Assembly (NCBI GenBank): GCA_964558645.1
Contig: CAZLEV010000012.1
Location: forward strand, 32,001-96,000
Length of the DNA: 64,000 nucleotides
Reading direction: 5' to 3'
DNA from: an uncultured archaeon
GTDB taxonomy: Archaea > Asgardarchaeota > Thorarchaeia > Thorarchaeales > Thorarchaeaceae
How positions within the stretch are numbered: the stretch's first letter is position 1; every line of letters starts with the position of its first letter. Both the position numbers and the translations under genes were made by a program. This document shows positions 1-64,000 of this stretch, one piece after another. Under the pieces are notes generated by a model. The model had not been told where the DNA came from, ran no database searches, and was given only the letters and a program-made list of their open reading frames with translations.

Positions 1-783
1 AAACTTCCCTGATGGAACCTCCCTGCCCAGAACTTCCTTCACCAGGAGCTTCTCACTACCGATTGAATAGCAGGGCCGGATTCTAGCAATGTTAACATTG
101 TTTTCACTCAGGATCCGCTCAAACTCTGGCGTTTCACCCTCTTTGGTACGTGTGGCAAAGATAATCTCATCTGCGTCCAGCATCTGTGTCATCAGCTGTA
201 TCCCTGTCATTATCTCATCGGGACTCTCCAACATCAGACAAAAATCACATGCTATGTTCGGGTCGCTCTCCTTCGCGTTGATGATCAAATGGGATATTGG
301 TTTGCCTGGAGAGAGCTTGAAGTGAGTTGGAAACGCGGCCCCGCCTAGACCCACAATCCCTGCCTCTCTCACTCTCTCCACGAGTTCATCTTTTGTTGCA
401 TTATCCGGATCCAGAGGTTTGTAGTATGGCTTATGATCTTCATCCTTGGTCTCAATCACCACGGCATTCTCTACGCGACCTGACACAGGATGGACCATCT
501 CTGTCAACTTGGTGACGACGCCGTTGACTGGACTGTGCACGGGGACCACCAGCGGGCCTCCATTGGGGTCGTCTCCAATCTTCTGTCCGTACGCCACTTG
601 GTCACCTACCTTCACAAGGGCTTTTGTCTCAGGGCCAATATGCTGACGGAGGAATACAACCATCTTATCAGCCGGGGGAACCGTAGTGAAGGGACTGCTT
701 AGTGCATCAATCTTCATGGACAAGTCCATCTTGAAGCCACCCTTCTCGACGAACTCAGTGACGCGTTTGCCCTCGTTATTCAT
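1..783 (-). CDS. rnfC: RnfC-like electron transport subunit (3' partial, runs off left edge)
   Basis: Not in ORF track. Manual translation from ATG at 783 (ATGA overlap with the upstream stop) gives LRQHIGPETKALVKVGDQV..GQKIG..VPVHSPVNGVV and GIVGLGGAAFPT, which are RnfC N-terminal and FMN/NADH-region motifs. Confidence 0.85.
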   Translation of the reverse strand, partial: MNNEGKRVTEFVEKGGFKMDLSMKIDALSSPFTTVPPADKMVVFLRQHIGPETKALVKVGDQVAYGQKIGDDPNGGPLVVPVHSPVNGVVTKLTEMVHPVSGRVENAVVIETKDEDHKPYYKPLDPDNATKDELVERVREAGIVGLGGAAFPTHFKLSPGKPISHLIINAKESDPNIACDFCLMLESPDEIMTGIQLMTQMLDADEIIFATRTKEGETPEFERILSENNVNIARIRPCYSIGSEKLLVKEVLGREVPSGKF

Positions 784-1832
784 TGTTCATCTCCTCCGCC
801 TGACTCTTTGAGGCCGTAGGGTGTTTTGATTCCAACCTTGTCTAGATATGGCGTAGCGAAATTCAGCAGTACGAGAGCAATGATTGAGCCGCCGAGAACG
901 TTGAGGAGTTGCAGCACAAATGTCAGAATAGCAAGAACAACACCGAAGATGATCTGGGAAGTCTCGGGCATAGGAGTTGACTGGGGCTCGGTTGCCATGA
1001 AGAAGATCATGAATATGACACTTCCAGTGAACACATGGAATGCAACCCGCAACACAGGGTCTCCTCCCACAGCGACACCGGTGATGATTGCTAGTGCCGT
1101 GATCGTTGACAGAGTGGCTGCGATAATACGCCACTTGAACCTGAGCCAGTAGGCAGCGACCAGACCCACAACTAGGACGACAGCTCCACATGCTCCGCCA
1201 ATCCAACCATGGGTTTGCCAGAGAACAAGAGCCTGAGCCGGCGTTAGTTCGATGTTCAGGATTGGCAAAACCTTTCCGCTGAATATCCACATCGAACTCT
1301 GGAAACCCTCGGCAGTAAGAAGATTCAAGCTAAGATGATGCGGATGGAAGAGCATTCCAACATCAAGCGAGTCCTCGAGGAAAATCATCAAGGAGAGCAA
1401 TACTAGGAGGAGAGTCTTTGATGCTGCGGCTGGATTCAGGTATTTCCTCCCGAAATAGGCTCCCTGACCATACTTGAAAACAGCGATTGTGACTAGCGCA
1501 ACGGCAGCCGTTACCTCAAATGGACTTGCAATGGGCATGGCAAGCGCCACAATCATTCCTGCAACCATCGGGGACGAAGGCGATTGATAGGTCGGCTTCT
1601 CCTTTCTCCATCTCTGATACGAGTAAACCAAACCATGGAATAGCAAGACTGTACTCATAGCTACCAGTATATGGATGAGGGCGTTCAGTCCCATCACAAT
1701 CACTGATGAAAACGCGATGATTAGCAGCGCCACAAATGTCTTGAACATGAGCTCATCCTTGGTGAATCCCAAGTGCATGTGTGGCGGCTTAACCTCCTGA
1801 TATTTCGCTGGACTTCCTTCTTCACCAGACAT
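780..1832 (-). CDS. rnfD: RnfD/NqrB-family membrane subunit
   Basis: PPH motif, FKYGQGAYFGRKYLNPA, FFMATEP, N..TPYLD; multiple TM helices; coupled to rnfC. Likely start 1832 (ORF track extends to 1925). Confidence 0.8.
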   Translation of the reverse strand: MSGEEGSPAKYQEVKPPHMHLGFTKDELMFKTFVALLIIAFSSVIVMGLNALIHILVAMSTVLLFHGLVYSYQRWRKEKPTYQSPSSPMVAGMIVALAMPIASPFEVTAAVALVTIAVFKYGQGAYFGRKYLNPAAASKTLLLVLLSLMIFLEDSLDVGMLFHPHHLSLNLLTAEGFQSSMWIFSGKVLPILNIELTPAQALVLWQTHGWIGGACGAVVLVVGLVAAYWLRFKWRIIAATLSTITALAIITGVAVGGDPVLRVAFHVFTGSVIFMIFFMATEPQSTPMPETSQIIFGVVLAILTFVLQLLNVLGGSIIALVLLNFATPYLDKVGIKTPYGLKESGGGDEQ

Positions 1833-1971
1833 GTCAGCAACACCTAGCCGTTTTTCCAATAGACAACACTCAATCTTAAAAGCTCTTGCCATCGAATTGA
1901 CCGTGCGGTTAAGGATTCGGTGCAAAGAATAGGAAATTCTATTGCTCGATGCACAACCACAGTTTCTTGGT

Positions 1972-2526
1972 TCACATACCAGGTGTGTTCACGCCGAATG
2001 CTCTTCTGACGAGGTTCCCAAGTGCAAAGCTAGCCATCGCATACCATGGCCAGAAATACAGACCAAAACCAAGCCCACTAACAGGCGTACCCAAAAACCC
2101 TACCAGGAAGGGCAGCAACTTGTGGGCGTTAAATGGCAGAATGGCGACGGGGGTTGCACCATAGAGCGAGTTGAGGATCCAGAATATTATCAGAAAGGGG
2201 ATGTAGAAAATACACATGGGCTTCATTCTTGAACCCATCATCTCAGACTGGAGTCTCAGTATCCTCCCCTGCGAATCCTGAACCTCTTGAAGCAGATACG
2301 GATCCATTGTCCTCCGGGCTTCTTTGAACTTCTTCTGCCACTCTTGGACCTCCTCCATGTCCTTCTGAAGTTTCTCAACATCGCTGAAACGTAGTGTAAC
2401 CCATGAAGATATCAACGCTAATCCTACACTCACGAACACAACAAATGCTGCGGAGCTAGGATACGAGGATACGGGCTGCAATGCGTTGACGAAGAACTGA
2501 AGTATATCACCAAATAGGTCCAACAA
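1972..2526 (-). CDS. DUF106 / EMC3-TMCO1 (Oxa1 superfamily) membrane protein
   Basis: TM, coiled coil, MKPM..FYIPF, and WY..ASF C-terminal pattern typical of archaeal DUF106. Confidence 0.8.
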   Translation of the reverse strand: MLDLFGDILQFFVNALQPVSSYPSSAAFVVFVSVGLALISSWVTLRFSDVEKLQKDMEEVQEWQKKFKEARRTMDPYLLQEVQDSQGRILRLQSEMMGSRMKPMCIFYIPFLIIFWILNSLYGATPVAILPFNAHKLLPFLVGFLGTPVSGLGFGLYFWPWYAMASFALGNLVRRAFGVNTPGM

Positions 2527-2593
2527 TCATCACGCGCCTTTGACGTCAAGCAGTCTGAACCAGTTTTAAGGCTTCTCGTTCCACAGAAGTAAA

Positions 2594-2831
2594 AGCTGGT
2601 CTGCTACCTCCCGTAACAACATACTCTCCTAAAGGAACGGCTATGAATGCCTCTTTCCGGCAAGAGAGCATGTTAGGAGCTCTGCTCTTCCGGAGGGCGT
2701 GTATTATCTTCGTATTACGTCCCCCGCCCCCGGATAGTCTTCCATTTTGTAAACGTTAGGGGTATGTTTGGGCTATGATGCGAGTCATTGTTGTACACGA
2801 TAGCTAAATCGCGCCAAACAGATTGCCAGCT
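2594..2831 (+). ncRNA. Candidate structured non-coding RNA (element A)
   Basis: Nested helices 2618-2632/2756-2768, 2634-2644/2734-2743 and 2647-2670/2683-2700; GCGA-capped hairpin 2775-2788; closing helix 2594-2600/2825-2831; TTTTAA at 2564-2569. Family unknown; strand inferred from G-U pairs. Confidence 0.45.
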
Positions 2832-2960
2832 AGAGGGCAAATGAGGGCAATATTGACCCAGAGAGCTTGATTAATCCGTGTACTGCTTAGAAAGTGTAGG
2901 ATTTATATTAGGGTAACATGTACTCGTTGAGTTGTCTGCCGCCGGGAGGGCTAGACAAAC

Positions 2961-3227
2961 ATGATGATGCTAAGAATGCTAAGACGACAAGGTTTCTACA
3001 GAGTGAAGAATCAAGATCAACCTGTCTACATGAAACATCAAGTAGGCATTGGTGGCGTGTACGTTCGTATCGAGAAGCGAAAGGCCACCATCACTGTACG
3101 TGATCTTGATATTGAAGAAGAGTTCACAAGAGTGAAGCGACTGGAAGACTTCATCTCATCACTAGATGACGAGTCATACCGACAGAAGTGCTTCATCGTC
3201 AACAAGATGAAGGGCATGGGTTCCTAG
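2961..3227 (+). CDS. Small hypothetical protein
   Basis: 88-aa ORF with upstream GGGAGGG and TATA-like TTTATAT near 2902; protein-like composition. Confidence 0.7.
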   Translation: MMMLRMLRRQGFYRVKNQDQPVYMKHQVGIGGVYVRIEKRKATITVRDLDIEEEFTRVKRLEDFISSLDDESYRQKCFIVNKMKGMGS

Positions 3228-3277
3228 TCCTGACATCTCGCCCTCATTGTCTTCTCTCTATGAGATGATGACAATAC

Positions 3278-4684
3278 GTGAGGTTCAATAAGCCAGCTTC
3301 ATCTGTCCACGTAATGTCCACAGACGCACACCGCTTTCACAAGGCAGTTCAACTCGGAAATTTCGATGAGAGTCGACTAATCATTGACAGGATAATGCAT
3401 GAGGGAACCATAGACACGTTCGCGAACTCGTTTACCTTTCTCTACGGCTCCACACCGGAGTCACACCTCAGAGTAAGAGACCATGTCTTCTTTGCGTTAA
3501 ACGCCCGTCCGATTTATACAGCACTTCAAGTTGACTCTGCAGAGTTACTGCTGCAATTGGGTGATGCCAAGGACCTTGAAGATGCAGGAGCAAAGCTCCT
3601 TGCGTCGACAAGGGAGATGTTTGATGGGGGAAACCCTGATCTAGTGAAGAGGCGCCTAGAGTTCGAACTCCTGTCTCTTAACGAATATGCACTCATGTCG
3701 TCAGAGGTCATCCAATATCATACGGACATGCTCGCAAATATTCAGATTCCGTACTCTATCCTACGCCGGTCGGGACATGAACTCATCAGGTATTCGTTGA
3801 GAGGGCTCTTTGATAGCCACTACGGAGAGATGGTTCTGGCCTCGATTGGAATAGATAGGAACTCAACGGTTATTGGAGAGCAGCAATGGCTTCAGGTTGG
3901 AAGCCTCCTCGAGCAGCTTGATCTTGAACTTGACCAGATCCTTACTGAGGTTGCCCCGGAGGTCTGGCAAGATGCTCTCGATGGGTTCCGGCCCACCGAT
4001 AGTACTTATCCAGACCAAGCAGTCCTTGAGAGAGTATATCAGACACGATTACTCTTCAAAGCCGGTTCCGAGGATAGACGGAGAGACGCGATTGCATCAT
4101 TCAAAGATTCTCCCACCTTCTTCTTCCTTGACCAGATTGTCGAGCTCCTCAACACTGGAAACTCCTCTGAAAGGTTGGAAGCTCTCCGTGCGGTGGAAGC
4201 AATGTCAATGCCCAGATCCGAGTCACAGGCAATTGTATCTCCGCTGCTCTCAGATCCTAGTTCACGCGTTCGAAAGAAGGCTGCCGAGATATTCTCAAAG
4301 GTTGTATCACGAGATTTTCAGATAAGAACAGACCCGGGCAGTATCGAGGTTGCGGCAAAGAGCCTAGAGGACTACATCATGGGATCCGATTGGTTCAAGG
4401 CATCAAATCTGAAACTGCTCGAGTCTTACCTCTCTCACTTCTCTCCACTCGTCAGGGTTTCAGCTGTTCGAGGCCTTAGGCATGTACCGCCGGGTAAGAT
4501 TGGTAATCTACTCCTCCCCTTGATGAGTGACGAGGATTACAGAGTAAGAAAGGCTGTAGTCGAATCGGCGCACCATCTCTCCGAGCCGTATTCGACGACG
4601 GTAATCAGACAGGCACTAGAAGACGACCATGAGGAAGTGAGGATTACAGCAGACAGGCAACTGAACAGGGAAGGAGCCGGCTAA
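3278..4684 (+). CDS. HEAT-repeat protein
   Basis: C-terminal repeats LLSDPSSRVRKKAAE, LMSDEDYRVRKAVVE, ALEDDHEEVRITA. Confidence 0.8.
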   Translation: MRFNKPASSVHVMSTDAHRFHKAVQLGNFDESRLIIDRIMHEGTIDTFANSFTFLYGSTPESHLRVRDHVFFALNARPIYTALQVDSAELLLQLGDAKDLEDAGAKLLASTREMFDGGNPDLVKRRLEFELLSLNEYALMSSEVIQYHTDMLANIQIPYSILRRSGHELIRYSLRGLFDSHYGEMVLASIGIDRNSTVIGEQQWLQVGSLLEQLDLELDQILTEVAPEVWQDALDGFRPTDSTYPDQAVLERVYQTRLLFKAGSEDRRRDAIASFKDSPTFFFLDQIVELLNTGNSSERLEALRAVEAMSMPRSESQAIVSPLLSDPSSRVRKKAAEIFSKVVSRDFQIRTDPGSIEVAAKSLEDYIMGSDWFKASNLKLLESYLSHFSPLVRVSAVRGLRHVPPGKIGNLLLPLMSDEDYRVRKAVVESAHHLSEPYSTTVIRQALEDDHEEVRITADRQLNREGAG

Positions 4685-4741
4685 TCTTTCGGCCACACTG
4701 GGAGTTTGAGCAGGAATGCTTTGGAACTACCAACTCATCCA

Positions 4742-5935
4742 CTAGAATCCAATCTTGGCGCGCAGATATCCCGGTGCGCAGGCTAGAATTGCATGCCTTA
4801 CCGACCTCTCACCGACCAGCATCTCAGCGATGATTCGCTGGTATTTCTCTGACTTCAGTAAAGAGCTTCCGAGTGAGCCTGATCCCCCACCAAGGAGTCT
4901 GCTTTGCAGCCACGCACCCCAGCGTAGATCAGAACCAATTCGAGACCTCCACATCTCTTCATATCGACTGAGGGCTTTCTTAGAAAAGTCATCCTCCTGT
5001 ACCGCTTGGGAGGCCACTGTTCCAGCGCACTCACCTCCCACAGCAGAGTAAAAAATCCCCTCTCCGGAAATAGGTGAACAATGTCCTGCTGCATCACCAG
5101 CAAGCAGAACTCGGTCGGAGAAAGAAGGTGTCACGACGCCAGCAAGGGGCATGAGGGCAGCCTCCTTGCGAATGACATGGCTTCCGCGGAGTTGCTCACC
5201 TATCACAACATGGTCCATAAAGCGATGTAGATAGGCATCGATTGGTGTTGCGTCTTCACGCACTCTTGAAACAAGTCCGCCCGAACCTACCACCGCAGTG
5301 TCTCTGCGAGGATACAACCAAGCATAGCCCCCTGGACTGTATTCGTGACCATAGAAGAAGTCAATGGCATTGCCGTACTCATCAGCGCCTGGCTCGCGCT
5401 CAAAGATGTATTGTCGACCATAACCCATCTTGGAATTGGGGATTCGGGGCCTAACGTACCCGTGCCGAAGACTGACAGGATTGGCTCCGCTGCAATCAAT
5501 CAGTATCTTAGCTTTGACTGGCTCTTGCCCACTTGGTCCGTCAACCGTTAGCTCACAACCTGAGGAATCGATAGACGCACTTCTGACCTCTGTTTCCAGC
5601 TGAACGAATTCCTCGTAGTGACGCACTCTCTCAAGGAGAGCAAGACCAAGTTGATCCCGGGCGACATCATAACCAACCGGTCTATGAAACTCAACTCGGA
5701 CTGGATCCATCTCAGGAAACTTCAACCTCACAGCGTCGATGGCCCAGCAGCCGGCAAAGGGCCTGAGTCCGAGTTCAGTGAACATTCGAGCAGGTACGAA
5801 CCCTCCACAAGACTTCTCTTGTCCGGGGACTCGCTCGCGACTGAACAGTCTGAAATCCACACCGTTCTCACTGAGTACATGGGCTGCCAGCAGACCCGCA
5901 GGACCCGCGCCGACCACAACCACATCAGGGCACAT
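4742..5935 (-). CDS. Geranylgeranyl reductase family FAD oxidoreductase
   Basis: DVVVVGAGPAG, KSCGG, PGGYAWLYP, LLAGDAAG..PISGEGI. Likely start 5935 (ORF track 5977). Confidence 0.88.
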   Translation of the reverse strand: MCPDVVVVGAGPAGLLAAHVLSENGVDFRLFSRERVPGQEKSCGGFVPARMFTELGLRPFAGCWAIDAVRLKFPEMDPVRVEFHRPVGYDVARDQLGLALLERVRHYEEFVQLETEVRSASIDSSGCELTVDGPSGQEPVKAKILIDCSGANPVSLRHGYVRPRIPNSKMGYGRQYIFEREPGADEYGNAIDFFYGHEYSPGGYAWLYPRRDTAVVGSGGLVSRVREDATPIDAYLHRFMDHVVIGEQLRGSHVIRKEAALMPLAGVVTPSFSDRVLLAGDAAGHCSPISGEGIFYSAVGGECAGTVASQAVQEDDFSKKALSRYEEMWRSRIGSDLRWGAWLQSRLLGGGSGSLGSSLLKSEKYQRIIAEMLVGERSVRHAILACAPGYLRAKIGF

Positions 5936-6297
5936 GATGGAGGCTGGACTGCGTACATGTCTAATAAGTCTGGTCACTGCCTAACGTGTACTAACGAGGT
6001 GGATTGTACACCCACGTCTAAGACCGATGAGAACCCGTGATAGTATCGTGTACTGTTCCCTTCGTGCTTCCTGTAATTCCCTTCTGAGTCAATTAGTTGC
6101 TTCGAGAAACAAGGGGGTGAATACGGCGTAAACGGATACTCCCGGATAGTCATCGTAAGGTCAGCAGACTTGCCGCTGTACACGCGAGCACACCCAGAGT
6201 ACATGTTTCGGCCCAATCAGAAACAAGCAACTGAGCTATCACCGCTTCCCTAGCCTTTATTCGTGCCAATCTGCTAAGTACTGAGTGAAGGAAACAA

Positions 6298-6867
6298 TTG
6301 ATAATCATGGCTATTCTACGACTCATACCCTACGCGCAGATTCCGAACGATCTTCTATTCTATCTGAGAAACAATGTCGAAAAGGGACTCCCTGATGAGC
6401 TGTTTCGGAAGGTAACCGCTTCTTCAGAAAGGCTCGCCATTCCGGACGACAGCTTCGTGCAGACCAGAAACCAGTATCGCGCAGATGATTTCATCAGTGA
6501 CCTCGTTTCCCATATGCCAGAGGATGGTCGTGCCGTTGGCGTTATTGACAAAGACCTATTCTCTGCAAAAGAGGAATTCGTCCTTGGACTGGCCGAACGA
6601 GGACGTAACGCAATCGTCGCACTACCACGCCTGAGAGAGGAATTCTATGGACGAGCTCCTGACGAGGATCTCTTCAGAAGGAGAGCAATCACTGTCATCT
6701 TGCACGAGCTGGGGCTAGCGATGAAGCTCGAAACCTGTGACAATGAGTGCGTTATGCAGGCTTTTAGCAGTGTGAGGGACCTCGATTCGATGCCACAGGT
6801 CTTCTGCTCTGACTGTACTCAAGAACTTAGAAAGAGATACGTCACTCAGATTGGAGAGAAGCGATAG
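6298..6867 (+). CDS. Archaemetzincin (M54)-like protein with degenerate catalytic Zn site
   Basis: RNQYRAD, DKDLF..FVLGLA, HELG, CxxxCVM...FCxxC pattern of archaemetzincins; second and third His are absent. Confidence 0.8.
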   Translation: MIIMAILRLIPYAQIPNDLLFYLRNNVEKGLPDELFRKVTASSERLAIPDDSFVQTRNQYRADDFISDLVSHMPEDGRAVGVIDKDLFSAKEEFVLGLAERGRNAIVALPRLREEFYGRAPDEDLFRRRAITVILHELGLAMKLETCDNECVMQAFSSVRDLDSMPQVFCSDCTQELRKRYVTQIGEKR

Positions 6868-6999
6868 AGCAAGCATCGCTCCTTGAAAGTAGTTTGATAG
6901 AATCCCTTTCATCACTCTTCTGAGCCGAGAAACCACTTTGTCAGGATTTATCAGTAGGCGTTTCGCGCTCTCTATGAATCCCTAAGAGTGTGAATCCGC

Positions 7000-7671
7000 T
7001 TGCCAAGTCCCGAATGGAAACGTTTCATGGCCGATTACTACGGTGATCCATACATGATGTGGCATGACGGGATTGATGAGAAGTCAGTTACCCGTCTGAC
7101 AGGTGATGAAAGATCCAGGGCTGAAGAAATGCTCATCAGTTCTCTTGAAGAAGGGAATCACTACGCAGCAATAGGACTGCGAGAGCTGAAGTCAACTAGA
7201 GCTCTCCCTGTTCTCGAACGGCTTCTACCATCGAGTGCAGGGAATTTCAGAATTCAGATTGCTGTTGCCCTATGTATGATTAAGGACTCCCTCGAGTACG
7301 TTGGTCATGTAATCGCTGTTCTCAAGAGCTCTGCTTTTTGGTCATACAGAATAGATGCAGCCAGGGCACTCAGAAGGTATCCCAGCGAACAGGTTGTCCA
7401 AGCTCTATTCGAGGCGGTAGCGAACGACCCGGACTATCTTGTGAGAAACCATGCCTCCGAAACCATTCTCTTTCTGCATGGCATGCCCCCAAGAATAACA
7501 GATCACAAGGAGATCTTTCAACACATGATAGTCGAGTTTGAGGAAAACGACGAAGAATCAGTCAAATCGGCGTTTGTCCACTATCAGATATGTGCAGACT
7601 TGCTTCGAAAACTCATTGAGCGTGAAGGAGAGCTCCGCAACGAATCCATTGTTGAGGACATCTGGCAGTGA
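7000..7671 (+). CDS. HEAT/PBS-lyase repeat protein
   Basis: YRIDAARALRRY, ANDPDYLVRNHASE. Confidence 0.7.
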   Translation: MPSPEWKRFMADYYGDPYMMWHDGIDEKSVTRLTGDERSRAEEMLISSLEEGNHYAAIGLRELKSTRALPVLERLLPSSAGNFRIQIAVALCMIKDSLEYVGHVIAVLKSSAFWSYRIDAARALRRYPSEQVVQALFEAVANDPDYLVRNHASETILFLHGMPPRITDHKEIFQHMIVEFEENDEESVKSAFVHYQICADLLRKLIEREGELRNESIVEDIWQ

Positions 7672-7909
7672 TCTCTGCTAAAACTCGATTGTTCTTAGGG
7701 TGCACCAGTAGCCACAGGAATCTTGAGCAGCTCGTTCTCTGTGACCTAGTGCACCAACGTGGCCCGTGCCTTTACTCGTTGTGTTCTGTTCTTAAGCCAG
7801 ATGCACGATTATCCCGACTACATGCATTCCTTACAAGTTCCCGTTGAGCTTGCGGTAGCTTGAATACACACAATCGTATCTTGAGACTTAGATGTGGAGA
7901 GAATAGGAA

Positions 7910-8560
7910 ATGCAGGAGCTGCTATCACCACTCGTCACCTTACTTGCTGCTACAATAATTCTCTTCGGATGCATCATCTCGCGGAACTCCAAGAGTGAAG
8001 ATAGTGTGGAGCAGGAGGAGAGTTGGCTATCTGAGGTCTTCACAGAAGAAGTGGAGGATGGCGGATCCCAGCGTAACGGCACATCTTTGCTACTGGAACG
8101 GATAGATGAACTGACCGATAGAATCTCAGACACAGCATCATTTGAAACTGAAAAGTGGAATGAGAGAGCTGCTGAGAGAGATCTCGAGGCGCTTCTCAAG
8201 AGAATCTATAGCATAGCAGACCGAATCCGTCACCAGACTCCAGATGTTGAACTACCCGAGACCCCAGATGCACTTGATATGGCTCTGGAAACAGTAAGAG
8301 TGCGTATGCTGCAGGCTAGAGAGGATATCCGAAGACGAACCGAGGGGGAGAGAGAGTATTATCAGAGAGTGACTCTCCTCAATCAGGCGGTTCTTCAAGT
8401 AAAGAGCGGGATGAAGACAGGTGAAGAGGGGCGAGAGATTGTAAGAGAAGCCTTGGAAAACCTAAAGGCCAGAGAGGTCCAGCCCTGTTTTTCAAGGCAA
8501 CTCCTTCGTCGCGCTGAGAGAGCAAAGAGAGAGGCTCATAATATCTTACACAGTGCCTGA
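7910..8560 (+). CDS. Membrane-anchored helical protein, paralog 1
   Basis: N-terminal TM; C-terminal ~90 aa strongly similar to 8683..9552. Confidence 0.75.
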   Translation: MQELLSPLVTLLAATIILFGCIISRNSKSEDSVEQEESWLSEVFTEEVEDGGSQRNGTSLLLERIDELTDRISDTASFETEKWNERAAERDLEALLKRIYSIADRIRHQTPDVELPETPDALDMALETVRVRMLQAREDIRRRTEGEREYYQRVTLLNQAVLQVKSGMKTGEEGREIVREALENLKAREVQPCFSRQLLRRAERAKREAHNILHSA

Positions 8561-8682
8561 ACTTCTGAACCTTCATCGTATGCTGGACAAACTTGCATAC
8601 CAAGAACGGTTCGAGTCGGTTCATGCTTGCCAGTACGAAAAGATTATCTCAGGCCCATTTGATGAATAGGTGAGGAAAAAGC

Positions 8683-9552
8683 TTGCAGACACCTGGGTCG
8701 CCAGATCTCTTACTGCTGGCACTGACAGTCATACTTGCAACGGTTGTACTGGTAGTCCTTCTCCGAAAACACCTTACACGTACTGAGAAAGAATTTGGAG
8801 AGCCTTTCGAAAAGGAGCCAGAGCTGTCAGCGGACGTTTCTCCTGATACTCTTCCAGAAACAGAAGACTCCACAAAAGTACTCCGATGGCTGAAGGAAGA
8901 AAAGGCACAAGTCCGAAAGGATCTGGACAATGACGAATTCAAGGGGGCTGCACACAAAGCAAGACACCTACTGCAGGTCTTAGATGAGCACGATGATGCA
9001 GAGACCCTCCTAGGTCCCGAGAAGTACAGAGCAGTCCGTGATGAGCTAGATCACATGATCCTGATGGCCGAATTTAATATGCGCTCTCAAGATGTCCGAA
9101 GACTCTCGAAAAAAATGCTAGAGATCGCACACCAGGATATGGATGAGTGGAATCAGGATGTGGCGGAGAAGGAACTAAACGAATGGCTCGAGAAGTGCTA
9201 TGCAGTCACCGATAAGCTCACGGATATGCTCGTGAACCTAGGAGAGACCCACCTCGCTGATGATCTTAAAGAGATCCGTGAACTCGTTCGGTTAAGGGTC
9301 CTTGAAGCCCGAGAAGATATGAGGAAACGAACCGAGGCAGAGAGAGAGTATTACCAGCGAGTCACGCTCTTGAATCAGGCCATACTTCAGGTAAGGAGTG
9401 GTCTAAAGAGTACTGAAGAAGGCAGAGAGATTGTGAGAAAGACCTTAGAGAATCTGGAGGCTTACCCAGTTCAACCATACTTCTCAAAACAACTCAAGCG
9501 TCGCGCTGAGAAAGCCAAGGAAGAGGCTCGTGACCTCCTGCATAGCATGTGA
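8683..9552 (+). CDS. Membrane-anchored helical protein, paralog 2
   Basis: N-terminal TM; shares EREYYQRVTLLNQA..EEGREIVR with the upstream gene. Confidence 0.8.
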   Translation: MQTPGSPDLLLLALTVILATVVLVVLLRKHLTRTEKEFGEPFEKEPELSADVSPDTLPETEDSTKVLRWLKEEKAQVRKDLDNDEFKGAAHKARHLLQVLDEHDDAETLLGPEKYRAVRDELDHMILMAEFNMRSQDVRRLSKKMLEIAHQDMDEWNQDVAEKELNEWLEKCYAVTDKLTDMLVNLGETHLADDLKEIRELVRLRVLEAREDMRKRTEAEREYYQRVTLLNQAILQVRSGLKSTEEGREIVRKTLENLEAYPVQPYFSKQLKRRAEKAKEEARDLLHSM

Positions 9553-9579
9553 GAAGCTGCTGTAAGACTCAGAGCAGGA

Positions 9580-10923
9580 CTAACCAATTTCTGTTCCCGG
9601 ATTGTTCGTCGTGGAGAACAGCCGACCCCCTATGAATATGACCAGAAGAGACAGTAGTTCGATAACTGACGCAAGCACAAAGGCCGTGATGAAATCCGCA
9701 TAGAGGAGAGCTAGTCCAAGAACAACAGGCCCGGCAATCATCCCGATGTTCCCGAAGAGGTTGAACAGCCCCATCCCGGTTGCACTATCGACAGGAGAAA
9801 CAGAGTCTCCGATCCATGCCATGGTAGGAGGAGCTGTAAAACCTGAGAAGATGCCCAGGAATATCAATGTCACAATGAGAGCGGAGAGGGATAGATGGCC
9901 AGCGACCCCCACCAATCCAAGAACCAATGCGTAGGAAACACTCCCGAAGATCACGAGTTTACGCCTTCCGATTCTGTCAGACATTCGGCCGACTGGATAT
10001 TGTAGAAGGATGAATGGTGTCGCAAAGAGACCGAGGATCATTCCACGGAGCGACTCAGAAACCCCCAGAAGCTGAACCAGCATTAGTGGAAGCGCCGTCA
10101 ACAAGAAACCCATATGCAGTCGGTCTACGAAGTTGACAGTACAAGGAATCACAACCTGTGGGGACCGCTTCGCAAGAAGCACGCTTTGAGTCACAGATGG
10201 ACGAGACTCCAGATGTCGGGGTTCACCTATCCCTGCAAATCCAACGATGAATACGGTGAGGCTGAGAATTGCAGCGCCGTAGTAAGGAAGGAAGACACCC
10301 TGTTCCGCCAACACACCTCCAACAATTGGTCCCGTACCCATAGCGGCGGCCATGAATGCTCCAAAGATGCCCATGTTCTTGCCTCGATTCTCAGAAGTGG
10401 AGTTATCGAGAACAAGTGTCATCAAGGTCTGCCAGACCAACACCGTGAACGCTCCCTGAGTGAATCTGAGAATGAGCAGCAAAGAGTAATCGAGCACCGT
10501 AGTCATAAGCCAGTAGAATACCGATGCGCCAAGAGCGCCTGTCACCACGAGCATCTTCCTCTTCCCGTACCTATCAGAGAGAAGACCGCCTATCAGTCCG
10601 AAGATCAGGTACGAGAGGTAGAGCACTGTATCAAAGAGCGAGTACTGAAACTCTGACACTGCTGGAAATCTTGCGAGAATGAACTCCGGCTCATTTGTGT
10701 AGAGTAATGCCGCTCCAGTCACAGTGAACAAGACCAGGATGCCTAAAAGCACAACCTGTTTGGCTTCTGTCAAATCTTCTTGCCTTGCCTCCATCTTTAC
10801 CAGAAACATTCCACACATTGACGTGATAATAAAGCTCGCCATTCCGTCCAAGGCCAATTCTGCCCTAACATTAGAATCTCCCTTGTCCACAATAGCTGTC
10901 GATTTTTCGAATACCATCTTCAT
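9580..10923 (-). CDS. MFS transporter
   Basis: About 12 TM helices; GLLSDRYGKR and GRMSDRIGRR motif A. True start probably near MEARQED (~10794). Confidence 0.9.
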   Translation of the reverse strand: MKMVFEKSTAIVDKGDSNVRAELALDGMASFIITSMCGMFLVKMEARQEDLTEAKQVVLLGILVLFTVTGAALLYTNEPEFILARFPAVSEFQYSLFDTVLYLSYLIFGLIGGLLSDRYGKRKMLVVTGALGASVFYWLMTTVLDYSLLLILRFTQGAFTVLVWQTLMTLVLDNSTSENRGKNMGIFGAFMAAAMGTGPIVGGVLAEQGVFLPYYGAAILSLTVFIVGFAGIGEPRHLESRPSVTQSVLLAKRSPQVVIPCTVNFVDRLHMGFLLTALPLMLVQLLGVSESLRGMILGLFATPFILLQYPVGRMSDRIGRRKLVIFGSVSYALVLGLVGVAGHLSLSALIVTLIFLGIFSGFTAPPTMAWIGDSVSPVDSATGMGLFNLFGNIGMIAGPVVLGLALLYADFITAFVLASVIELLSLLVIFIGGRLFSTTNNPGTEIG

Positions 10924-11788
10924 TGAGTGTCAAAAGAGTATTCACAATAGTTACTTTTAATCAAATGCTCACCGATGCAGTTATGTCTTCATGCTCCTTT
11001 ACTTGTCCTTATACGTACCAAATATCGGACTATAAAACCAACAACTGTTTAGACTTAGTATCGATATATCAATATAATCAACGTCATAGATTTACCAATT
11101 CTTGCCGCTCGAGATCAGGCATCCTGATACTAATAGATGAAACCAAAATCGCACCACATACTCACTTATCATGTTATAGTGTCTGCTCACCAGGAAGGCA
11201 AGCAAATAGGGGGGATTATCCTCGTGAAAGCTACCCAATACACACCTACTGAGTATGGATCAGCCATAGGTTCCGCCTTTTAGTCTGCATCTGTACCCAG
11301 AAAATAAATACAAATCATTAGGTGGCTGGAGTAGCTCTTGGAGAATGTATCCAAGAACCAGCTCTTCGATTAGCAGTACATTGCCAGCCGATTAGGAGTT
11401 AAGACGCGAAATGGGCTCCTCCACCTTCCTCTGAATTCCGTTGAATGTCAATGAGTGAAAGGAATATCTATCAAAACTGTGTTAGTATAAATCTTTGTGT
11501 AATATAATGGCTACGTAGAAGTCTTTCGAAAAATCGTCAGGAAATGAGTGTTGAGCGGCGTTTCGTAGTATGTGAGAACTGAGGGATCGAAATTAAAGGG
11601 CGACTAGAAGAAGCAGGAGGGGGTTATCACGTATTCATTTATAACGCATTTCGCTCTGTAGGCTGTACGTCCACTTAGATTGAACCCAAGCGACAGAAAG
11701 ATAAGAGAGTATGTCGTGAACAGGACAACTGACCGCCTCGTGTCAAGGGACTACTAGTGCGAAAGCAGCAAGGGACGTACAGGGAGAA

Positions 11789-12151
11789 ATGGTGTCCATA
11801 TTCATAATCGACGATGAAGCGATTCTTCACAGATTGTATAAGGACGTGTTTGCAATCAAGGGACACCATGTTGTAGCTGATGCTTTTGATGGCGAAGAAG
11901 CGATCAGGACCTATGAGAATCTTGAGCCAAGACCCGACGTAATCATCCTGGACCATAGAATGCCAAACAAGGATGGTCTCGAAGCAATGTCTGAGATTCT
12001 AAGTATAGATCCCGATGCTCGGATAGTCTTCATCAGCGCAGATGCAAATGTCAGAGATCAAGCACTCAGAGGCGGGGCTGTGAGTTTTGGGCTGAAACCG
12101 GTCACAATCAGACATATGTTGGACTTGGTTGAAGGCGCCGCTGGCGACTGA
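11789..12151 (+). CDS. Stand-alone response regulator receiver (CheY-like)
   Basis: IIDDE, ILDHRMP, SA and KP motifs intact. Confidence 0.92.
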   Translation: MVSIFIIDDEAILHRLYKDVFAIKGHHVVADAFDGEEAIRTYENLEPRPDVIILDHRMPNKDGLEAMSEILSIDPDARIVFISADANVRDQALRGGAVSFGLKPVTIRHMLDLVEGAAGD

Positions 12152-12572
12152 ATCTTCCATTGAATCCTCGATTTCGAGGGAGGGATCTGCTATCCTCGGC
12201 CAAGATAGAGCTAAGACTGTGGTCATAGCGGGAGAGATACCGTTTCTTAGGTCCCTTCTTAAGATTGCAATAGAAGACGAAGCATTTCAGGTGGTAGGAG
12301 AAGCTTCATCGAGCGATGAGTTACTAACCAAATGCAGAAACCTCGAGCCCGCAATCGTGATTCTGGACTTGGAAATCAATGAGGAGGAAGGCCTTCGTCT
12401 CATAGAATCGATTCTGGACATCAATCCATCTACTACTGTCATAGCACTATCAGAACCGGGACGGGGTCTGGGAGAGAGTGCATTTGCAGCAGGCGCACGG
12501 GGGATACTACAGAAACCGTTCACCACATTCGATCTGGTAGATATCCTTCGAAAAGTCGCACCTCTGAAATAG
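12129..12572 (+). CDS. Atypical stand-alone receiver domain
   Basis: VVGEAS, VILDLE, QKPF present; acidic DD pocket replaced by GE; start uncertain. Confidence 0.8.
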   Translation: MKAPLATESSIESSISREGSAILGQDRAKTVVIAGEIPFLRSLLKIAIEDEAFQVVGEASSSDELLTKCRNLEPAIVILDLEINEEEGLRLIESILDINPSTTVIALSEPGRGLGESAFAAGARGILQKPFTTFDLVDILRKVAPLK

Positions 12573-12720
12573 CACCAGCAACGTAGCATATAACCTACAA
12601 GGAATGCGAAGAGATATCCTAGAATCCTTTTTTTGGCCACATGTCTTCAGCCAGCGTCAGAGGACTAGTGCAGATACTACGCGAGGATTCAGATCAGCAG
12701 AAATGGATGACTGACCAAGA

Positions 12721-14304
12721 GTGACAACAAATCCAGTAATCCCGGAATTCATCATGTACAACACCGGACTCACGAGAGATGAAACCAAGTACTTACGTGA
12801 GTCAATCAAAGCACAGGCTAGTAGCGGGAAGGATAGATTCAGACTCTTCACGGATGTACTGATCAATTTCATTGAAAACGAAGACTGGGAGGAAGCCTCA
12901 TCTGATATGCTGGCTATATGCGGTAAGGCCGCCTATCTGCGAGGAAGATATGATCTCAATGAGGTCCTCTCCAATAGCTGCCAAAACCTTGCATGTCGAG
13001 GCTATGCAGCTGCTTCATTCTGTACCCAGAGTCTTGACCCCCGATGGCTTAACAACCTTCGAAACTACGTCAACCACGCATGGCAATCTAAGAGGTATGT
13101 GGTCTTCGCTGAACTGGTCGGCAAGCTGTCGGAGGTATTGATGAACCTCGGTTATGCAGACCAAGCCAGGACCATTGCAGAGGATGGCATTGAACGTGTC
13201 ACTGAATCCACCAAAGCGGATGAGAATCTTCGTTCCAAAGTTCAGGCAGCTCTACTTGAAACAAGACTGATACTTGCTCATCTCGCTGGCCTGGCAAAGA
13301 AGAGAGATGAGGCAATTCTTCGACTCAACTCCGCAGAGGAAACAGCAAAACTCCTTGATCACATCCTCGCGTTAACGGACATAGCATACTACCGAGCAAA
13401 TGTGTTGACATATAGCCATGAATACGAGAAGTCCCTCAGCTATCTCAGGTCATGCATCGGAAAATACGAGCGGATGGGAGTATTGCAGGGAGTTGCCAAT
13501 GCAAGAAACCTAAGAGGCATCATATATCTGAATCTTGGTCAATTGCAGGATGCAAGAGACCAGTTTGAGGAGCTTCTACTAGTTCAGCAGCAGCTTAACA
13601 ATCAGATTGGCCTGGCTAAGACCCTGATTAACGTCGGAGAGGTTGACAAGGCGCTTGGACAGCTCGAGCAGATGGAAAGCTACAACCAACGAGCTTTGGA
13701 GATCAGTCAAGAAGCCGAGTATATGCGAGGAATGGCCATTGCAAAAACAAATCTGGGCGATGTAGCACTTCGAAAGGGAGAATTCAGCAAGGCAATAGGT
13801 CTCTATAAGGAGGTCATGAATATTGCCGATAGGGCAGGTCTACTCGCAATACACATGGCCGTGCTATTTCAGCTAGGCGACACATACCATCTACAATGCA
13901 ACATGAATCAGGCAATGCATGCATATTCCAAGGCAAGGAAGGTCGCTGAGGAGATATTATATCCTCTCGCACAGTATCACGCTGATGTCAGTGAACTTAT
14001 CTCTACTCTCAGTACAGACACAGCACCTTCCTCAGAACTCATTGAGAAGATAAGGAAGAGTCTTCCAGACCGCAAGATATGGGATGAGGCCGGTGATTCA
14101 ACTCCAATGATAGAGGTACGAAGAAAAGTGTTTGATGACAGTTCGATTGATAGCGACTTGTGCATCTTCTTTGATCCGGAGAAGAACTACGAGTGTAGAG
14201 TCGAACGGACTGCTCTCGAAAAGGAGTGTTTCGGGAACCTTTACTGGATGGGCGGGCTATGTCCCCACTTCAATGAGTTCCTTGATACGCTCAAGTCCCT
14301 GTGA
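12721..14304 (+). CDS. Tetratricopeptide repeat protein with C-terminal Cys4 cluster
   Basis: MalT/LGN-type TPRs (ANARNLRGIIYLNLG, AKTLINVGEV, AIAKTNLGDV); four Cys near the C-terminus. Confidence 0.85.
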   Translation: MTTNPVIPEFIMYNTGLTRDETKYLRESIKAQASSGKDRFRLFTDVLINFIENEDWEEASSDMLAICGKAAYLRGRYDLNEVLSNSCQNLACRGYAAASFCTQSLDPRWLNNLRNYVNHAWQSKRYVVFAELVGKLSEVLMNLGYADQARTIAEDGIERVTESTKADENLRSKVQAALLETRLILAHLAGLAKKRDEAILRLNSAEETAKLLDHILALTDIAYYRANVLTYSHEYEKSLSYLRSCIGKYERMGVLQGVANARNLRGIIYLNLGQLQDARDQFEELLLVQQQLNNQIGLAKTLINVGEVDKALGQLEQMESYNQRALEISQEAEYMRGMAIAKTNLGDVALRKGEFSKAIGLYKEVMNIADRAGLLAIHMAVLFQLGDTYHLQCNMNQAMHAYSKARKVAEEILYPLAQYHADVSELISTLSTDTAPSSELIEKIRKSLPDRKIWDEAGDSTPMIEVRRKVFDDSSIDSDLCIFFDPEKNYECRVERTALEKECFGNLYWMGGLCPHFNEFLDTLKSL

Positions 14305-14430
14305 ATGCAGTGGTCAACTAAGCAATGGTATGAAGCATAGCTTCGTTCTTAAGGGGGATATGCAACCGTTTCACAGCACGAATACCCCCTGGCCCAGGAG
14401 GCTCAAGTGTGGTTGAAGAGGAATGCAGCC

Positions 14431-14835
14431 ATGAACGACGAAGCCAAAGAGAAGACAATCCTAATAGTTGATGACGAGAAGGTAACTGTCAAGCTGGCAA
14501 AGACTCTTTTTGAACGTCATGGATTCAATGTTCTCACTGCTTATGACGGCAGTGAAGCACTGAGAGTAGCTGAATCCGGCCGACCGGACCTCATTCTACT
14601 TGATGTGATGCTCCCAGAACTCGACGGGTTTGAGGTCTGTCGGAGACTTCGGTCTCAGACTACCTTTGAAAAGACTCCAATCCTTATGTTTACTGCACGA
14701 GGGCTGATGGAAGACAGAGAGAAAGGAAAGGAGCTCGGCGCTGATGAATACATAGTCAAGCCGTTCCAGGGCAGCGAACTGGTTGAGATTATCAAGAAAC
14801 ATCTGGCAACACCCCACGAGTCACCCAAGAATTGA
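14431..14835 (+). CDS. Stand-alone response regulator receiver
   Basis: ILIVDDE, PDLILLDVMLPELDG, TA, KPF. Likely start ATG 14431 (ORF track 14407). Confidence 0.93.
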   Translation: MNDEAKEKTILIVDDEKVTVKLAKTLFERHGFNVLTAYDGSEALRVAESGRPDLILLDVMLPELDGFEVCRRLRSQTTFEKTPILMFTARGLMEDREKGKELGADEYIVKPFQGSELVEIIKKHLATPHESPKN

Positions 14836-14895
14836 ATGGCAACTATGATGCCCAACAGGGGTGGCTTCATTCTCAGTCACTCTGTTAATCTCTGA

Positions 14896-15067
14896 GAACG
14901 ACATCGTTCGCCTCCCGAAACATAACGTCAGGCTAAACTGACAACACCTTCGATGAATGCCGTTCTCTTTTTTTCTGGGAAGATATGAAATGTCGTATGT
15001 GGATGAGCTAGGCACGTGGCTCTGCTCAAGACATAATCGCTCTAAGGCAGCATATCACATTAGAGCC
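14896..15067. ncRNA. Candidate structured non-coding element D, apparent homolog of element A
   Basis: Collinear motifs shared with 2607-2687 (CCTCCCG.AACA, CTAAA, ATGAATGCC, GCTCTGCTC); hairpins GAACG/CGTTC, GTCAG/CTGAC, GCTCTAA/TTAGAGC. Confidence 0.35.
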
Positions 15068-15085
15068 GATGTTTCGACTTCACCT

Positions 15086-15772
15086 TTATTCTCTCTGAGG
15101 TTCATCAATTCGATCCATGAAATCGTCAAAGAGCTGAAGTATCTCGTTAACGGACTGAGCCCATGTCCTCCTCACGATATCGGTGGTTTCGGGAACTCCT
15201 CGCTTCACAGGATTCAGGATTGAACGTAGCTCTCTACATGTATCAGAGTCAAAGGAGCAATCCGACAGTATCTGTTCAATCCGGGCAATGACCTGACCGC
15301 GTTTGTATGCATATCTCATCCTCTCTTCATCAAGCTCTGAGAGTCTTCCATTTATCTTCCCGAGATCATCCAGGAGATGTCGGATTTCCTGCACTTCTGC
15401 CAACTGTCTTCCTCGAGTCTTCGATTTCGGTTCCAGCTCTAGAAAGGAGGTCTTACCTGGACTCAGCCTAATGACAAATGAGTTGGGGAGAATAGTGGTT
15501 GAGAGACCAAAGCTAACAGTGAGAGTGTAGTATGTGCGATCAGGTCCTACATCACTTGCCCCAGCCTTGTGGCTCACAAGCCCAGCATCCTCCAGAGCCT
15601 CAAGATGCTTTAGGACAACCCGACGATTCATGTCGAGGAGCTTACTCAATTCGTATGGATAGCGCCGTCCTTGAGCAAGCAGTCTCAGGATTCTGCGTCT
15701 TGTCGTGTGACCTAAGGCCTTGAAGACCTTGTCCAAGTCATATTGCTCGTCAGTGGACATTCCAATCACCAC
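15086..15772 (-). CDS. ArsR-family wHTH regulator, Phr/HSR (archaeal heat-shock regulator)-like
   Basis: ALGHTTRRRILRLL..YPYELS..KHLEALEDAGLV..GPDRTYY plus C-terminal coiled coil; likely start 15760. Confidence 0.8.
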   Translation of the reverse strand: MVIGMSTDEQYDLDKVFKALGHTTRRRILRLLAQGRRYPYELSKLLDMNRRVVLKHLEALEDAGLVSHKAGASDVGPDRTYYTLTVSFGLSTTILPNSFVIRLSPGKTSFLELEPKSKTRGRQLAEVQEIRHLLDDLGKINGRLSELDEERMRYAYKRGQVIARIEQILSDCSFDSDTCRELRSILNPVKRGVPETTDIVRRTWAQSVNEILQLFDDFMDRIDEPQRE

Positions 15773-16126
15773 ATCAATAGTCTGTATGTTCTTCTGAGCT
15801 GTCCATTACAGGGAGTCTACTCCGTTCCACGCAGTGCAGAGAAACACCACCCACTCTCGAAGAAGCGTGTCCGGCTGCTATCAAGATGGATGATGTCCAT
15901 TCAGGGGAATTGGCTTTCTCTTCTTTTGAGAGTAAGGTCTCCATGTAGTTCACTGTCTTCCCGTTCAGTCTCAGTTCCAATTAATCAGACTCTAGTGTCT
16001 GTTTAGTCCCTAGCATTAAAAACGATTCGTTAGTAACAAAAGAACCAAACTGAATCAGACCGTTGGAAAAGAACAGCTCTTAGGAAACATCATGCTAAGC
16101 AGATCCACATAACATTGAGAGAGCGG

Positions 16127-16411
16127 TTAACTAGGCTCGTCGGCATTGACTGCGTCTGTGATATTGTCCCGTTTGTCGTATAGAGGGCCATGCCCTGTCA
16201 GGAACCCAGATGCAACGCCCTCCTTGGAGGAGATAACCGGTCTTGATGCTCGTACAAGTAGATACCTCAGGAACTGGAGATCTGTGACTTTCTCTCCAAC
16301 GCGGCGTTGGTATCGCATTTTCTCCTCTTCCCACGCGAGAACGTCATGTTCTGTGAGCCCTTTCAGTAGCTTGTTCTTTGAACCCTTAACCTGCCTCAAA
16401 TTCGTCACCAA
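16127..16411 (-). CDS. Small hypothetical protein (possible DNA-binding)
   Basis: 94-aa ORF filling the gap; basic helical segment TDLQFLRYLL. Confidence 0.5.
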   Translation of the reverse strand: MVTNLRQVKGSKNKLLKGLTEHDVLAWEEEKMRYQRRVGEKVTDLQFLRYLLVRASRPVISSKEGVASGFLTGHGPLYDKRDNITDAVNADEPS

Positions 16412-16482
16412 GTTAACTAGGTTAGAGGGTTAACCATCTATAGTTCTCTGTACTATCGGCGTCATACTCCGAAAACAGAAAA

Positions 16483-17667
16483 TCATGACTGATTGTGATT
16501 TGACTCCTCCTCTTCCGTCGAAGAGATTCCCTTCTGGGACGGTTTCTCTTTCGAACTCTCGGCTGGCTTGAAGGATGCAACAGCCGAAGGCTCAATTGGC
16601 TTCTCGGGAGTTTGGGCGATAACCTGTGGTGGAGGATGATGATACAGAGTGGTAGTTCCAGTCTTCTGAAACTCTGTCACTGCCTTCCATGTGGCAGACT
16701 TGTCTGCTATGGCAGTTAGTTTCTTGATTCGGAACATGATGATTGCAGATATGTCTATGATCACGATGTTCATTACAAGAAGCATCAATGATCCAATACC
16801 GATTTGCATCAATGCCGCTGACGAGCTGACAAGTCCCAGAACTATCATGAGCCCAACATTGACAGCTGGTGGCATCAGAGCAGCAGATATCGCAACACCG
16901 ACCAGTGTTGACATATCGCCACGTGTCATAGAAACAGCAACTGCCGCACCCGAGAATATGGCAACCCCGACATCGAGAGGGCTGAAGCCTGCTCTCCGAG
17001 TGATCTCAGTGAGAACACCGCCGTCTATGTCTGACAGAACCGTCGGAATCAGGGCGGGATATACCAGGGGTAGAACAAGTGCCATAGCCGCGCCTACAGC
17101 AAAGGACAGGGCAAGTGCAATCATCTCATTCCGAGTGCCTTGGATAAACAAGGAGTGATCGCCTAGGACGTAACCAAGTGCAACACCGAGCATCGGTCCC
17201 ATGAGCGGTGACAGCAGCATGGAAGCAACGATGACGGTAACATTGTTTTGTGCCAGGCCCAAGCCTGCCATCAAAGCTGCCAGCATAACAAATGCAATGA
17301 AATCAAAACTGAGCGAGGCCTGCCGCCTCACATTGTCATATATCTCTTCAACTGCCAAGGCTGCCTCTCGCTGAATTCGCTTCTCGCCGCTCTCGTCGGC
17401 CTCACGAGGGAGGGATGTTCTCAAATCCATGATGTCTATGAAACCGTATTCTACCCCAACACCGCGACTTTTTAGCTTCTCAACAGTCTCTAATACTGCG
17501 TCGTCAGGTATCCTGAACTGCATTATGTGTGCTGTATCAGTGGCGAATCGCAGTACATTCTTGACATTCAGGTTATCTATTACAAAACCAAACACAGGCT
17601 CAGTCTTGTCATAGGGTACCACAATCTGGACTTGCTTCAATACAGTAGCAGCTCCGAGAACTAGCAT
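16483..17667 (-). CDS. DUF389 / TIGR00341 family membrane protein
   Basis: VIVASMLLSPLMGP and LVGVAISAALMPP motifs. Confidence 0.88.
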   Translation of the reverse strand: MLVLGAATVLKQVQIVVPYDKTEPVFGFVIDNLNVKNVLRFATDTAHIMQFRIPDDAVLETVEKLKSRGVGVEYGFIDIMDLRTSLPREADESGEKRIQREAALAVEEIYDNVRRQASLSFDFIAFVMLAALMAGLGLAQNNVTVIVASMLLSPLMGPMLGVALGYVLGDHSLFIQGTRNEMIALALSFAVGAAMALVLPLVYPALIPTVLSDIDGGVLTEITRRAGFSPLDVGVAIFSGAAVAVSMTRGDMSTLVGVAISAALMPPAVNVGLMIVLGLVSSSAALMQIGIGSLMLLVMNIVIIDISAIIMFRIKKLTAIADKSATWKAVTEFQKTGTTTLYHHPPPQVIAQTPEKPIEPSAVASFKPAESSKEKPSQKGISSTEEEESNHNQS

Positions 17668-17846
17668 GATGCACTCTTGGCACGATTATTAAGGATTTCT
17701 CGACTACTCACTTCTGTACATCGACACGGTCTGTATTGCTTGTAATACACACTTCACTGCCGTTTCTGCTACCTTGAACATCGCGGGTCGTCGCGTAAAC
17801 CTCACATCGACCGTGTGACTACATGGAACATAACAGCTTGCACAGG

Positions 17847-18515
17847 TCATCCGAAAGAACCCGTAAGCAATGAGATCAACCACATGATAAGAATGAGTAC
17901 CAATCCAGTTCCCAAAGTCTTAAGGCCATATACATAGCGATTCCCTCCAGCCACCTTGCCAAGGAAGAGTCCAAGACCAAAGAGCAAACCTACTCCTGCA
18001 ATGATTGACAGATAGAAAGAATCTAGGTAAGGAATCAGACCGATAGCTGCTAGAATCATGGGGGATACGGTGATGATGACCGCAACTGCTGGTGATAAGC
18101 CATTGATGAGCGACACAATCCGCGTCGTTGTCTTCGTAGCCTTTGCATAAGCACTTCGACTCATGTCCGCTAACATCGCTCTCTCAAGTTCCTTGAACTC
18201 CTTTTGACGCTCTGCCTTTTCTGTAAGATACGAGGAACCAATACCAGACACAAACATTGCAACACTGGTCCCGATTGCTGCCAGGAGAGTTGTTGCAAAG
18301 ACAATCTCAACTGGCTGTACAAGGGTGGAGATAATTGCGCCCATCACGATTCCTATCACCGGTAGGACGCCGTCAAATGCGTTCATGGCGAGATACCTAC
18401 GGGCTATCTCCATCCCCCCGGTGAGTTCCAGTTGATCACCTATGCTCGATATGAAGCCAAAATTGCCATCTTCTTGATCTCCAAAGGCATATCCGTCTTC
18501 GTCGCTTTCATCCAT
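17847..18515 (-). CDS. VIT1/CCC1 (TIGR00267-like) membrane protein
   Basis: ARRYLAMNAFDG, SYLTEKAER, LERAML. Confidence 0.82.
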   Translation of the reverse strand: MDESDEDGYAFGDQEDGNFGFISSIGDQLELTGGMEIARRYLAMNAFDGVLPVIGIVMGAIISTLVQPVEIVFATTLLAAIGTSVAMFVSGIGSSYLTEKAERQKEFKELERAMLADMSRSAYAKATKTTTRIVSLINGLSPAVAVIITVSPMILAAIGLIPYLDSFYLSIIAGVGLLFGLGLFLGKVAGGNRYVYGLKTLGTGLVLILIMWLISLLTGSFG

Positions 18516-18735
18516 TCTGATGCAATCCGTCCTGTTACGCCCAACCTATTAAGACCTCCTAATGCATCAAGGCTCCACTTCTTGGCAGAACAAGAGAAAA
18601 GGAAGTCTCAATTTCCTGCATTACTAATTCAGAAAAGCACCTGGAGATTCTGTGAAGACACATATAGGATACATGTTTCCGCTATTTCTAAGGACATCAA
18701 GCTGTGGCTAGACGGGGAAAATAGCTCGACCGACA

Positions 18736-19458
18736 ATGATTTCAGAGAAAGACCAAGTCTGGAGCATTGAGGTCAAGCACTTGGCAGTCATTGAGACTCT
18801 TATCGCATGGTTTGCTCTTTCTCTAACAGGAGCACTTGCTCCAGGTCCCCTATCTGCTGCAGTTGTTATGCAGGCTAACCGACACGGCAGGCTGCATGGG
18901 ATCTTGCCTATGGTTGGCCATGCAATCGTAGAGATCGGTATTGTGGCTGCAATTGTTCTCGGAGTACAGGCACTGACCCTCACGCCCATGGCAATCTCCT
19001 TCATACTCGGATTTGGAGGGGCAGTTATTGTAGTCTTCGGGATGATTGCTCTCAGAAACTATCGCATAACTGACCAGACGAAGAAGCTCGACAGTCCTTC
19101 AGAGATACCAGCGAGCACGGCGCTAGAGGCCACTGCACAGGGCGCAGCAGTGAGTGTTCTGAGTCCCTACTTCCTTCTCTGGTGGTTCGCAGTTGGCTTA
19201 TCATCAGTCACCATGCTTGTTGCCGAGCTTCAGATGGGTGTCGGCACGGTGCTGCTAGCCGGTATCCTCATCTACTTGACACACGTATCCACAGACTTCT
19301 TATTCGGAGCGTTCTTGACAGTGAGTACCGAGAAGGCCACAAAGAAGGCTAGGATCGGAGGCATCAACTGGATCACCTTGATCATTGGCGTCTTTCAGTT
19401 CGTCTTAGGGGGTTGGTTTATGCTCCAGGCTCTACAGATTTGGCTCGGAGCAGGGTGA
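18736..19458 (+). CDS. LysE family exporter
   Basis: LTGALAPGPL, GHAIVE, SPYFLLWW. Confidence 0.85.
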   Translation: MISEKDQVWSIEVKHLAVIETLIAWFALSLTGALAPGPLSAAVVMQANRHGRLHGILPMVGHAIVEIGIVAAIVLGVQALTLTPMAISFILGFGGAVIVVFGMIALRNYRITDQTKKLDSPSEIPASTALEATAQGAAVSVLSPYFLLWWFAVGLSSVTMLVAELQMGVGTVLLAGILIYLTHVSTDFLFGAFLTVSTEKATKKARIGGINWITLIIGVFQFVLGGWFMLQALQIWLGAG

Positions 19459-19704
19459 TCTCCCTATATTCCACGCAAATCACGAAGAAGGATTCCAACG
19501 GTTAATAACTCGGGTCTCTTCATTTCACAAGAGAGTCGTTCCAATCGTCCTGATGAATCGCTGCGCTTGCCCAAATTCTTCACCTCACTGTCGTATTCCG
19601 TGAGAAATTGCTCAATCACCAATAATACTGATTAAGTTCAGCTCAAGAATGAGAGAATCCTACACATGAACACTAAAGTAGGACTCTTTCGTCCGCTCTT
19701 CATC

Positions 19705-20484
19705 ATGAAGACCATTACCCTGCATAGTTACAAGGGCGGAACAGGAAGGACGACGCTATGTGCAAACATCGCGGCGACTCTCGCCCAGAAAGGGCACAGT
19801 GTTGTGGTATTGGACATGGACTGCTGGTCCCCAACCCTTCATACCATATTCAGAGTAGAATCGCCCTGTAGCTACATTCACCAGTACCTCTCGGGAGAAG
19901 TCGGGCATAAGGAACTACTCATCGATTTAACAACAGATCTGGGAGTTAAGGGTCGGCTCAGCATCGGTGTCGCTGATTCAAGCATCGATGTCATAAGGAG
20001 CAATCTTACGCAAGACCGAAAGTGGCACAAACAGTCCCTTTCGAGAATTTTGAAACTAAAGGACACACTCCGCAATGAGGGTTTCGAGTACGTTCTCTTA
20101 GATGCATCGTCAGGGGTCCATCCTGCCACCGTGAATACAATTGTAGCCTCAGACTTTGTTCTCGTGCTCTGTAAGGTTGACAATTTCGATATGGACGGAA
20201 CGCTTCAACTCCGAGATGTCATCTACGACCGCTTAGACAAGGGAACTGCATATCTCTTCAATAAGGTTCCAGCAGCGATGCTAGATAGTAACATGAAGAA
20301 AGACGTGACGGAAACAGCACTGAATACCTTCGGGTCTGATGCGGTTATTCTTGGATATCTAGAATACTATCCGGAAGTACCAATGGCCATGGGCGTGGAG
20401 ATTCACGCCCTTACAAGCCCAGATACTGAATTTGCGTCTGAACTAAGGATGATCGTGAACCAACTCCAGTCATCTATCGAATAA
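19705..20484 (+). CDS. MinD/ParA-family ATPase
   Basis: HSYKGGTGRTT deviant Walker A, LDMD, YVLLDAS, FNKVP. Likely start 19705 (ORF track 19666). Confidence 0.88.
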   Translation: MKTITLHSYKGGTGRTTLCANIAATLAQKGHSVVVLDMDCWSPTLHTIFRVESPCSYIHQYLSGEVGHKELLIDLTTDLGVKGRLSIGVADSSIDVIRSNLTQDRKWHKQSLSRILKLKDTLRNEGFEYVLLDASSGVHPATVNTIVASDFVLVLCKVDNFDMDGTLQLRDVIYDRLDKGTAYLFNKVPAAMLDSNMKKDVTETALNTFGSDAVILGYLEYYPEVPMAMGVEIHALTSPDTEFASELRMIVNQLQSSIE

Positions 20485-20508
20485 GCTGCAGATAGGAGGT
20501 AATAAGTC

Positions 20509-21120
20509 ATGATTCACTCGGTCTATGTCTTAACTGAAGGTGGTGTCTTACTCTACAAGAGAGTCTATAGCGACGAAATGCCTAATCCCTTTATTGTGAG
20601 TAGTTTTGTTTCTGCAATCTCGAGCTTCAGCCAACAAGCTATGGGTGACAATCTGAAACGCATTGAAATCGACGGAAGTTGCATGCTCCTCTTCGAACAA
20701 AACCCCATCAAGGTACTAGTCTTGACAGATGAGAGCACCGACGCCGGATCCAATCTCTTGGAAGAGATTGCAGTGAACTTCATCAGTAGGTACTCGAAGG
20801 CAATCTCCAGCGGGAATCACAACTCAGATTCCTTCAACGATTTCGATGCTGTTCTAGAAGAACTGATTTCTGAGATGACCAATGCATGGGACTCGAGTCG
20901 CCCTACTCACTCGCTCGACGGACTGAGCTTTCTTGAACTTGAGCCACCTATCCAGAAGATGGCTCAGTATGTTCTCCGAAGGGATGAAGTCACTGCGCAG
21001 GAGGCTGCTGAAGAACTCGAGATCAAACTTGATGAGGCTGAACAGCAGCTTGAACACCTAGTTGACCTTGGTATGATTGGCTGGAAGAGAGGGGAACAAG
21101 AGAGGATGTACTACTCCTAA
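20509..21120 (+). CDS. Longin-like domain fused to a C-terminal winged HTH
   Basis: MIHSVYVLTEGGVLLY..SSFVSAISSF..F..F pattern of Asgard longins; C-terminal EVTAQEAAEEL..LEHLVDLGMI; GGAGGT RBS. Confidence 0.72.
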   Translation: MIHSVYVLTEGGVLLYKRVYSDEMPNPFIVSSFVSAISSFSQQAMGDNLKRIEIDGSCMLLFEQNPIKVLVLTDESTDAGSNLLEEIAVNFISRYSKAISSGNHNSDSFNDFDAVLEELISEMTNAWDSSRPTHSLDGLSFLELEPPIQKMAQYVLRRDEVTAQEAAEELEIKLDEAEQQLEHLVDLGMIGWKRGEQERMYYS

Positions 21121-21179
21121 TCCATCTGTTGATGAGCAGGTCGAAGGACTAATCTAGGGGAGTAGATGAACTGAGTAAT

Positions 21180-21785
21180 ATGAGGAATGTCCTGATCACA
21201 GGGTTCGAGCACTTCGACGGCTACAGCTTGAATCCATCTGCAGAAGTAGCCAAGCGGCTCGATGGCGAAGAGATAGATGATAAGGACGTAACGGGGGCAA
21301 TCCTTCCCTTAGACTACCGGACGATGATATCTGTGTTTCAAAGATACGCAACTGAGGTGTCAGCTGAAGTCATTCTACTCATGGGCCAGTCAAATCGGGG
21401 GTCTGTCACCATAGAAAGAATGGCCGTGAACGCTGTCAGCACCGAGAGAGAGGACAACAAGGGCTACAAACCGGAGAGCGATCTGATATCATCTTCAGGG
21501 CCAGTGGGGTATTTCTCAAACGTCGATGTCAACACGCTAGCAAAGAAACTCAGAGAGAAAGGCTTACCCGTCTTCACCAGTTATCACGCAGGAACCTACG
21601 GCTGCAACTTCATCTTCTATAGAGTCTTAGCCATGGTAGCCGAAGGAGTTCTCAATGCCAAAGTCCTCTTTGTCCATGTGCCGCCCCTTCCGGCTCAGGC
21701 AATCGAGAAGCATGATCAATCAATGCCGACTATGGAGCTAGATGAGCTCGTCGAAACAATCCGAGTTCTCATTCGAGAGCTGTGA
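21180..21785 (+). CDS. pcp: Pyroglutamyl-peptidase I
   Basis: VLITGFEHF..NPS, ERMAVN, AGTYGCN, FVHVP (Glu/Cys/His triad). Confidence 0.93.
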   Translation: MRNVLITGFEHFDGYSLNPSAEVAKRLDGEEIDDKDVTGAILPLDYRTMISVFQRYATEVSAEVILLMGQSNRGSVTIERMAVNAVSTEREDNKGYKPESDLISSSGPVGYFSNVDVNTLAKKLREKGLPVFTSYHAGTYGCNFIFYRVLAMVAEGVLNAKVLFVHVPPLPAQAIEKHDQSMPTMELDELVETIRVLIREL

Positions 21786-21798
21786 CATAGTTCTGATA

Positions 21799-22566
21799 CT
21801 ACTCCTTCCAAACGGAGGGGAAGGTTGTCAAGACCACCGCAGAGAGTAGGGAACTGATGATGATGGCCGTAACACGTTCGCTCAACATAAGGGGAAAGAT
21901 GACATATCCGAATAGATTTGCAGGAAGGTTCAGAATATAGACTGCACCAAGAGTCATCATGGAGAAGTCAGTCATGGTTCCGATGAGAGTGAATGGCAAT
22001 ACCTGAAGGTACCTCCGCCAGCCCCTCTTGGACCAGTCGAATTGGATGTCCAGAATCTGCAGTCCGAGTGATGTGAGAGCTGCAACCATGTAGAGGCTCA
22101 TGAACCACCAGGCCGACAAGTTTGGAATAAGGTAAAGCAGTATGATGACGAACAAGTAGCAAGCAGTAACAGTCGGGCCGGGAATACGAAATCGTCCTGT
22201 ACTGACTCTCTTCTGCATAGCAAAACCCGTGAACAGCCCTGACACAGCCGGGCCGAGAATGATTGTAGGAACTGCGAGGCTGATATTGAAAACGAAGACT
22301 GATAGAAAACCTTGCAGAATCCCTGCTACGAGACCGAAGGCGAAACCTCTGCTGGGACCCAGTAGTATTCCGAACAAAGGAGCAATGCAAATCGTCAGAC
22401 TGATTGATCCAACTGCACCAAGAAAGGCACTGATTGGAACCAGCGTACTGACTCCGTAGAGAGCTGCTAGGATAATGCCGATAGCTGCAAGCTTGCTATC
22501 ATCGCTGCTGTCGAAGAGCTCCATCTCACCTATCTCATCCTCTTCATGAATGGCCATTGGCATCAC
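21799..22566 (-). CDS. Membrane protein, ECF transporter S-component-like
   Basis: APLFGILLGP..G motif; multiple TM helices. Confidence 0.6.
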   Translation of the reverse strand: MMPMAIHEEDEIGEMELFDSSDDSKLAAIGIILAALYGVSTLVPISAFLGAVGSISLTICIAPLFGILLGPSRGFAFGLVAGILQGFLSVFVFNISLAVPTIILGPAVSGLFTGFAMQKRVSTGRFRIPGPTVTACYLFVIILLYLIPNLSAWWFMSLYMVAALTSLGLQILDIQFDWSKRGWRRYLQVLPFTLIGTMTDFSMMTLGAVYILNLPANLFGYVIFPLMLSERVTAIIISSLLSAVVLTTFPSVWKE

Positions 22567-22741
22567 AACAGGTGTTCTCGAACGGCGGGCTATTTGCTAA
22601 TATTGTTTCGGTCCACTCAGCAAAGGGAAGAACAAGCATGGAGAAACCTTGTGGTTAAGGCGTCATCCTCGACACTCACGACATGGCAGTCGAGATACCG
22701 GCGAATGAATGACTAGCAGCTGATTTTCGTCATGCTTTTTC

Positions 22742-23752
22742 TTATGTGGGATAGAATGGCCAGAAATGAGTGAACTTCCACCCCTTACCAACATATTTCT
22801 CGCTGCGTGGAAGATCGATGAACTCACTGCCGCTGAATGGATAGAATCGCATCTCGTCGTCATCATCGCATACAATCAACTCGGGTGAACCAAGCTCCCT
22901 CCAATAGCCAACAAGGTATGTCCAGTCCTCTCGGAATCCACGACCAACTCTCTCGTAAGGTCCGTCGCTGAAATGCAGATGGTCCTTATCTGAATCAAAT
23001 CGTCCATAGGGATAGAGCCTCAGGTCTCCGTTCTTGCTCCGCACGATGAGGTCAGGACTACCATTCTTTGTCCATTCGGCCACAAGATAGTTTGTGAAAT
23101 CATCATCAAAACCTCTACCCACCTTCTTGGGTTTACTCTGACCTTTGAAACTCTTTCCGTCAAAAGGATATACCCAAAGGTTTCCGTTGTCTTCGCGAAC
23201 TAATAGATCAGGAGTGGGTCCCCCGGTCCAATGACCCGGCAAGAGATGCGTGTATTTGTCCGTATGAAATCCCTGTCCAACACGTTCATCTCTGCCAAGG
23301 TCCTCAAACCGAGTTCCATCCCATGGGAACAATCTAAGATTGCCGTCATCATCTCTCACAAGTAGGTCTGAGGTTCCATTGCCTGTCCACGAACCAACAA
23401 CATAGTCCCACTCAGCCCGAAAGCCACGGCCTACCCTTTCTCCGTGTCCGTCAACATAGAAGGTTTCATTCTTGAACGGATAGAATTTGAGGTCACCGTT
23501 ATCCTCAAGGACCACCAATGAGTTCCCACCTGGAATACTTCTGAGTAACGTATCATCCGAGGGCGCCAACCAGAACCCCGGAAAATACTTCTCGAAATCG
23601 AATCCTTTTCCAACTTCGAATGCGGTTCTGGTCTGATCGTGGTCTTTCGATGTGTAGAATGTGTGAATCGTTCCCTGTTTGAAGAATGGGTACCACCGCA
23701 GGTCGCCATTGCTCTTCCTGACAACTAGTCCGGGCATATGTAACATCTCCAA
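22742..23752 (-). CDS. FG-GAP/tachylectin-like repeat (beta-propeller) protein
   Basis: About six repeats of WTGxGxPDLLVRxDxGxLxxYPF...VGRGF; no signal peptide. Confidence 0.75.
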   Translation of the reverse strand: MEMLHMPGLVVRKSNGDLRWYPFFKQGTIHTFYTSKDHDQTRTAFEVGKGFDFEKYFPGFWLAPSDDTLLRSIPGGNSLVVLEDNGDLKFYPFKNETFYVDGHGERVGRGFRAEWDYVVGSWTGNGTSDLLVRDDDGNLRLFPWDGTRFEDLGRDERVGQGFHTDKYTHLLPGHWTGGPTPDLLVREDNGNLWVYPFDGKSFKGQSKPKKVGRGFDDDFTNYLVAEWTKNGSPDLIVRSKNGDLRLYPYGRFDSDKDHLHFSDGPYERVGRGFREDWTYLVGYWRELGSPELIVCDDDDEMRFYPFSGSEFIDLPRSEKYVGKGWKFTHFWPFYPT

Positions 23753-23854
23753 CTCTCGACAACGGGCTGTGAATATGGCTTTTGTGCCAATGAATCTACA
23801 GAGTAGTATTCTTTAGTATGATTCGTACAGCAACAGAAGCGAGGAATACTGCAC

Positions 23855-24520
23855 ATGACCACAGAATCTATCTTAGAGATGAAACGAGTCTCGATGTCAT
23901 ACGGACAGAAGACTCTATTCAAGGACTTCACGCTTAGTCTTCACAAGAACGAGATTATCGGGATCAGCGGTGAGTCCGGGAGCGGCAAGAGCACTCTTCT
24001 TCGGATCGCCGTTGACTTGGCAACTCCAGATGAGGGAGAAGTTGTATTTCAAGGCAGGAATGTTCAAGATTGGGATCCACAGGAACTTAGGAAGTGCATC
24101 ATCCTTGTACCGCAACAGGCCAGCATGTTTCCAGGCACCGTACGCGATAATCTGCTCTGGGGTCTCAAGATCCACAATCAAGAGGCATCAGAGGAAGAGC
24201 TTGTGAGCATTCTGAAGGAGGTCAACTTGAACGGTGAGTATCTGGATAGAGTAGCTGAGAATCTCTCAGGAGGAGAGAAACAACGTGTAGCCATAGCCCG
24301 CGCACTCTTGCTTGAGCCCTGCGGCCTATTGCTGGATGAGCCGACTTCAGCACTAGACGAAAAATCCACCCTCGCAGTTGAGAAGACAGTTAAGGGGCTA
24401 CTCAAGTCCCGCGACATTGGAGTGCTGGTGGTCACGCACAATCGAGAACAGTCCGAGCGATTGACGGATCGTGTCATCGAGGTAACTACCGGAGAGGAGG
24501 TCGACTACAATGCAAACTAA
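23855..24520 (+). CDS. ABC transporter ATP-binding protein (FetA/YbbL-like)
   Basis: GESGSGKST, LSGGEKQR, LLLDEPT, VTH. Confidence 0.92.
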   Translation: MTTESILEMKRVSMSYGQKTLFKDFTLSLHKNEIIGISGESGSGKSTLLRIAVDLATPDEGEVVFQGRNVQDWDPQELRKCIILVPQQASMFPGTVRDNLLWGLKIHNQEASEEELVSILKEVNLNGEYLDRVAENLSGGEKQRVAIARALLLEPCGLLLDEPTSALDEKSTLAVEKTVKGLLKSRDIGVLVVTHNREQSERLTDRVIEVTTGEEVDYNAN

Positions 24521-25340
24521 TCTTGACCTATACGAGGCGATACTCAACTTCGTGCAGAGCTTGGATGCAGAAGTATACGAGGCTGCATTCAGTTATGCTG
24601 CGGCAATGGTTCTGCTCGTAGTTTTGATAGCACTCAGCAAATGGCAGAAGATAGGAATAACAGAGAAGCTCATCATAGGAACAGCTAGAGGCACCATTCA
24701 AATCATCCTCATGGCGCTGATACTTGTAGAGATTTTCGCACTTCGGAACCTGATCATCATCTTCGGGGTCCTTGCTTTCATGGGGCTCTTTGCGGCCCAT
24801 ACCTCACAGTCGAATCTAGATGAGATCCCCGGTATCTTCAAAGCGGGCGCGCCAGCAATTCTTCTCTCTGGACTCTCGGTTATGGTGATAAGCGTCCTTC
24901 TCGGAATAGTCCGTCCTGTTGGCGAGTACATCATCCCAATGGGAGGGATGGTGATTGGAAATGCCATGGGCATCAATTCCCTGGTCATTGAGAGAATGTG
25001 GTCCAACGCGCAGAAACAGAGAGCTCTAATGGAAACGGCACTGGCACTAGGAGCATCACCCCTGCAAGCAACCAACATGACGATCCGTGAATCCATCAGA
25101 TCTGGACTCCTTCCCAATCTGAACAGGTATGCATCCCTCGGAATCGTTTCCATCCCGGGTCTGATGTCAGGAATGATTATCGGAGGCACTCCCGTTTTGG
25201 CAGCCGCGCTTTACCAGGTAATCATCTTCGTGATGATATTCCTTGCGTGCATCATGTCTGGTCTTATCGCATCGAGAATCTTCCTGCAGGAGATGTTCAA
25301 CGAGCGAGCGCAGATCACGGTTCCCCCTGCTGAAGGTTAG
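24510..25340 (+). CDS. ABC permease FetB/YbbM (UPF0014)
   Basis: IIPMGGMVIGNAM, ETALALGAS, GIVSIPGLMSGMIIGG. Confidence 0.9.
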   Translation: MQTNLDLYEAILNFVQSLDAEVYEAAFSYAAAMVLLVVLIALSKWQKIGITEKLIIGTARGTIQIILMALILVEIFALRNLIIIFGVLAFMGLFAAHTSQSNLDEIPGIFKAGAPAILLSGLSVMVISVLLGIVRPVGEYIIPMGGMVIGNAMGINSLVIERMWSNAQKQRALMETALALGASPLQATNMTIRESIRSGLLPNLNRYASLGIVSIPGLMSGMIIGGTPVLAAALYQVIIFVMIFLACIMSGLIASRIFLQEMFNERAQITVPPAEG

Positions 25341-25572
25341 CCGCATCGCAGTTGTGCGACATGTTTGCAGACGCTCCAGACGCGTTCCATAGCATGGTCT
25401 TCAGAGCGCATCTCGACCGTGCTGTGATGGGAATCCGAGTTTATGGGCCGCCAGAAGGCCGGCGATTCCGATTCGATTCACTCCGACATCGGAATGCTTC
25501 TCAGTCCAAAACCACGCAGTGGTGTAGCATCTCAGAAGGTATGACAATTGCATAGAGCTCTTAAGGCGGTAT

Positions 25573-26895
25573 TTGCTAGCCAAGAAACGGAAAGACATCT
25601 GCAGTAGATGGCGAAGAATCATGCAGCCCGTAGGTCTCATAATCATTGGAGTCTTTGTCGTGATGCTGATTAGTATCACAACCGAGCATGCCAATGATAC
25701 TGCCGCAGCGCTTCTTGCATTTGCCGTGGCGGCAGTCGCAGCGTATTTGTTCGGCGGGCATTCATTCACCGTGATTGCAAAAGCAATGGCATGGGATGTC
25801 GTCCTCTTTCTTGCTTCTATGATGATAATAGTTGCAGTGGTTGCCTCATCGGGATTGTTTCAATGGACCGCATTGGTCATAGCAACAAAGGCCAAGGGTA
25901 ACGCAAAGAAAGTGTTCTTCTATTTCATGCTCTTGACGTTTTTCATATCGCTATTCTTCAGTCCAATGCCTACCATGATGATTGTCAGTACCTTCACCGT
26001 AGAGGTCTGCAATGCGCTAGACATTGATTTCCGACCATACCTGATGACTGAGGCTGTAACGGCAGGGGTCAGTTCTATCGTCTTGCCAATAGGGTCGGTC
26101 CCCAACCTCGTAATAGTGTACTTCGCAGAATTTGACACCGGACTTCTCTTTGTGACAATGCTTCCACTGTCATTGATTCTATTCGCTATTACGTTGGCAT
26201 ACATGCTGAAGAAGTCTGCAGCTGTCATCAACACCAGGAAGAAGAGGAATCTAACCATCCTGCTCGGCATAGATCCAAAGAGCATGATAAGGTCAAGATT
26301 TGGGTTCTTTGCCTCTTGCGCAGGTCTCATTGCTCTTGTGGTGGGTCTGGTACTACTTCCGAGAGATGCACCACTAGTCGCTCTTGTGATAGCAGGAGCG
26401 CTTCTCGTGACTTCAAAGGACAGGGCACACGACCTTCTGAAGCATCTATCGTGGGATAGTGTATTCTTCCTCGTGGGAATCTTGGGTATCATTCAGACAA
26501 TGATTGCCACAGGGGTAATAGATGTCCTTTCTCAGCTACTTGTCGGAGTGGCTGAGACCAATCTGTTTCTGGGCGTTGTTGTCATGTTATGGCTACCCGG
26601 GGCGGTGCTCTCTCCACTGGACAAGAAAGCAGTAGGCATACTCGTGGCTCCGGTGGCGAAAGTGTTGGGTGATGTCAACAACATGTTACCCATTGCTCTT
26701 GTAGCAGGCACGAACATCGGAGGGTATTGCGTTCCTTTTGGTGATTCACCGAATATGGTCGCTGTTTCAATTGCTGAGGAGAAACAGAAACCGCTGACCT
26801 GGAATGAATTCAACAAGACCGTATTCCCACTCGGGATTATTCATCTCATTGTATCCACAGTATACGTGATGATTCTTAGTCAGTTCTTCGTCTAA
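25573..26895 (+). CDS. ArsB/NhaD/SLC13-type ion transporter
   Basis: PIGSVPNL, GTNIGG..PFGDSPN, WNEF; likely start 25621. Confidence 0.85.
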   Translation: MLAKKRKDICSRWRRIMQPVGLIIIGVFVVMLISITTEHANDTAAALLAFAVAAVAAYLFGGHSFTVIAKAMAWDVVLFLASMMIIVAVVASSGLFQWTALVIATKAKGNAKKVFFYFMLLTFFISLFFSPMPTMMIVSTFTVEVCNALDIDFRPYLMTEAVTAGVSSIVLPIGSVPNLVIVYFAEFDTGLLFVTMLPLSLILFAITLAYMLKKSAAVINTRKKRNLTILLGIDPKSMIRSRFGFFASCAGLIALVVGLVLLPRDAPLVALVIAGALLVTSKDRAHDLLKHLSWDSVFFLVGILGIIQTMIATGVIDVLSQLLVGVAETNLFLGVVVMLWLPGAVLSPLDKKAVGILVAPVAKVLGDVNNMLPIALVAGTNIGGYCVPFGDSPNMVAVSIAEEKQKPLTWNEFNKTVFPLGIIHLIVSTVYVMILSQFFV

Positions 26896-27022
26896 TCATT
26901 CCTCCAGTGATTTTGCCATGATTATCAGCAGGGAAGAGAATCTGCCGCCATATCTGGCGGGCAATGTAATCTGGAACAATGAGACTCAGCACCAAGGCCA
27001 AAGAGCCAGAAGATTACCGTTA

Positions 27023-27063
27023 GAGTCAACAATGAGTCTTGTTAATGTTTTGAGTTAACAATG
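27023..27063 (+). promoter_or_regulatory. Direct repeat GAGTYAACAATG x2, putative operator
   Basis: GAGTCAACAATG 27023-27034 and GAGTTAACAATG 27052-27063, upstream of the DUF3307-SatD pair. Confidence 0.4.
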
Positions 27064-27624
27064 CACAGACTTAATACGGAGAGCAAGAATACTACATCCA
27101 TAAGATGTAATGAATTTTCTCGGATGTGGTTGCTCGTGAAGAACTCTCAGAGAGTCGCTGGTCTATTGCTCACAATTGCTACTGTTATTGGAATGTATCT
27201 GATAAGGGCTTATCCGTTGGAATCACTCCCTACTGATTCTTTGTTGATTCTTCTTTCCTACCTACTGACTGTATTCCTGCCAGGCCTCTTGATTGATCTG
27301 ATCTTTGGAATGCTGGGAAGCGGAGATAGCTTCGCGGACAAATGCGGGGGTCTCCGAAATGGAGGATATCTGATTGGATACACGGAGCGAAGCCTCTTGT
27401 TCTTGGCAATGATGATCACTCACTACGATGAAGCCATGTCATTTCCATCGCTTCTGAGCTTTCTCTCCGTGATAGTTGCTGCCAAGGCAATCTTCAGATA
27501 CTCCAGTCGAGAAACGGATGACCGCGCCTGCGCTGACTGGTACATCCTCGGGACGCTCATGAGCATCACGATGGCCTTAGCAATCTCTTGGCTAGCCTTC
27601 CGCTTCCTCTTGGTGGGGGGGTGA
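27061..27624 (+). CDS. DUF3307-like (SatE-like) membrane protein
   Basis: GGYLIGYTER..VAAKAIFRY..YILGTLMS pattern; true start probably ~27124-27137. Confidence 0.7.
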   Translation: MHRLNTESKNTTSIRCNEFSRMWLLVKNSQRVAGLLLTIATVIGMYLIRAYPLESLPTDSLLILLSYLLTVFLPGLLIDLIFGMLGSGDSFADKCGGLRNGGYLIGYTERSLLFLAMMITHYDEAMSFPSLLSFLSVIVAAKAIFRYSSRETDDRACADWYILGTLMSITMALAISWLAFRFLLVGG

Positions 27625-27628
27625 TGCA

Positions 27629-28246
27629 GTGATTGCAGTGATCGTTGACATTGTAGCCTCAAGAGAAACAGAGATCGGTAAACGAAGAGAACTTGACAAA
27701 GCCTTGCGAGAACTCTTGAAGCGCGTACACAACCGGTTCGAGGAAGACTGTCTAGCACATCCAGCACTCACTCAAGGGGATAGTCTTGAGCTGTTGGTGA
27801 GCAGTTGGCGCCCCATTGTATTCGTATTTCAGAGCCTTCTCATGAAGGAACTAGAGTTTCGCGTCGGCCTAGGTACAGGGGAAGTCACGATTCGTAAGAA
27901 GAACGCAGATGAATGTGATGGCCCAGCCTTCTGGAACGCAAGAGAGGCTCTCAACGAGATAAAGGAGATGAAATACATGACGCGAACTGCGGGGTTCAAG
28001 ATCGACGATAAAAGCTCCGAAGAGGAGTCCAATATGGTCATAGTGTCTCTTCTCTTTCTCACTTCGTTGCTCGGCATGACTCCGACTCAGGTACGACACT
28101 GCTACCACTACATTTGGGAGAAGAAGCGTGTTTCAGAGATTGCACCGGTGGTGGGGACGTCGAAGGGAAACGTGAGCAGATCATTAAGCAAGACACCCTG
28201 CTATCTCCTTGAACGTATCATGGCTCATATTGACATGCATGGTTAG
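27629..28246 (+). CDS. SatD family protein (cyclase-like core plus C-terminal HTH)
   Basis: AVIVDIVASR, LTQGD, FRVGLGTGEV, DGPAFWNAREAL; HTH VSEIA..VGTSKGNVSRSL. Confidence 0.85.
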   Translation: MIAVIVDIVASRETEIGKRRELDKALRELLKRVHNRFEEDCLAHPALTQGDSLELLVSSWRPIVFVFQSLLMKELEFRVGLGTGEVTIRKKNADECDGPAFWNAREALNEIKEMKYMTRTAGFKIDDKSSEEESNMVIVSLLFLTSLLGMTPTQVRHCYHYIWEKKRVSEIAPVVGTSKGNVSRSLSKTPCYLLERIMAHIDMHG

Positions 28247-28588
28247 GCGTTGACAGCATCCCTTCATCTTCGAGATTATGGTTTCCCAGGAATCACAGCT
28301 CTTGGTGGTATCCACTCATTGGTTCCTTCATCTCCAAGACGGCTTTGACCACACCTTGAATCAACCTCCTCATTGGTGCTTTACTCAATACGAACGATCA
28401 GAGCTTGCGAGAATCCGACAGACATCTGTCAAAGAGCCTCTGCTGTTTTAATAGCTAATTGGAGATTATATTTATCACATATCGATTAAAATCAATAATT
28501 ATGTCTGGTTTTATTAGTAAATTACATGAAAAATACAAGTAATGTTTATAACATACGAATCTCGCAAGCGCGAGAAGGTGCCACCATT

Positions 28589-31500
28589 ATGTCAAAGAAA
28601 CTGACCAGCTTACTCTGTCTGATTGCGCTCCTGTTAGCATTCGCATCAGCAGCGGTTAATGTGAACCAGGAACAGATGAACACTGACCGATATATCGAAG
28701 AGCCAGCAGCCACGAGAATCCTGACCCCTTCTTATACGCCTCATGCTCCCATCGTTATTACCTCCAATGCAGACTTTGAAACCTACGCTTTCGAGGGAGA
28801 TGGTTCTTCTGAGCATCCCTATCTGATAGAAGGCCTGAATATCACATCCTCAGATGTCTGCATCAATGTAAGTAACACTGATGTGTATTTCGAGATTATT
28901 GATTGCTTGGTCAGTTCTCCTGAGGGGACTTCACAGGACGGCATCGTCCTGAATAACGTAAGCAACGGCCGGGTCCGTAACTCGATAATCGAATTCCACG
29001 GGAACGGAATCTTTGTAGAACTATCCAACAGCTGTATTTTGGCCGACAATACATTTAGAAGCAACGAACGTGGAGTATCGGTTTTGAACTCGCTGAGTTG
29101 TATCGTAGCCAACAGCACTTCTTCGGGCGCTTATGATAGCTCCCAGTTTTATCTCACCAATTCGCCATATTCAACTCTTATCAATAACACGGGTAGCGGC
29201 AGCTATAACGCAAGGGGCTTCTTGCTATCTGGCTCTCCCCACTCTATTCTCATCAACAACACGGCATTCTACAATTACCGCGGATTCCAAGCCTCTACTT
29301 CAGCCAACGTAACTCTCATAGGCAACAATGCCACCATGAACTACCAATATGGTTACTACCTCGACAGGTCTTGGAACTCCAATCTCACAGACAACATAGC
29401 TCTGGACCAAGATGACACTCATATTGTCCTCACCGACTCTGGCTCCTCGCATCTGAAGAACAACACTGTGGGCCGTGATATGTGGCCCTACGATGCAGGG
29501 ATTGGAGTTTATCTCTGGAACTCAACTTCATGCAATCTTGATGAGAACACTGTTTCAGACAATAGCTATGGGTTCTACATAAAGGAATCAGACGGGTCAA
29601 GTCTGATCGGGAACACTATTTCCGATAATTCGATTAGTGGGATACATCTAGTCGAGTCCTCAGGATGCGAGGTTAAGCTGAATATACTCACTGGCAGTGG
29701 GCTGGTCATAGAGGGTACAACAATCGACAAATGGCTCCACAGTATCCTCGGCAATATGGTCAACGATAAGTCTTTGGGATACTTCAACGGCTATGCAGAC
29801 GGTGATCTGGATATATCCGTGAGAGGGCAGGTTATTGTAGTAGATTGCAGCAACTTTACATTCAGGAATGGAGATCTCGTCGACGCATCCATCGGCATAC
29901 AGGTCGGGTTCTCCTCAAATTGTACCCTCACAGACAACACTGCCTCGAACAACTCGCTCTATGGTTTTCACCTCTATGAGACTAACACAACTACATTTAC
30001 GCAGAACACAGCCCTGCACAACACCCAAGATGGGGTTTACCTCTACCGCTGCTCGTCGAGCAACCTGACCCACAACACTGCTTTCGCAAACCTGCGGCGT
30101 GGGTTCTACATACGAGAGTGCGACGGTACCAGACTCTCCGATAATACTGCAATCAACAACGTAAGGGATGGGTACCACTTCCATCTCAGCACCAACGTCA
30201 CCCTCAACCACAATGTTGCTGAGGATAATGGGTACAGCGGATACTACTTCTTGCAGTCGCCTTACGTCAACGTAACAAGCAATCATGCAAAGGGCAACCA
30301 ACAGTACGGGTTTGTCTTGAATTTTGCACACAGAGGAGTGTTGAATGGCAATACAGTTGTTGACAACATTCAGGGCGGCGTACAGCTCTACAACACTAAG
30401 CATGCAGTCATTCAGAAGAACTCTCTCACGAACAACGGTGTGATGCTTGAGGTCCTGTCTGTAGATTACTGCTTCCACGAGATGTCTGACAATACCGTCA
30501 ACGACAAACCTCTCGGATATTTCGCGAATCTAACCACAGGCACAGTGGATGGCGCCATATACGGACAGGTGATTCTGGTCAACTGCACAGGAGTTGTGGT
30601 GCAAGACGGCGTTTTCAACAATGCCTCAGCTGGAATAATCGTTGCATTCTCTCCAGATTGCACCCTGACAAATAACACTTCAACAGCCAATTACTATGCG
30701 GGGATATATGTATTCCAGTCGCCCAGATGTACTCTATCGGACAACGCAGCCGATGTGAATACAGGCTCAGGATTCGTAGTCCGACAATCCTCCTCCAGCA
30801 ATCTGACTGACAACTCAGCCACAGACAACTCGAATTATGGTTTCTTGCTGACATATTCAAACGACTTGACCCTCATCGACAATGCGGCAATGGGTAACGA
30901 ATATTCAGGATTCTATCTGCTATATTCTGCCAATTCGGTACTGTCATGGAATGCTGCAAGTGACAACATGCAATCCGGATTCTACATTCGCGACTCCACA
31001 AATTGCACACTGTACGACAACAACGCCGTGGCAAACTACGAAGGTTTCAAGATCAGCCAACTAGAGGGAGCAAATCTCACGGCCAATACTGCAATCAGCA
31101 ACTCAATGCGCGGAATCCATCTGGACGTTTCTACGCAATGTATTCTGAATGCTAATGTTCTCGAACAGAACGGAGTTGCCATATATGGCACATCTGTGTC
31201 TCAGTGGGCTCACGTTATGAACGCGAACGAGGTCAATGGCAAGCCGCTGGCGTATCTCGTTAACCTGACTGGTGGCATCATCGATGGTGGCCTTTATGGC
31301 CAAGTGATCATGGTTGAATGCTCGGGTGTGACTGTCCGATACGGAACGTACGTCAATGCATCATTCGGAGTTCAAGTGGCCTTTTCTGAGAGCTGTACCT
31401 TCGAAGGTAACATCATCGCAGGCAATATGTATGGATTCTACTCGTATCAGTCAGGCGGTTGTACTTTCACAGACAACAATGTTTCCGACAGTTCATTGTA

Positions 31501-32764
31501 CGGGTTCTACATCCGCAGTGGAGGGCAGAGTAACCTTGTTGATAATATTGTTTCTGGCAGTCTGAGAACAGGATTCTACATATACCAGTCCGATGAACTC
31601 ATCATAGAGGGAAACAATGCAACCAATAACGCAGAACATGGCTTCATGGTTTACTTCTCGGACGCGTGTGTCTTTACAGAGAACCTAGCGACGGACAACT
31701 CTGAATCGGGGTTCTATCTCTATGATTCGAACATTTGCTCATTCAGCGACAACTCCGCGACTGCTAACGCAGAGAACGGAATCCATCTCAAAAACTCGCA
31801 GAACGTAACCCTTACTGGTAACATTGCCAGTGACAATTGCCAGTATGGCATCTACTTGGATGGTTACAGCTATAACAACACTCTCTATCTGAATGGAATA
31901 TACTACAACGAGGTATCAAATGCACAGGATGATGGAGAATCCAACTATTGGGATGATGGCTCGTCATTCGGAAACTGCTGGGGTGACTATCAGGGAACAG
32001 GTGTCTATAGCATCAGTGGGTCTGCAGAAAGCGTAGACCATTATCCCGTCAAATGCTCACCAAAGATAGATACACCCGGTGACGTCCAGTATGAAGCTGG
32101 AACTACCGGACATTACATCACATGGACTCCAACTGACGAGTTGCCAGACCGATACGAAGTCTACAGGAACGGCTCCCTCGTCGAAGACGGCCCTTGGAAT
32201 GGATCTTCAATAGTCGTCAACATAGATGGCCTGCAATTGGGGAGCTACATCTACGCCCTCGTAGTCTACGACACGACGGGCAACTACTCCAGTGATTATG
32301 TCTTGGTAAGCGTGATAGACACCACTCCCCCCACAATAGACAGTCCTGATGACATCGAATATGAGGAAGGTACTACAGGGCACAACATCACATGGGCTCC
32401 ATCGGACATTAATCCCTTTACGTATTCGATCTATAGCAATGGTTCCCTCGTAGACAGCGGCGAGTGGGATGGTGGGAATATCACCATCAACGTTGATGGA
32501 CACGAAGTGGGAACCTACAACTACACCCTCGTAGTCTATGACGTCGCAGACAATTGGAACAGTGACACAGTCTTCGTTACGGTTGTCGAACCTGATGACA
32601 CCACAACTACTACTACCACCACAACCACCACTACAACCACCACAGATACGACCGAACCAGACATGCCACCTCTGCCTCTGGATTGGGTAGTTCTTCTGGT
32701 TGCAGCCGTTGGTGCAATAGTTCTCATCATTGTTGTGGGCACCCATCTCAGGAAGAGAGCATAA
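28589..32764 (+). CDS. Cell-surface parallel beta-helix (NosD/PbH1) protein with Ig-like repeats, Thr-rich linker and C-terminal TM
   Basis: Signal peptide MSKKLT..; many NNTA.NN..GFYL repeats; two PxIDxPxDxxYExGTTGHxITW domains; poly-Thr; TM plus LRKRA. ORF track start 28526. Confidence 0.9.
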   Translation: MSKKLTSLLCLIALLLAFASAAVNVNQEQMNTDRYIEEPAATRILTPSYTPHAPIVITSNADFETYAFEGDGSSEHPYLIEGLNITSSDVCINVSNTDVYFEIIDCLVSSPEGTSQDGIVLNNVSNGRVRNSIIEFHGNGIFVELSNSCILADNTFRSNERGVSVLNSLSCIVANSTSSGAYDSSQFYLTNSPYSTLINNTGSGSYNARGFLLSGSPHSILINNTAFYNYRGFQASTSANVTLIGNNATMNYQYGYYLDRSWNSNLTDNIALDQDDTHIVLTDSGSSHLKNNTVGRDMWPYDAGIGVYLWNSTSCNLDENTVSDNSYGFYIKESDGSSLIGNTISDNSISGIHLVESSGCEVKLNILTGSGLVIEGTTIDKWLHSILGNMVNDKSLGYFNGYADGDLDISVRGQVIVVDCSNFTFRNGDLVDASIGIQVGFSSNCTLTDNTASNNSLYGFHLYETNTTTFTQNTALHNTQDGVYLYRCSSSNLTHNTAFANLRRGFYIRECDGTRLSDNTAINNVRDGYHFHLSTNVTLNHNVAEDNGYSGYYFLQSPYVNVTSNHAKGNQQYGFVLNFAHRGVLNGNTVVDNIQGGVQLYNTKHAVIQKNSLTNNGVMLEVLSVDYCFHEMSDNTVNDKPLGYFANLTTGTVDGAIYGQVILVNCTGVVVQDGVFNNASAGIIVAFSPDCTLTNNTSTANYYAGIYVFQSPRCTLSDNAADVNTGSGFVVRQSSSSNLTDNSATDNSNYGFLLTYSNDLTLIDNAAMGNEYSGFYLLYSANSVLSWNAASDNMQSGFYIRDSTNCTLYDNNAVANYEGFKISQLEGANLTANTAISNSMRGIHLDVSTQCILNANVLEQNGVAIYGTSVSQWAHVMNANEVNGKPLAYLVNLTGGIIDGGLYGQVIMVECSGVTVRYGTYVNASFGVQVAFSESCTFEGNIIAGNMYGFYSYQSGGCTFTDNNVSDSSLYGFYIRSGGQSNLVDNIVSGSLRTGFYIYQSDELIIEGNNATNNAEHGFMVYFSDACVFTENLATDNSESGFYLYDSNICSFSDNSATANAENGIHLKNSQNVTLTGNIASDNCQYGIYLDGYSYNNTLYLNGIYYNEVSNAQDDGESNYWDDGSSFGNCWGDYQGTGVYSISGSAESVDHYPVKCSPKIDTPGDVQYEAGTTGHYITWTPTDELPDRYEVYRNGSLVEDGPWNGSSIVVNIDGLQLGSYIYALVVYDTTGNYSSDYVLVSVIDTTPPTIDSPDDIEYEEGTTGHNITWAPSDINPFTYSIYSNGSLVDSGEWDGGNITINVDGHEVGTYNYTLVVYDVADNWNSDTVFVTVVEPDDTTTTTTTTTTTTTTTDTTEPDMPPLPLDWVVLLVAAVGAIVLIIVVGTHLRKRA
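32600..32653 (+). repeat. ACN codon run encoding the poly-Thr linker
   Basis: accacaactactactaccaccacaaccaccactacaaccaccaca. Confidence 0.85.
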
Positions 32765-32814
32765 GCAGATTGTTCAGAGTCGAACAGATAGACATCGTTC
32801 GCGAGATAGCCTGA

Positions 32815-32857
32815 TGCCACCTCAAAACGACTTGTGGGGTGGCACTCTCCTTTTTTT
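32815..32857 (+). terminator. Hairpin plus T-tract terminator
   Basis: TGCCACCTCA/TGGGGTGGCA stem followed by T7 at 32851-32857, downstream of the surface-protein gene. Confidence 0.6.
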
Positions 32858-32956
32858 CCTGATGTGACTTATGTTACTGCCAAAAGAAAGCATGAATCCA
32901 TCAATGCCCAAGTCCACCAAGACTAGTGACCTAGTATTCATGTGAAGCTAGACGCC

Positions 32957-33847
32957 TCAGTATCCATATCTATGCAGGTACTCCCTAACTGAATCTGCAA
33001 TGATACTGGCTCCGGTCGAGTTGAGATGGATGTAGTCCACATGGAGAACCTGTTCTGAGTCGTTAGCTATTGCATCCCAGCTCTTTCCAAAGACGAAATG
33101 GCGGACCATCGCAACTACCATACCGCGGATAGCATTCTTGAGCTGATAGGTCGGATTTGGGGTATGATGTCGAAGGTATTGTACCATCTCCTCATGAATG
33201 GGCAGGTACTCAACTCCCAACTCCCGACTGATTTCTTTGATAGCACTGCTGTACGTCTTACTCACTTGGAGCGCATTGGACCGGAGGTCTTCACCGATAG
33301 GGGGAATGGACATCAAGACTACCTGAGCTGAAGATTCGTCCAGAAACCGTCTGACGAGATGTCGGAGAGATTCTTCGAACCAACCTTTGGTGGGCCGTTC
33401 GGGAAGATGCTTTCTTCGCTGAGCCGCCCAGATGCAGGTTATCGGGAGCTGCGACAGGGCATCGTTTGACCCCACTAGGATGAATACGATGTCGGGCTTG
33501 CACTCGATCATTTCCTCTACTCGCTGCAAGATATTCCATGCGAAATCTCCATTGATACCTGCATTCACCAAAGTCAGAACCTCTTGGTCATATTCCTCAT
33601 TGATGATGTCAAAATACGCCACACCGATATTGCCATGTGTAAGGCTGTCTCCAGCAAGGAGAACTACGGGCTTTGTCTTGACATCATCTTGAAGGCTCTG
33701 AAGGTATGTAGCAGGTCTTGATTTGTGAGGGCGATCACCCTGAGCGAACGAATAGCCGAGAATCCCAAGAAGCAAACCGATGGTCAACACCATAATCAGC
33801 GTTATGGCCCACAGAATATCCATGTGCCAGCAGATAAGCGTGAGCAC
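32957..33847 (-). CDS. SGNH/GDSL hydrolase with N-terminal membrane anchor
   Basis: GDSLT, NAGING, GSND, DYIH. Confidence 0.9.
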   Translation of the reverse strand: MLTLICWHMDILWAITLIMVLTIGLLLGILGYSFAQGDRPHKSRPATYLQSLQDDVKTKPVVLLAGDSLTHGNIGVAYFDIINEEYDQEVLTLVNAGINGDFAWNILQRVEEMIECKPDIVFILVGSNDALSQLPITCIWAAQRRKHLPERPTKGWFEESLRHLVRRFLDESSAQVVLMSIPPIGEDLRSNALQVSKTYSSAIKEISRELGVEYLPIHEEMVQYLRHHTPNPTYQLKNAIRGMVVAMVRHFVFGKSWDAIANDSEQVLHVDYIHLNSTGASIIADSVREYLHRYGY

Positions 33848-33994
33848 TTAAGACCTCTGGGGAGTGGAATGGGTTGCCTGAAACCACCCCTATGCAAATA
33901 AAATCAAGACACAATCCCATTGACGTGGTGAGACGTCATCCTATTATACAGGTTTGTAATACTGCCTCTCCACTATACTAGGAGTGTTAGTAGG

Positions 33995-35359
33995 ATGACA
34001 ATCAATGATGATATGAGAACAGCTGAGAACGATGACAGCGGTAACACCTCACCCGTTTCATCTCAATCTCAGCCTGGTCTACGATGGCTCTATGTCCTAG
34101 CTATTGGGCTTGGCTTCTTCACAACAGGGATAAGCTGGAGTCTTTATGACAGCTACTTGCCGGCTGATTTTCTTCCCGCATTTATCGTCGGAGACCTGCA
34201 GAATACCATAATCGGTGCCATAATGGTCATGGACAACGTGCTGGCTCTGCTGCTACAGCCGTACATCGGGGCAAAGAGTGATTCGACAAGAAGTCGATGG
34301 GGTAGAAGGATGCCCTATATCATGATTGGCACGCCTATTGCTGCGGTCTTCTTCACTCTGATAGCATATGGGTGGGCCCTGTCTCTGTTCTGGCTAATGT
34401 TCGCTATGATTACCATATTCAATGTATCGATGGCGTTCTACCGAGCTCCTGTGGTAGCTCTGATGCCCGACTTGGTGGCTTCAGAACACCGAAGTCAGGC
34501 GAACGGAGTCATCAACCTGATGGGAGGGATTGGAGCTATCTATGCTTTCGCAGTCGCATCGCAGATCTACAAGATTGAGGACGCAAGTCTGGCAGCAGTG
34601 CTCGGGGTTGCACCTAACCAGGTGGGTCCGATCCTGGCATTCCTTTCAACATCAGTAATCATGGTCATTGCTGTGGTGATTCTCTTCCTTGCAATCAAGG
34701 AACCGGAGGTTCCCTATGAGCCAGACCAAGAACGAGTTGCTATTGTGGACGCAATAAGACAGATATCTTTCTCGGAAGACAAATCTGCAGTGACTATGCT
34801 CGGTGCAATACTCTTCTGGTTCCTTGCCTATAATTCGATTTCGACTTGGTTCACGAAGTATGGTAACGAAATCTTGGGCTTTGCAACTGCAGATGCTTCA
34901 TTCCTGCTCAACGGGATTGCTTTGTCATTCGTGATCTTCGCCGTGCCAGCCGGTTACATCGCAAACCACTTCGGGCGAAAGAAGACAATCCTCTCAGGAA
35001 TAATGGTGATGGCTATAGCGATAGTTGCTCTGTGGTTTACTGCCGATTATTATTCGATAATGGCGATTCTTGCGGTAGCGGGAATCGGCTGGGCATTGAT
35101 AAACGTGAATAGTATCGTGATGATGTGGCAGATGCTTGGCCAAGAGAAGGTTGGGGCAGGCACTGGGTTGTACTACCTCGCAAGTATGAGCGCCGCTGTG
35201 TTTGGTCCCTTGGTTGCAGGAATCATCTTCGATTTGACTTCGATTGCGAACCTGTATCCGTTAGCCCTTGTGTTCCTCGTGATAGCATTCATCTTCACTG
35301 CACTAGTTAGCACAGGAGAGGTTCACGATGAAGCCATCGTGGAGCGCGCCAACGAGTAG
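33995..35359 (+). CDS. MFS sugar transporter (SLC45/maltose-like)
   Basis: GAKSDSTRSRWGRRMPY, RAPVVALMPD, RSQANGVINLMGG. Confidence 0.88.
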   Translation: MTINDDMRTAENDDSGNTSPVSSQSQPGLRWLYVLAIGLGFFTTGISWSLYDSYLPADFLPAFIVGDLQNTIIGAIMVMDNVLALLLQPYIGAKSDSTRSRWGRRMPYIMIGTPIAAVFFTLIAYGWALSLFWLMFAMITIFNVSMAFYRAPVVALMPDLVASEHRSQANGVINLMGGIGAIYAFAVASQIYKIEDASLAAVLGVAPNQVGPILAFLSTSVIMVIAVVILFLAIKEPEVPYEPDQERVAIVDAIRQISFSEDKSAVTMLGAILFWFLAYNSISTWFTKYGNEILGFATADASFLLNGIALSFVIFAVPAGYIANHFGRKKTILSGIMVMAIAIVALWFTADYYSIMAILAVAGIGWALINVNSIVMMWQMLGQEKVGAGTGLYYLASMSAAVFGPLVAGIIFDLTSIANLYPLALVFLVIAFIFTALVSTGEVHDEAIVERANE

Positions 35360-35396
35360 AAACAGAGAGTCAAGCATGTTCTGAAAAGCATCGGAA

Positions 35397-35417
35397 TAGG
35401 CCCCATTGAGGGGCCTA
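35397..35417. terminator. Perfect 8-bp hairpin between convergent genes
   Basis: TAGGCCCC-ATTGA-GGGGCCTA. Confidence 0.5.
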
Positions 35418-35636
35418 ACTCCCCTCGTGAATCAACGTGTGTAAGACGCAAACCTCGGTCCGAAGACGCAATCCCCTAGAGCAATCCTCATGTTATCATT
35501 CTATATCATAGATATGATTCAGTTACGGGGTTCGCAGGTTACAGTAGCTCCTTGGCAACGCCGTTAGAACTACCTTCTTTTCAGGCATCTTGAGGCCATT
35601 CCCTCTGAGAAGCCCTGTGCCTGGAGATTCTGTTCC

Positions 35637-37373
35637 CTATGCAAGAGAAGCTGGAAGGGATAAGATCGTTGCTATCAACCATGCGCAAATCAGCGCGTTG
35701 ACGAAAGCACCTACTCTGTAATCATTCGTGAGCCGATAACTCCACATGGTAACTGCTGCTGCAACCACAAACCACGGGGCGAAAGCATAGAAAAACAAGA
35801 AGGTATAGCCTATGTACCCAGGGATGAGAGGGTAGCCCGTTAGAAGACCGCCAACAAACTCAATGGATATCATCACAACGTACGGCATTACCTTGACCAG
35901 AACCGCCTTGAGAGTCCATTCGACGTGTGTTTGGAATCCCTTGCCTGACAGAATCGATGGTAGCAGTCCCGTAAGCCACATACCTTCCACATAGAAGTAC
36001 ACGACGAAGACTGAGAAGAACAACACCATGAACAGAGCTCGAGTTGACGTGAGAAGCTTGAATCCCGGAAGGAAGCATCTCAGATCAAGTACGGTTGTGT
36101 AACTCACGATTGCAGTCCAAGCATAGAGCCAGCCCACTACCAATGCAGCCAGAAGTAGAGGTCTGAGCAATCCTCTGACGAATCCTTGTGGAGCCTCCCC
36201 GCCATGGGCAAGCTCTGAGAAAGCCAAACCATCGAGAGAACCACGACCTGAAAGCCAACGCAGTAATCCCAATGATATCAGCCCCGTGCCTAGTAGCCAA
36301 GTGACTATAGGAGTCGCATTAGCCATGGGTATGTATACGACATTACTGAGCAGGATTCCCAGAAACATCAGCGGATAGAAGAGGGCAAGACTCAAGACAC
36401 CGTACAGCAGGCCGAACTTCAGATACGAGGGCGTGCCCCGAGTATATGGCCTCTCTGGCAGATCATCAAAAAAGGAGAATCCCAGAAGAATAGCCATGAC
36501 AGGAAAGATGGTTAGAACTGCACCACCAATGCTGAGCAGACCTCCGAACAGCCAAGTCTGATAGACAAGCTCATCACTCGGATGCCAGTGGGCATCTTCT
36601 GCCCCGGCCTTCAGACTGTCTTTCATCCACTCAACAGTTTCGCTCACTATGGCAGGATCGATGGTCTCGAACAGATGATTTGTTCTGGCCACAAAGAGCC
36701 TCCGAGCGGTCTCAGACTCGAACGAACCATAAGTCACACCCGCTTCTACCGGTGTCACATTGAATGAGGCCTCAAGGCGAGTTGTATCTCGAGGATATGA
36801 TGAAAGAGAATCAAAATCGCCAACTGCAACCAACATGTTTGGAATGTAGGCCACAGTGCTTACATTGCGCGGTGCGCCGCTCCCCACTAAGACGACTGAT
36901 GAAACATGTATTGGGGAGGAATCGATAGCACGCCAAGCATGGCCTCCGCCCATGCTGTGACCTATGATTCCGAGCGAGGAGCTATCAACGTATTCAAGAG
37001 ATGCCAGATATTCAAGTGCCGCAGCTGATCCCAGTCCGGGGTCTCCAGGGTCAGATTCGCCATGACCATTTGCATCCATTGTCAACACAACGAAACCACG
37101 GCGCGCCAGCTCGATTCCGAAGGCCATCAACCACTCTTTGCTCTGGAGAGAACCATGGATGACAAGAACTCCCGGCAGCTGTTCTGAACCAGTCGCATAG
37201 ACAGGTTTCTGCAAAGTGCACACAATTAATGCTCCATCAGCAGCCTCAACGTACTCTTCACTTACTACTACACTGCCGCTATCTGTTAGCACAGCATGAC
37301 CAATGGCTGTTCCACCCAGCAAAAGAGCAAGCGCAATGAGAAGAACGATATAGCGAAGTCTGACCCTTGTCAT
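35637..37373 (-). CDS. Alpha/beta hydrolase with C-terminal multi-TM domain
   Basis: VIHG, GHGES, GHSMGG nucleophile elbow; C-terminal TM helices. Confidence 0.85.
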   Translation of the reverse strand: MTRVRLRYIVLLIALALLLGGTAIGHAVLTDSGSVVVSEEYVEAADGALIVCTLQKPVYATGSEQLPGVLVIHGSLQSKEWLMAFGIELARRGFVVLTMDANGHGESDPGDPGLGSAAALEYLASLEYVDSSSLGIIGHSMGGGHAWRAIDSSPIHVSSVVLVGSGAPRNVSTVAYIPNMLVAVGDFDSLSSYPRDTTRLEASFNVTPVEAGVTYGSFESETARRLFVARTNHLFETIDPAIVSETVEWMKDSLKAGAEDAHWHPSDELVYQTWLFGGLLSIGGAVLTIFPVMAILLGFSFFDDLPERPYTRGTPSYLKFGLLYGVLSLALFYPLMFLGILLSNVVYIPMANATPIVTWLLGTGLISLGLLRWLSGRGSLDGLAFSELAHGGEAPQGFVRGLLRPLLLAALVVGWLYAWTAIVSYTTVLDLRCFLPGFKLLTSTRALFMVLFFSVFVVYFYVEGMWLTGLLPSILSGKGFQTHVEWTLKAVLVKVMPYVVMISIEFVGGLLTGYPLIPGYIGYTFLFFYAFAPWFVVAAAVTMWSYRLTNDYRVGAFVNALICAWLIATILSLPASLA

Positions 37374-37482
37374 CCTTATTACATCCTCTTGGTTGCCTTC
37401 AGCGAATCGATTGGCACCTTTTATATCATGCCTATCTTTCTCGAATGGTCAGGCTTTTCGCAGGCAAAGCAAACATTAAAGG

Positions 37483-38841
37483 TTGCCAATAAGAAGCCGC
37501 AGATGTCAGACAGGAGGCTCAACTGTGACTAATCCAGAAACATACGATATCATTGTTGTAGGTGCGGGCGTAGTTGGTGTAGCGTCGGCATACTATCTGC
37601 AAAAGAACAATCCTGAGAAGGAAATCCTTCTGGTGGATCGGCTGCCTGCAGCAGGACAGGCAAATACCGCAATGAGCGCAGCAGCTGTTAGAAACATGTT
37701 TGCTTCGTCAACAAATCAGCTTCTGACAGACACATCTGTGAAGTTCATGGAACATATCCAGTCGGATCTCAACCATGACCTGATGTTCGAGAAGACGGGC
37801 TATCTCTGGCTCCTCAGTAAGAAACAATTCGAACACGACAGCGTACAGATGTGGATGCGACGTATGAAGGAATCAGATATTCACCACCATGTCTATGAGA
37901 AAGAGGAGCTCAAATCTATGATTCCCGGTCTCAATGTAGACTTTGAGGGAGATGAAGAAGCTGAGCTCATGAACCTAGAACAGGTTGATTATGGTCTTTT
38001 CGGCGGAGATTGCGCAGTCTTGGATCCTACGAAGCTCGTTGATTTCTATTTTGGAGAGTTCAAGAGAATGAGTAACGTCAAGCCGCTCTTCGGCGTAGAT
38101 GTTACTGGGCTAATTCTTGCTGCAGACCCACCTCTTGATCTGCCAGGGGAGCCCTATGTCTGGCAGCAGAAACGCGTCGGTGGTGTCAGGACTACCGGGG
38201 GGGACTTCAAGGCTGAAACGGTGGTCATAGCTACAGGTGCTTGGTCGAATGAACTTCTTGATCCAGTTGGAATCGACAGTCGAACAAAGGCGAAAAAGCG
38301 GCAGTTGTTCGTCATCCACGCTGAAGGCAAGGAACCCTTGATGGAGATACTCCATAGCAAAGGCTTCAATGATCTAGGTTGTATTCCTTTTACAATCCTT
38401 CCGTCTGCTGGGGTATACTTCCGACCGCAGTTGCAGGAGAAGGGCTTCTGGGTCGGTTGTGGAGACAAGTTCGGAAGGGCTTACCACTATACGCAAAAAG
38501 ACAGTTATCAGAATGGCGAATCCGCTTACTATGAGAACAGCGTCTATCCTGTGCTCTCTAAGTACTTCCCGGCCTTTCAGGACTCTCGCCCGGTGAATAG
38601 CTGGGGAGGCGGATACTGTTACAGTCCCGACGCCATACCCCTCGTGTACAAGACAAATGGTATAATCGCAGCCAATGGAGCAAGCGGAAGCGGAATCATG
38701 AAGGCAGACGCTATGGCCCGTATCGCTGACGCGCTGTACCGGGGAGAAAGGCATGCAGAGCTCTACGGTGGAAAGAGAATAGAGTCTAATGCACTCAGCC
38801 TTCAAGAACGAAAGGTAGAGATTGAGAGTGTCATCATATAG
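37483..38841 (+). CDS. FAD-dependent oxidoreductase (DAO/sarcosine oxidase beta-like)
   Basis: YDIIVVGAGVVG, ATGAWS, WGG.Y..SPD, GSGIMKA; likely start GTG 37525. Confidence 0.88.
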   Translation: MPIRSRRCQTGGSTVTNPETYDIIVVGAGVVGVASAYYLQKNNPEKEILLVDRLPAAGQANTAMSAAAVRNMFASSTNQLLTDTSVKFMEHIQSDLNHDLMFEKTGYLWLLSKKQFEHDSVQMWMRRMKESDIHHHVYEKEELKSMIPGLNVDFEGDEEAELMNLEQVDYGLFGGDCAVLDPTKLVDFYFGEFKRMSNVKPLFGVDVTGLILAADPPLDLPGEPYVWQQKRVGGVRTTGGDFKAETVVIATGAWSNELLDPVGIDSRTKAKKRQLFVIHAEGKEPLMEILHSKGFNDLGCIPFTILPSAGVYFRPQLQEKGFWVGCGDKFGRAYHYTQKDSYQNGESAYYENSVYPVLSKYFPAFQDSRPVNSWGGGYCYSPDAIPLVYKTNGIIAANGASGSGIMKADAMARIADALYRGERHAELYGGKRIESNALSLQERKVEIESVII

Positions 38842-38882
38842 TTTCAGTGTCATTAGATACACAGAAATAGCAGCTCAGGGAT

Positions 38883-39404
38883 ATGCCCACTATGACGGAT
38901 GACTCCGACCATCTCACTGGCCCGCCTCAAGAGGGACAGATGGCTCCAGACTTCATTCTACCTGCCGTTGACGAAGAAGAAATCCATCTTATCGAGCTAT
39001 CAGGTAGCTGTGTGGTTCTGGTCTTCTTCTCTCAAAGCTTCGCAACATACGATACCATGGAGATACGTGCTTTTGTCGACTCATATCTTGCACTAAAAAC
39101 TCTCGGAGCCACAGTGATAGGCATAAGCACTGAACCGGTCCAAGCGCTTCGGACCTTCGCTGAACAAGAGGAGATACCATTCCCTCTCTGTAGTGACTTT
39201 GACCGAGAAGTTGCCAAGAAGTATGGAGTCTTTGAAGAGGAAATTGACGGGTTCAGGCACGTTGCCCGTCCCGCCGTTTTTGTGATCAACAGAAAACAGC
39301 GCATCATGTATCGCTGGGTATCTGAGAAGCTCAATACGCTTCCAAATCTCGATCAGGTCATAGGTGTTATCCAAGGATTTGACCCTTCAGAAGATGTCTG
39401 CTAG
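38883..39404 (+). CDS. AhpC/TSA peroxiredoxin-fold protein lacking the peroxidatic Cys
   Basis: APDFILP, VIGISTE, FPLCSD..VAKKYG, RPAVFVI; active-site segment reads SQSFATYD. Confidence 0.8.
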   Translation: MPTMTDDSDHLTGPPQEGQMAPDFILPAVDEEEIHLIELSGSCVVLVFFSQSFATYDTMEIRAFVDSYLALKTLGATVIGISTEPVQALRTFAEQEEIPFPLCSDFDREVAKKYGVFEEEIDGFRHVARPAVFVINRKQRIMYRWVSEKLNTLPNLDQVIGVIQGFDPSEDVC

Positions 39405-40510
39405 ACCATCGATTCTGATATCCAGATCAGCACCACCAGTAGAACAAAGTATAAGACGGTAAGCAGAACGCCCTCTCGACGCGTCACACGCCAGTCTTGT
39501 CGGATGACATAATAGAAAACAACCGCTACGCTGAGCATCAGGGATAGCAACGCACCGGCCAGAAACAGATTCACACTTGCCGTAGGAAAGAACATGTTTG
39601 CGAGTCCCAACCCTAGAGTAATGTTCATGATATTGCTTCCAACTACATTGCCAATCAAGAGGCGACCAAACCCATGCCTAGCACTGTTGATCGATACTGT
39701 CAGCTCTGGCAGAGACGTACCAAGGGCTATGAGGGTGAACCCGACGAGACTCTCCTCGATTCCGAAAGTGAGGCTGATGAATTCTGAACCTGATACCACC
39801 CATTGCGCTCCTAACGTGACTCCAACAGCTGCTACCACAATCACCAGAACGTCGGATAGCTGTTCTCGCCCAAGACGGACAGACTGAGCTGCTGATAGAT
39901 CCTCAGTACCATCAGCAGAGTTCTGTTGGGCCGACCGAAACGTCGAAGGACGGGGAGCACCTCTCCTTAGAGACGTGATAAACCTCAACCGAATAAAGAA
40001 GTCAACGAAGATGCTGAACTGGTAACAAGTATCGCACTCTTCACGTCCCCAGTGTAAAAACGAGAGATATGAAACCATCAGGACGAGCAAAATCGCGCCT
40101 TCCCACCACGTGATTGTACCCGGCGCCAGAGGATTGAAGAGCACGACAGCAAGTAGCACGAAAGATAGAATCATGATCTTGGTGTCGCGGTCAAGAACAA
40201 TGTGATTAGTGGCAAGAGGTGCAGCCATCGCACTTATCCCGACAACTAAAGTCAGATTCGTCAAAGAGCTGCCAGCAACGTTGGCAAAGGCAAGGTCAGC
40301 CTTGCCAACAGAGAGTGCCGCGATGCTTGAAACAATCTCTGGGAGAGATGTCCCGATAGCAACAATTGTGAGACCTATCAAGAGATCTGACACACCAAAC
40401 GACTTTGCCAAGCGTGTCGCCGCTTGGATAAGATGCTCCGACCCATATACAAGAAGAACCAATCCGAGAGCGAAAAGGCCAAGGTTGACTAAGACTGAAA
40501 TCTCTTGCAT
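39401..40510 (-). CDS. Ca2+/Na+ antiporter (CaCA, YrbG-like)
   Basis: Two GTSLPE alpha repeats; GNVVGSNI. Confidence 0.93.
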   Translation of the reverse strand: MQEISVLVNLGLFALGLVLLVYGSEHLIQAATRLAKSFGVSDLLIGLTIVAIGTSLPEIVSSIAALSVGKADLAFANVAGSSLTNLTLVVGISAMAAPLATNHIVLDRDTKIMILSFVLLAVVLFNPLAPGTITWWEGAILLVLMVSYLSFLHWGREECDTCYQFSIFVDFFIRLRFITSLRRGAPRPSTFRSAQQNSADGTEDLSAAQSVRLGREQLSDVLVIVVAAVGVTLGAQWVVSGSEFISLTFGIEESLVGFTLIALGTSLPELTVSINSARHGFGRLLIGNVVGSNIMNITLGLGLANMFFPTASVNLFLAGALLSLMLSVAVVFYYVIRQDWRVTRREGVLLTVLYFVLLVVLIWISESMV

Positions 40511-40762
40511 CGGACATCAACTCAGGAAGTCTACAAGCTGTTCTCGTAGCACACGTGCAGAGAACTCCATTATCAAACTATCGAGCATGGCATTTGAAAT
40601 GGTACTGGAATTGCCTACATCCATCGCTTCTCAAATGGCTACTAGCAGTACTCTTTCCGAGTTTCATCAGGACGAGTTACGTGCCGCTCTATCGGAGGGT
40701 CAGGAGGGTCGAGGTGCCCAGCAACCAAAATCCTTTATGAAGCAAGACTGATACCAAGACAC

Positions 40763-41728
40763 ATGAAAGTAGGAGTTCTGACAAGCGGTGGTGACAGCCC
40801 CGGAATGAATGCTGCCATACGAGCCATAGTGAGAATCGGCGTGGCGCAGGACTTCAACATCTTCGGAATCCGCCGAGGGTATCAGGGTATCCTGAATGAA
40901 GAAATCCACGAACTCTTTCCACGGTCGGTGGCGCATATCATACACAGGGGTGGGACCTGTCTTACAACTGGAAGGTCTGAGGAGTTCAAAACAGAACAGG
41001 GACTAGAAAGGGCCGCAGAGGTCTTGGAGAGAGCGGGAATTGAAGGGTTGATAGCTATAGGCGGAGACGGCACGATGAGAGGCCTGTATCACCTGCAACA
41101 ACACTGGAAGGGAAAAGCCATTGGATTGCCAGGAACCATCGACAATGACGTCTACGGAACGGATTATTCCATAGGATTCGACACAGCTGTCAACAACGCT
41201 CTCGCCGCAATTGACAAGATTCGCGACACCGCAGAATCGTACTCCCGAGTCTTTCTGGTCGAGGTCATGGGCCGACATGCAGGCGAGATAGCCATACATG
41301 TGGGAATAGCATCCGGAGCCTCTGCCATTCTTCTTCCTGAGACCCCTACTGATCTGGACCAGATTGCATCCAAAATCATACAGGGAAGGAAAGCTGGTAA
41401 GACTAGCTCACTCATAATCGTCGCTGAAGGAGACGAAGAAGGCGATGCTGCTACAATCGCAGAGAAACTGTCAGGTCGAGTGGGTGAACGATGCAGGGTT
41501 TCAGTGTTGGGGTATATTCAGCGGGGTGGGAATCCAACTCGAATGGATAGGATATTGGCGTCGCGACTGGGCGCACGGGCAATTGAGTGTCTGAGGATGG
41601 GGATAGACGGCGTAATGCTTGGTGAGATCGATGGAGAGATTGTTGGAACACCCTTCAAAGATACGTGGACCAAGGAGAAAAAGCTGGATGAATGGATGTT
41701 AGATCTGATTGATCCACTTTCAACATGA
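40763..41728 (+). CDS. pfkA: ATP-dependent 6-phosphofructokinase
   Basis: TSGGDSPGMNAA, GGDGT, PGTIDND, EVMGR, LGYIQRGG. Confidence 0.95.
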   Translation: MKVGVLTSGGDSPGMNAAIRAIVRIGVAQDFNIFGIRRGYQGILNEEIHELFPRSVAHIIHRGGTCLTTGRSEEFKTEQGLERAAEVLERAGIEGLIAIGGDGTMRGLYHLQQHWKGKAIGLPGTIDNDVYGTDYSIGFDTAVNNALAAIDKIRDTAESYSRVFLVEVMGRHAGEIAIHVGIASGASAILLPETPTDLDQIASKIIQGRKAGKTSSLIIVAEGDEEGDAATIAEKLSGRVGERCRVSVLGYIQRGGNPTRMDRILASRLGARAIECLRMGIDGVMLGEIDGEIVGTPFKDTWTKEKKLDEWMLDLIDPLST

Positions 41729-41936
41729 TTGGACTAGAAACCATCCTTGTGCTTCCTAAGTCGTTTCCTCCGCTCCAAAACGCAGCTTGTAACATAATGA
41801 TGCAATCCTCCAACCAGATGAAGTGAAAACCGTACCCACAGTCTGTCCATAGAAATGAAACACCAGCTCGTGCAGAATAAGTGTTATTATGATGCGGAGA
41901 GGACATCGTATATGCTCTACTACAGGTGACTAGGCT

Positions 41937-44672
41937 TTGGACAAAGAGATTGCATGGCATGCCTTGCATAAGCAAGAGGTTTTCGAGAGGCTCGGAACAG
42001 ATGAGAGAGGTCTGACCAAGGAAGAAGCAGAGAAGAGGCTGACTGAATACGGCACTAACGAAATCCAGGATGAGGAAGCAATCAGCAAGGTAGCGCTCCT
42101 CGTGAGCCAACTAAGGAACCCCTTGATCGGAGTGCTTGTAGCTGCGGCACTGGTTTCATTTATCGTCGGGAAATCCATTGACACGGCTGTTATCATTGTT
42201 GTCATAGGAGTCAATACCATCATAGGATTCTCTCAGGAGTACAAGGCAGAAGCAGCAATCCAGTCATTGAAGTCGATGGCAGCCCCAGAGGCTGACGTAA
42301 TCAGAAGCTGCCCGGAAGAACAAAGATGTGCCGAAATGAGCGTCAAGGCCAAGCTACTAGTCCCTGGGGACATAGTGGTCCTGAATACGGGAGACAAGGT
42401 CCCGGCAGATATTCGCATCTACAATGCCATGAATCTAGAAATAGACGAGTCTTTGCTCACAGGCGAGTCAACCCCTGTACAGAAGAAAGCTGGCATCCTT
42501 CAGGAGGACACCGCGACTGCAGACAAGAAGAACATGGCCTTCTCAGGCACATTGGTCACGCACGGCCGTGGAAAGGGCGTTGTGGTAAATACCGGAATGG
42601 ACACTGAAATGGGAAGAATAGCGGAGCTTGTCAGAACAACTGAAGAGTCCGAAACCCCCATCCAAAGGACAATCAACACTCTCAGCAGAAATCTTGGCGT
42701 CTTGGCAATTCTTGTGGCTGGAATGACCTTGACAATCGGCATCTTGCGTAAATTAGAGTACTACGATATGCTCCTCTACGCATTGGCATCCGCAGTTTCG
42801 TCGATACCGGAGGGCCTCCCCGCGGTGGCAACAATAGCAATGGCGATTGGTGTCAGAAGGATGGCCAAACGCAATGCGATCATAAGGCGACTTCAGGCAG
42901 TCGACACCCTAGGATCCGCCTCAGCCATCTGTGCAGACAAGACTGGAACCCTGACAAGCAACCAGATGACCGTACGGAGAATCATTGCCGATAATCGAGT
43001 GGTCGAAGTGACAGGTGTCGGTTATTCTGCCGAAGGACATTTTGAGGTGGGAAATGCTCAAGTAGATCCGCAAAAGGATCAGACGATTGCCCTCCTCCTG
43101 AGGATAGGTGCCCTATGCAACGACGCTAGGGTCAGAGAAGAACAGAATGAAGGCTCTACCCGACGAAAGATTCATGGCAATCCCACCGAGGGCGCACTTG
43201 TTATTGCTGCAGAAAAGGCCGGACTGGAGAAACATGAACTGGAGAACGAACTGCCTCGAGTAGACGAGATACCGTTTACCTCCAAGTATCGCTATATGGC
43301 TACTTTCCACAAGACATCAGAAGAAGGTATGCAAGCCTTTGTGAAGGGAGGACCAGAAGCTGTTCTCCAGATGTGTTCACATATAATGAAGGGCGGTGAA
43401 GTAAGTGAGTTGACTTCGCAGAAGAGGGAGAGAATCCTTCAGTTCAACACACAGATGGCTAGCGAGGCAATGAGAGTACTAGCCATGGCATATCAAACAG
43501 TGGAAGCAGAAGACATTGAGACCTTCAAAGAAGAAATACAGTATGGGAATCCGAAGATGATTCTTGTCGGTCTTGCAGGTATGATTGATCCCCCCAGACC
43601 TGAAGCAAGAGAAGCGGTGAGGCAATGTAAGAATGCAGGAATCAAGGTGATAATGGCGACCGGAGACCAACCGCTGACCGCAAAGGCAATCGCAGAAGAG
43701 ATTGGGATTCTCGAAGATGATTCAAGAGTCTTGACTGGACCGGATCTGGATGATATGGACGATAGCAGGATGGACGCTGCGGTGGAACAGACCTCAGTCT
43801 TTGCTCGGGTGTCTCCTGAGAACAAACACAGAATCGTTGAGTCCCTCAGGCGGAACGGCTACATCGTGGCCATGACCGGGGATGGGGTCAATGATGCTCC
43901 TGCTCTCAAAGCGGCTGAAATCGGGATTGCAATGGGAATCACCGGGACCGATGTGACAAGAGAAACTGCGGATATGGTTCTCACAGACGATAACTTCGCC
44001 AGTATTGTTAACGCCATCGAAGAGGGGCGTGTGGTCTTCAATAACATCAGGAAGGTAGTGAAGTATCTTCTCAGCACGAACATCGGCGAAGACCTGATAA
44101 TACTGACAGCTCTGATTCTTCTGCCGGCAACCCCGCTCATTCTAACACCAATTCAGATACTCTGGGTTAATCTGGTCACTGACGGAATCCTTGATGTTAC
44201 GCTAGCAATGGAACCCAAAGAGGAAGATGTTATGGACGAACCTCCAAGGAAACCAACTGCAAACATAGTGAATAAGGAGATTCTGTTGAACATCTTCTAT
44301 GTCAGTGTTTTTATGATGATAGGAACTCTGTGCGTTTTCACTGCGGGATATGATATTGGAGGTCTCATCAAAGCTCAGACTCTTGGATTCACAACCATGG
44401 CCATGTTTCAGGTATTCAACTCCTTGAACTGCAGATCTCGAAGCAAGTCGTTCTTCAGCCTGGGGCTCTTTACTAACAAGTACCTCTACATTGCGATTGC
44501 AGCTTCAGTATTGCTACAGGTGTCTGCAACCATTCTTCCATTCTTCCAGGTGACGCTAGGTACAACTGCACTTTCATTGTGGGATTGGGTAATAGTGGTT
44601 CTTGTTTCGAGCTCGGTGTTCTTCGCAGACGAGGCAAGGAAATTAGTGCAGCGCAAGATGAGAGACAGGTAG
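41937..44672 (+). CDS. P-type IIA cation (Ca2+-like) ATPase
   Basis: TGES, IPEGLP, DKTGTLT, TGDGVNDAPAL, QILWVNLVTD. Confidence 0.95.
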   Translation: MDKEIAWHALHKQEVFERLGTDERGLTKEEAEKRLTEYGTNEIQDEEAISKVALLVSQLRNPLIGVLVAAALVSFIVGKSIDTAVIIVVIGVNTIIGFSQEYKAEAAIQSLKSMAAPEADVIRSCPEEQRCAEMSVKAKLLVPGDIVVLNTGDKVPADIRIYNAMNLEIDESLLTGESTPVQKKAGILQEDTATADKKNMAFSGTLVTHGRGKGVVVNTGMDTEMGRIAELVRTTEESETPIQRTINTLSRNLGVLAILVAGMTLTIGILRKLEYYDMLLYALASAVSSIPEGLPAVATIAMAIGVRRMAKRNAIIRRLQAVDTLGSASAICADKTGTLTSNQMTVRRIIADNRVVEVTGVGYSAEGHFEVGNAQVDPQKDQTIALLLRIGALCNDARVREEQNEGSTRRKIHGNPTEGALVIAAEKAGLEKHELENELPRVDEIPFTSKYRYMATFHKTSEEGMQAFVKGGPEAVLQMCSHIMKGGEVSELTSQKRERILQFNTQMASEAMRVLAMAYQTVEAEDIETFKEEIQYGNPKMILVGLAGMIDPPRPEAREAVRQCKNAGIKVIMATGDQPLTAKAIAEEIGILEDDSRVLTGPDLDDMDDSRMDAAVEQTSVFARVSPENKHRIVESLRRNGYIVAMTGDGVNDAPALKAAEIGIAMGITGTDVTRETADMVLTDDNFASIVNAIEEGRVVFNNIRKVVKYLLSTNIGEDLIILTALILLPATPLILTPIQILWVNLVTDGILDVTLAMEPKEEDVMDEPPRKPTANIVNKEILLNIFYVSVFMMIGTLCVFTAGYDIGGLIKAQTLGFTTMAMFQVFNSLNCRSRSKSFFSLGLFTNKYLYIAIAASVLLQVSATILPFFQVTLGTTALSLWDWVIVVLVSSSVFFADEARKLVQRKMRDR

Positions 44673-44760
44673 ATGGTCTATATATGACCATAATGAGGCG
44701 GCAATTATCGGATTATCTGCCTAGTGTGCCGTTTATCTGTATTCCTCAAGACTACTATGT

Positions 44761-45228
44761 ATGAGCCCCCCGCTTCAGACAAGACTTCCCGATTTTGATG
44801 AGAAATCGGGAGATTTGAGTATCCCTTCTGAGAAACTAAAATCCGAGAGAGTCACAGGTGATATTTGGAAGCGTACAATTACCCAAAAGGAGGATTGGGG
44901 TATCTGCAACTTTGGTGGGACCGTCATGTTTGCCAAGCTCGAAGAGGGCAGGATCATCGTACATGGAATAGAGGCCAGCTGTAGATGGTGTGGAAGTGAA
45001 CTCGAAGTCCGGGGAGAGCAAGTATTCTGCGTAGGCAGTTGCAAGACGTATCAAGGTTTGTTCTCCAAGGATTTGAACAAGTACCTCGAATGGGAGGGAG
45101 CAAAGTCTTACACTCTTCGAAGGGAGATTGCAAGAATAGAAGGACTACAGTTGGAACCTCGTGATCTAGAGCCCCTTCCCCAGCCAGCTGAATGGAGCAT
45201 ATTTGATGAGTTTGAGGAGATGAACTAG
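44761..45228 (+). CDS. Hypothetical protein with putative Zn ribbon
   Basis: CRWC...CVGSC. Confidence 0.65.
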   Translation: MSPPLQTRLPDFDEKSGDLSIPSEKLKSERVTGDIWKRTITQKEDWGICNFGGTVMFAKLEEGRIIVHGIEASCRWCGSELEVRGEQVFCVGSCKTYQGLFSKDLNKYLEWEGAKSYTLRREIARIEGLQLEPRDLEPLPQPAEWSIFDEFEEMN

Positions 45229-45272
45229 AAACCATAGACCAAGATTCAATAACAGGTTCCCAATAGCATACC

Positions 45273-45977
45273 TTGGTCCACATGAACGATGTAAGAATGC
45301 AACATAGCAAGGGGAGCTTCTCAATCTTCGCGATACTAGTCATGTTTATGATGGGTCTCTTGCTGATACAAAGCCTTGGATTTGCGTTTGTTCGTTTGGG
45401 AATTCCACCCTGGTTGGTGTTGATAATAGTACCCGGGTCACTTCTTGGTAGTCTTGTCAATATCCCTGTCACATCGGTACAATCTGGTTCACAGGCTTGT
45501 CAGCACGAGTACGTGAGCATCTGGGGACTTCACTACAAAGTGGCACCACAGGACTGCCCCGGAGAGACCAAAGTCAGCATCAATCTTGGAGGTGCAATCA
45601 TTCCAGTAGCTGTGAGTGGCTATCTCCTTCTCATCAACCCGGTAGACATTCTGCCCTCTCTTCTTGCGGTGGGCATCGTCGCAGTATTCGTGAAAGCAAT
45701 TGCACGAGTCGAACCCGAAGTTGGGATTGTCACTCCTGCGCTATTGCCTCCTCTGATTGCAGCACTATCAGCGATGGGACTGATGATGCTCTTCCCAGGT
45801 GTTATTGATGCCTATGTGATAGCATACGTCTCTGGAACTCTGGGAACTTTGATTGGAGCAGACTTGCTCAATCTCGGGAGACTGGGAGAGCTAAAGACAA
45901 GTCAAGCGTCAATAGGCGGAGCAGGCACATGGGACGGGGTGTTTCTTGCAGGAATCTTGGCAGTCTTCCTCTTGTAG
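45273..45977 (+). CDS. DUF1614 membrane protein
   Basis: SLLGSLVNIP, NLGGAIIP, GTLIGADLLNL, SIGGAGTWDG. Confidence 0.88.
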   Translation: MVHMNDVRMQHSKGSFSIFAILVMFMMGLLLIQSLGFAFVRLGIPPWLVLIIVPGSLLGSLVNIPVTSVQSGSQACQHEYVSIWGLHYKVAPQDCPGETKVSINLGGAIIPVAVSGYLLLINPVDILPSLLAVGIVAVFVKAIARVEPEVGIVTPALLPPLIAALSAMGLMMLFPGVIDAYVIAYVSGTLGTLIGADLLNLGRLGELKTSQASIGGAGTWDGVFLAGILAVFLL

Positions 45978-45980
45978 TAT

Positions 45981-46895
45981 TCAAGCCTCATACGTATGAG
46001 GGTTCAACTCGTACAACAGGAACGCTCTGTCATCCTGTTCCCGATCGACATAACCCAATGTCTTAGACCACTCCTTCGTCCGAGGTCCTAGAAAGAATGC
46101 AGCTCGGTCGATGTCAGATGATGTTAGCTGATCCAAAATCCGGGACATGACATCAACGAAGATAGCCTGATCTATGGCAAATACACTATAGGCTGAGCGC
46201 TGCTCTTCGTCCGAGTCGATGGCCTTAGCATAGTATAGCGCCTGAGCAATCCCGTCTTCACCAATAACAGCTTTGAAGTCGGTTTCTGTGGCAAGCCTGC
46301 GAAGCCCATCCAAGTCGGGCTTGTCGAAGCTCCATGCAAGAGGAAGGTATTTCACGTCCAGTAGATCTGGTGAAGAGCGCAATAACTCTAGCAGTCGTTC
46401 AGGTCCCACTTCAATGGGAATAATGGAAGGAGAGGGTTTTGGATGGTCGGGGTAGGGTTTCTCAATCTTAAGATAACCTACTCTCGTTGCTAGGTGAAAC
46501 CCATCCTTACGGGCAACCCGCATAGAAGCGTCGTTCAGACTGCCTGTTGCATACCACAACGTTTCAACTCCATGTTTCTTGGCGACATTAATGATCTCCT
46601 GGACAATCTTGGTACCGAGTCCCTGTCCTCTATAGCCGTCTTTGACACGAAGGCCTTCTATCCAGGCAATCTCAGTGTCAGGTACCAGCTCCAAATTGGC
46701 AAGAGCGACCAGTTCATCATCGTAAAAGGTACCGAGAGTATAGCTGTTGCTGCTGTTGATCCACTCAGGGAAGGTTCTGGGGGTGTAGTCCCTGCCATCC
46801 CATACGGTCTCAGCTAGGCGTTTCACCTCTCCGTGGTCGTCAAGAGTGAGTTCTCGGGTTTCGAAGTTCATGGCGTAATCTCCACATGGTGACAA
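45981..46895 (-). CDS. GNAT family N-acetyltransferase
   Basis: WIEGLRV...RGQGLG, N.AS; likely start at MNFETRE (46871). Confidence 0.85.
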   Translation of the reverse strand: MSPCGDYAMNFETRELTLDDHGEVKRLAETVWDGRDYTPRTFPEWINSSNSYTLGTFYDDELVALANLELVPDTEIAWIEGLRVKDGYRGQGLGTKIVQEIINVAKKHGVETLWYATGSLNDASMRVARKDGFHLATRVGYLKIEKPYPDHPKPSPSIIPIEVGPERLLELLRSSPDLLDVKYLPLAWSFDKPDLDGLRRLATETDFKAVIGEDGIAQALYYAKAIDSDEEQRSAYSVFAIDQAIFVDVMSRILDQLTSSDIDRAAFFLGPRTKEWSKTLGYVDREQDDRAFLLYELNPHTYEA

Positions 46896-46925
46896 TCTTA
46901 AGAACTTGAGGATGTGTATAGACGG

Positions 46926-47756
46926 TCATGGCGTGTTTTGCAGAACCAGGCAATAGTGATGGTGGACGTTGCTCACATATGTTGTCGGGAAGCCCCAACA
47001 GCCCAGTCGCTTGTTGTCTTGACACCAGATCTGCTCCTGACGTAGCTCGTAGTGATTGGACAAGCGTTGGGCCATGTCCCAGGCAATGGGCCGTAATCGT
47101 CCATCTGTATCTCTCATGTTCTGAACCACTACTACAAGATAGGCACCATCTTTCATCAGAGGCCTTAGACTCTCAAAGACCGTTGCAGCTTCTTGAAGAT
47201 ACTCTTCATAGTCTGCGAGATTGCCTATGTCAGACTCCGACATGCTATACGTCTGTTTCAAGCCTCGCTCAGCACGTTCCTTGTGAGCTGTCTTATTCCC
47301 GCCTCGCGACTTGTGCAACATGTTCCAATACGGAGGGGAGGTGACCAAGAGGTCGAATTTAGGACAAGAATCACCGAAGACCTCTCGAATCAAACGTCCG
47401 GCCTCACGCGCATCACCGACAATCATCTTCTGATCACCAGAGCCTCTTGCCTTACTGAGGTCAGCCCTGGCAACTGCCGCGAAGGCCTCATTCAGTTCTA
47501 TGCCCACAGCATTCCGCTTCAATCTCCTGCAACTCAGTAACGTGCTACCGACTCCTGCAAAGGGGTCAATAACCCAACCGGCTTCATGTGTAAAGAACTC
47601 CAGGAATCTATCGACCAACTTCCGAGGGAATTTTGCGGGATGTTCAAGCTGAGACCTTGACCTTGGAGGGGGATTGACGACGAACCAGGATTTCGTGCGT
47701 TTCACCCATTCCTTTCCATCTAGATTGTTGAGTCGATTCCGTTTCAGGATGATCAC
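46926..47756 (-). CDS. Orphan N4-C/N6-A DNA methyltransferase
   Basis: HPAKFP, DPFAGVGST (motif I), TSPPY (motif IV). Confidence 0.85.
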   Translation of the reverse strand: MIILKRNRLNNLDGKEWVKRTKSWFVVNPPPRSRSQLEHPAKFPRKLVDRFLEFFTHEAGWVIDPFAGVGSTLLSCRRLKRNAVGIELNEAFAAVARADLSKARGSGDQKMIVGDAREAGRLIREVFGDSCPKFDLLVTSPPYWNMLHKSRGGNKTAHKERAERGLKQTYSMSESDIGNLADYEEYLQEAATVFESLRPLMKDGAYLVVVVQNMRDTDGRLRPIAWDMAQRLSNHYELRQEQIWCQDNKRLGCWGFPTTYVSNVHHHYCLVLQNTP

Positions 47757-47807
47757 CTGACAATGAGTTGTAGGGCGGAGGATAAGAGTGTTCTCGGAGA
47801 CGACACC

Positions 47808-48821
47808 TTACTGTCCTGCAATTCGTGCGCTTACTATTCTGTTAATTCCTACCTCTCCGATATCTGCACAGTAGGATGCAATTCTGCCGAAGTGCATGAT
47901 CAACAGAACATGTTCCGGCTTTACTCCTTTGCTGGAAGACTCAAATTTCGCGAAACGGTTCACCAGGGAGTTAGCCCTCTTAAGCGCCTCAAACGCCTCG
48001 TTGCCTTCACCATACACATCGAGCTTCTTTCGCCCATGGCTCTCCACACTAAAGAAGGCCTTCATCATCTCTTCATAGGCGTCACCTGTTTCACGGCAAG
48101 CCTCTTCAATCTTAGATGGGAGTTTTCCAGCATCCTCTAGTTGAGCTGCGGCACCACAGATGTGATCCGCAATTCGTTCGATGTACTTGGCTGCGAGACT
48201 GAAATGCAAACAGTCTGATGGGGTCACATCTATCTTCCTTGCATAGGCAGAGTCCTGCAGCGCAAGGTGACACAATCTCTCGACAAAATATCGATGACGA
48301 TCGACATCCTCATCGCGTTCCTCTAGGCGGCGACTATCTTCGAGATCCCGTGTCTTTGTCGCGTTGATAAGGACACTGAGCATGTACTTTGTGGTCGCGA
48401 ACTGCCTCCTCAGAACTGGAATTATCACCTGCTTCTCACTGGTATCGCTTATATCAAGGCGAGTACTGTGCTCGTCCAGAACTTCAAATCCCGGAAGTCT
48501 TCGGATCCACCTGCTGACTCGCTCACGAGTTTCCATATCTAGGTCACCAGAGAAGCCAATCTCGATGTCACTGGCACCGACAATATAGGCTCCAGTCAAA
48601 ATGCTTTCAACACGATCCTTACTTGCATCTTCCATGGTGATGCTGAGCTTTCCACCTGTCCTCGTCTCATATTCTGGGGGATAGACGGTCAAGAGACCCT
48701 CCTCTGTTTCACCAATCCGTACTTCGGAATCCTTGTCAAGGTGGAACTTGTCACACCATGCACGAGGGAGGTAGACATAGAACGAGTTTCTTACTTGATT
48801 CAGCTTCCGTGTGACAATCAT
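47808..48821 (-). CDS. Archaeal phosphate uptake regulator (AbrB DNA-binding plus PhoU domains)
   Basis: RKLNQV..SFYVYLPRAW AbrB motif; DEDVDR, ERIADH; likely start 48821 (ORF track 48857). Confidence 0.88.
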   Translation of the reverse strand: MIVTRKLNQVRNSFYVYLPRAWCDKFHLDKDSEVRIGETEEGLLTVYPPEYETRTGGKLSITMEDASKDRVESILTGAYIVGASDIEIGFSGDLDMETRERVSRWIRRLPGFEVLDEHSTRLDISDTSEKQVIIPVLRRQFATTKYMLSVLINATKTRDLEDSRRLEERDEDVDRHRYFVERLCHLALQDSAYARKIDVTPSDCLHFSLAAKYIERIADHICGAAAQLEDAGKLPSKIEEACRETGDAYEEMMKAFFSVESHGRKKLDVYGEGNEAFEALKRANSLVNRFAKFESSSKGVKPEHVLLIMHFGRIASYCADIGEVGINRIVSARIAGQ

Positions 48822-48844
48822 GTCAAATGCACCGACCCGTGATA

Positions 48845-48860
48845 CATATGATTGCATATG
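48845..48860. promoter_or_regulatory. Tandem CATATG palindromes upstream of the AbrB-PhoU regulator
   Basis: CATATG at 48845-48850 and 48855-48860. Confidence 0.5.
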
Positions 48861-49014
48861 AAGTTAATGCGGGCTTCATTGAATCCAACATGAATCCTCC
48901 TTGGAATTTCTCAGGCGCCAATCAATTAAAGCAACGACACAGCGAACGCCATTCAGCCGAGTCTGCTGCTTTCTGTTGTCATTGGCCCTTGAGTCCTCGT
49001 ATTTACAACATCCG

Positions 49015-49048
49015 CATATGCAACATATGTAGTCATCAATTGCACATG
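49015..49048. promoter_or_regulatory. Tandem CATATG palindromes upstream of pstS
   Basis: CATATG at 49015-49020 and 49024-49029, CACATG at 49043-49048, just after TATA-like TATTTACA near 49000. Confidence 0.5.
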
Positions 49049-49115
49049 CAGCTCATGGGCCCAACTCAAATACTGAGTTCAGCGCGACCGAACCAAAGAA
49101 TATGGAGAACCAAAA

Positions 49116-50171
49116 ATGACAGACTCGAAAATGTCAATCATCGTTGGAATCATCATTGGACTACTCCTCGGAGCCGGTGCAATGTGGGTATTGAATCCAG
49201 GTTCAGGTGTAGGGGCCGAGACTTATACCATCTCTACGGCAGGATCCACAACAGTGTATCCGCTATCCCAAGAATGGGCTAGTCAATTCCATGCGGATAT
49301 GCCCTCGTTCACTGTAACGCCCGGCACTGGAGGCTCTGGGCTGGGCCAATCACAGGTTGCAGATGGGCTGATAGACATAGGGGCCACGAGCTCATATCCA
49401 AGTAGTACCTATCGTACTGAGAATCCACATGTCGAGATAATCCCAGTGAGCGCAGATGCCCTTGGAATCGTTGTAAATCCTTCAGTTAACGGATCAATCT
49501 TCAAGATGGATTGTGACATGGCTGTTGCAGTGTTCCAGCGAAATGTCACTACTTGGGAGGATTTCGAGACCATCTTCGGTGTCACAATCCAGCAGACCGG
49601 TGCCATCAACGTCTATGTTCGTTCAGACGCCAGTGGTACAACTGCGACTTTTGCTGAGTGGCTTGAGAAGGCAGACGAAAACACTAATCCGAATGGAGCG
49701 GAGTTCGAATGGAAACTTGGCAAAAAGGAAACCGTTTCGTGGATTGCCGGCACTAATGCTGTAGAAGGTAACCCCGGTGTTGCATCCGGTGTCAAGAATG
49801 ATGAGAATGGGATTGGATATGTAGGCCTGAAGTTCATGGAAGACCTAACTCAAGTTACTCTCTACAACCCAGGGAACGAAGAATGGGTCGAGCCCACTCT
49901 TGAGAATGCTCTTAACGCACTACCAGAAACACTGAGCGATCCCGGTGCGAACCTGATGAATTCTGATAGAGACAGTGCCTATCCCATTGCGAGACTCTTG
50001 TTCTACATGGTCAACAAGAACAATCTGAGGTGGCAGACACTCACCTACCTCTACTGGGTTCTAAGCATCGGTCAGCAGTACATCTCTGAGGTCGGCTATG
50101 TTCCAATCAGTGGAACATCGGCAATGGCTTACTCTCTAGAAGCTGTGGGCAGTCTTGCTCCATCTTCATAG
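49116..50171 (+). CDS. pstS: Phosphate ABC transporter substrate-binding protein
   Basis: AGSTTVYP, GGSGLG, RSDASGT, YPIAR; first gene of the pst operon. Confidence 0.93.
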   Translation: MTDSKMSIIVGIIIGLLLGAGAMWVLNPGSGVGAETYTISTAGSTTVYPLSQEWASQFHADMPSFTVTPGTGGSGLGQSQVADGLIDIGATSSYPSSTYRTENPHVEIIPVSADALGIVVNPSVNGSIFKMDCDMAVAVFQRNVTTWEDFETIFGVTIQQTGAINVYVRSDASGTTATFAEWLEKADENTNPNGAEFEWKLGKKETVSWIAGTNAVEGNPGVASGVKNDENGIGYVGLKFMEDLTQVTLYNPGNEEWVEPTLENALNALPETLSDPGANLMNSDRDSAYPIARLLFYMVNKNNLRWQTLTYLYWVLSIGQQYISEVGYVPISGTSAMAYSLEAVGSLAPSS

Positions 50172-50184
50172 TTTACTCCTTCCC

Positions 50185-50206
50185 GGAAGTGCCGCAAGGC
50201 ACTTCC
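50185..50206 (+). terminator. GNRA-capped stem-loop between pstS and pstC (mRNA stabiliser or attenuator)
   Basis: GGAAGTGCC-GCAA-GGCACTTCC, perfect 9 bp. Confidence 0.65.
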
Positions 50207-50317
50207 AACCCGATATTTTCGGCAACTTAAAGTGGCGGAATCTTGGTTCGCAGACTCGAAGGAATCATCGTTTCCTCCTGTCTGCTGATCAGATAATAGA
50301 AGCAATGGTGCAGAGTA

Positions 50318-51376
50318 ATGAACGGTCAACAATCCAAGCATCGAGGTCCAGGACGATCGGATGAAGTAAAAGGTAGGTTCAGAAAGAACTTTGAGAGTCT
50401 GAAGACATCGGCAAGGTGTTTCATAGACGAAGTGAGGACTGCGAGGGGAGGGGCAAGAGTTGATTTGATGGGACGCTTCGGACTATTCATTCCAGCGATA
50501 GCCAGCATTGGCATCATCATTCTCATTCTAACGTTCTTATGGTACGAATCAGTGCCGATACTCACGAGTCCGGAGGGTGGGCCCAGCATCATCTTTGAAA
50601 CGACGTGGGATCCCAATCGCAGCCTCTATGGAATCGCTATTTTCATCACGGGCTCTTTCATGTGTACATTCCTTGCAATAGGAATGGCAGTGCCACTCGG
50701 TATCGGGGCAGCTATCTTCTTGAGCGAGTTCTGCCCTCATGGAATTAGAACAGGCCTGCGCATAATTGTGGAGATGATGGCCGCAATCCCTTCTATCGTG
50801 TACGGTCTCTGGGCATATGTTGTTCTTGTGCCCTTCATCAAGTATGAGTTTGCCCCCGCAGTCCAATCGAATCCTCTCACGGCGTGGATGCCGTGGTTCA
50901 GCGGCCAGTCCAATGGCCTAGGTCTACTGGCTGGAGGAGTCATTCTGGCAGTCATGCTCCTACCCACTGTAGTCGCTGTTTCTGATGATGCACTTAGGTC
51001 AGTACCCAAATCATACCGAGAGGCATCTTTAGCCCTCGGCGCGACCACGGGAGAGACCGCAAGAAGCATTGTCTTGTCAGCTGCAATCCCAGGAATAGGA
51101 GCAGCGGTGATTCTCTCTCTTGGAAGGGCTGTTGGTGAAACCATGGCGGTCCTCATGGTGACAGGCAACTCGCTGCAAATCGCTTACTCGCTTTTCGACC
51201 CGATGTACGTCATGACTTCGATTATCACAAACCAGCTTGGTTATGCATACACGTACGAGCTCTGGCGCTCTGCCCTGTTTGCAGTTGCACTGATTCTGAT
51301 GCTAATGTCCATCCTCTTCACAGCTGCCGCCAAGCTGATCATAAAATGGGGGATGAGAACACGTGGAATGGAATAG
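50318..51376 (+). CDS. pstC: Phosphate ABC permease PstC
   Basis: AAIPSIVYGLW, REASLALGAT, GRAVGETMAV. Confidence 0.93.
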   Translation: MNGQQSKHRGPGRSDEVKGRFRKNFESLKTSARCFIDEVRTARGGARVDLMGRFGLFIPAIASIGIIILILTFLWYESVPILTSPEGGPSIIFETTWDPNRSLYGIAIFITGSFMCTFLAIGMAVPLGIGAAIFLSEFCPHGIRTGLRIIVEMMAAIPSIVYGLWAYVVLVPFIKYEFAPAVQSNPLTAWMPWFSGQSNGLGLLAGGVILAVMLLPTVVAVSDDALRSVPKSYREASLALGATTGETARSIVLSAAIPGIGAAVILSLGRAVGETMAVLMVTGNSLQIAYSLFDPMYVMTSIITNQLGYAYTYELWRSALFAVALILMLMSILFTAAAKLIIKWGMRTRGME

Positions 51377-51389
51377 GAGGCGATGAATA

Positions 51390-52382
51390 GTGGACGAGCG
51401 AGGCGCATCACTTCATCTTGATAGGAAGGAGGCCTACAATGACTCTGAGATTGCCATCCCAAAGACGGGTATCCTGACTGAACTTGAAGGATGGATCAAG
51501 CGACAGACTGCAATCAACTCCAAACGAAACCTAAAGGACTTCATATTCAAGGTTGCGCTATCGCTTGCTGTGGTCATCGTGTGCGCACCCTTCTTCTTGA
51601 TTCTGATTCAAGTAGGATCTGTGGGGCTAGATGTATTCTTGGGTTCTGGTCCTGGCAAGGGCTTGGACTTCTTCCTTAGCACTCCCGGACCAGGGTTAGA
51701 AGGAGGTATACTCAACGCAATTGTAGGAACAACATACCTGATCGGGATTGCCACACTTGTTGGCGTTCCACTCAGTGTCTTTGGCGCAATCTACATCACA
51801 GAATATACTCGTCCAGGACTCGTTCGAAGCTCCGTTGAGTTCGCTGCCGATGTCCTTGCGGGCATACCCAGTATTGTCTTTGGTGCATTTGGGTTCACAT
51901 TCCTGGTCATCTATCTCAAAATCGGGATGGGGATGCTAGCGGGTGGACTGACTCTTTCATTCATGATGATTCCGACTGTATTGAGAACAACTCAAGAAGC
52001 TCTCAGGCAAGTACCCATGTCGTTGAGAGAGGCATCCTTGGCCTTAGGAGCCACAAAATGGACAACAACTTGGAAGATCACTATTCGTGCAGCGTTTCCG
52101 GGCATCATCACCGGCGTGCTCTTGGCAATGGGAAGGGTGATGGGCGAAACGGCACCGCTCATCTTCACTTCCGGGAATAATCTGGAGCTCCCGACTGGCG
52201 TTACTGGACCAGCTTCTTGGGTGGCCTCAATGCCCTACACCGTTTGGAGCTATATTAGTGATCCCCGTAACTACGTCAATGCCAAGGCACAGGCCACAGC
52301 CCTTACACTCATGGGCATGGTTCTCTTCATTGACCTCATTGCGAATTATGTTTCAAGGAGAATCACAAGGAGAATTGTCTGA
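51390..52382 (+). CDS. pstA: Phosphate ABC permease PstA
   Basis: LAGIPSIVFG, REASLALGATKW, GRVMGETAPL. Confidence 0.93.
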   Translation: MDERGASLHLDRKEAYNDSEIAIPKTGILTELEGWIKRQTAINSKRNLKDFIFKVALSLAVVIVCAPFFLILIQVGSVGLDVFLGSGPGKGLDFFLSTPGPGLEGGILNAIVGTTYLIGIATLVGVPLSVFGAIYITEYTRPGLVRSSVEFAADVLAGIPSIVFGAFGFTFLVIYLKIGMGMLAGGLTLSFMMIPTVLRTTQEALRQVPMSLREASLALGATKWTTTWKITIRAAFPGIITGVLLAMGRVMGETAPLIFTSGNNLELPTGVTGPASWVASMPYTVWSYISDPRNYVNAKAQATALTLMGMVLFIDLIANYVSRRITRRIV

Positions 52383-52385
52383 AAG

Positions 52386-53147
52386 ATGGATGAAGAAACC
52401 ACAATTCAAGTCAAGAATCTAAACACATGGTTTGGGTCAAAACACATACTCAAAGACATATCATGCTACTTCGAAGACAACTGCGTCACAGGCGTCATGG
52501 GCCCATCTGGTTGCGGCAAATCTACCCTTTTGCGCACCATCAACAGACTCAATGACACGGTCGGTAACTTCAGCATGACCGGGCAGATTCTCATCGAGGG
52601 AAGGAACATCTATGACCCCGCAGCTGATGTGTATAACCTTAGGAAGAGGGTGGGAATGATCTTCCAAAGGCCAAACCCATTCCCGATGAGCGTCAAGGAC
52701 AATCTCACTTTCGGGCCAAAACTCCATGGAATCACCGAACGAGAGGAACTAGACGAGATTGTAGAGACTACCCTCAAGAAGGCAGCACTCTGGGACGAGG
52801 TCCGCGATAGCTTAGACCAGCCTGGAACAACGCTCTCGGGAGGGCAACAACAGAGACTCTGCATCGCACGTGCACTCAGTGTTGATCCCCCAGTCTTATT
52901 GATGGATGAACCTGTGTCGTCGCTGGACCCCTTGAGTGCAGCCAAGATCGAAGACCTGATTGTGGAGCTGAAGAAGGACTACACTATCATCCTTGTGACC
53001 CACAACGTTCAGCAGGCTTTTCGGGTATCAGATCGTGCAGCCTTCCTGTATCTTGGTGAGCTCGTTGAGTTCGACAAGACCTCGAGGATAGCTGAAGCGC
53101 CGAGTGACCCAAGAACAGAAGCCTTCATTACAGGTCGAATAGGTTAG
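52386..53147 (+). CDS. pstB: Phosphate ABC ATPase PstB
   Basis: GPSGCGKST, FQRPNPFPMS, LSGGQQQRLCIAR, TEAFITGRIG. Confidence 0.96.
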   Translation: MDEETTIQVKNLNTWFGSKHILKDISCYFEDNCVTGVMGPSGCGKSTLLRTINRLNDTVGNFSMTGQILIEGRNIYDPAADVYNLRKRVGMIFQRPNPFPMSVKDNLTFGPKLHGITEREELDEIVETTLKKAALWDEVRDSLDQPGTTLSGGQQQRLCIARALSVDPPVLLMDEPVSSLDPLSAAKIEDLIVELKKDYTIILVTHNVQQAFRVSDRAAFLYLGELVEFDKTSRIAEAPSDPRTEAFITGRIG

Positions 53148-53157
53148 AGGTGAAGTC

Positions 53158-53847
53158 ATGAGATCGCAACTCGAATTCTACATGGATGAGATTGTCAAGA
53201 GACTGGAGAGAATGCATGAGTTGGCAAGTAAGGCGCTGACCGACTCTATGAAGTCCTTTGAGGACCTTGACGAAGAAGCCGCGACTGTGGTCCAGGAACA
53301 AGTGGACGACATAGAGGAGCTCGCAGACAGGATTGAGAGCAACGTCTTCGAAACGATAGCAAGAAGACAACCGGTCGCAAGCGACCTTAGAGCATTAGCA
53401 ACATACAGCCATGTCGCTCATCACCTGCATCGAGTAGGGCGCTACGCATACAAGATAGCCTACATCACCAGACTATGCAATGGTCTCGACCACTACAAAG
53501 AACTCGAGTCCCTACCTTACCTGGCCGAGCTCGCAAAGTCAACTCTAGACATTGCAATGAAGGCTCTTATTGAAAGGGATCTATCAGAGATTGACGAACT
53601 TGAGAAGCTGGAGGCCGAGAGCGACCGAGAGACTGCTGAGATGTTCGAAGAGATTGCCGAGTTTCTCAAGAAGATGGACAACATCGAAACCATGTCGATG
53701 TTCTACGTGATCATTGGCCGGTACTGCGAACGCGCTGCGGATCAGGCCTTCGCAATAGCTGAGAGAGCCTACTACATGGTGACTGGTGAACGCAAGAAGT
53801 TAGGGCTAGCCTATAAGAAGCGAGAAAAAGAGATAGGTCCCCATTAA
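53158..53847 (+). CDS. phoU: Phosphate signalling protein PhoU
   Basis: IARRQPVASDLR, ERAADQA; last gene of the pst operon. Confidence 0.9.
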   Translation: MRSQLEFYMDEIVKRLERMHELASKALTDSMKSFEDLDEEAATVVQEQVDDIEELADRIESNVFETIARRQPVASDLRALATYSHVAHHLHRVGRYAYKIAYITRLCNGLDHYKELESLPYLAELAKSTLDIAMKALIERDLSEIDELEKLEAESDRETAEMFEEIAEFLKKMDNIETMSMFYVIIGRYCERAADQAFAIAERAYYMVTGERKKLGLAYKKREKEIGPH

Positions 53848-54389
53848 GAGTCCACAACCTCGACATCCTCCCCTTCAATGCGGGCCAAGATTGCCTCGAC
53901 CAAGTACTTGAAAGCTAAATCAACGTTGAGATTCTCTGTTGCTGATGTCTGAATCAGACGGGTTGCATGCGTTTCAGCGACTTCTATCACACTCTGAGGA
54001 TTCAGTTCGGACTCCAAGTCAATCTTGTTCTCAACAAACACCACCGGAACGCTTCCAGCAGCTGCATGTAAGGCTCTCAGCCACTTGCTGTAGTTCATGA
54101 GAGTGTCCGAACGGGTGCGGTCAAACACGAAAAACGCACCGGAGGCCTCAGAGCAGTACTGCTCCCGGAGTTCTGCAAAGGACTCGCCACCCCCGAGGTC
54201 CCAAATAACGAGCTTATTCATCAAATCTCTTATCTCAACGGACTTAACATGCAGGATTGCACCTATGGTACGCCCCATCTCTTCAGAGAGGCTATCGTAA
54301 ACATAGCGTTGAACAAGTGAAGTCTTCCCAACAGCGGTATCTCCCAAGAATACAATCTTGTGGACATAGTCATGTTGTCGCTGTTTCAA
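53844..54389 (-). CDS. Rab/Ras-like small GTPase B
   Basis: GDTAVGKTS, TIG, WDLGGG, NKID, TSA. Confidence 0.92.
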   Translation of the reverse strand: MKQRQHDYVHKIVFLGDTAVGKTSLVQRYVYDSLSEEMGRTIGAILHVKSVEIRDLMNKLVIWDLGGGESFAELREQYCSEASGAFFVFDRTRSDTLMNYSKWLRALHAAAGSVPVVFVENKIDLESELNPQSVIEVAETHATRLIQTSATENLNVDLAFKYLVEAILARIEGEDVEVVDS

Positions 54390-54445
54390 GTGGGATGCCT
54401 CACTAATTCTGGTAGGGACCTCTCCATCAGAGTGATGATTTGGCC

Positions 54446-54982
54446 TTAAGTGTGTTTCATGGGTCTACTTCGAGCCTTCTGGAGCATCTCACGGGTCATC
54501 TTCTCAAACGCACGCTCCACATTCTCATCTTCCTTGGCGCTCGTTCGAACGAGGGTCAGATCATGGCGTTCTGCCACAGATTCAGCCAGACCGTCAGGCA
54601 TCTTGCTCTCTAGATCAATCTTGTTCTCAATGAGTACGAGGGGAATCTTGTCGGTAACGCTGTAAAGGGCTTGTATCCATTCATCAATCCGCTCAAGTGT
54701 CTCCGGACGTGTCGTATCAAAAACAAAGAAGGCACCGGTAGCGTTCTGATAGTAAGCCTTCCTGAGCTGTGCAAAGTCGTTTTGGCCGGCGATGTCCCAT
54801 ACGACAAGTTTGACTCGTGTGTCATCAACGTCCATGGTCTTGACATGTATGTCCGTGCCGATAGTCGCCAGATAGTCGCCCTCGAAGCTGTCGTAAACAT
54901 AACGTCCAACCAGAGACGTTTTGCCCACTGCCCCTTCACCAAGAAAGACAAGTTTGAACAAGTAGTCGGCGGGTTGCAGCAG
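54446..54982 (-). CDS. Rab-like small GTPase A (start uncertain: TTG 54961 or CTG 54982/54979)
   Basis: DYLFK, GEGAVGKTS, ATIGTD, WDIAGQ, NKID, TSAK. Confidence 0.93.
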   Translation of the reverse strand: MLQPADYLFKLVFLGEGAVGKTSLVGRYVYDSFEGDYLATIGTDIHVKTMDVDDTRVKLVVWDIAGQNDFAQLRKAYYQNATGAFFVFDTTRPETLERIDEWIQALYSVTDKIPLVLIENKIDLESKMPDGLAESVAERHDLTLVRTSAKEDENVERAFEKMTREMLQKARSRPMKHT

Positions 54983-55229
54983 TCTTACTCTCCAGATGGC
55001 ATTGCTTGACTGATTAGGGTACGACGCTCAGATAAAACTATCGTACCCGAGTTAACCGGTAGATAGGAGAAATCAGCAGGAGGAATAGACTGAAGGTAGT
55101 TCTCTGAATAACCAATTCTGATTCTATCTCCCACATAAAACCTACACGGAGAATGGGCGTCAAATACAAACATCACTCGTACCAAAACTAACAAAAAGAC
55201 ACATATCCAACCGGAATCTGGGTCTTCAA

Positions 55230-56021
55230 ATGGAGATAGGTACCTTCGCACGTAATAACGATCAGATCAAAGATGCATTGAAGCATGACCCGGACTTCAT
55301 CGACCTTCGGATGGACCTTGCTCACAGCATAACGTTCAGCGATGCAACCGAAGACCTTGAAGATGCCGGCGTTCCATGCACACTCCACTTGCCCAGTCAC
55401 CCTAACTGGAAACCGATGGACCTGAGTCAGGAAATCGTACCCTACATAGACATTGCAGCAGATATTGGTGCAGAGCTTGTCACAATCCATTCCACCCTCT
55501 CGACCCTCATGTACACAGACGAAGACATAGACACGTTTCTAGACGCTGTACACCTAGCAGTAGATGCAGCCGAAAACGCGGGAGTGCCCATCGCCGTAGA
55601 GACCCTTGGTCTCTATTATACTGAACTGACTCTTCTGTTTGACTCACAACCATCCATGCAGCTCTGCCTAGATATTGGTCATGGGCAAATCATGGCACAT
55701 AGGAACCGATCATTGGGACACGTAGATTCCTTTTTTGACCGAATAGCTATGGTCAATGTTCACGATAATCATGGCGAGAAGATGATCGAGGAGGTTCTAG
55801 AACAGAGGAAGAAGCGAAGGTTATCCCGCGAGGAGATCAGAGAACTCGCACACAAGTATGATGAGCACCTCCCGATTGGCGAGGGTGATATAGACTTTCA
55901 ATCCATCTTCCAACAGCTAAAGCAACGAAACTATGATGGGCGCTTCTTGATGATGTGTGCGGATCCAGCAAGATTCCCTGAAGAAAGAGAGAAATTCATG
56001 AGTCTCTGGCTCAATGCCTAA
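55230..56021 (+). CDS. Sugar-phosphate isomerase / AP endonuclease 2 TIM-barrel protein
   Basis: VTIH, AVET, LDIGHG, VHDN, HLPIGEGDIDF. Confidence 0.82.
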   Translation: MEIGTFARNNDQIKDALKHDPDFIDLRMDLAHSITFSDATEDLEDAGVPCTLHLPSHPNWKPMDLSQEIVPYIDIAADIGAELVTIHSTLSTLMYTDEDIDTFLDAVHLAVDAAENAGVPIAVETLGLYYTELTLLFDSQPSMQLCLDIGHGQIMAHRNRSLGHVDSFFDRIAMVNVHDNHGEKMIEEVLEQRKKRRLSREEIRELAHKYDEHLPIGEGDIDFQSIFQQLKQRNYDGRFLMMCADPARFPEEREKFMSLWLNA

Positions 56022-57061
56022 TGTGACTTGGCCATCGAATCCACAAGACGCAAAACCTCTTTGAGCCCACCTTTGTCCTTAGCCTTCTCAAAGAGAAAGC
56101 GTGCAATTCTTACTGAGCGCATCGCGTCATCGTCTTTTCCCTGAACCACAAAGAATCGCGCCTGCTTCAGACGAGCATGACCCATCGCGCTGTAGACCTC
56201 AGACGGATAGTCAAACGAATCGGCTAGTACCATTTCTCCGCAATTCGGGCAGGGAATGAGAGTATCGGGAGTGATCTCGCTTGTTGTGGGAACAGCAGTC
56301 CGTTGTGTTTCTTGAGCGTCCTCGTCGCCAAGTTCCGTATATTCTAGGCCTCCCGAGTCTCTATCCTCTGCAGATATCACAGGAATATCCTCGTCGACCT
56401 CCTCATACTTGGCTGACCGAAACTCGCTCATCTCGCCACTCTCTGAACTCAGAGTCTTGGATAGCTTTTCAGTTTCTTTCGAATCCATCGAATCTCTAAC
56501 AATGGCCGAGTGGGATCCGAGTATCTTCTTCTCCGCATCGTTAGACTCTTCATCTGTAGTCTCAGATGCAATATGGTCAGACTCCAGCGGTTCCGAGATA
56601 TCAGGAGCGTGAGGACTTCCGGTTGTTTCAGAGAGCATTTCTGCTGTTTCTTGTTCTTCAAGCAGACCCCTCACATCACTGGCTCTGAGCATCCTAGACT
56701 CAACAACACCTGAGCTTGGTTCGTCAAAACCAACCTCTTCGGCTCTGCGGAAGGCCTCCTGTGCCTTCTCAAGTTCGGTCATCCCACGACTCTTTCCGGT
56801 CTTGCGAACTCGGTCGCGAGACACCTCTGAAGGTCTCACCCATCTGTCCTCTGTTGTAACCGAAGTTGTATCAGAGGGAGTCGGAGGTTCCTTGGGCCCT
56901 TCCTTGTCGTAAGTTGCCTTCGTGGTGACTTTGCCTGTTTCGCGAGCAGAAGGCTTCGAAATCTCACTGACTTTGCCAGCCTTGACTAGCTTCGCTCCAC
57001 ACCTGATGCAGAACTTGCGAAGGTCTTGATTGGCCTTTCCACATTCCTCGCATACCCGCAT
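56018..57061 (-). CDS. Zinc-ribbon protein with long acidic disordered linker
   Basis: CEECG..FCIRCG at the N-terminus; CPNCG near the C-terminus. Confidence 0.75.
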   Translation of the reverse strand: MRVCEECGKANQDLRKFCIRCGAKLVKAGKVSEISKPSARETGKVTTKATYDKEGPKEPPTPSDTTSVTTEDRWVRPSEVSRDRVRKTGKSRGMTELEKAQEAFRRAEEVGFDEPSSGVVESRMLRASDVRGLLEEQETAEMLSETTGSPHAPDISEPLESDHIASETTDEESNDAEKKILGSHSAIVRDSMDSKETEKLSKTLSSESGEMSEFRSAKYEEVDEDIPVISAEDRDSGGLEYTELGDEDAQETQRTAVPTTSEITPDTLIPCPNCGEMVLADSFDYPSEVYSAMGHARLKQARFFVVQGKDDDAMRSVRIARFLFEKAKDKGGLKEVLRLVDSMAKSH

Positions 57062-57193
57062 GCAATCACCTACAAGAGATAATACTGGTCATATCTTGTA
57101 TGTGGATTCTGATATACATTTGCTATGTCAGGAATCTAGGCCGTGAAGGTGAAATAGTAACATGCAGTAGACATCTAATTCTAAGCGGATTGC

Positions 57194-57625
57194 ATGACCA
57201 AAGGCCTCGAGTTTGCAGGCCAGATCTAGTGCGATGTTTCGGATATTGACCGAATCATTGAGCACAAGCTTGCATGATAGGTGTTATCGAAAGTGTTCGA
57301 GCTCAATGTATTGGGGCTAGCCGATCTAGACATGGGCGCCATGAATGGAATGCGTCTAGATGGCTCTGTTGACAAGACCAGTATGAGGTGGGCAGAAGTA
57401 TGGACAGACACAACCTATACGGAAGCGCCCCTCATGGCACATTAGCGAATGGCTGATGAGGGGCTAGAAACTTCCAAGGGCGCCTATATTGTGACATACC
57501 GGGATACAGGATACTGGTTCCGAACTCCGGAAGCTTGGATTGGAGATAGCAATTTCAGAGCAGGTATGTAAATGAGACCGTTGGCAGATTGGGCTTCGTA
57601 CCTGGGCCTATCCCAGCTTGAGTGA
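57194..57625 (+). pseudogene. Decayed C-terminal fragment of a GH116 glycoside hydrolase
   Basis: One frame gives AGQ..MGAMNGMRLDGSVD..EVWTDTTY..GYWFRTPEAW..NFRAGM*MRPLA.W, with stops at 57227, 57275, 57278, 57443 and 57569. Confidence 0.8.
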
Positions 57626-57639
57626 ACGGTTCAATCCAG

Positions 57640-58854
57640 TCACCTAACAGATGCTTGAATAGATGCAGCACGCTTGCACACAAGACTGTAGCATTCCGGT
57701 AGAGAGGTACTGCTCTCAACTATAGTGCAGATCGGGTCACCTCGCTTCACCCTTACACCCTTGGGAGACCTGTCATGTGTTCCCTTCCATTGTGAAAGGT
57801 CGGGTAAGGTTCCTCCACGCCGGGAGTAGACAATCATCTTCACTGCGGGCAGGTATGTAGGAATCCTATCGGGCAACATTCCCTCACAGGCTGAGATATG
57901 CATGTGACTGACGTTGATATCACTGGAAGCCTCAAGCATTTCAATTGTCCCTTGGATTCGGGGATTGACCTCCATGAGCCAGCCGGCTCCCACATAGTCT
58001 ATGACCAAGTCGATCCCATTAGACCCTAGAAGCCCGAGTTCCGCGCATAGATGGGCACACGCCGACCTCAGGTGCTCAGTAGTTTCCTTATCTAGCGCTG
58101 GCGGAAGGTAGTTGCCGCAATAGATGAAATCGCAGTTTCTGCCTGCAGAAGGGAGGCCGATGAGTTGCCCCTGTAATGAGAGAGCGACAGCATCATCTCC
58201 TGTCCCCAATACGCTGCAACTGATGTCTAGCCCGGGTATATATTGTTCGATGACCCGACTCAATTGTCCCTCTGAAGCCAGAATGTGTCCTCCGATATCT
58301 TCCATCAAGTCACTGTTTCTCACAAGCCGAATACCAGCACCGCCCCCAGACTTGTGAGGGCGTATCAGACAGGGGTAGCCAACCTGCTCAGCCGACTTGA
58401 GTGCCTCTTCGAGCGAAGTTACTGAATGCCTCTCTGGTGTCAGAAGATCCATCTGTTTCGCCAGCTTGGCCACCTTACTCGAATCTCTCGCTCGCAAGAG
58501 CAAATCTGAACTGTTCCCTGTCAAAGGACAGGCCTCCTCTATTATCTTAAGGCTCTCGGGATGATCGTCGAAGGAACTCCCCACGATGACATAATCCATC
58601 TTGGAACAGTCGAAGTTGTTAATCAGATTTTGAGCAAGAGAACGGTGAACGGGCTCTTCGAGGTCAGTTCTATGTCGCTGGTCTGGACGTGCATTGAGAA
58701 CAGAAACCCATCTGTGACAACACGATGACAGATCTTCATCACCCCAATAGTCGGATACGTACACCTGGGCACCTGCAATCTTCAGCGAACACGCCAGTGG
58801 ACGGGCATTGAACCCCGCTACTGCAATTCTTTTCCCAGACAGAGGTTTCTTCAT
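57640..58854 (-). CDS. ATP-grasp protein (H4MPT/methanofuran-linked C1 family-like)
   Basis: DYWGDEDL, SGGGAGI, EQYIPG, YCGN, GSNGIDL, EVNPRIQG; likely start 58854 (ORF track 59001). Confidence 0.82.
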   Translation of the reverse strand: MKKPLSGKRIAVAGFNARPLACSLKIAGAQVYVSDYWGDEDLSSCCHRWVSVLNARPDQRHRTDLEEPVHRSLAQNLINNFDCSKMDYVIVGSSFDDHPESLKIIEEACPLTGNSSDLLLRARDSSKVAKLAKQMDLLTPERHSVTSLEEALKSAEQVGYPCLIRPHKSGGGAGIRLVRNSDLMEDIGGHILASEGQLSRVIEQYIPGLDISCSVLGTGDDAVALSLQGQLIGLPSAGRNCDFIYCGNYLPPALDKETTEHLRSACAHLCAELGLLGSNGIDLVIDYVGAGWLMEVNPRIQGTIEMLEASSDINVSHMHISACEGMLPDRIPTYLPAVKMIVYSRRGGTLPDLSQWKGTHDRSPKGVRVKRGDPICTIVESSTSLPECYSLVCKRAASIQASVR

Positions 58855-58922
58855 CACATAGTCAGTAGGCCAAAGACACGATGTCCACATAAGAACATCG
58901 CCAACTGCGGAGATGACATGAT

Positions 58923-59255
58923 TTGAAGAAGGTTCATGAGTCTGAACTCGAAACCAATCGAGTATTTGGGCAAACGGGCTATGTGGATGTGATGGATGCA
59001 ATTGACGGTTCAGTCACCGCAGGCGTTCGCCTAGTGGGCCCGAATAGCGAGGTTCCGGCCCGTCCACACTCCCATGCTGATGCACAGATAGTCTATGTTC
59101 TCACTGGTAGGCCGCAAATTCAGAATGAGAAGGCAACTCTCCAGCTTCGTCCGGGTGATTTCGTCATCCTAGAACCATTCGAAGAACACTACATCCTGAC
59201 AGACGAACTTGAATCCAAGATATTTGAGGTCAAGTTCCCTCAGATAGACCAGTGA
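58923..59255 (+). CDS. Cupin domain protein
   Basis: PHSH..QIVYVLTG, LRPGD..P..EH. Confidence 0.82.
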   Translation: MKKVHESELETNRVFGQTGYVDVMDAIDGSVTAGVRLVGPNSEVPARPHSHADAQIVYVLTGRPQIQNEKATLQLRPGDFVILEPFEEHYILTDELESKIFEVKFPQIDQ

Positions 59256-59336
59256 CCACTAGAAACCAACCATTCGCACAAAGCTTATACCTAAGAGAAT
59301 AGAGTTGATTCATTGACTTGGTCTTGAGGTAATGAA

Positions 59337-60911
59337 ATGCCAGATGATAAAATGACCGAAAAGGAGAAGGCAGCGCTGCAGGAGTCCCTCAGAGAGGCCT
59401 CTCTCTCGGACAGAGATATCAGGCTGATGGTTCAGGGCGAAACTGAAACCGGTGAGCCCATTTCGACCGACGAGGCAGAAGACATAGTGCTGGCTGCATC
59501 GTCAGCATTGGAATTTGTGGAGGGACTAGAGGCTCCCGAGCCTAAGGCCGAAATACGAGGCGCAGACGCAGTAGCAGGCTTTGATGCCCTTCTCCAGAAA
59601 CTGGAAACTCTCAGGTCAGACATTTCCTCACTGCAGCGAGGTGTAGTAGGAGTCTTCGCATCACAGCTACTTGCTTTCAGGGGTCGCGTCATTGAAATCA
59701 AGTCAAGCATATCTGAAGAAATGGTCGAGAAACTCAAGATGCCCATGATGAAGGGATTCATTGAGACATCATTTGCTGAAGTCGTTGATCAGGAGTTTGG
59801 AGCACTGGAGAAGGAACTCGTTGACAAGATAGTTGAACAGACCCAAGAGAGGTTCAAGGAGTTTGCCTCAAGAGTCAGAGAATCAGAAGTAGACCTACGA
59901 TCCACCATTGTGGAACAACAAGACGTTGTCCGATCATTCATGGAGAGTCTCGAAGAAGACAGTGCATCCATTAGACAGGAAGTAAAGGAGAAGGAAAATG
60001 AAATCAAGAGACTCGAAAAGGAAATCGAGAAACTTCACGCTCGCATTGACATGGAGGCCGCCTCCGAGACAAGTAAAGAAGAGCTCAGCAGAAAGGTGGG
60101 CGAATTGGAGGCACACGCAGCCAAACTTGAACAGGAGCTAGAAAGAAAAGACACAGTCATAGAAACCCGTGAAGAAGAGATCAAGAGCGCCAAGGAAGAA
60201 ACGGCGGAAGTCCAGATGAAACTCGGTGAGGTCCTCAGTCAGCTTGAGGTTTACAAGACAGAACGTGAGATGGAAACTCCGGCGGGAAGTAAGACAGACG
60301 CGGAATATGAGGCGCTTCAAGAGAAAGTCGAGCTTCTGGAGAACAAGCTGGGCGAGAAACGGGAAGAAGCAGACAAGATCGCAGCCACTGCCAAGGAGCT
60401 TGAGATGAAGCTCGACGAAGCTGTAAAAGAGCAAAAGGCGGCAGAAGAGGAAGCAAAGAATCGTCTTGACGAGCTTGAGTCGATGCAGAATCGGATAATG
60501 GAAGTGAAGGAGCTCGAAGAGGAAGTCTACGAGCTAAAGCAAAGCCTTGCAGAGCAAGAGAAGGAGATGCATGTTCTCGAGATGCAAGCCACTGCCTTCG
60601 AGAAAGCAACTAGGCTCATTGAGAAAGAGAGAGATATGGCCCTCCAAGAGAGAGACCTTGCGAAAGAGAGGACAAGGCGTTACATTCAGGTTCTCGGGAA
60701 GGAGGCCAACACTAAGGTATTGCTTCTAGTGGATGAAGTGGGTTCTATCAGCTTTGCAGACTTGGGAAAGGCTTTAGGGGTTCCTGCAGGCCTGGCTGCG
60801 AAGTATGCACGTGAACTTGAGAAGCAGGGCGTTCTGAAAATCGAGAATGAAAAGGCAATATCGACCCTCGAGGATTTGGACATCGAAGAGGGAGAAGTCA
60901 AGGTAGACTAG
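59337..60911 (+). CDS. Long coiled-coil protein with C-terminal winged helix
   Basis: About 300 aa of E/K-rich heptads; C-terminal GSISFADLGKALGV..ARELEKQGVLKI. Confidence 0.8.
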   Translation: MPDDKMTEKEKAALQESLREASLSDRDIRLMVQGETETGEPISTDEAEDIVLAASSALEFVEGLEAPEPKAEIRGADAVAGFDALLQKLETLRSDISSLQRGVVGVFASQLLAFRGRVIEIKSSISEEMVEKLKMPMMKGFIETSFAEVVDQEFGALEKELVDKIVEQTQERFKEFASRVRESEVDLRSTIVEQQDVVRSFMESLEEDSASIRQEVKEKENEIKRLEKEIEKLHARIDMEAASETSKEELSRKVGELEAHAAKLEQELERKDTVIETREEEIKSAKEETAEVQMKLGEVLSQLEVYKTEREMETPAGSKTDAEYEALQEKVELLENKLGEKREEADKIAATAKELEMKLDEAVKEQKAAEEEAKNRLDELESMQNRIMEVKELEEEVYELKQSLAEQEKEMHVLEMQATAFEKATRLIEKERDMALQERDLAKERTRRYIQVLGKEANTKVLLLVDEVGSISFADLGKALGVPAGLAAKYARELEKQGVLKIENEKAISTLEDLDIEEGEVKVD

Positions 60912-61255
60912 AACTCGATAGACCTGTCACCACTTCTAAAGGACTGAACTATCTCCGACCAATATTGAGCCATCTTCTCCAGTGCCGATGACATGTCTGT
61001 TACCAGACGATACTCTCCAAGACGTTTCTCAACTAGCCCGACGTCTCGCATTTTCCTAATGACTTTGACATATAGACCTCTGCTTGACAGTACGAAGCGT
61101 TCCCACTCTGAATCTGGAACAACGCCATCGGACCTCACGATCACGTTGAGTATCTTGGCTGCTTGTTCTACCTGCATCTCTGTGAAAAAGATGTAACGCA
61201 GAAGATGTTTGGGAGTGATCAGTGACGGCCGCTTTACCAAGTCAATCTTCGCCAT
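60908..61255 (-). CDS. Hypothetical protein, winged-helix-like
   Basis: SRGLYVKVIRKMRDVGLVEKRLGEYRL; likely start 61255 (ORF track 61336). Confidence 0.65.
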   Translation of the reverse strand: MAKIDLVKRPSLITPKHLLRYIFFTEMQVEQAAKILNVIVRSDGVVPDSEWERFVLSSRGLYVKVIRKMRDVGLVEKRLGEYRLVTDMSSALEKMAQYWSEIVQSFRSGDRSIEF

Positions 61256-61332
61256 ATTCGGAAACCGAATACAAACGATGTGCCACCAAACATAAGGGTG
61301 AGTATTACCTTGTCCAACTTGCAATGAATGGT

Positions 61333-62328
61333 TCATGAATCTCCTACGCGAAAAGACCTAACTCCAAGCATAGCGGCCGTACCTGCAATCAGCACCGCAA
61401 TGGCTCCAATGGTGGAGAAAGCGGGAGTTGCAAATCCCAAATACAATATGACAAATGCGGAAGCAAGACACAAAGCAAGAGGGATGGCTTGAAGGGGTGT
61501 CCTCAAGCGAGATAAAGCAAAGACTAGAATGAAGAACCCATATCCCACCGCTGCAAAGGCCAGCGCCAAAGCCCACATCACAGCCAAGAACTCGAAGAGG
61601 CCGTAGAGGAGTATTCCTGCTTGAGGAACGAAGTAGGCGATTATCAACCAGATGATATTGAACATAATGATTGCTCTGAGCCCGGGAATTGCATTGCGGA
61701 TATCCACATCGCTAGGAGCATTAGAGAACATTATCGTCATTGCCAAGAAGGCCACAATCCAGAAGACAGGATTAAGGACAGTGAGCCCCGCAAACGTGTA
61801 AAGGAACAGATATACAAAATCAACAATACGAATGATTGGATAGGCTGGATCATTGAGGAGGACAGGATTGGATTTCATCTCAATCAACTCGCCAAGCAGA
61901 ACTAATGCTTGACCTCCTATACCTGGAGACCCGGGTACCAAGTATGTGACACCCAGCGCAAAGAAGACCAACAGTACAAGTGAAACTACTACAGGGGCAA
62001 GATTGATGATTGTGCTCTTGATAGCACTCGCAGGCCGCCTATACTTGACATAGCCAAGAACGATTCCTTCATCGGTGACCTCAACGTTGATGGGTTTGAA
62101 CTCGACAACTGGAGTTCCCGTGAGAATGCATCCCAGCCAATGCGAAGACTCGTGCAGCGCCACTCCTGGACCTACTAGGAGATACCATGCTCTGGAACCG
62201 ATCTTGCTCACTGTACCAAGAAGGCTTCGGGATATCTTCTCGAGTAGCCATCCTAGACCCCACACAATGAAGAAAAGAACCACCGCAATCAAGACTAGAG
62301 TGAAATATGCGTTCACTATTCTAAGCAT
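61333..62328 (-). CDS. Membrane Zn-metalloprotease-like protein (M50-like)
   Basis: GVALHESSH (HExxH), NLAP, PSDVD; multiple TM helices. Confidence 0.7.
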   Translation of the reverse strand: MLRIVNAYFTLVLIAVVLFFIVWGLGWLLEKISRSLLGTVSKIGSRAWYLLVGPGVALHESSHWLGCILTGTPVVEFKPINVEVTDEGIVLGYVKYRRPASAIKSTIINLAPVVVSLVLLVFFALGVTYLVPGSPGIGGQALVLLGELIEMKSNPVLLNDPAYPIIRIVDFVYLFLYTFAGLTVLNPVFWIVAFLAMTIMFSNAPSDVDIRNAIPGLRAIIMFNIIWLIIAYFVPQAGILLYGLFEFLAVMWALALAFAAVGYGFFILVFALSRLRTPLQAIPLALCLASAFVILYLGFATPAFSTIGAIAVLIAGTAAMLGVRSFRVGDS

Positions 62329-62443
62329 CTCCCGATTATTCTCTAGATGTGACCTTCAACTAGGCCACCTATATTACCTGTAAAAGACGTTGAGGACTAT
62401 TTTAGCGTTTTCAGGGGATGTATCGTTATAGTCTCCGGGTTTC

Positions 62444-62722
62444 TCAGCCGAACGCTTTCATAATCGCCTCAGCCATATCTGAAGCAGTGAAGCCAACTGC
62501 ATAGGCAGAATTTGCGTCTAAGGAAGACTGTACTCTACTGGCAATCTTGTCCTTGTCAAGAGGGCACCCAAGTAAACTCTCCTCTATCTCCGGAAGAGTA
62601 CTCTCGGGGTGCAAGAAGAAATCTCCGGTAATGATAAGCTTGGATATTCGGTCATCCTCTACTGCAACTCTCACCTTGATGAGCTTGCCTCCGGGAACCT
62701 TATAGCTGGATTCGTACACCAT
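62444..62722 (-). CDS. Lipoate-protein ligase C-terminal subunit (LplB-type)
   Basis: KVPGGKLIKV, ITGDFFLHPE; adjacent to the LplA catalytic gene. Confidence 0.88.
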   Translation of the reverse strand: MVYESSYKVPGGKLIKVRVAVEDDRISKLIITGDFFLHPESTLPEIEESLLGCPLDKDKIASRVQSSLDANSAYAVGFTASDMAEAIMKAFG

Positions 62723-62724
62723 TT

Positions 62725-63498
62725 CTACCTCAGAAAGTTCCAAGTCATTGTTCCGTATTTCGACTCTGCGAACTCAGAAGCGCGCCTCATCTCAAGATCT
62801 GTAAGACCCGCAACATCGAACTGAACATCAAGAGCCTGAGAGAACCCGGTCTTGAGAGCTTCACTGAGCTCCTCAATTGATACATCTTCATCAAGCAGTT
62901 GTCGGAGAGAAACAACCCTCTGCTTCACGTCGGTCACCAGTTTGTCAGATATCTTCTCAGGATCAACCTTCAGTATTGAGAACATTGTTTCGATGTTCAA
63001 ATCAAGCAGTGTTGTTCCATGTTGGAGAACACACGAATGCCGACGAGTCTGAGCGTTACCGGATATCTTCCGTCCCTCAACGATGACATCATTGATTGGA
63101 CAGAACTCCGCTTCAAGACCAAACACCTCAAGCGCAGAGATGACACCACCACACAGAATCTTGTATGACTCCTGAATGTCAAAAGGTGCCACGCGATGCC
63201 CCTTGGGGACAATGACACTGTAGGTCACTTCGCCATCATAGTCATGATAGACTGCCCCACCCCCTGTCAGGCGTCGGACCATGTCAATGCCATTCTTCTT
63301 GCAGTATACGACATCAACTTCGTCATCCATGCTCTGAAATGTGCCTATAGAAACTGCAGATGGTTTCCATCTGTATAATCGAAGCGTAGGGGGTGCCAAT
63401 CCATCCTTCACAGAGAGCATGACCGCCTCATCTATAGCCATGTTCTCCTTTGCGCTGTGAGTTTCGAGTTCGACTAGTCTGAAGGTCTCCTGTTTCAA
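62725..63498 (-). CDS. lplA: Lipoate-protein ligase catalytic subunit
   Basis: NMAIDEA, RRLTGGGAVYHD, ND..GRKISGNAQ, LQHGT. Confidence 0.93.
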   Translation of the reverse strand: MKQETFRLVELETHSAKENMAIDEAVMLSVKDGLAPPTLRLYRWKPSAVSIGTFQSMDDEVDVVYCKKNGIDMVRRLTGGGAVYHDYDGEVTYSVIVPKGHRVAPFDIQESYKILCGGVISALEVFGLEAEFCPINDVIVEGRKISGNAQTRRHSCVLQHGTTLLDLNIETMFSILKVDPEKISDKLVTDVKQRVVSLRQLLDEDVSIEELSEALKTGFSQALDVQFDVAGLTDLEMRRASEFAESKYGTMTWNFLR

Positions 63499-64000
63499 AA
63501 CAGCTCGGTCTCCTGAATTGCCTCTTGAATTTCTTCATCGTTAAGGGGACGAGGGTAATTGTACATTGCTCCTCTCGGTCTCTCGTTATAATACGGCCGG
63601 TTACAGCCGGGACAACCCGAGGTCATGAACGGCACTCCGAGTGATAAGGCTTCCTTCAGTTGAGGCTTGAGAATGTCAAGAGTCACTTTCCCGTTGGGAC
63701 TCACAACCAAATCCTCTTGAGTGATGTCCCCAGTAGAGGCAAAATGCCTTACTACCTGAAGTCTCCTGTAGGAGGAGAGTGAAGGTGGACCCTCATGCTC
63801 AAGAGAAGTCCCCTCGATACTTGTGAAGGCAAATAGCCCAACGCGAATACTCATAGAGTAGAGTTTCAGAATCATCCTTGCCGCTTCTTCCTCCGATTCG
63901 CCAAGACCAACGATGAGATGCGTTGTCACATGACCCTGACCAAAGATGTCCAGAGCCGTTCTTAACGAGCGCAAGTGAGTTTCCCAGGTGTAGCCGCTCC
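63495..64000 (-). CDS. lipS2: Radical SAM protein, LipS2-type lipoyl synthase subunit (5' partial)
   Basis: THLIVGLGE, LFAFT, TSGCPGCNRP motif; frame open to the window edge; coupled to lplA. Confidence 0.75.
   Translation of the reverse strand, partial: SGYTWETHLRSLRTALDIFGQGHVTTHLIVGLGESEEEAARMILKLYSMSIRVGLFAFTSIEGTSLEHEGPPSLSSYRRLQVVRHFASTGDITQEDLVVSPNGKVTLDILKPQLKEALSLGVPFMTSGCPGCNRPYYNERPRGAMYNYPRPLNDEEIQEAIQETELF

Follow-up and report, generated by a model that had tools for sequence, protein, structure and literature searches.

Longin domains of Asgard archaea are commonly interpreted as precursors of the proteins that regulate GTPases in eukaryotes. What such a domain does when the neighbouring gene encodes a MinD/ParA-like ATPase is the question raised by a two-gene unit in a 64,000-nucleotide stretch of DNA (hereafter the window) from an uncultured archaeon of the Thorarchaeaceae. 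The partners of Asgard longins are mostly unknown, and operons seldom pair them (PMC10933270). A sequence-only reading of the locus had proposed a spatial-positioning or signalling module in which a longin adaptor is wired to a SIMIBI ATPase in place of a Ras-like GTPase. The two-gene layout that it described, with a short gap and a ribosome-binding site, was confirmed from the ORFs and the sequence (Table 1).

Table 1. Features of the ATPase-partner locus, in window coordinates.
Feature	Position	Strand	Basis or remark
ParA/MinD-type (SIMIBI) ATPase, 259 aa, Arg-variant subclade	19705..20484	+	ORF, profiles, fold, tree
Deviant Walker A, KGGTGRTT	19732..19755	+	signature Lys10 present; Arg instead of Lys at the catalytic position, 15
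ATPase segments of predicted partner interface: 105-120 (RKW helix), 140-147, 172-178	20017..20238	+	model only
GGAGGT ribosome-binding site in 24-nt intergenic gap	20495..20500	+	8 nt ahead of partner ATG
Longin-wHTH partner, 203 aa	20509..21120	+	ORF, profiles, fold comparison
Longin domain, residues 1-125; outside confident ATPase contacts	20509..20883	+	fold, Pfam, model
LD docking motif (predicted), residues 134-142, HSLDGLSFL; family PLDxxxLLxLP	20908..20934	+	alignment and complex model
Winged helix, residues 146-203, net charge -6, recognition helix without RAVESxYL	20944..21117	+	fold, alignment
Insertion between lysE and pcp, approximate extent	19540..21140	.	site empty in G074, G073, G075, G077

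An alternative in-frame ATG for the ATPase lies at 19666; the Thorarchaeia homologues begin at the MK of 19705. The AF2 model of the ATPase (pLDDT 95.8) found its best PDB matches in MinD, FleN, Soj and FlhG (TM 0.75-0.80), which bears out its assignment as MinD/ParA-like, and the AAA_31 and CbiA profiles were matched above cut-off. Within a Walker A laid out as K10-GGTG-R15-TT, Lys10 is present and conserved, as are D37/D39 of the DxD sensor, the Walker B Asp D133 and N186, the Asn of a degenerate NKxD. The Lys of GK[ST] is absent; Arg15 (codon AGG, 19747-19749) stands in its place, which is a recognised variant. The best NCBIfam match was the KGGVGR-variant model NF047398, which shares an Arg at this position, at 72.7 bits and under its cut-off of 90; because the Lys-type paralogue described below scores 71.4 bits, this match reflects kinship with the whole family rather than the Arg. 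The SIMIBI fold, signature Lys, DxD sensor, Walker B Asp and a dedicated adjacent partner are shared with MinD-MinE, FlhG/FleN-FleQ, ParA/Soj-ParB and McdA-McdB. Unlike the MinD/ParA systems, the window ATPase carries Arg15, has no MinE, and scored 56-57 bits against cut-offs of 180-202 (56.5 against 201.75 for MinD proper, TIGR01969; 56.7 against 180 for ParA/Soj proper, NF041546); the second MinD model, TIGR01968, gave 43.7 against 212.9. It also lacks a basic DNA-binding tail (residues 186-259 have a net charge of -7) and an evident extra C-terminal membrane helix, and no ParB gene was found beside the ATPase among the window ORFs or in the neighbourhoods of the Thorarchaeia pairs. Both proteins are acidic, with pI values of 5.5 for the ATPase and 4.4 for the partner.

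A PDB sequence search with the partner returned no match, and its domains were assigned by fold. The top rows of a VIA-align comparison for residues 1-125 were the longins of Sec22, CPLANE, VAMP7 and TRAPP (Z 13.2-13.4; rmsd 2.5-2.9 Å across 115-123 residues), which outranked the roadblock protein MglB (Z 13.4 versus 11.2). The domain has the longin superfamily topology, with a five-strand sheet, alpha1 and two C-terminal helices, and 12 of the 18 partner orthologues matched Pfam Fuz_longin_1 at E values up to 0.1 (best 2.7e-6). Residues 137-203 form a winged helix (wHTH) that matches TFE-alpha, MecI and TrmBL2 (Z 9.4-10.1). The order of domains in the sequence-only reading, an N-terminal longin followed by a wHTH, is therefore correct. 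The TRAPP, Mon1-Ccz1 and NPRL2/3 platforms resemble the partner in their longin fold and in having a longin followed by a winged helix, and the latter order also occurs in an NPRL2-like Thorarchaeota family (Liu et al., bioRxiv 10.1101/2020.10.19.343400). Unlike all of these, the window partner consists of one longin and one wHTH and its linked NTPase is of the SIMIBI class; a further difference from the GTPase platforms is that the confident modelled contacts lie outside the longin.

The ATPase is carried by 17 of 87 Thorarchaeia genomes, in 19 copies, and a longin-wHTH gene lies directly behind it in all 19; two genera are without it (0/28 and 0/17 genomes). Among 400 Asgard genomes, a full-length partner was found in three further families, some of its carriers labelled Hodarchaeales, and in none of the 135 genomes of the largest family. 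At 29 of these other Asgard loci the partner again sits directly behind a related ATPase, and about seven additional copies stand alone. The pairing, whose conservation the sequence-only reading had made a test of its proposal, thus covers at least five families and ATPases down to 22-31% identity, in counts drawn from related genomes rather than independent samples. Sequence divergence is faster in the partner (30-40% identity) than in the ATPase (40-60%).

Beyond the Asgard sequences, the nearest ATPases belong to Bathyarchaeia. All 74 Bathyarchaeia-type loci have, just upstream of the ATPase, a gene that matches only partner residues ~106-203 and has no longin; its 120-160-aa products appear from their sequence to have an elongated N-terminal helix, and 64 of 151 Bathyarchaeia carry this wHTH module. 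Since these loci keep the ATPase and the wHTH module without the longin, the longin is an exchangeable add-on. In other Asgard families the same C-terminal module sits under an N-terminus that we read as coiled-coil-like, CxxC or DENN-like (Pfam gave no match), and in some Bathyarchaeia it is fused to TackOD1, a response-regulator output domain. The constant element, shared by every ATPase-linked partner regardless of which N-terminus it bears, consists of PLDxxxLLxLP and the wHTH. Longin-wHTH paralogues that stand alone without an ATPase neighbour have no LD motif (8-13 bits versus 92); this family is represented by G000:C5:38286-38915 and L156-L160.

The survey turned up several further arrangements. 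A typical Bathyarchaeia cluster (L056:1876-3768 and most of L030-L103) consists of a 62-aa gene, an Sso10a-family wHTH, the LD-wHTH partner and the ATPase, often with a MobA-like nucleotidyltransferase; two records with bacterial titles (L055, Acidiferrales; L087, Chloroflexia) hold a cluster of this type and are probably mis-binned or mislabelled. Bathyarchaeial proteins of ~350 aa (L182:5001-6780; P0125, P0141, P0162) combine TackOD1, an Mrr-like nuclease-fold middle and LD-wHTH, and at one locus examined such a gene is directly upstream of the ATPase. At L163:2464-4763, L164 and L169:2910-5666, members of the ATPase family are flanked by CxxC-LD-wHTH and ~320-aa DENN-like-LD-wHTH genes without a Pfam match. 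In two proteins of 565 and 902 aa (L173:1-1696 in G143; L174:2961-5669 in G149), an ATPase that falls within the longin-wHTH-linked clade is joined to a Roc/Ras GTPase domain; neither has a partner gene next to it. A wHTH-ParA fusion (P0128) was not counted; it occurs on one contig and may reflect a lost stop. V4R-fused relatives were absent among the 110 longer homologues listed, and a V4R cluster that is a structural neighbour is treated as a lead only.

The complex was modelled as an ATPase dimer with ATP, Mg and one copy of the partner, alongside three controls. The model reached an ipSAE of 0.74, compared to 0.00 for the best control, and its runs agreed in at least 92% of contacts with a partner pLDDT of at least 72. 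Of 80 solved pairs 58 attain the score mark, and of 110 mismatched ones 2 do, rates that hold only roughly here since our own alignments and the ligands lie outside the calibration of the tool, and the score is a measure of model confidence. An interface was thus predicted, and with the longin fold and the conserved pairing it leaves the sequence-only reading standing on each point where it had exposed itself to refutation. In the contacts placed with confidence, partner residues 134-159 and 203 meet the three ATPase segments of Table 1; on the partner side they comprise the LD motif and the first wHTH helix, the same motif previously singled out by gene-context analysis. No longin residue is named among the confident contacts, which is to be read as uncertainty and not as proof that contact is absent. 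The modelled site is close to the partner surface used by ParB and MinE. Its hydrophobic core is conserved (ATPase L112, L116, V143, N144, I173 and L177); conservation of the whole ATPase interface is not above the protein average (1.48 versus 1.61). We consider it probable that the two proteins bind through the LD motif and the wHTH. Such docking by a wHTH-proximal motif is predicted to leave the longin free.

The longin-bearing and longin-less forms differ in their winged helix. The wHTH carries a net charge of +6.3 in Bathyarchaeia and of +5.8 in the longin-less forms of Asgard archaea; the longin groups stand at +2.7, +1.0 and -1.7, and the window copy at -6. The RAVESxYL motif of the recognition helix is conserved in longin-less forms (Bathyarchaeia and several Asgard families) and lost in longin forms; the Bathyarchaeial wHTH is basic and highly conserved, whereas the window type is variable and acidic. 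We infer from these sequence trends that the gain of the longin came with a weakening or loss of DNA reading.

The Walker A of the window ATPase was read correctly at the outset, although its Arg is not unique to this protein, as the NCBIfam KGGVGR model and a hallmark of the ConB2 group discussed below attest. Fifteen of the 19 Thorarchaeia copies have Lys at this position, and Arg15 marks a subclade of four genomes in four genera. Arg as a family-wide trait was ruled out, given Lys in most relatives, and the Arg is therefore derived within Thorarchaeia. The three other genomes encode Arg15 with CGC, AGG and AGA, and an independent 97%-identical assembly (L200) also has it; a sequencing error is ruled out by this retention across genomes with differing codons, and a pseudogene likewise, in view of the low pN/pS of the two genes relative to the 97%-identical strain (0.22 and 0.16). 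The Arg-type ATPases form a clade with support of 100/100, nested on a long stem among the Lys-type Thorarchaeia copies, and their partners form a clade of their own (99/98). The window genome also holds a paralogous pair with the canonical Lys (contig C23). RecA K70R has no ATPase activity and ~3-fold lower ATP binding (PMC9769622). By analogy the Arg15 enzyme may bind ATP yet hydrolyse it poorly, RecA being of a different P-loop class and a family that retains Arg possibly having compensated. A literature search on KGGVGR and MinD K16R returned nothing relevant.

In the congener G074 the flanks are 87% identical on both sides and lysE and pcp lie ~150 nt apart. Because the site is empty in four relatives, the window pair is a recent insertion of ~1.6 kb. 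The insertion is clean, comprising two genes, with a slightly low GC content (46-48%); there is no terminal or target-site repeat at its edges and no transposase at the insertion. Among genomes the Arg pair occupies at least three sites, whereas the Lys-type pairs follow genus and share one common site in several genera, at which G075 has its Arg pair. Transfer of a cassette between Thorarchaeia is the simplest reading. Strain L200 has ~170 additional bases right after the lysE stop relative to window positions 19323-19459, so the left junction is still changing. Elsewhere in the window, three stand-alone receiver-domain genes surround a TPR protein (11789-14835); from 12903 onward this region is also present in the congener and is outside the insertion.

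The ~20 longin-like ORFs of the window genome and its 21 small-GTPase-like ones are all unlinked to the window pair, and the Thorarchaeia pairs likewise have no linked gene for a small GTPase, a roadblock protein or another target. A third, more distant ATPase of an SFRGG type is encoded on contig C7 (cluster L002:6093-9134 in G000), where two larger longin-HTH genes (428 and 304 aa) precede it; this MinD-like ATPase has no RKW helix. Its wider family is present in 69 of 85 Thorarchaeia-family genomes, with longin linkage in five of six further loci checked. Near the cluster, L002:11804-12739 encodes a 311-aa protein with TackOD1 and an N-terminus that looks longin/uDENN-like by inspection.

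Li, Burroughs and Aravind (bioRxiv 10.64898/2026.10.19.760177) predicted computationally a set of mainly archaeal ParA-wHTH systems and proposed that they intercept invader DNA; they note that a profilin/longin-like domain is fused to some versions and give Arg at the position of the Walker A Lys as a hallmark of their ConB2 group. Our final literature search returned this paper alone. The earlier statement that no characterised example was known accordingly holds for experiments, whereas the type of system was described computationally in October 2026. The window pair closely matches that description: a mainly archaeal unit of a ParA gene and a wHTH gene, with a simple form bearing a long N-terminal helix in Bathyarchaeia and, at the window locus, the elaborated form with a profilin/longin-like domain, a PriB2-type Ser ahead of Walker A, and in the window copy Arg for a Lys that most relatives retain. 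On this close match, membership in the ParA-wHTH (ConB2) type is likely. Two features depart from the type: the PG after the DxD sensor is PT in the window (DMDCWSPT) and PS in most relatives, and the wHTH, being acidic and having lost the conserved recognition helix, is at odds with the proposed DNA coating. We therefore class the pair as a variant and not a plain member. The text of the preprint names neither an Asgard lineage nor an interface; the present analysis adds the predicted docking site, the eroded DNA-reading helix of the longin forms and the finding that the window pair was inserted recently.

Our preferred reading, which we hold with roughly even confidence, is that the pair is an optional, self-contained accessory signalling switch of the archaeal ParA-wHTH type, made of an ATPase and its adaptor. 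On family grounds the ATPase would dimerise on ATP via Lys10, and, as the model and the gene pairing suggest, the LD motif and first wHTH helix would dock in a groove formed by its three interface segments. In the ancestral longin-less form the wHTH would read DNA. In the Thor- and Hodarchaeal forms a longin would have taken the place of the N-terminal coiled coil and the helix that reads DNA would have eroded, turning the partner into a protein adaptor; its free longin may oligomerise or bind a longin, roadblock or small-GTPase component, relaying the nucleotide state of the ATPase. The Arg15 copy would act as a switch that is slow or holds on to ATP, alongside the Lys-type pair encoded on another contig. 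The Roc/Ras GTPase-fused ATPases in two genomes and the TackOD1-fused wHTH module support a signalling switch, and the want of a linked target gene at the Thorarchaeia pairs weakens it.

The patchy presence of the pair (17/87) and its fresh insertion weaken the switch further, as they fit defence at least as well. Li, Burroughs and Aravind envisage an anti-virus or anti-plasmid system in which the wHTH would detect the DNA of an invader, multimers of ParA would coat this DNA and the longin would extend the resulting assembly. The preprint places ParA-wHTH in an immune group with the Arg-for-Lys hallmark, and the faster divergence of the partner, the clean two-gene insertion, the several sites of the Arg pair and the scattered occurrence in Thorarchaeia and Bathyarchaeia alike speak for it. 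DNA coating is nevertheless a poor fit to proteins this acidic, above all in the C-terminal part of the ATPase and in the wHTH. PADLOC returned nothing for the pair itself beyond a short Walker A match to PDC-M28B. Metabolic genes (enolase, phosphoglycerate mutase, NadA, sugar dehydrogenases) make up most of the neighbourhood, which is not a defence island; among 53 neighbours PADLOC gave only TPR, HEAT and single pVip and PDC-S09 matches. The Lys-type pairs, moreover, follow genus with one site kept in several genera, and the Bathyarchaeial wHTH is highly conserved rather than fast-evolving. We regard defence as a possible account, about half as probable as the switch.

FleN-FleQ-like control of transcription, with the ATPase as co-regulator or anti-activator of a DNA-binding wHTH and the longin as sensor or dimerisation domain, draws on the place of FleN among the top structural matches and on the longin-less relatives, which match TrmB and, weakly, Sta1/Lrs14 and whose loci adjoin an Sso10a-family gene in 66 of 80 cases. 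It is improbable for the window pair, given a recognition helix that is unconserved in longin forms and acidic in this copy, and the lack of a convincing shared operator-like motif upstream of the 19 Thorarchaeia copies. Spatial positioning in the manner of MinDE, McdAB or ParAB, in which a longin-held cargo is moved along nucleoid or membrane, had been one half of the original proposal. The layout of ATPase plus partner and a modelled site near the ParB/MinE surface would suit it; against it stand the missing basic nucleoid-binding tail in an acidic ATPase, the want of an evident membrane helix, scores far under the MinD/ParA cut-offs, the absence of cargo genes, the many Thorarchaeia genomes without the pair, and an Arg15 unlikely to support a fast ATPase cycle, and we find it more doubtful still. 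Least probable is the original wiring, with the longin as a GAP/GEF-like platform that binds the ATPase directly in place of a Ras-like GTPase: the longin fold is real, ParA can displace MglA beside MglB and profilin-longin-like domains associate with SIMIBI NTPases (bioRxiv 10.64898/2026.10.19.760177), and a model with one partner copy has a longin-dimer surface outside its scope, but the ATPase keeps its partner and RKW helix in 74 longin-less loci and every modelled contact falls in the LD motif and wHTH that form the constant element.

If the switch reading is extended, Asgard archaea may have turned an older module of ParA and a DNA-binding wHTH into a protein-signalling hub, in which the wHTH would be a pure docking element, the longin would link a SIMIBI switch to the small-GTPase/longin network, and the hydrolysis-poor Arg version would be a mobile Thorarchaeia cassette that tunes or overrides the Lys pair; we put this forward as a long shot. 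The locus also carries a caution: where a longin is encoded beside an NTPase gene, binding to the NTPase may run through another domain. As a small soluble pair, it offers a longin protein with a defined partner and a testable interface. Its longin and longin-less forms allow a direct test of the DNA-coating model of the preprint, and a single genome provides a natural comparison of the Lys and Arg versions.
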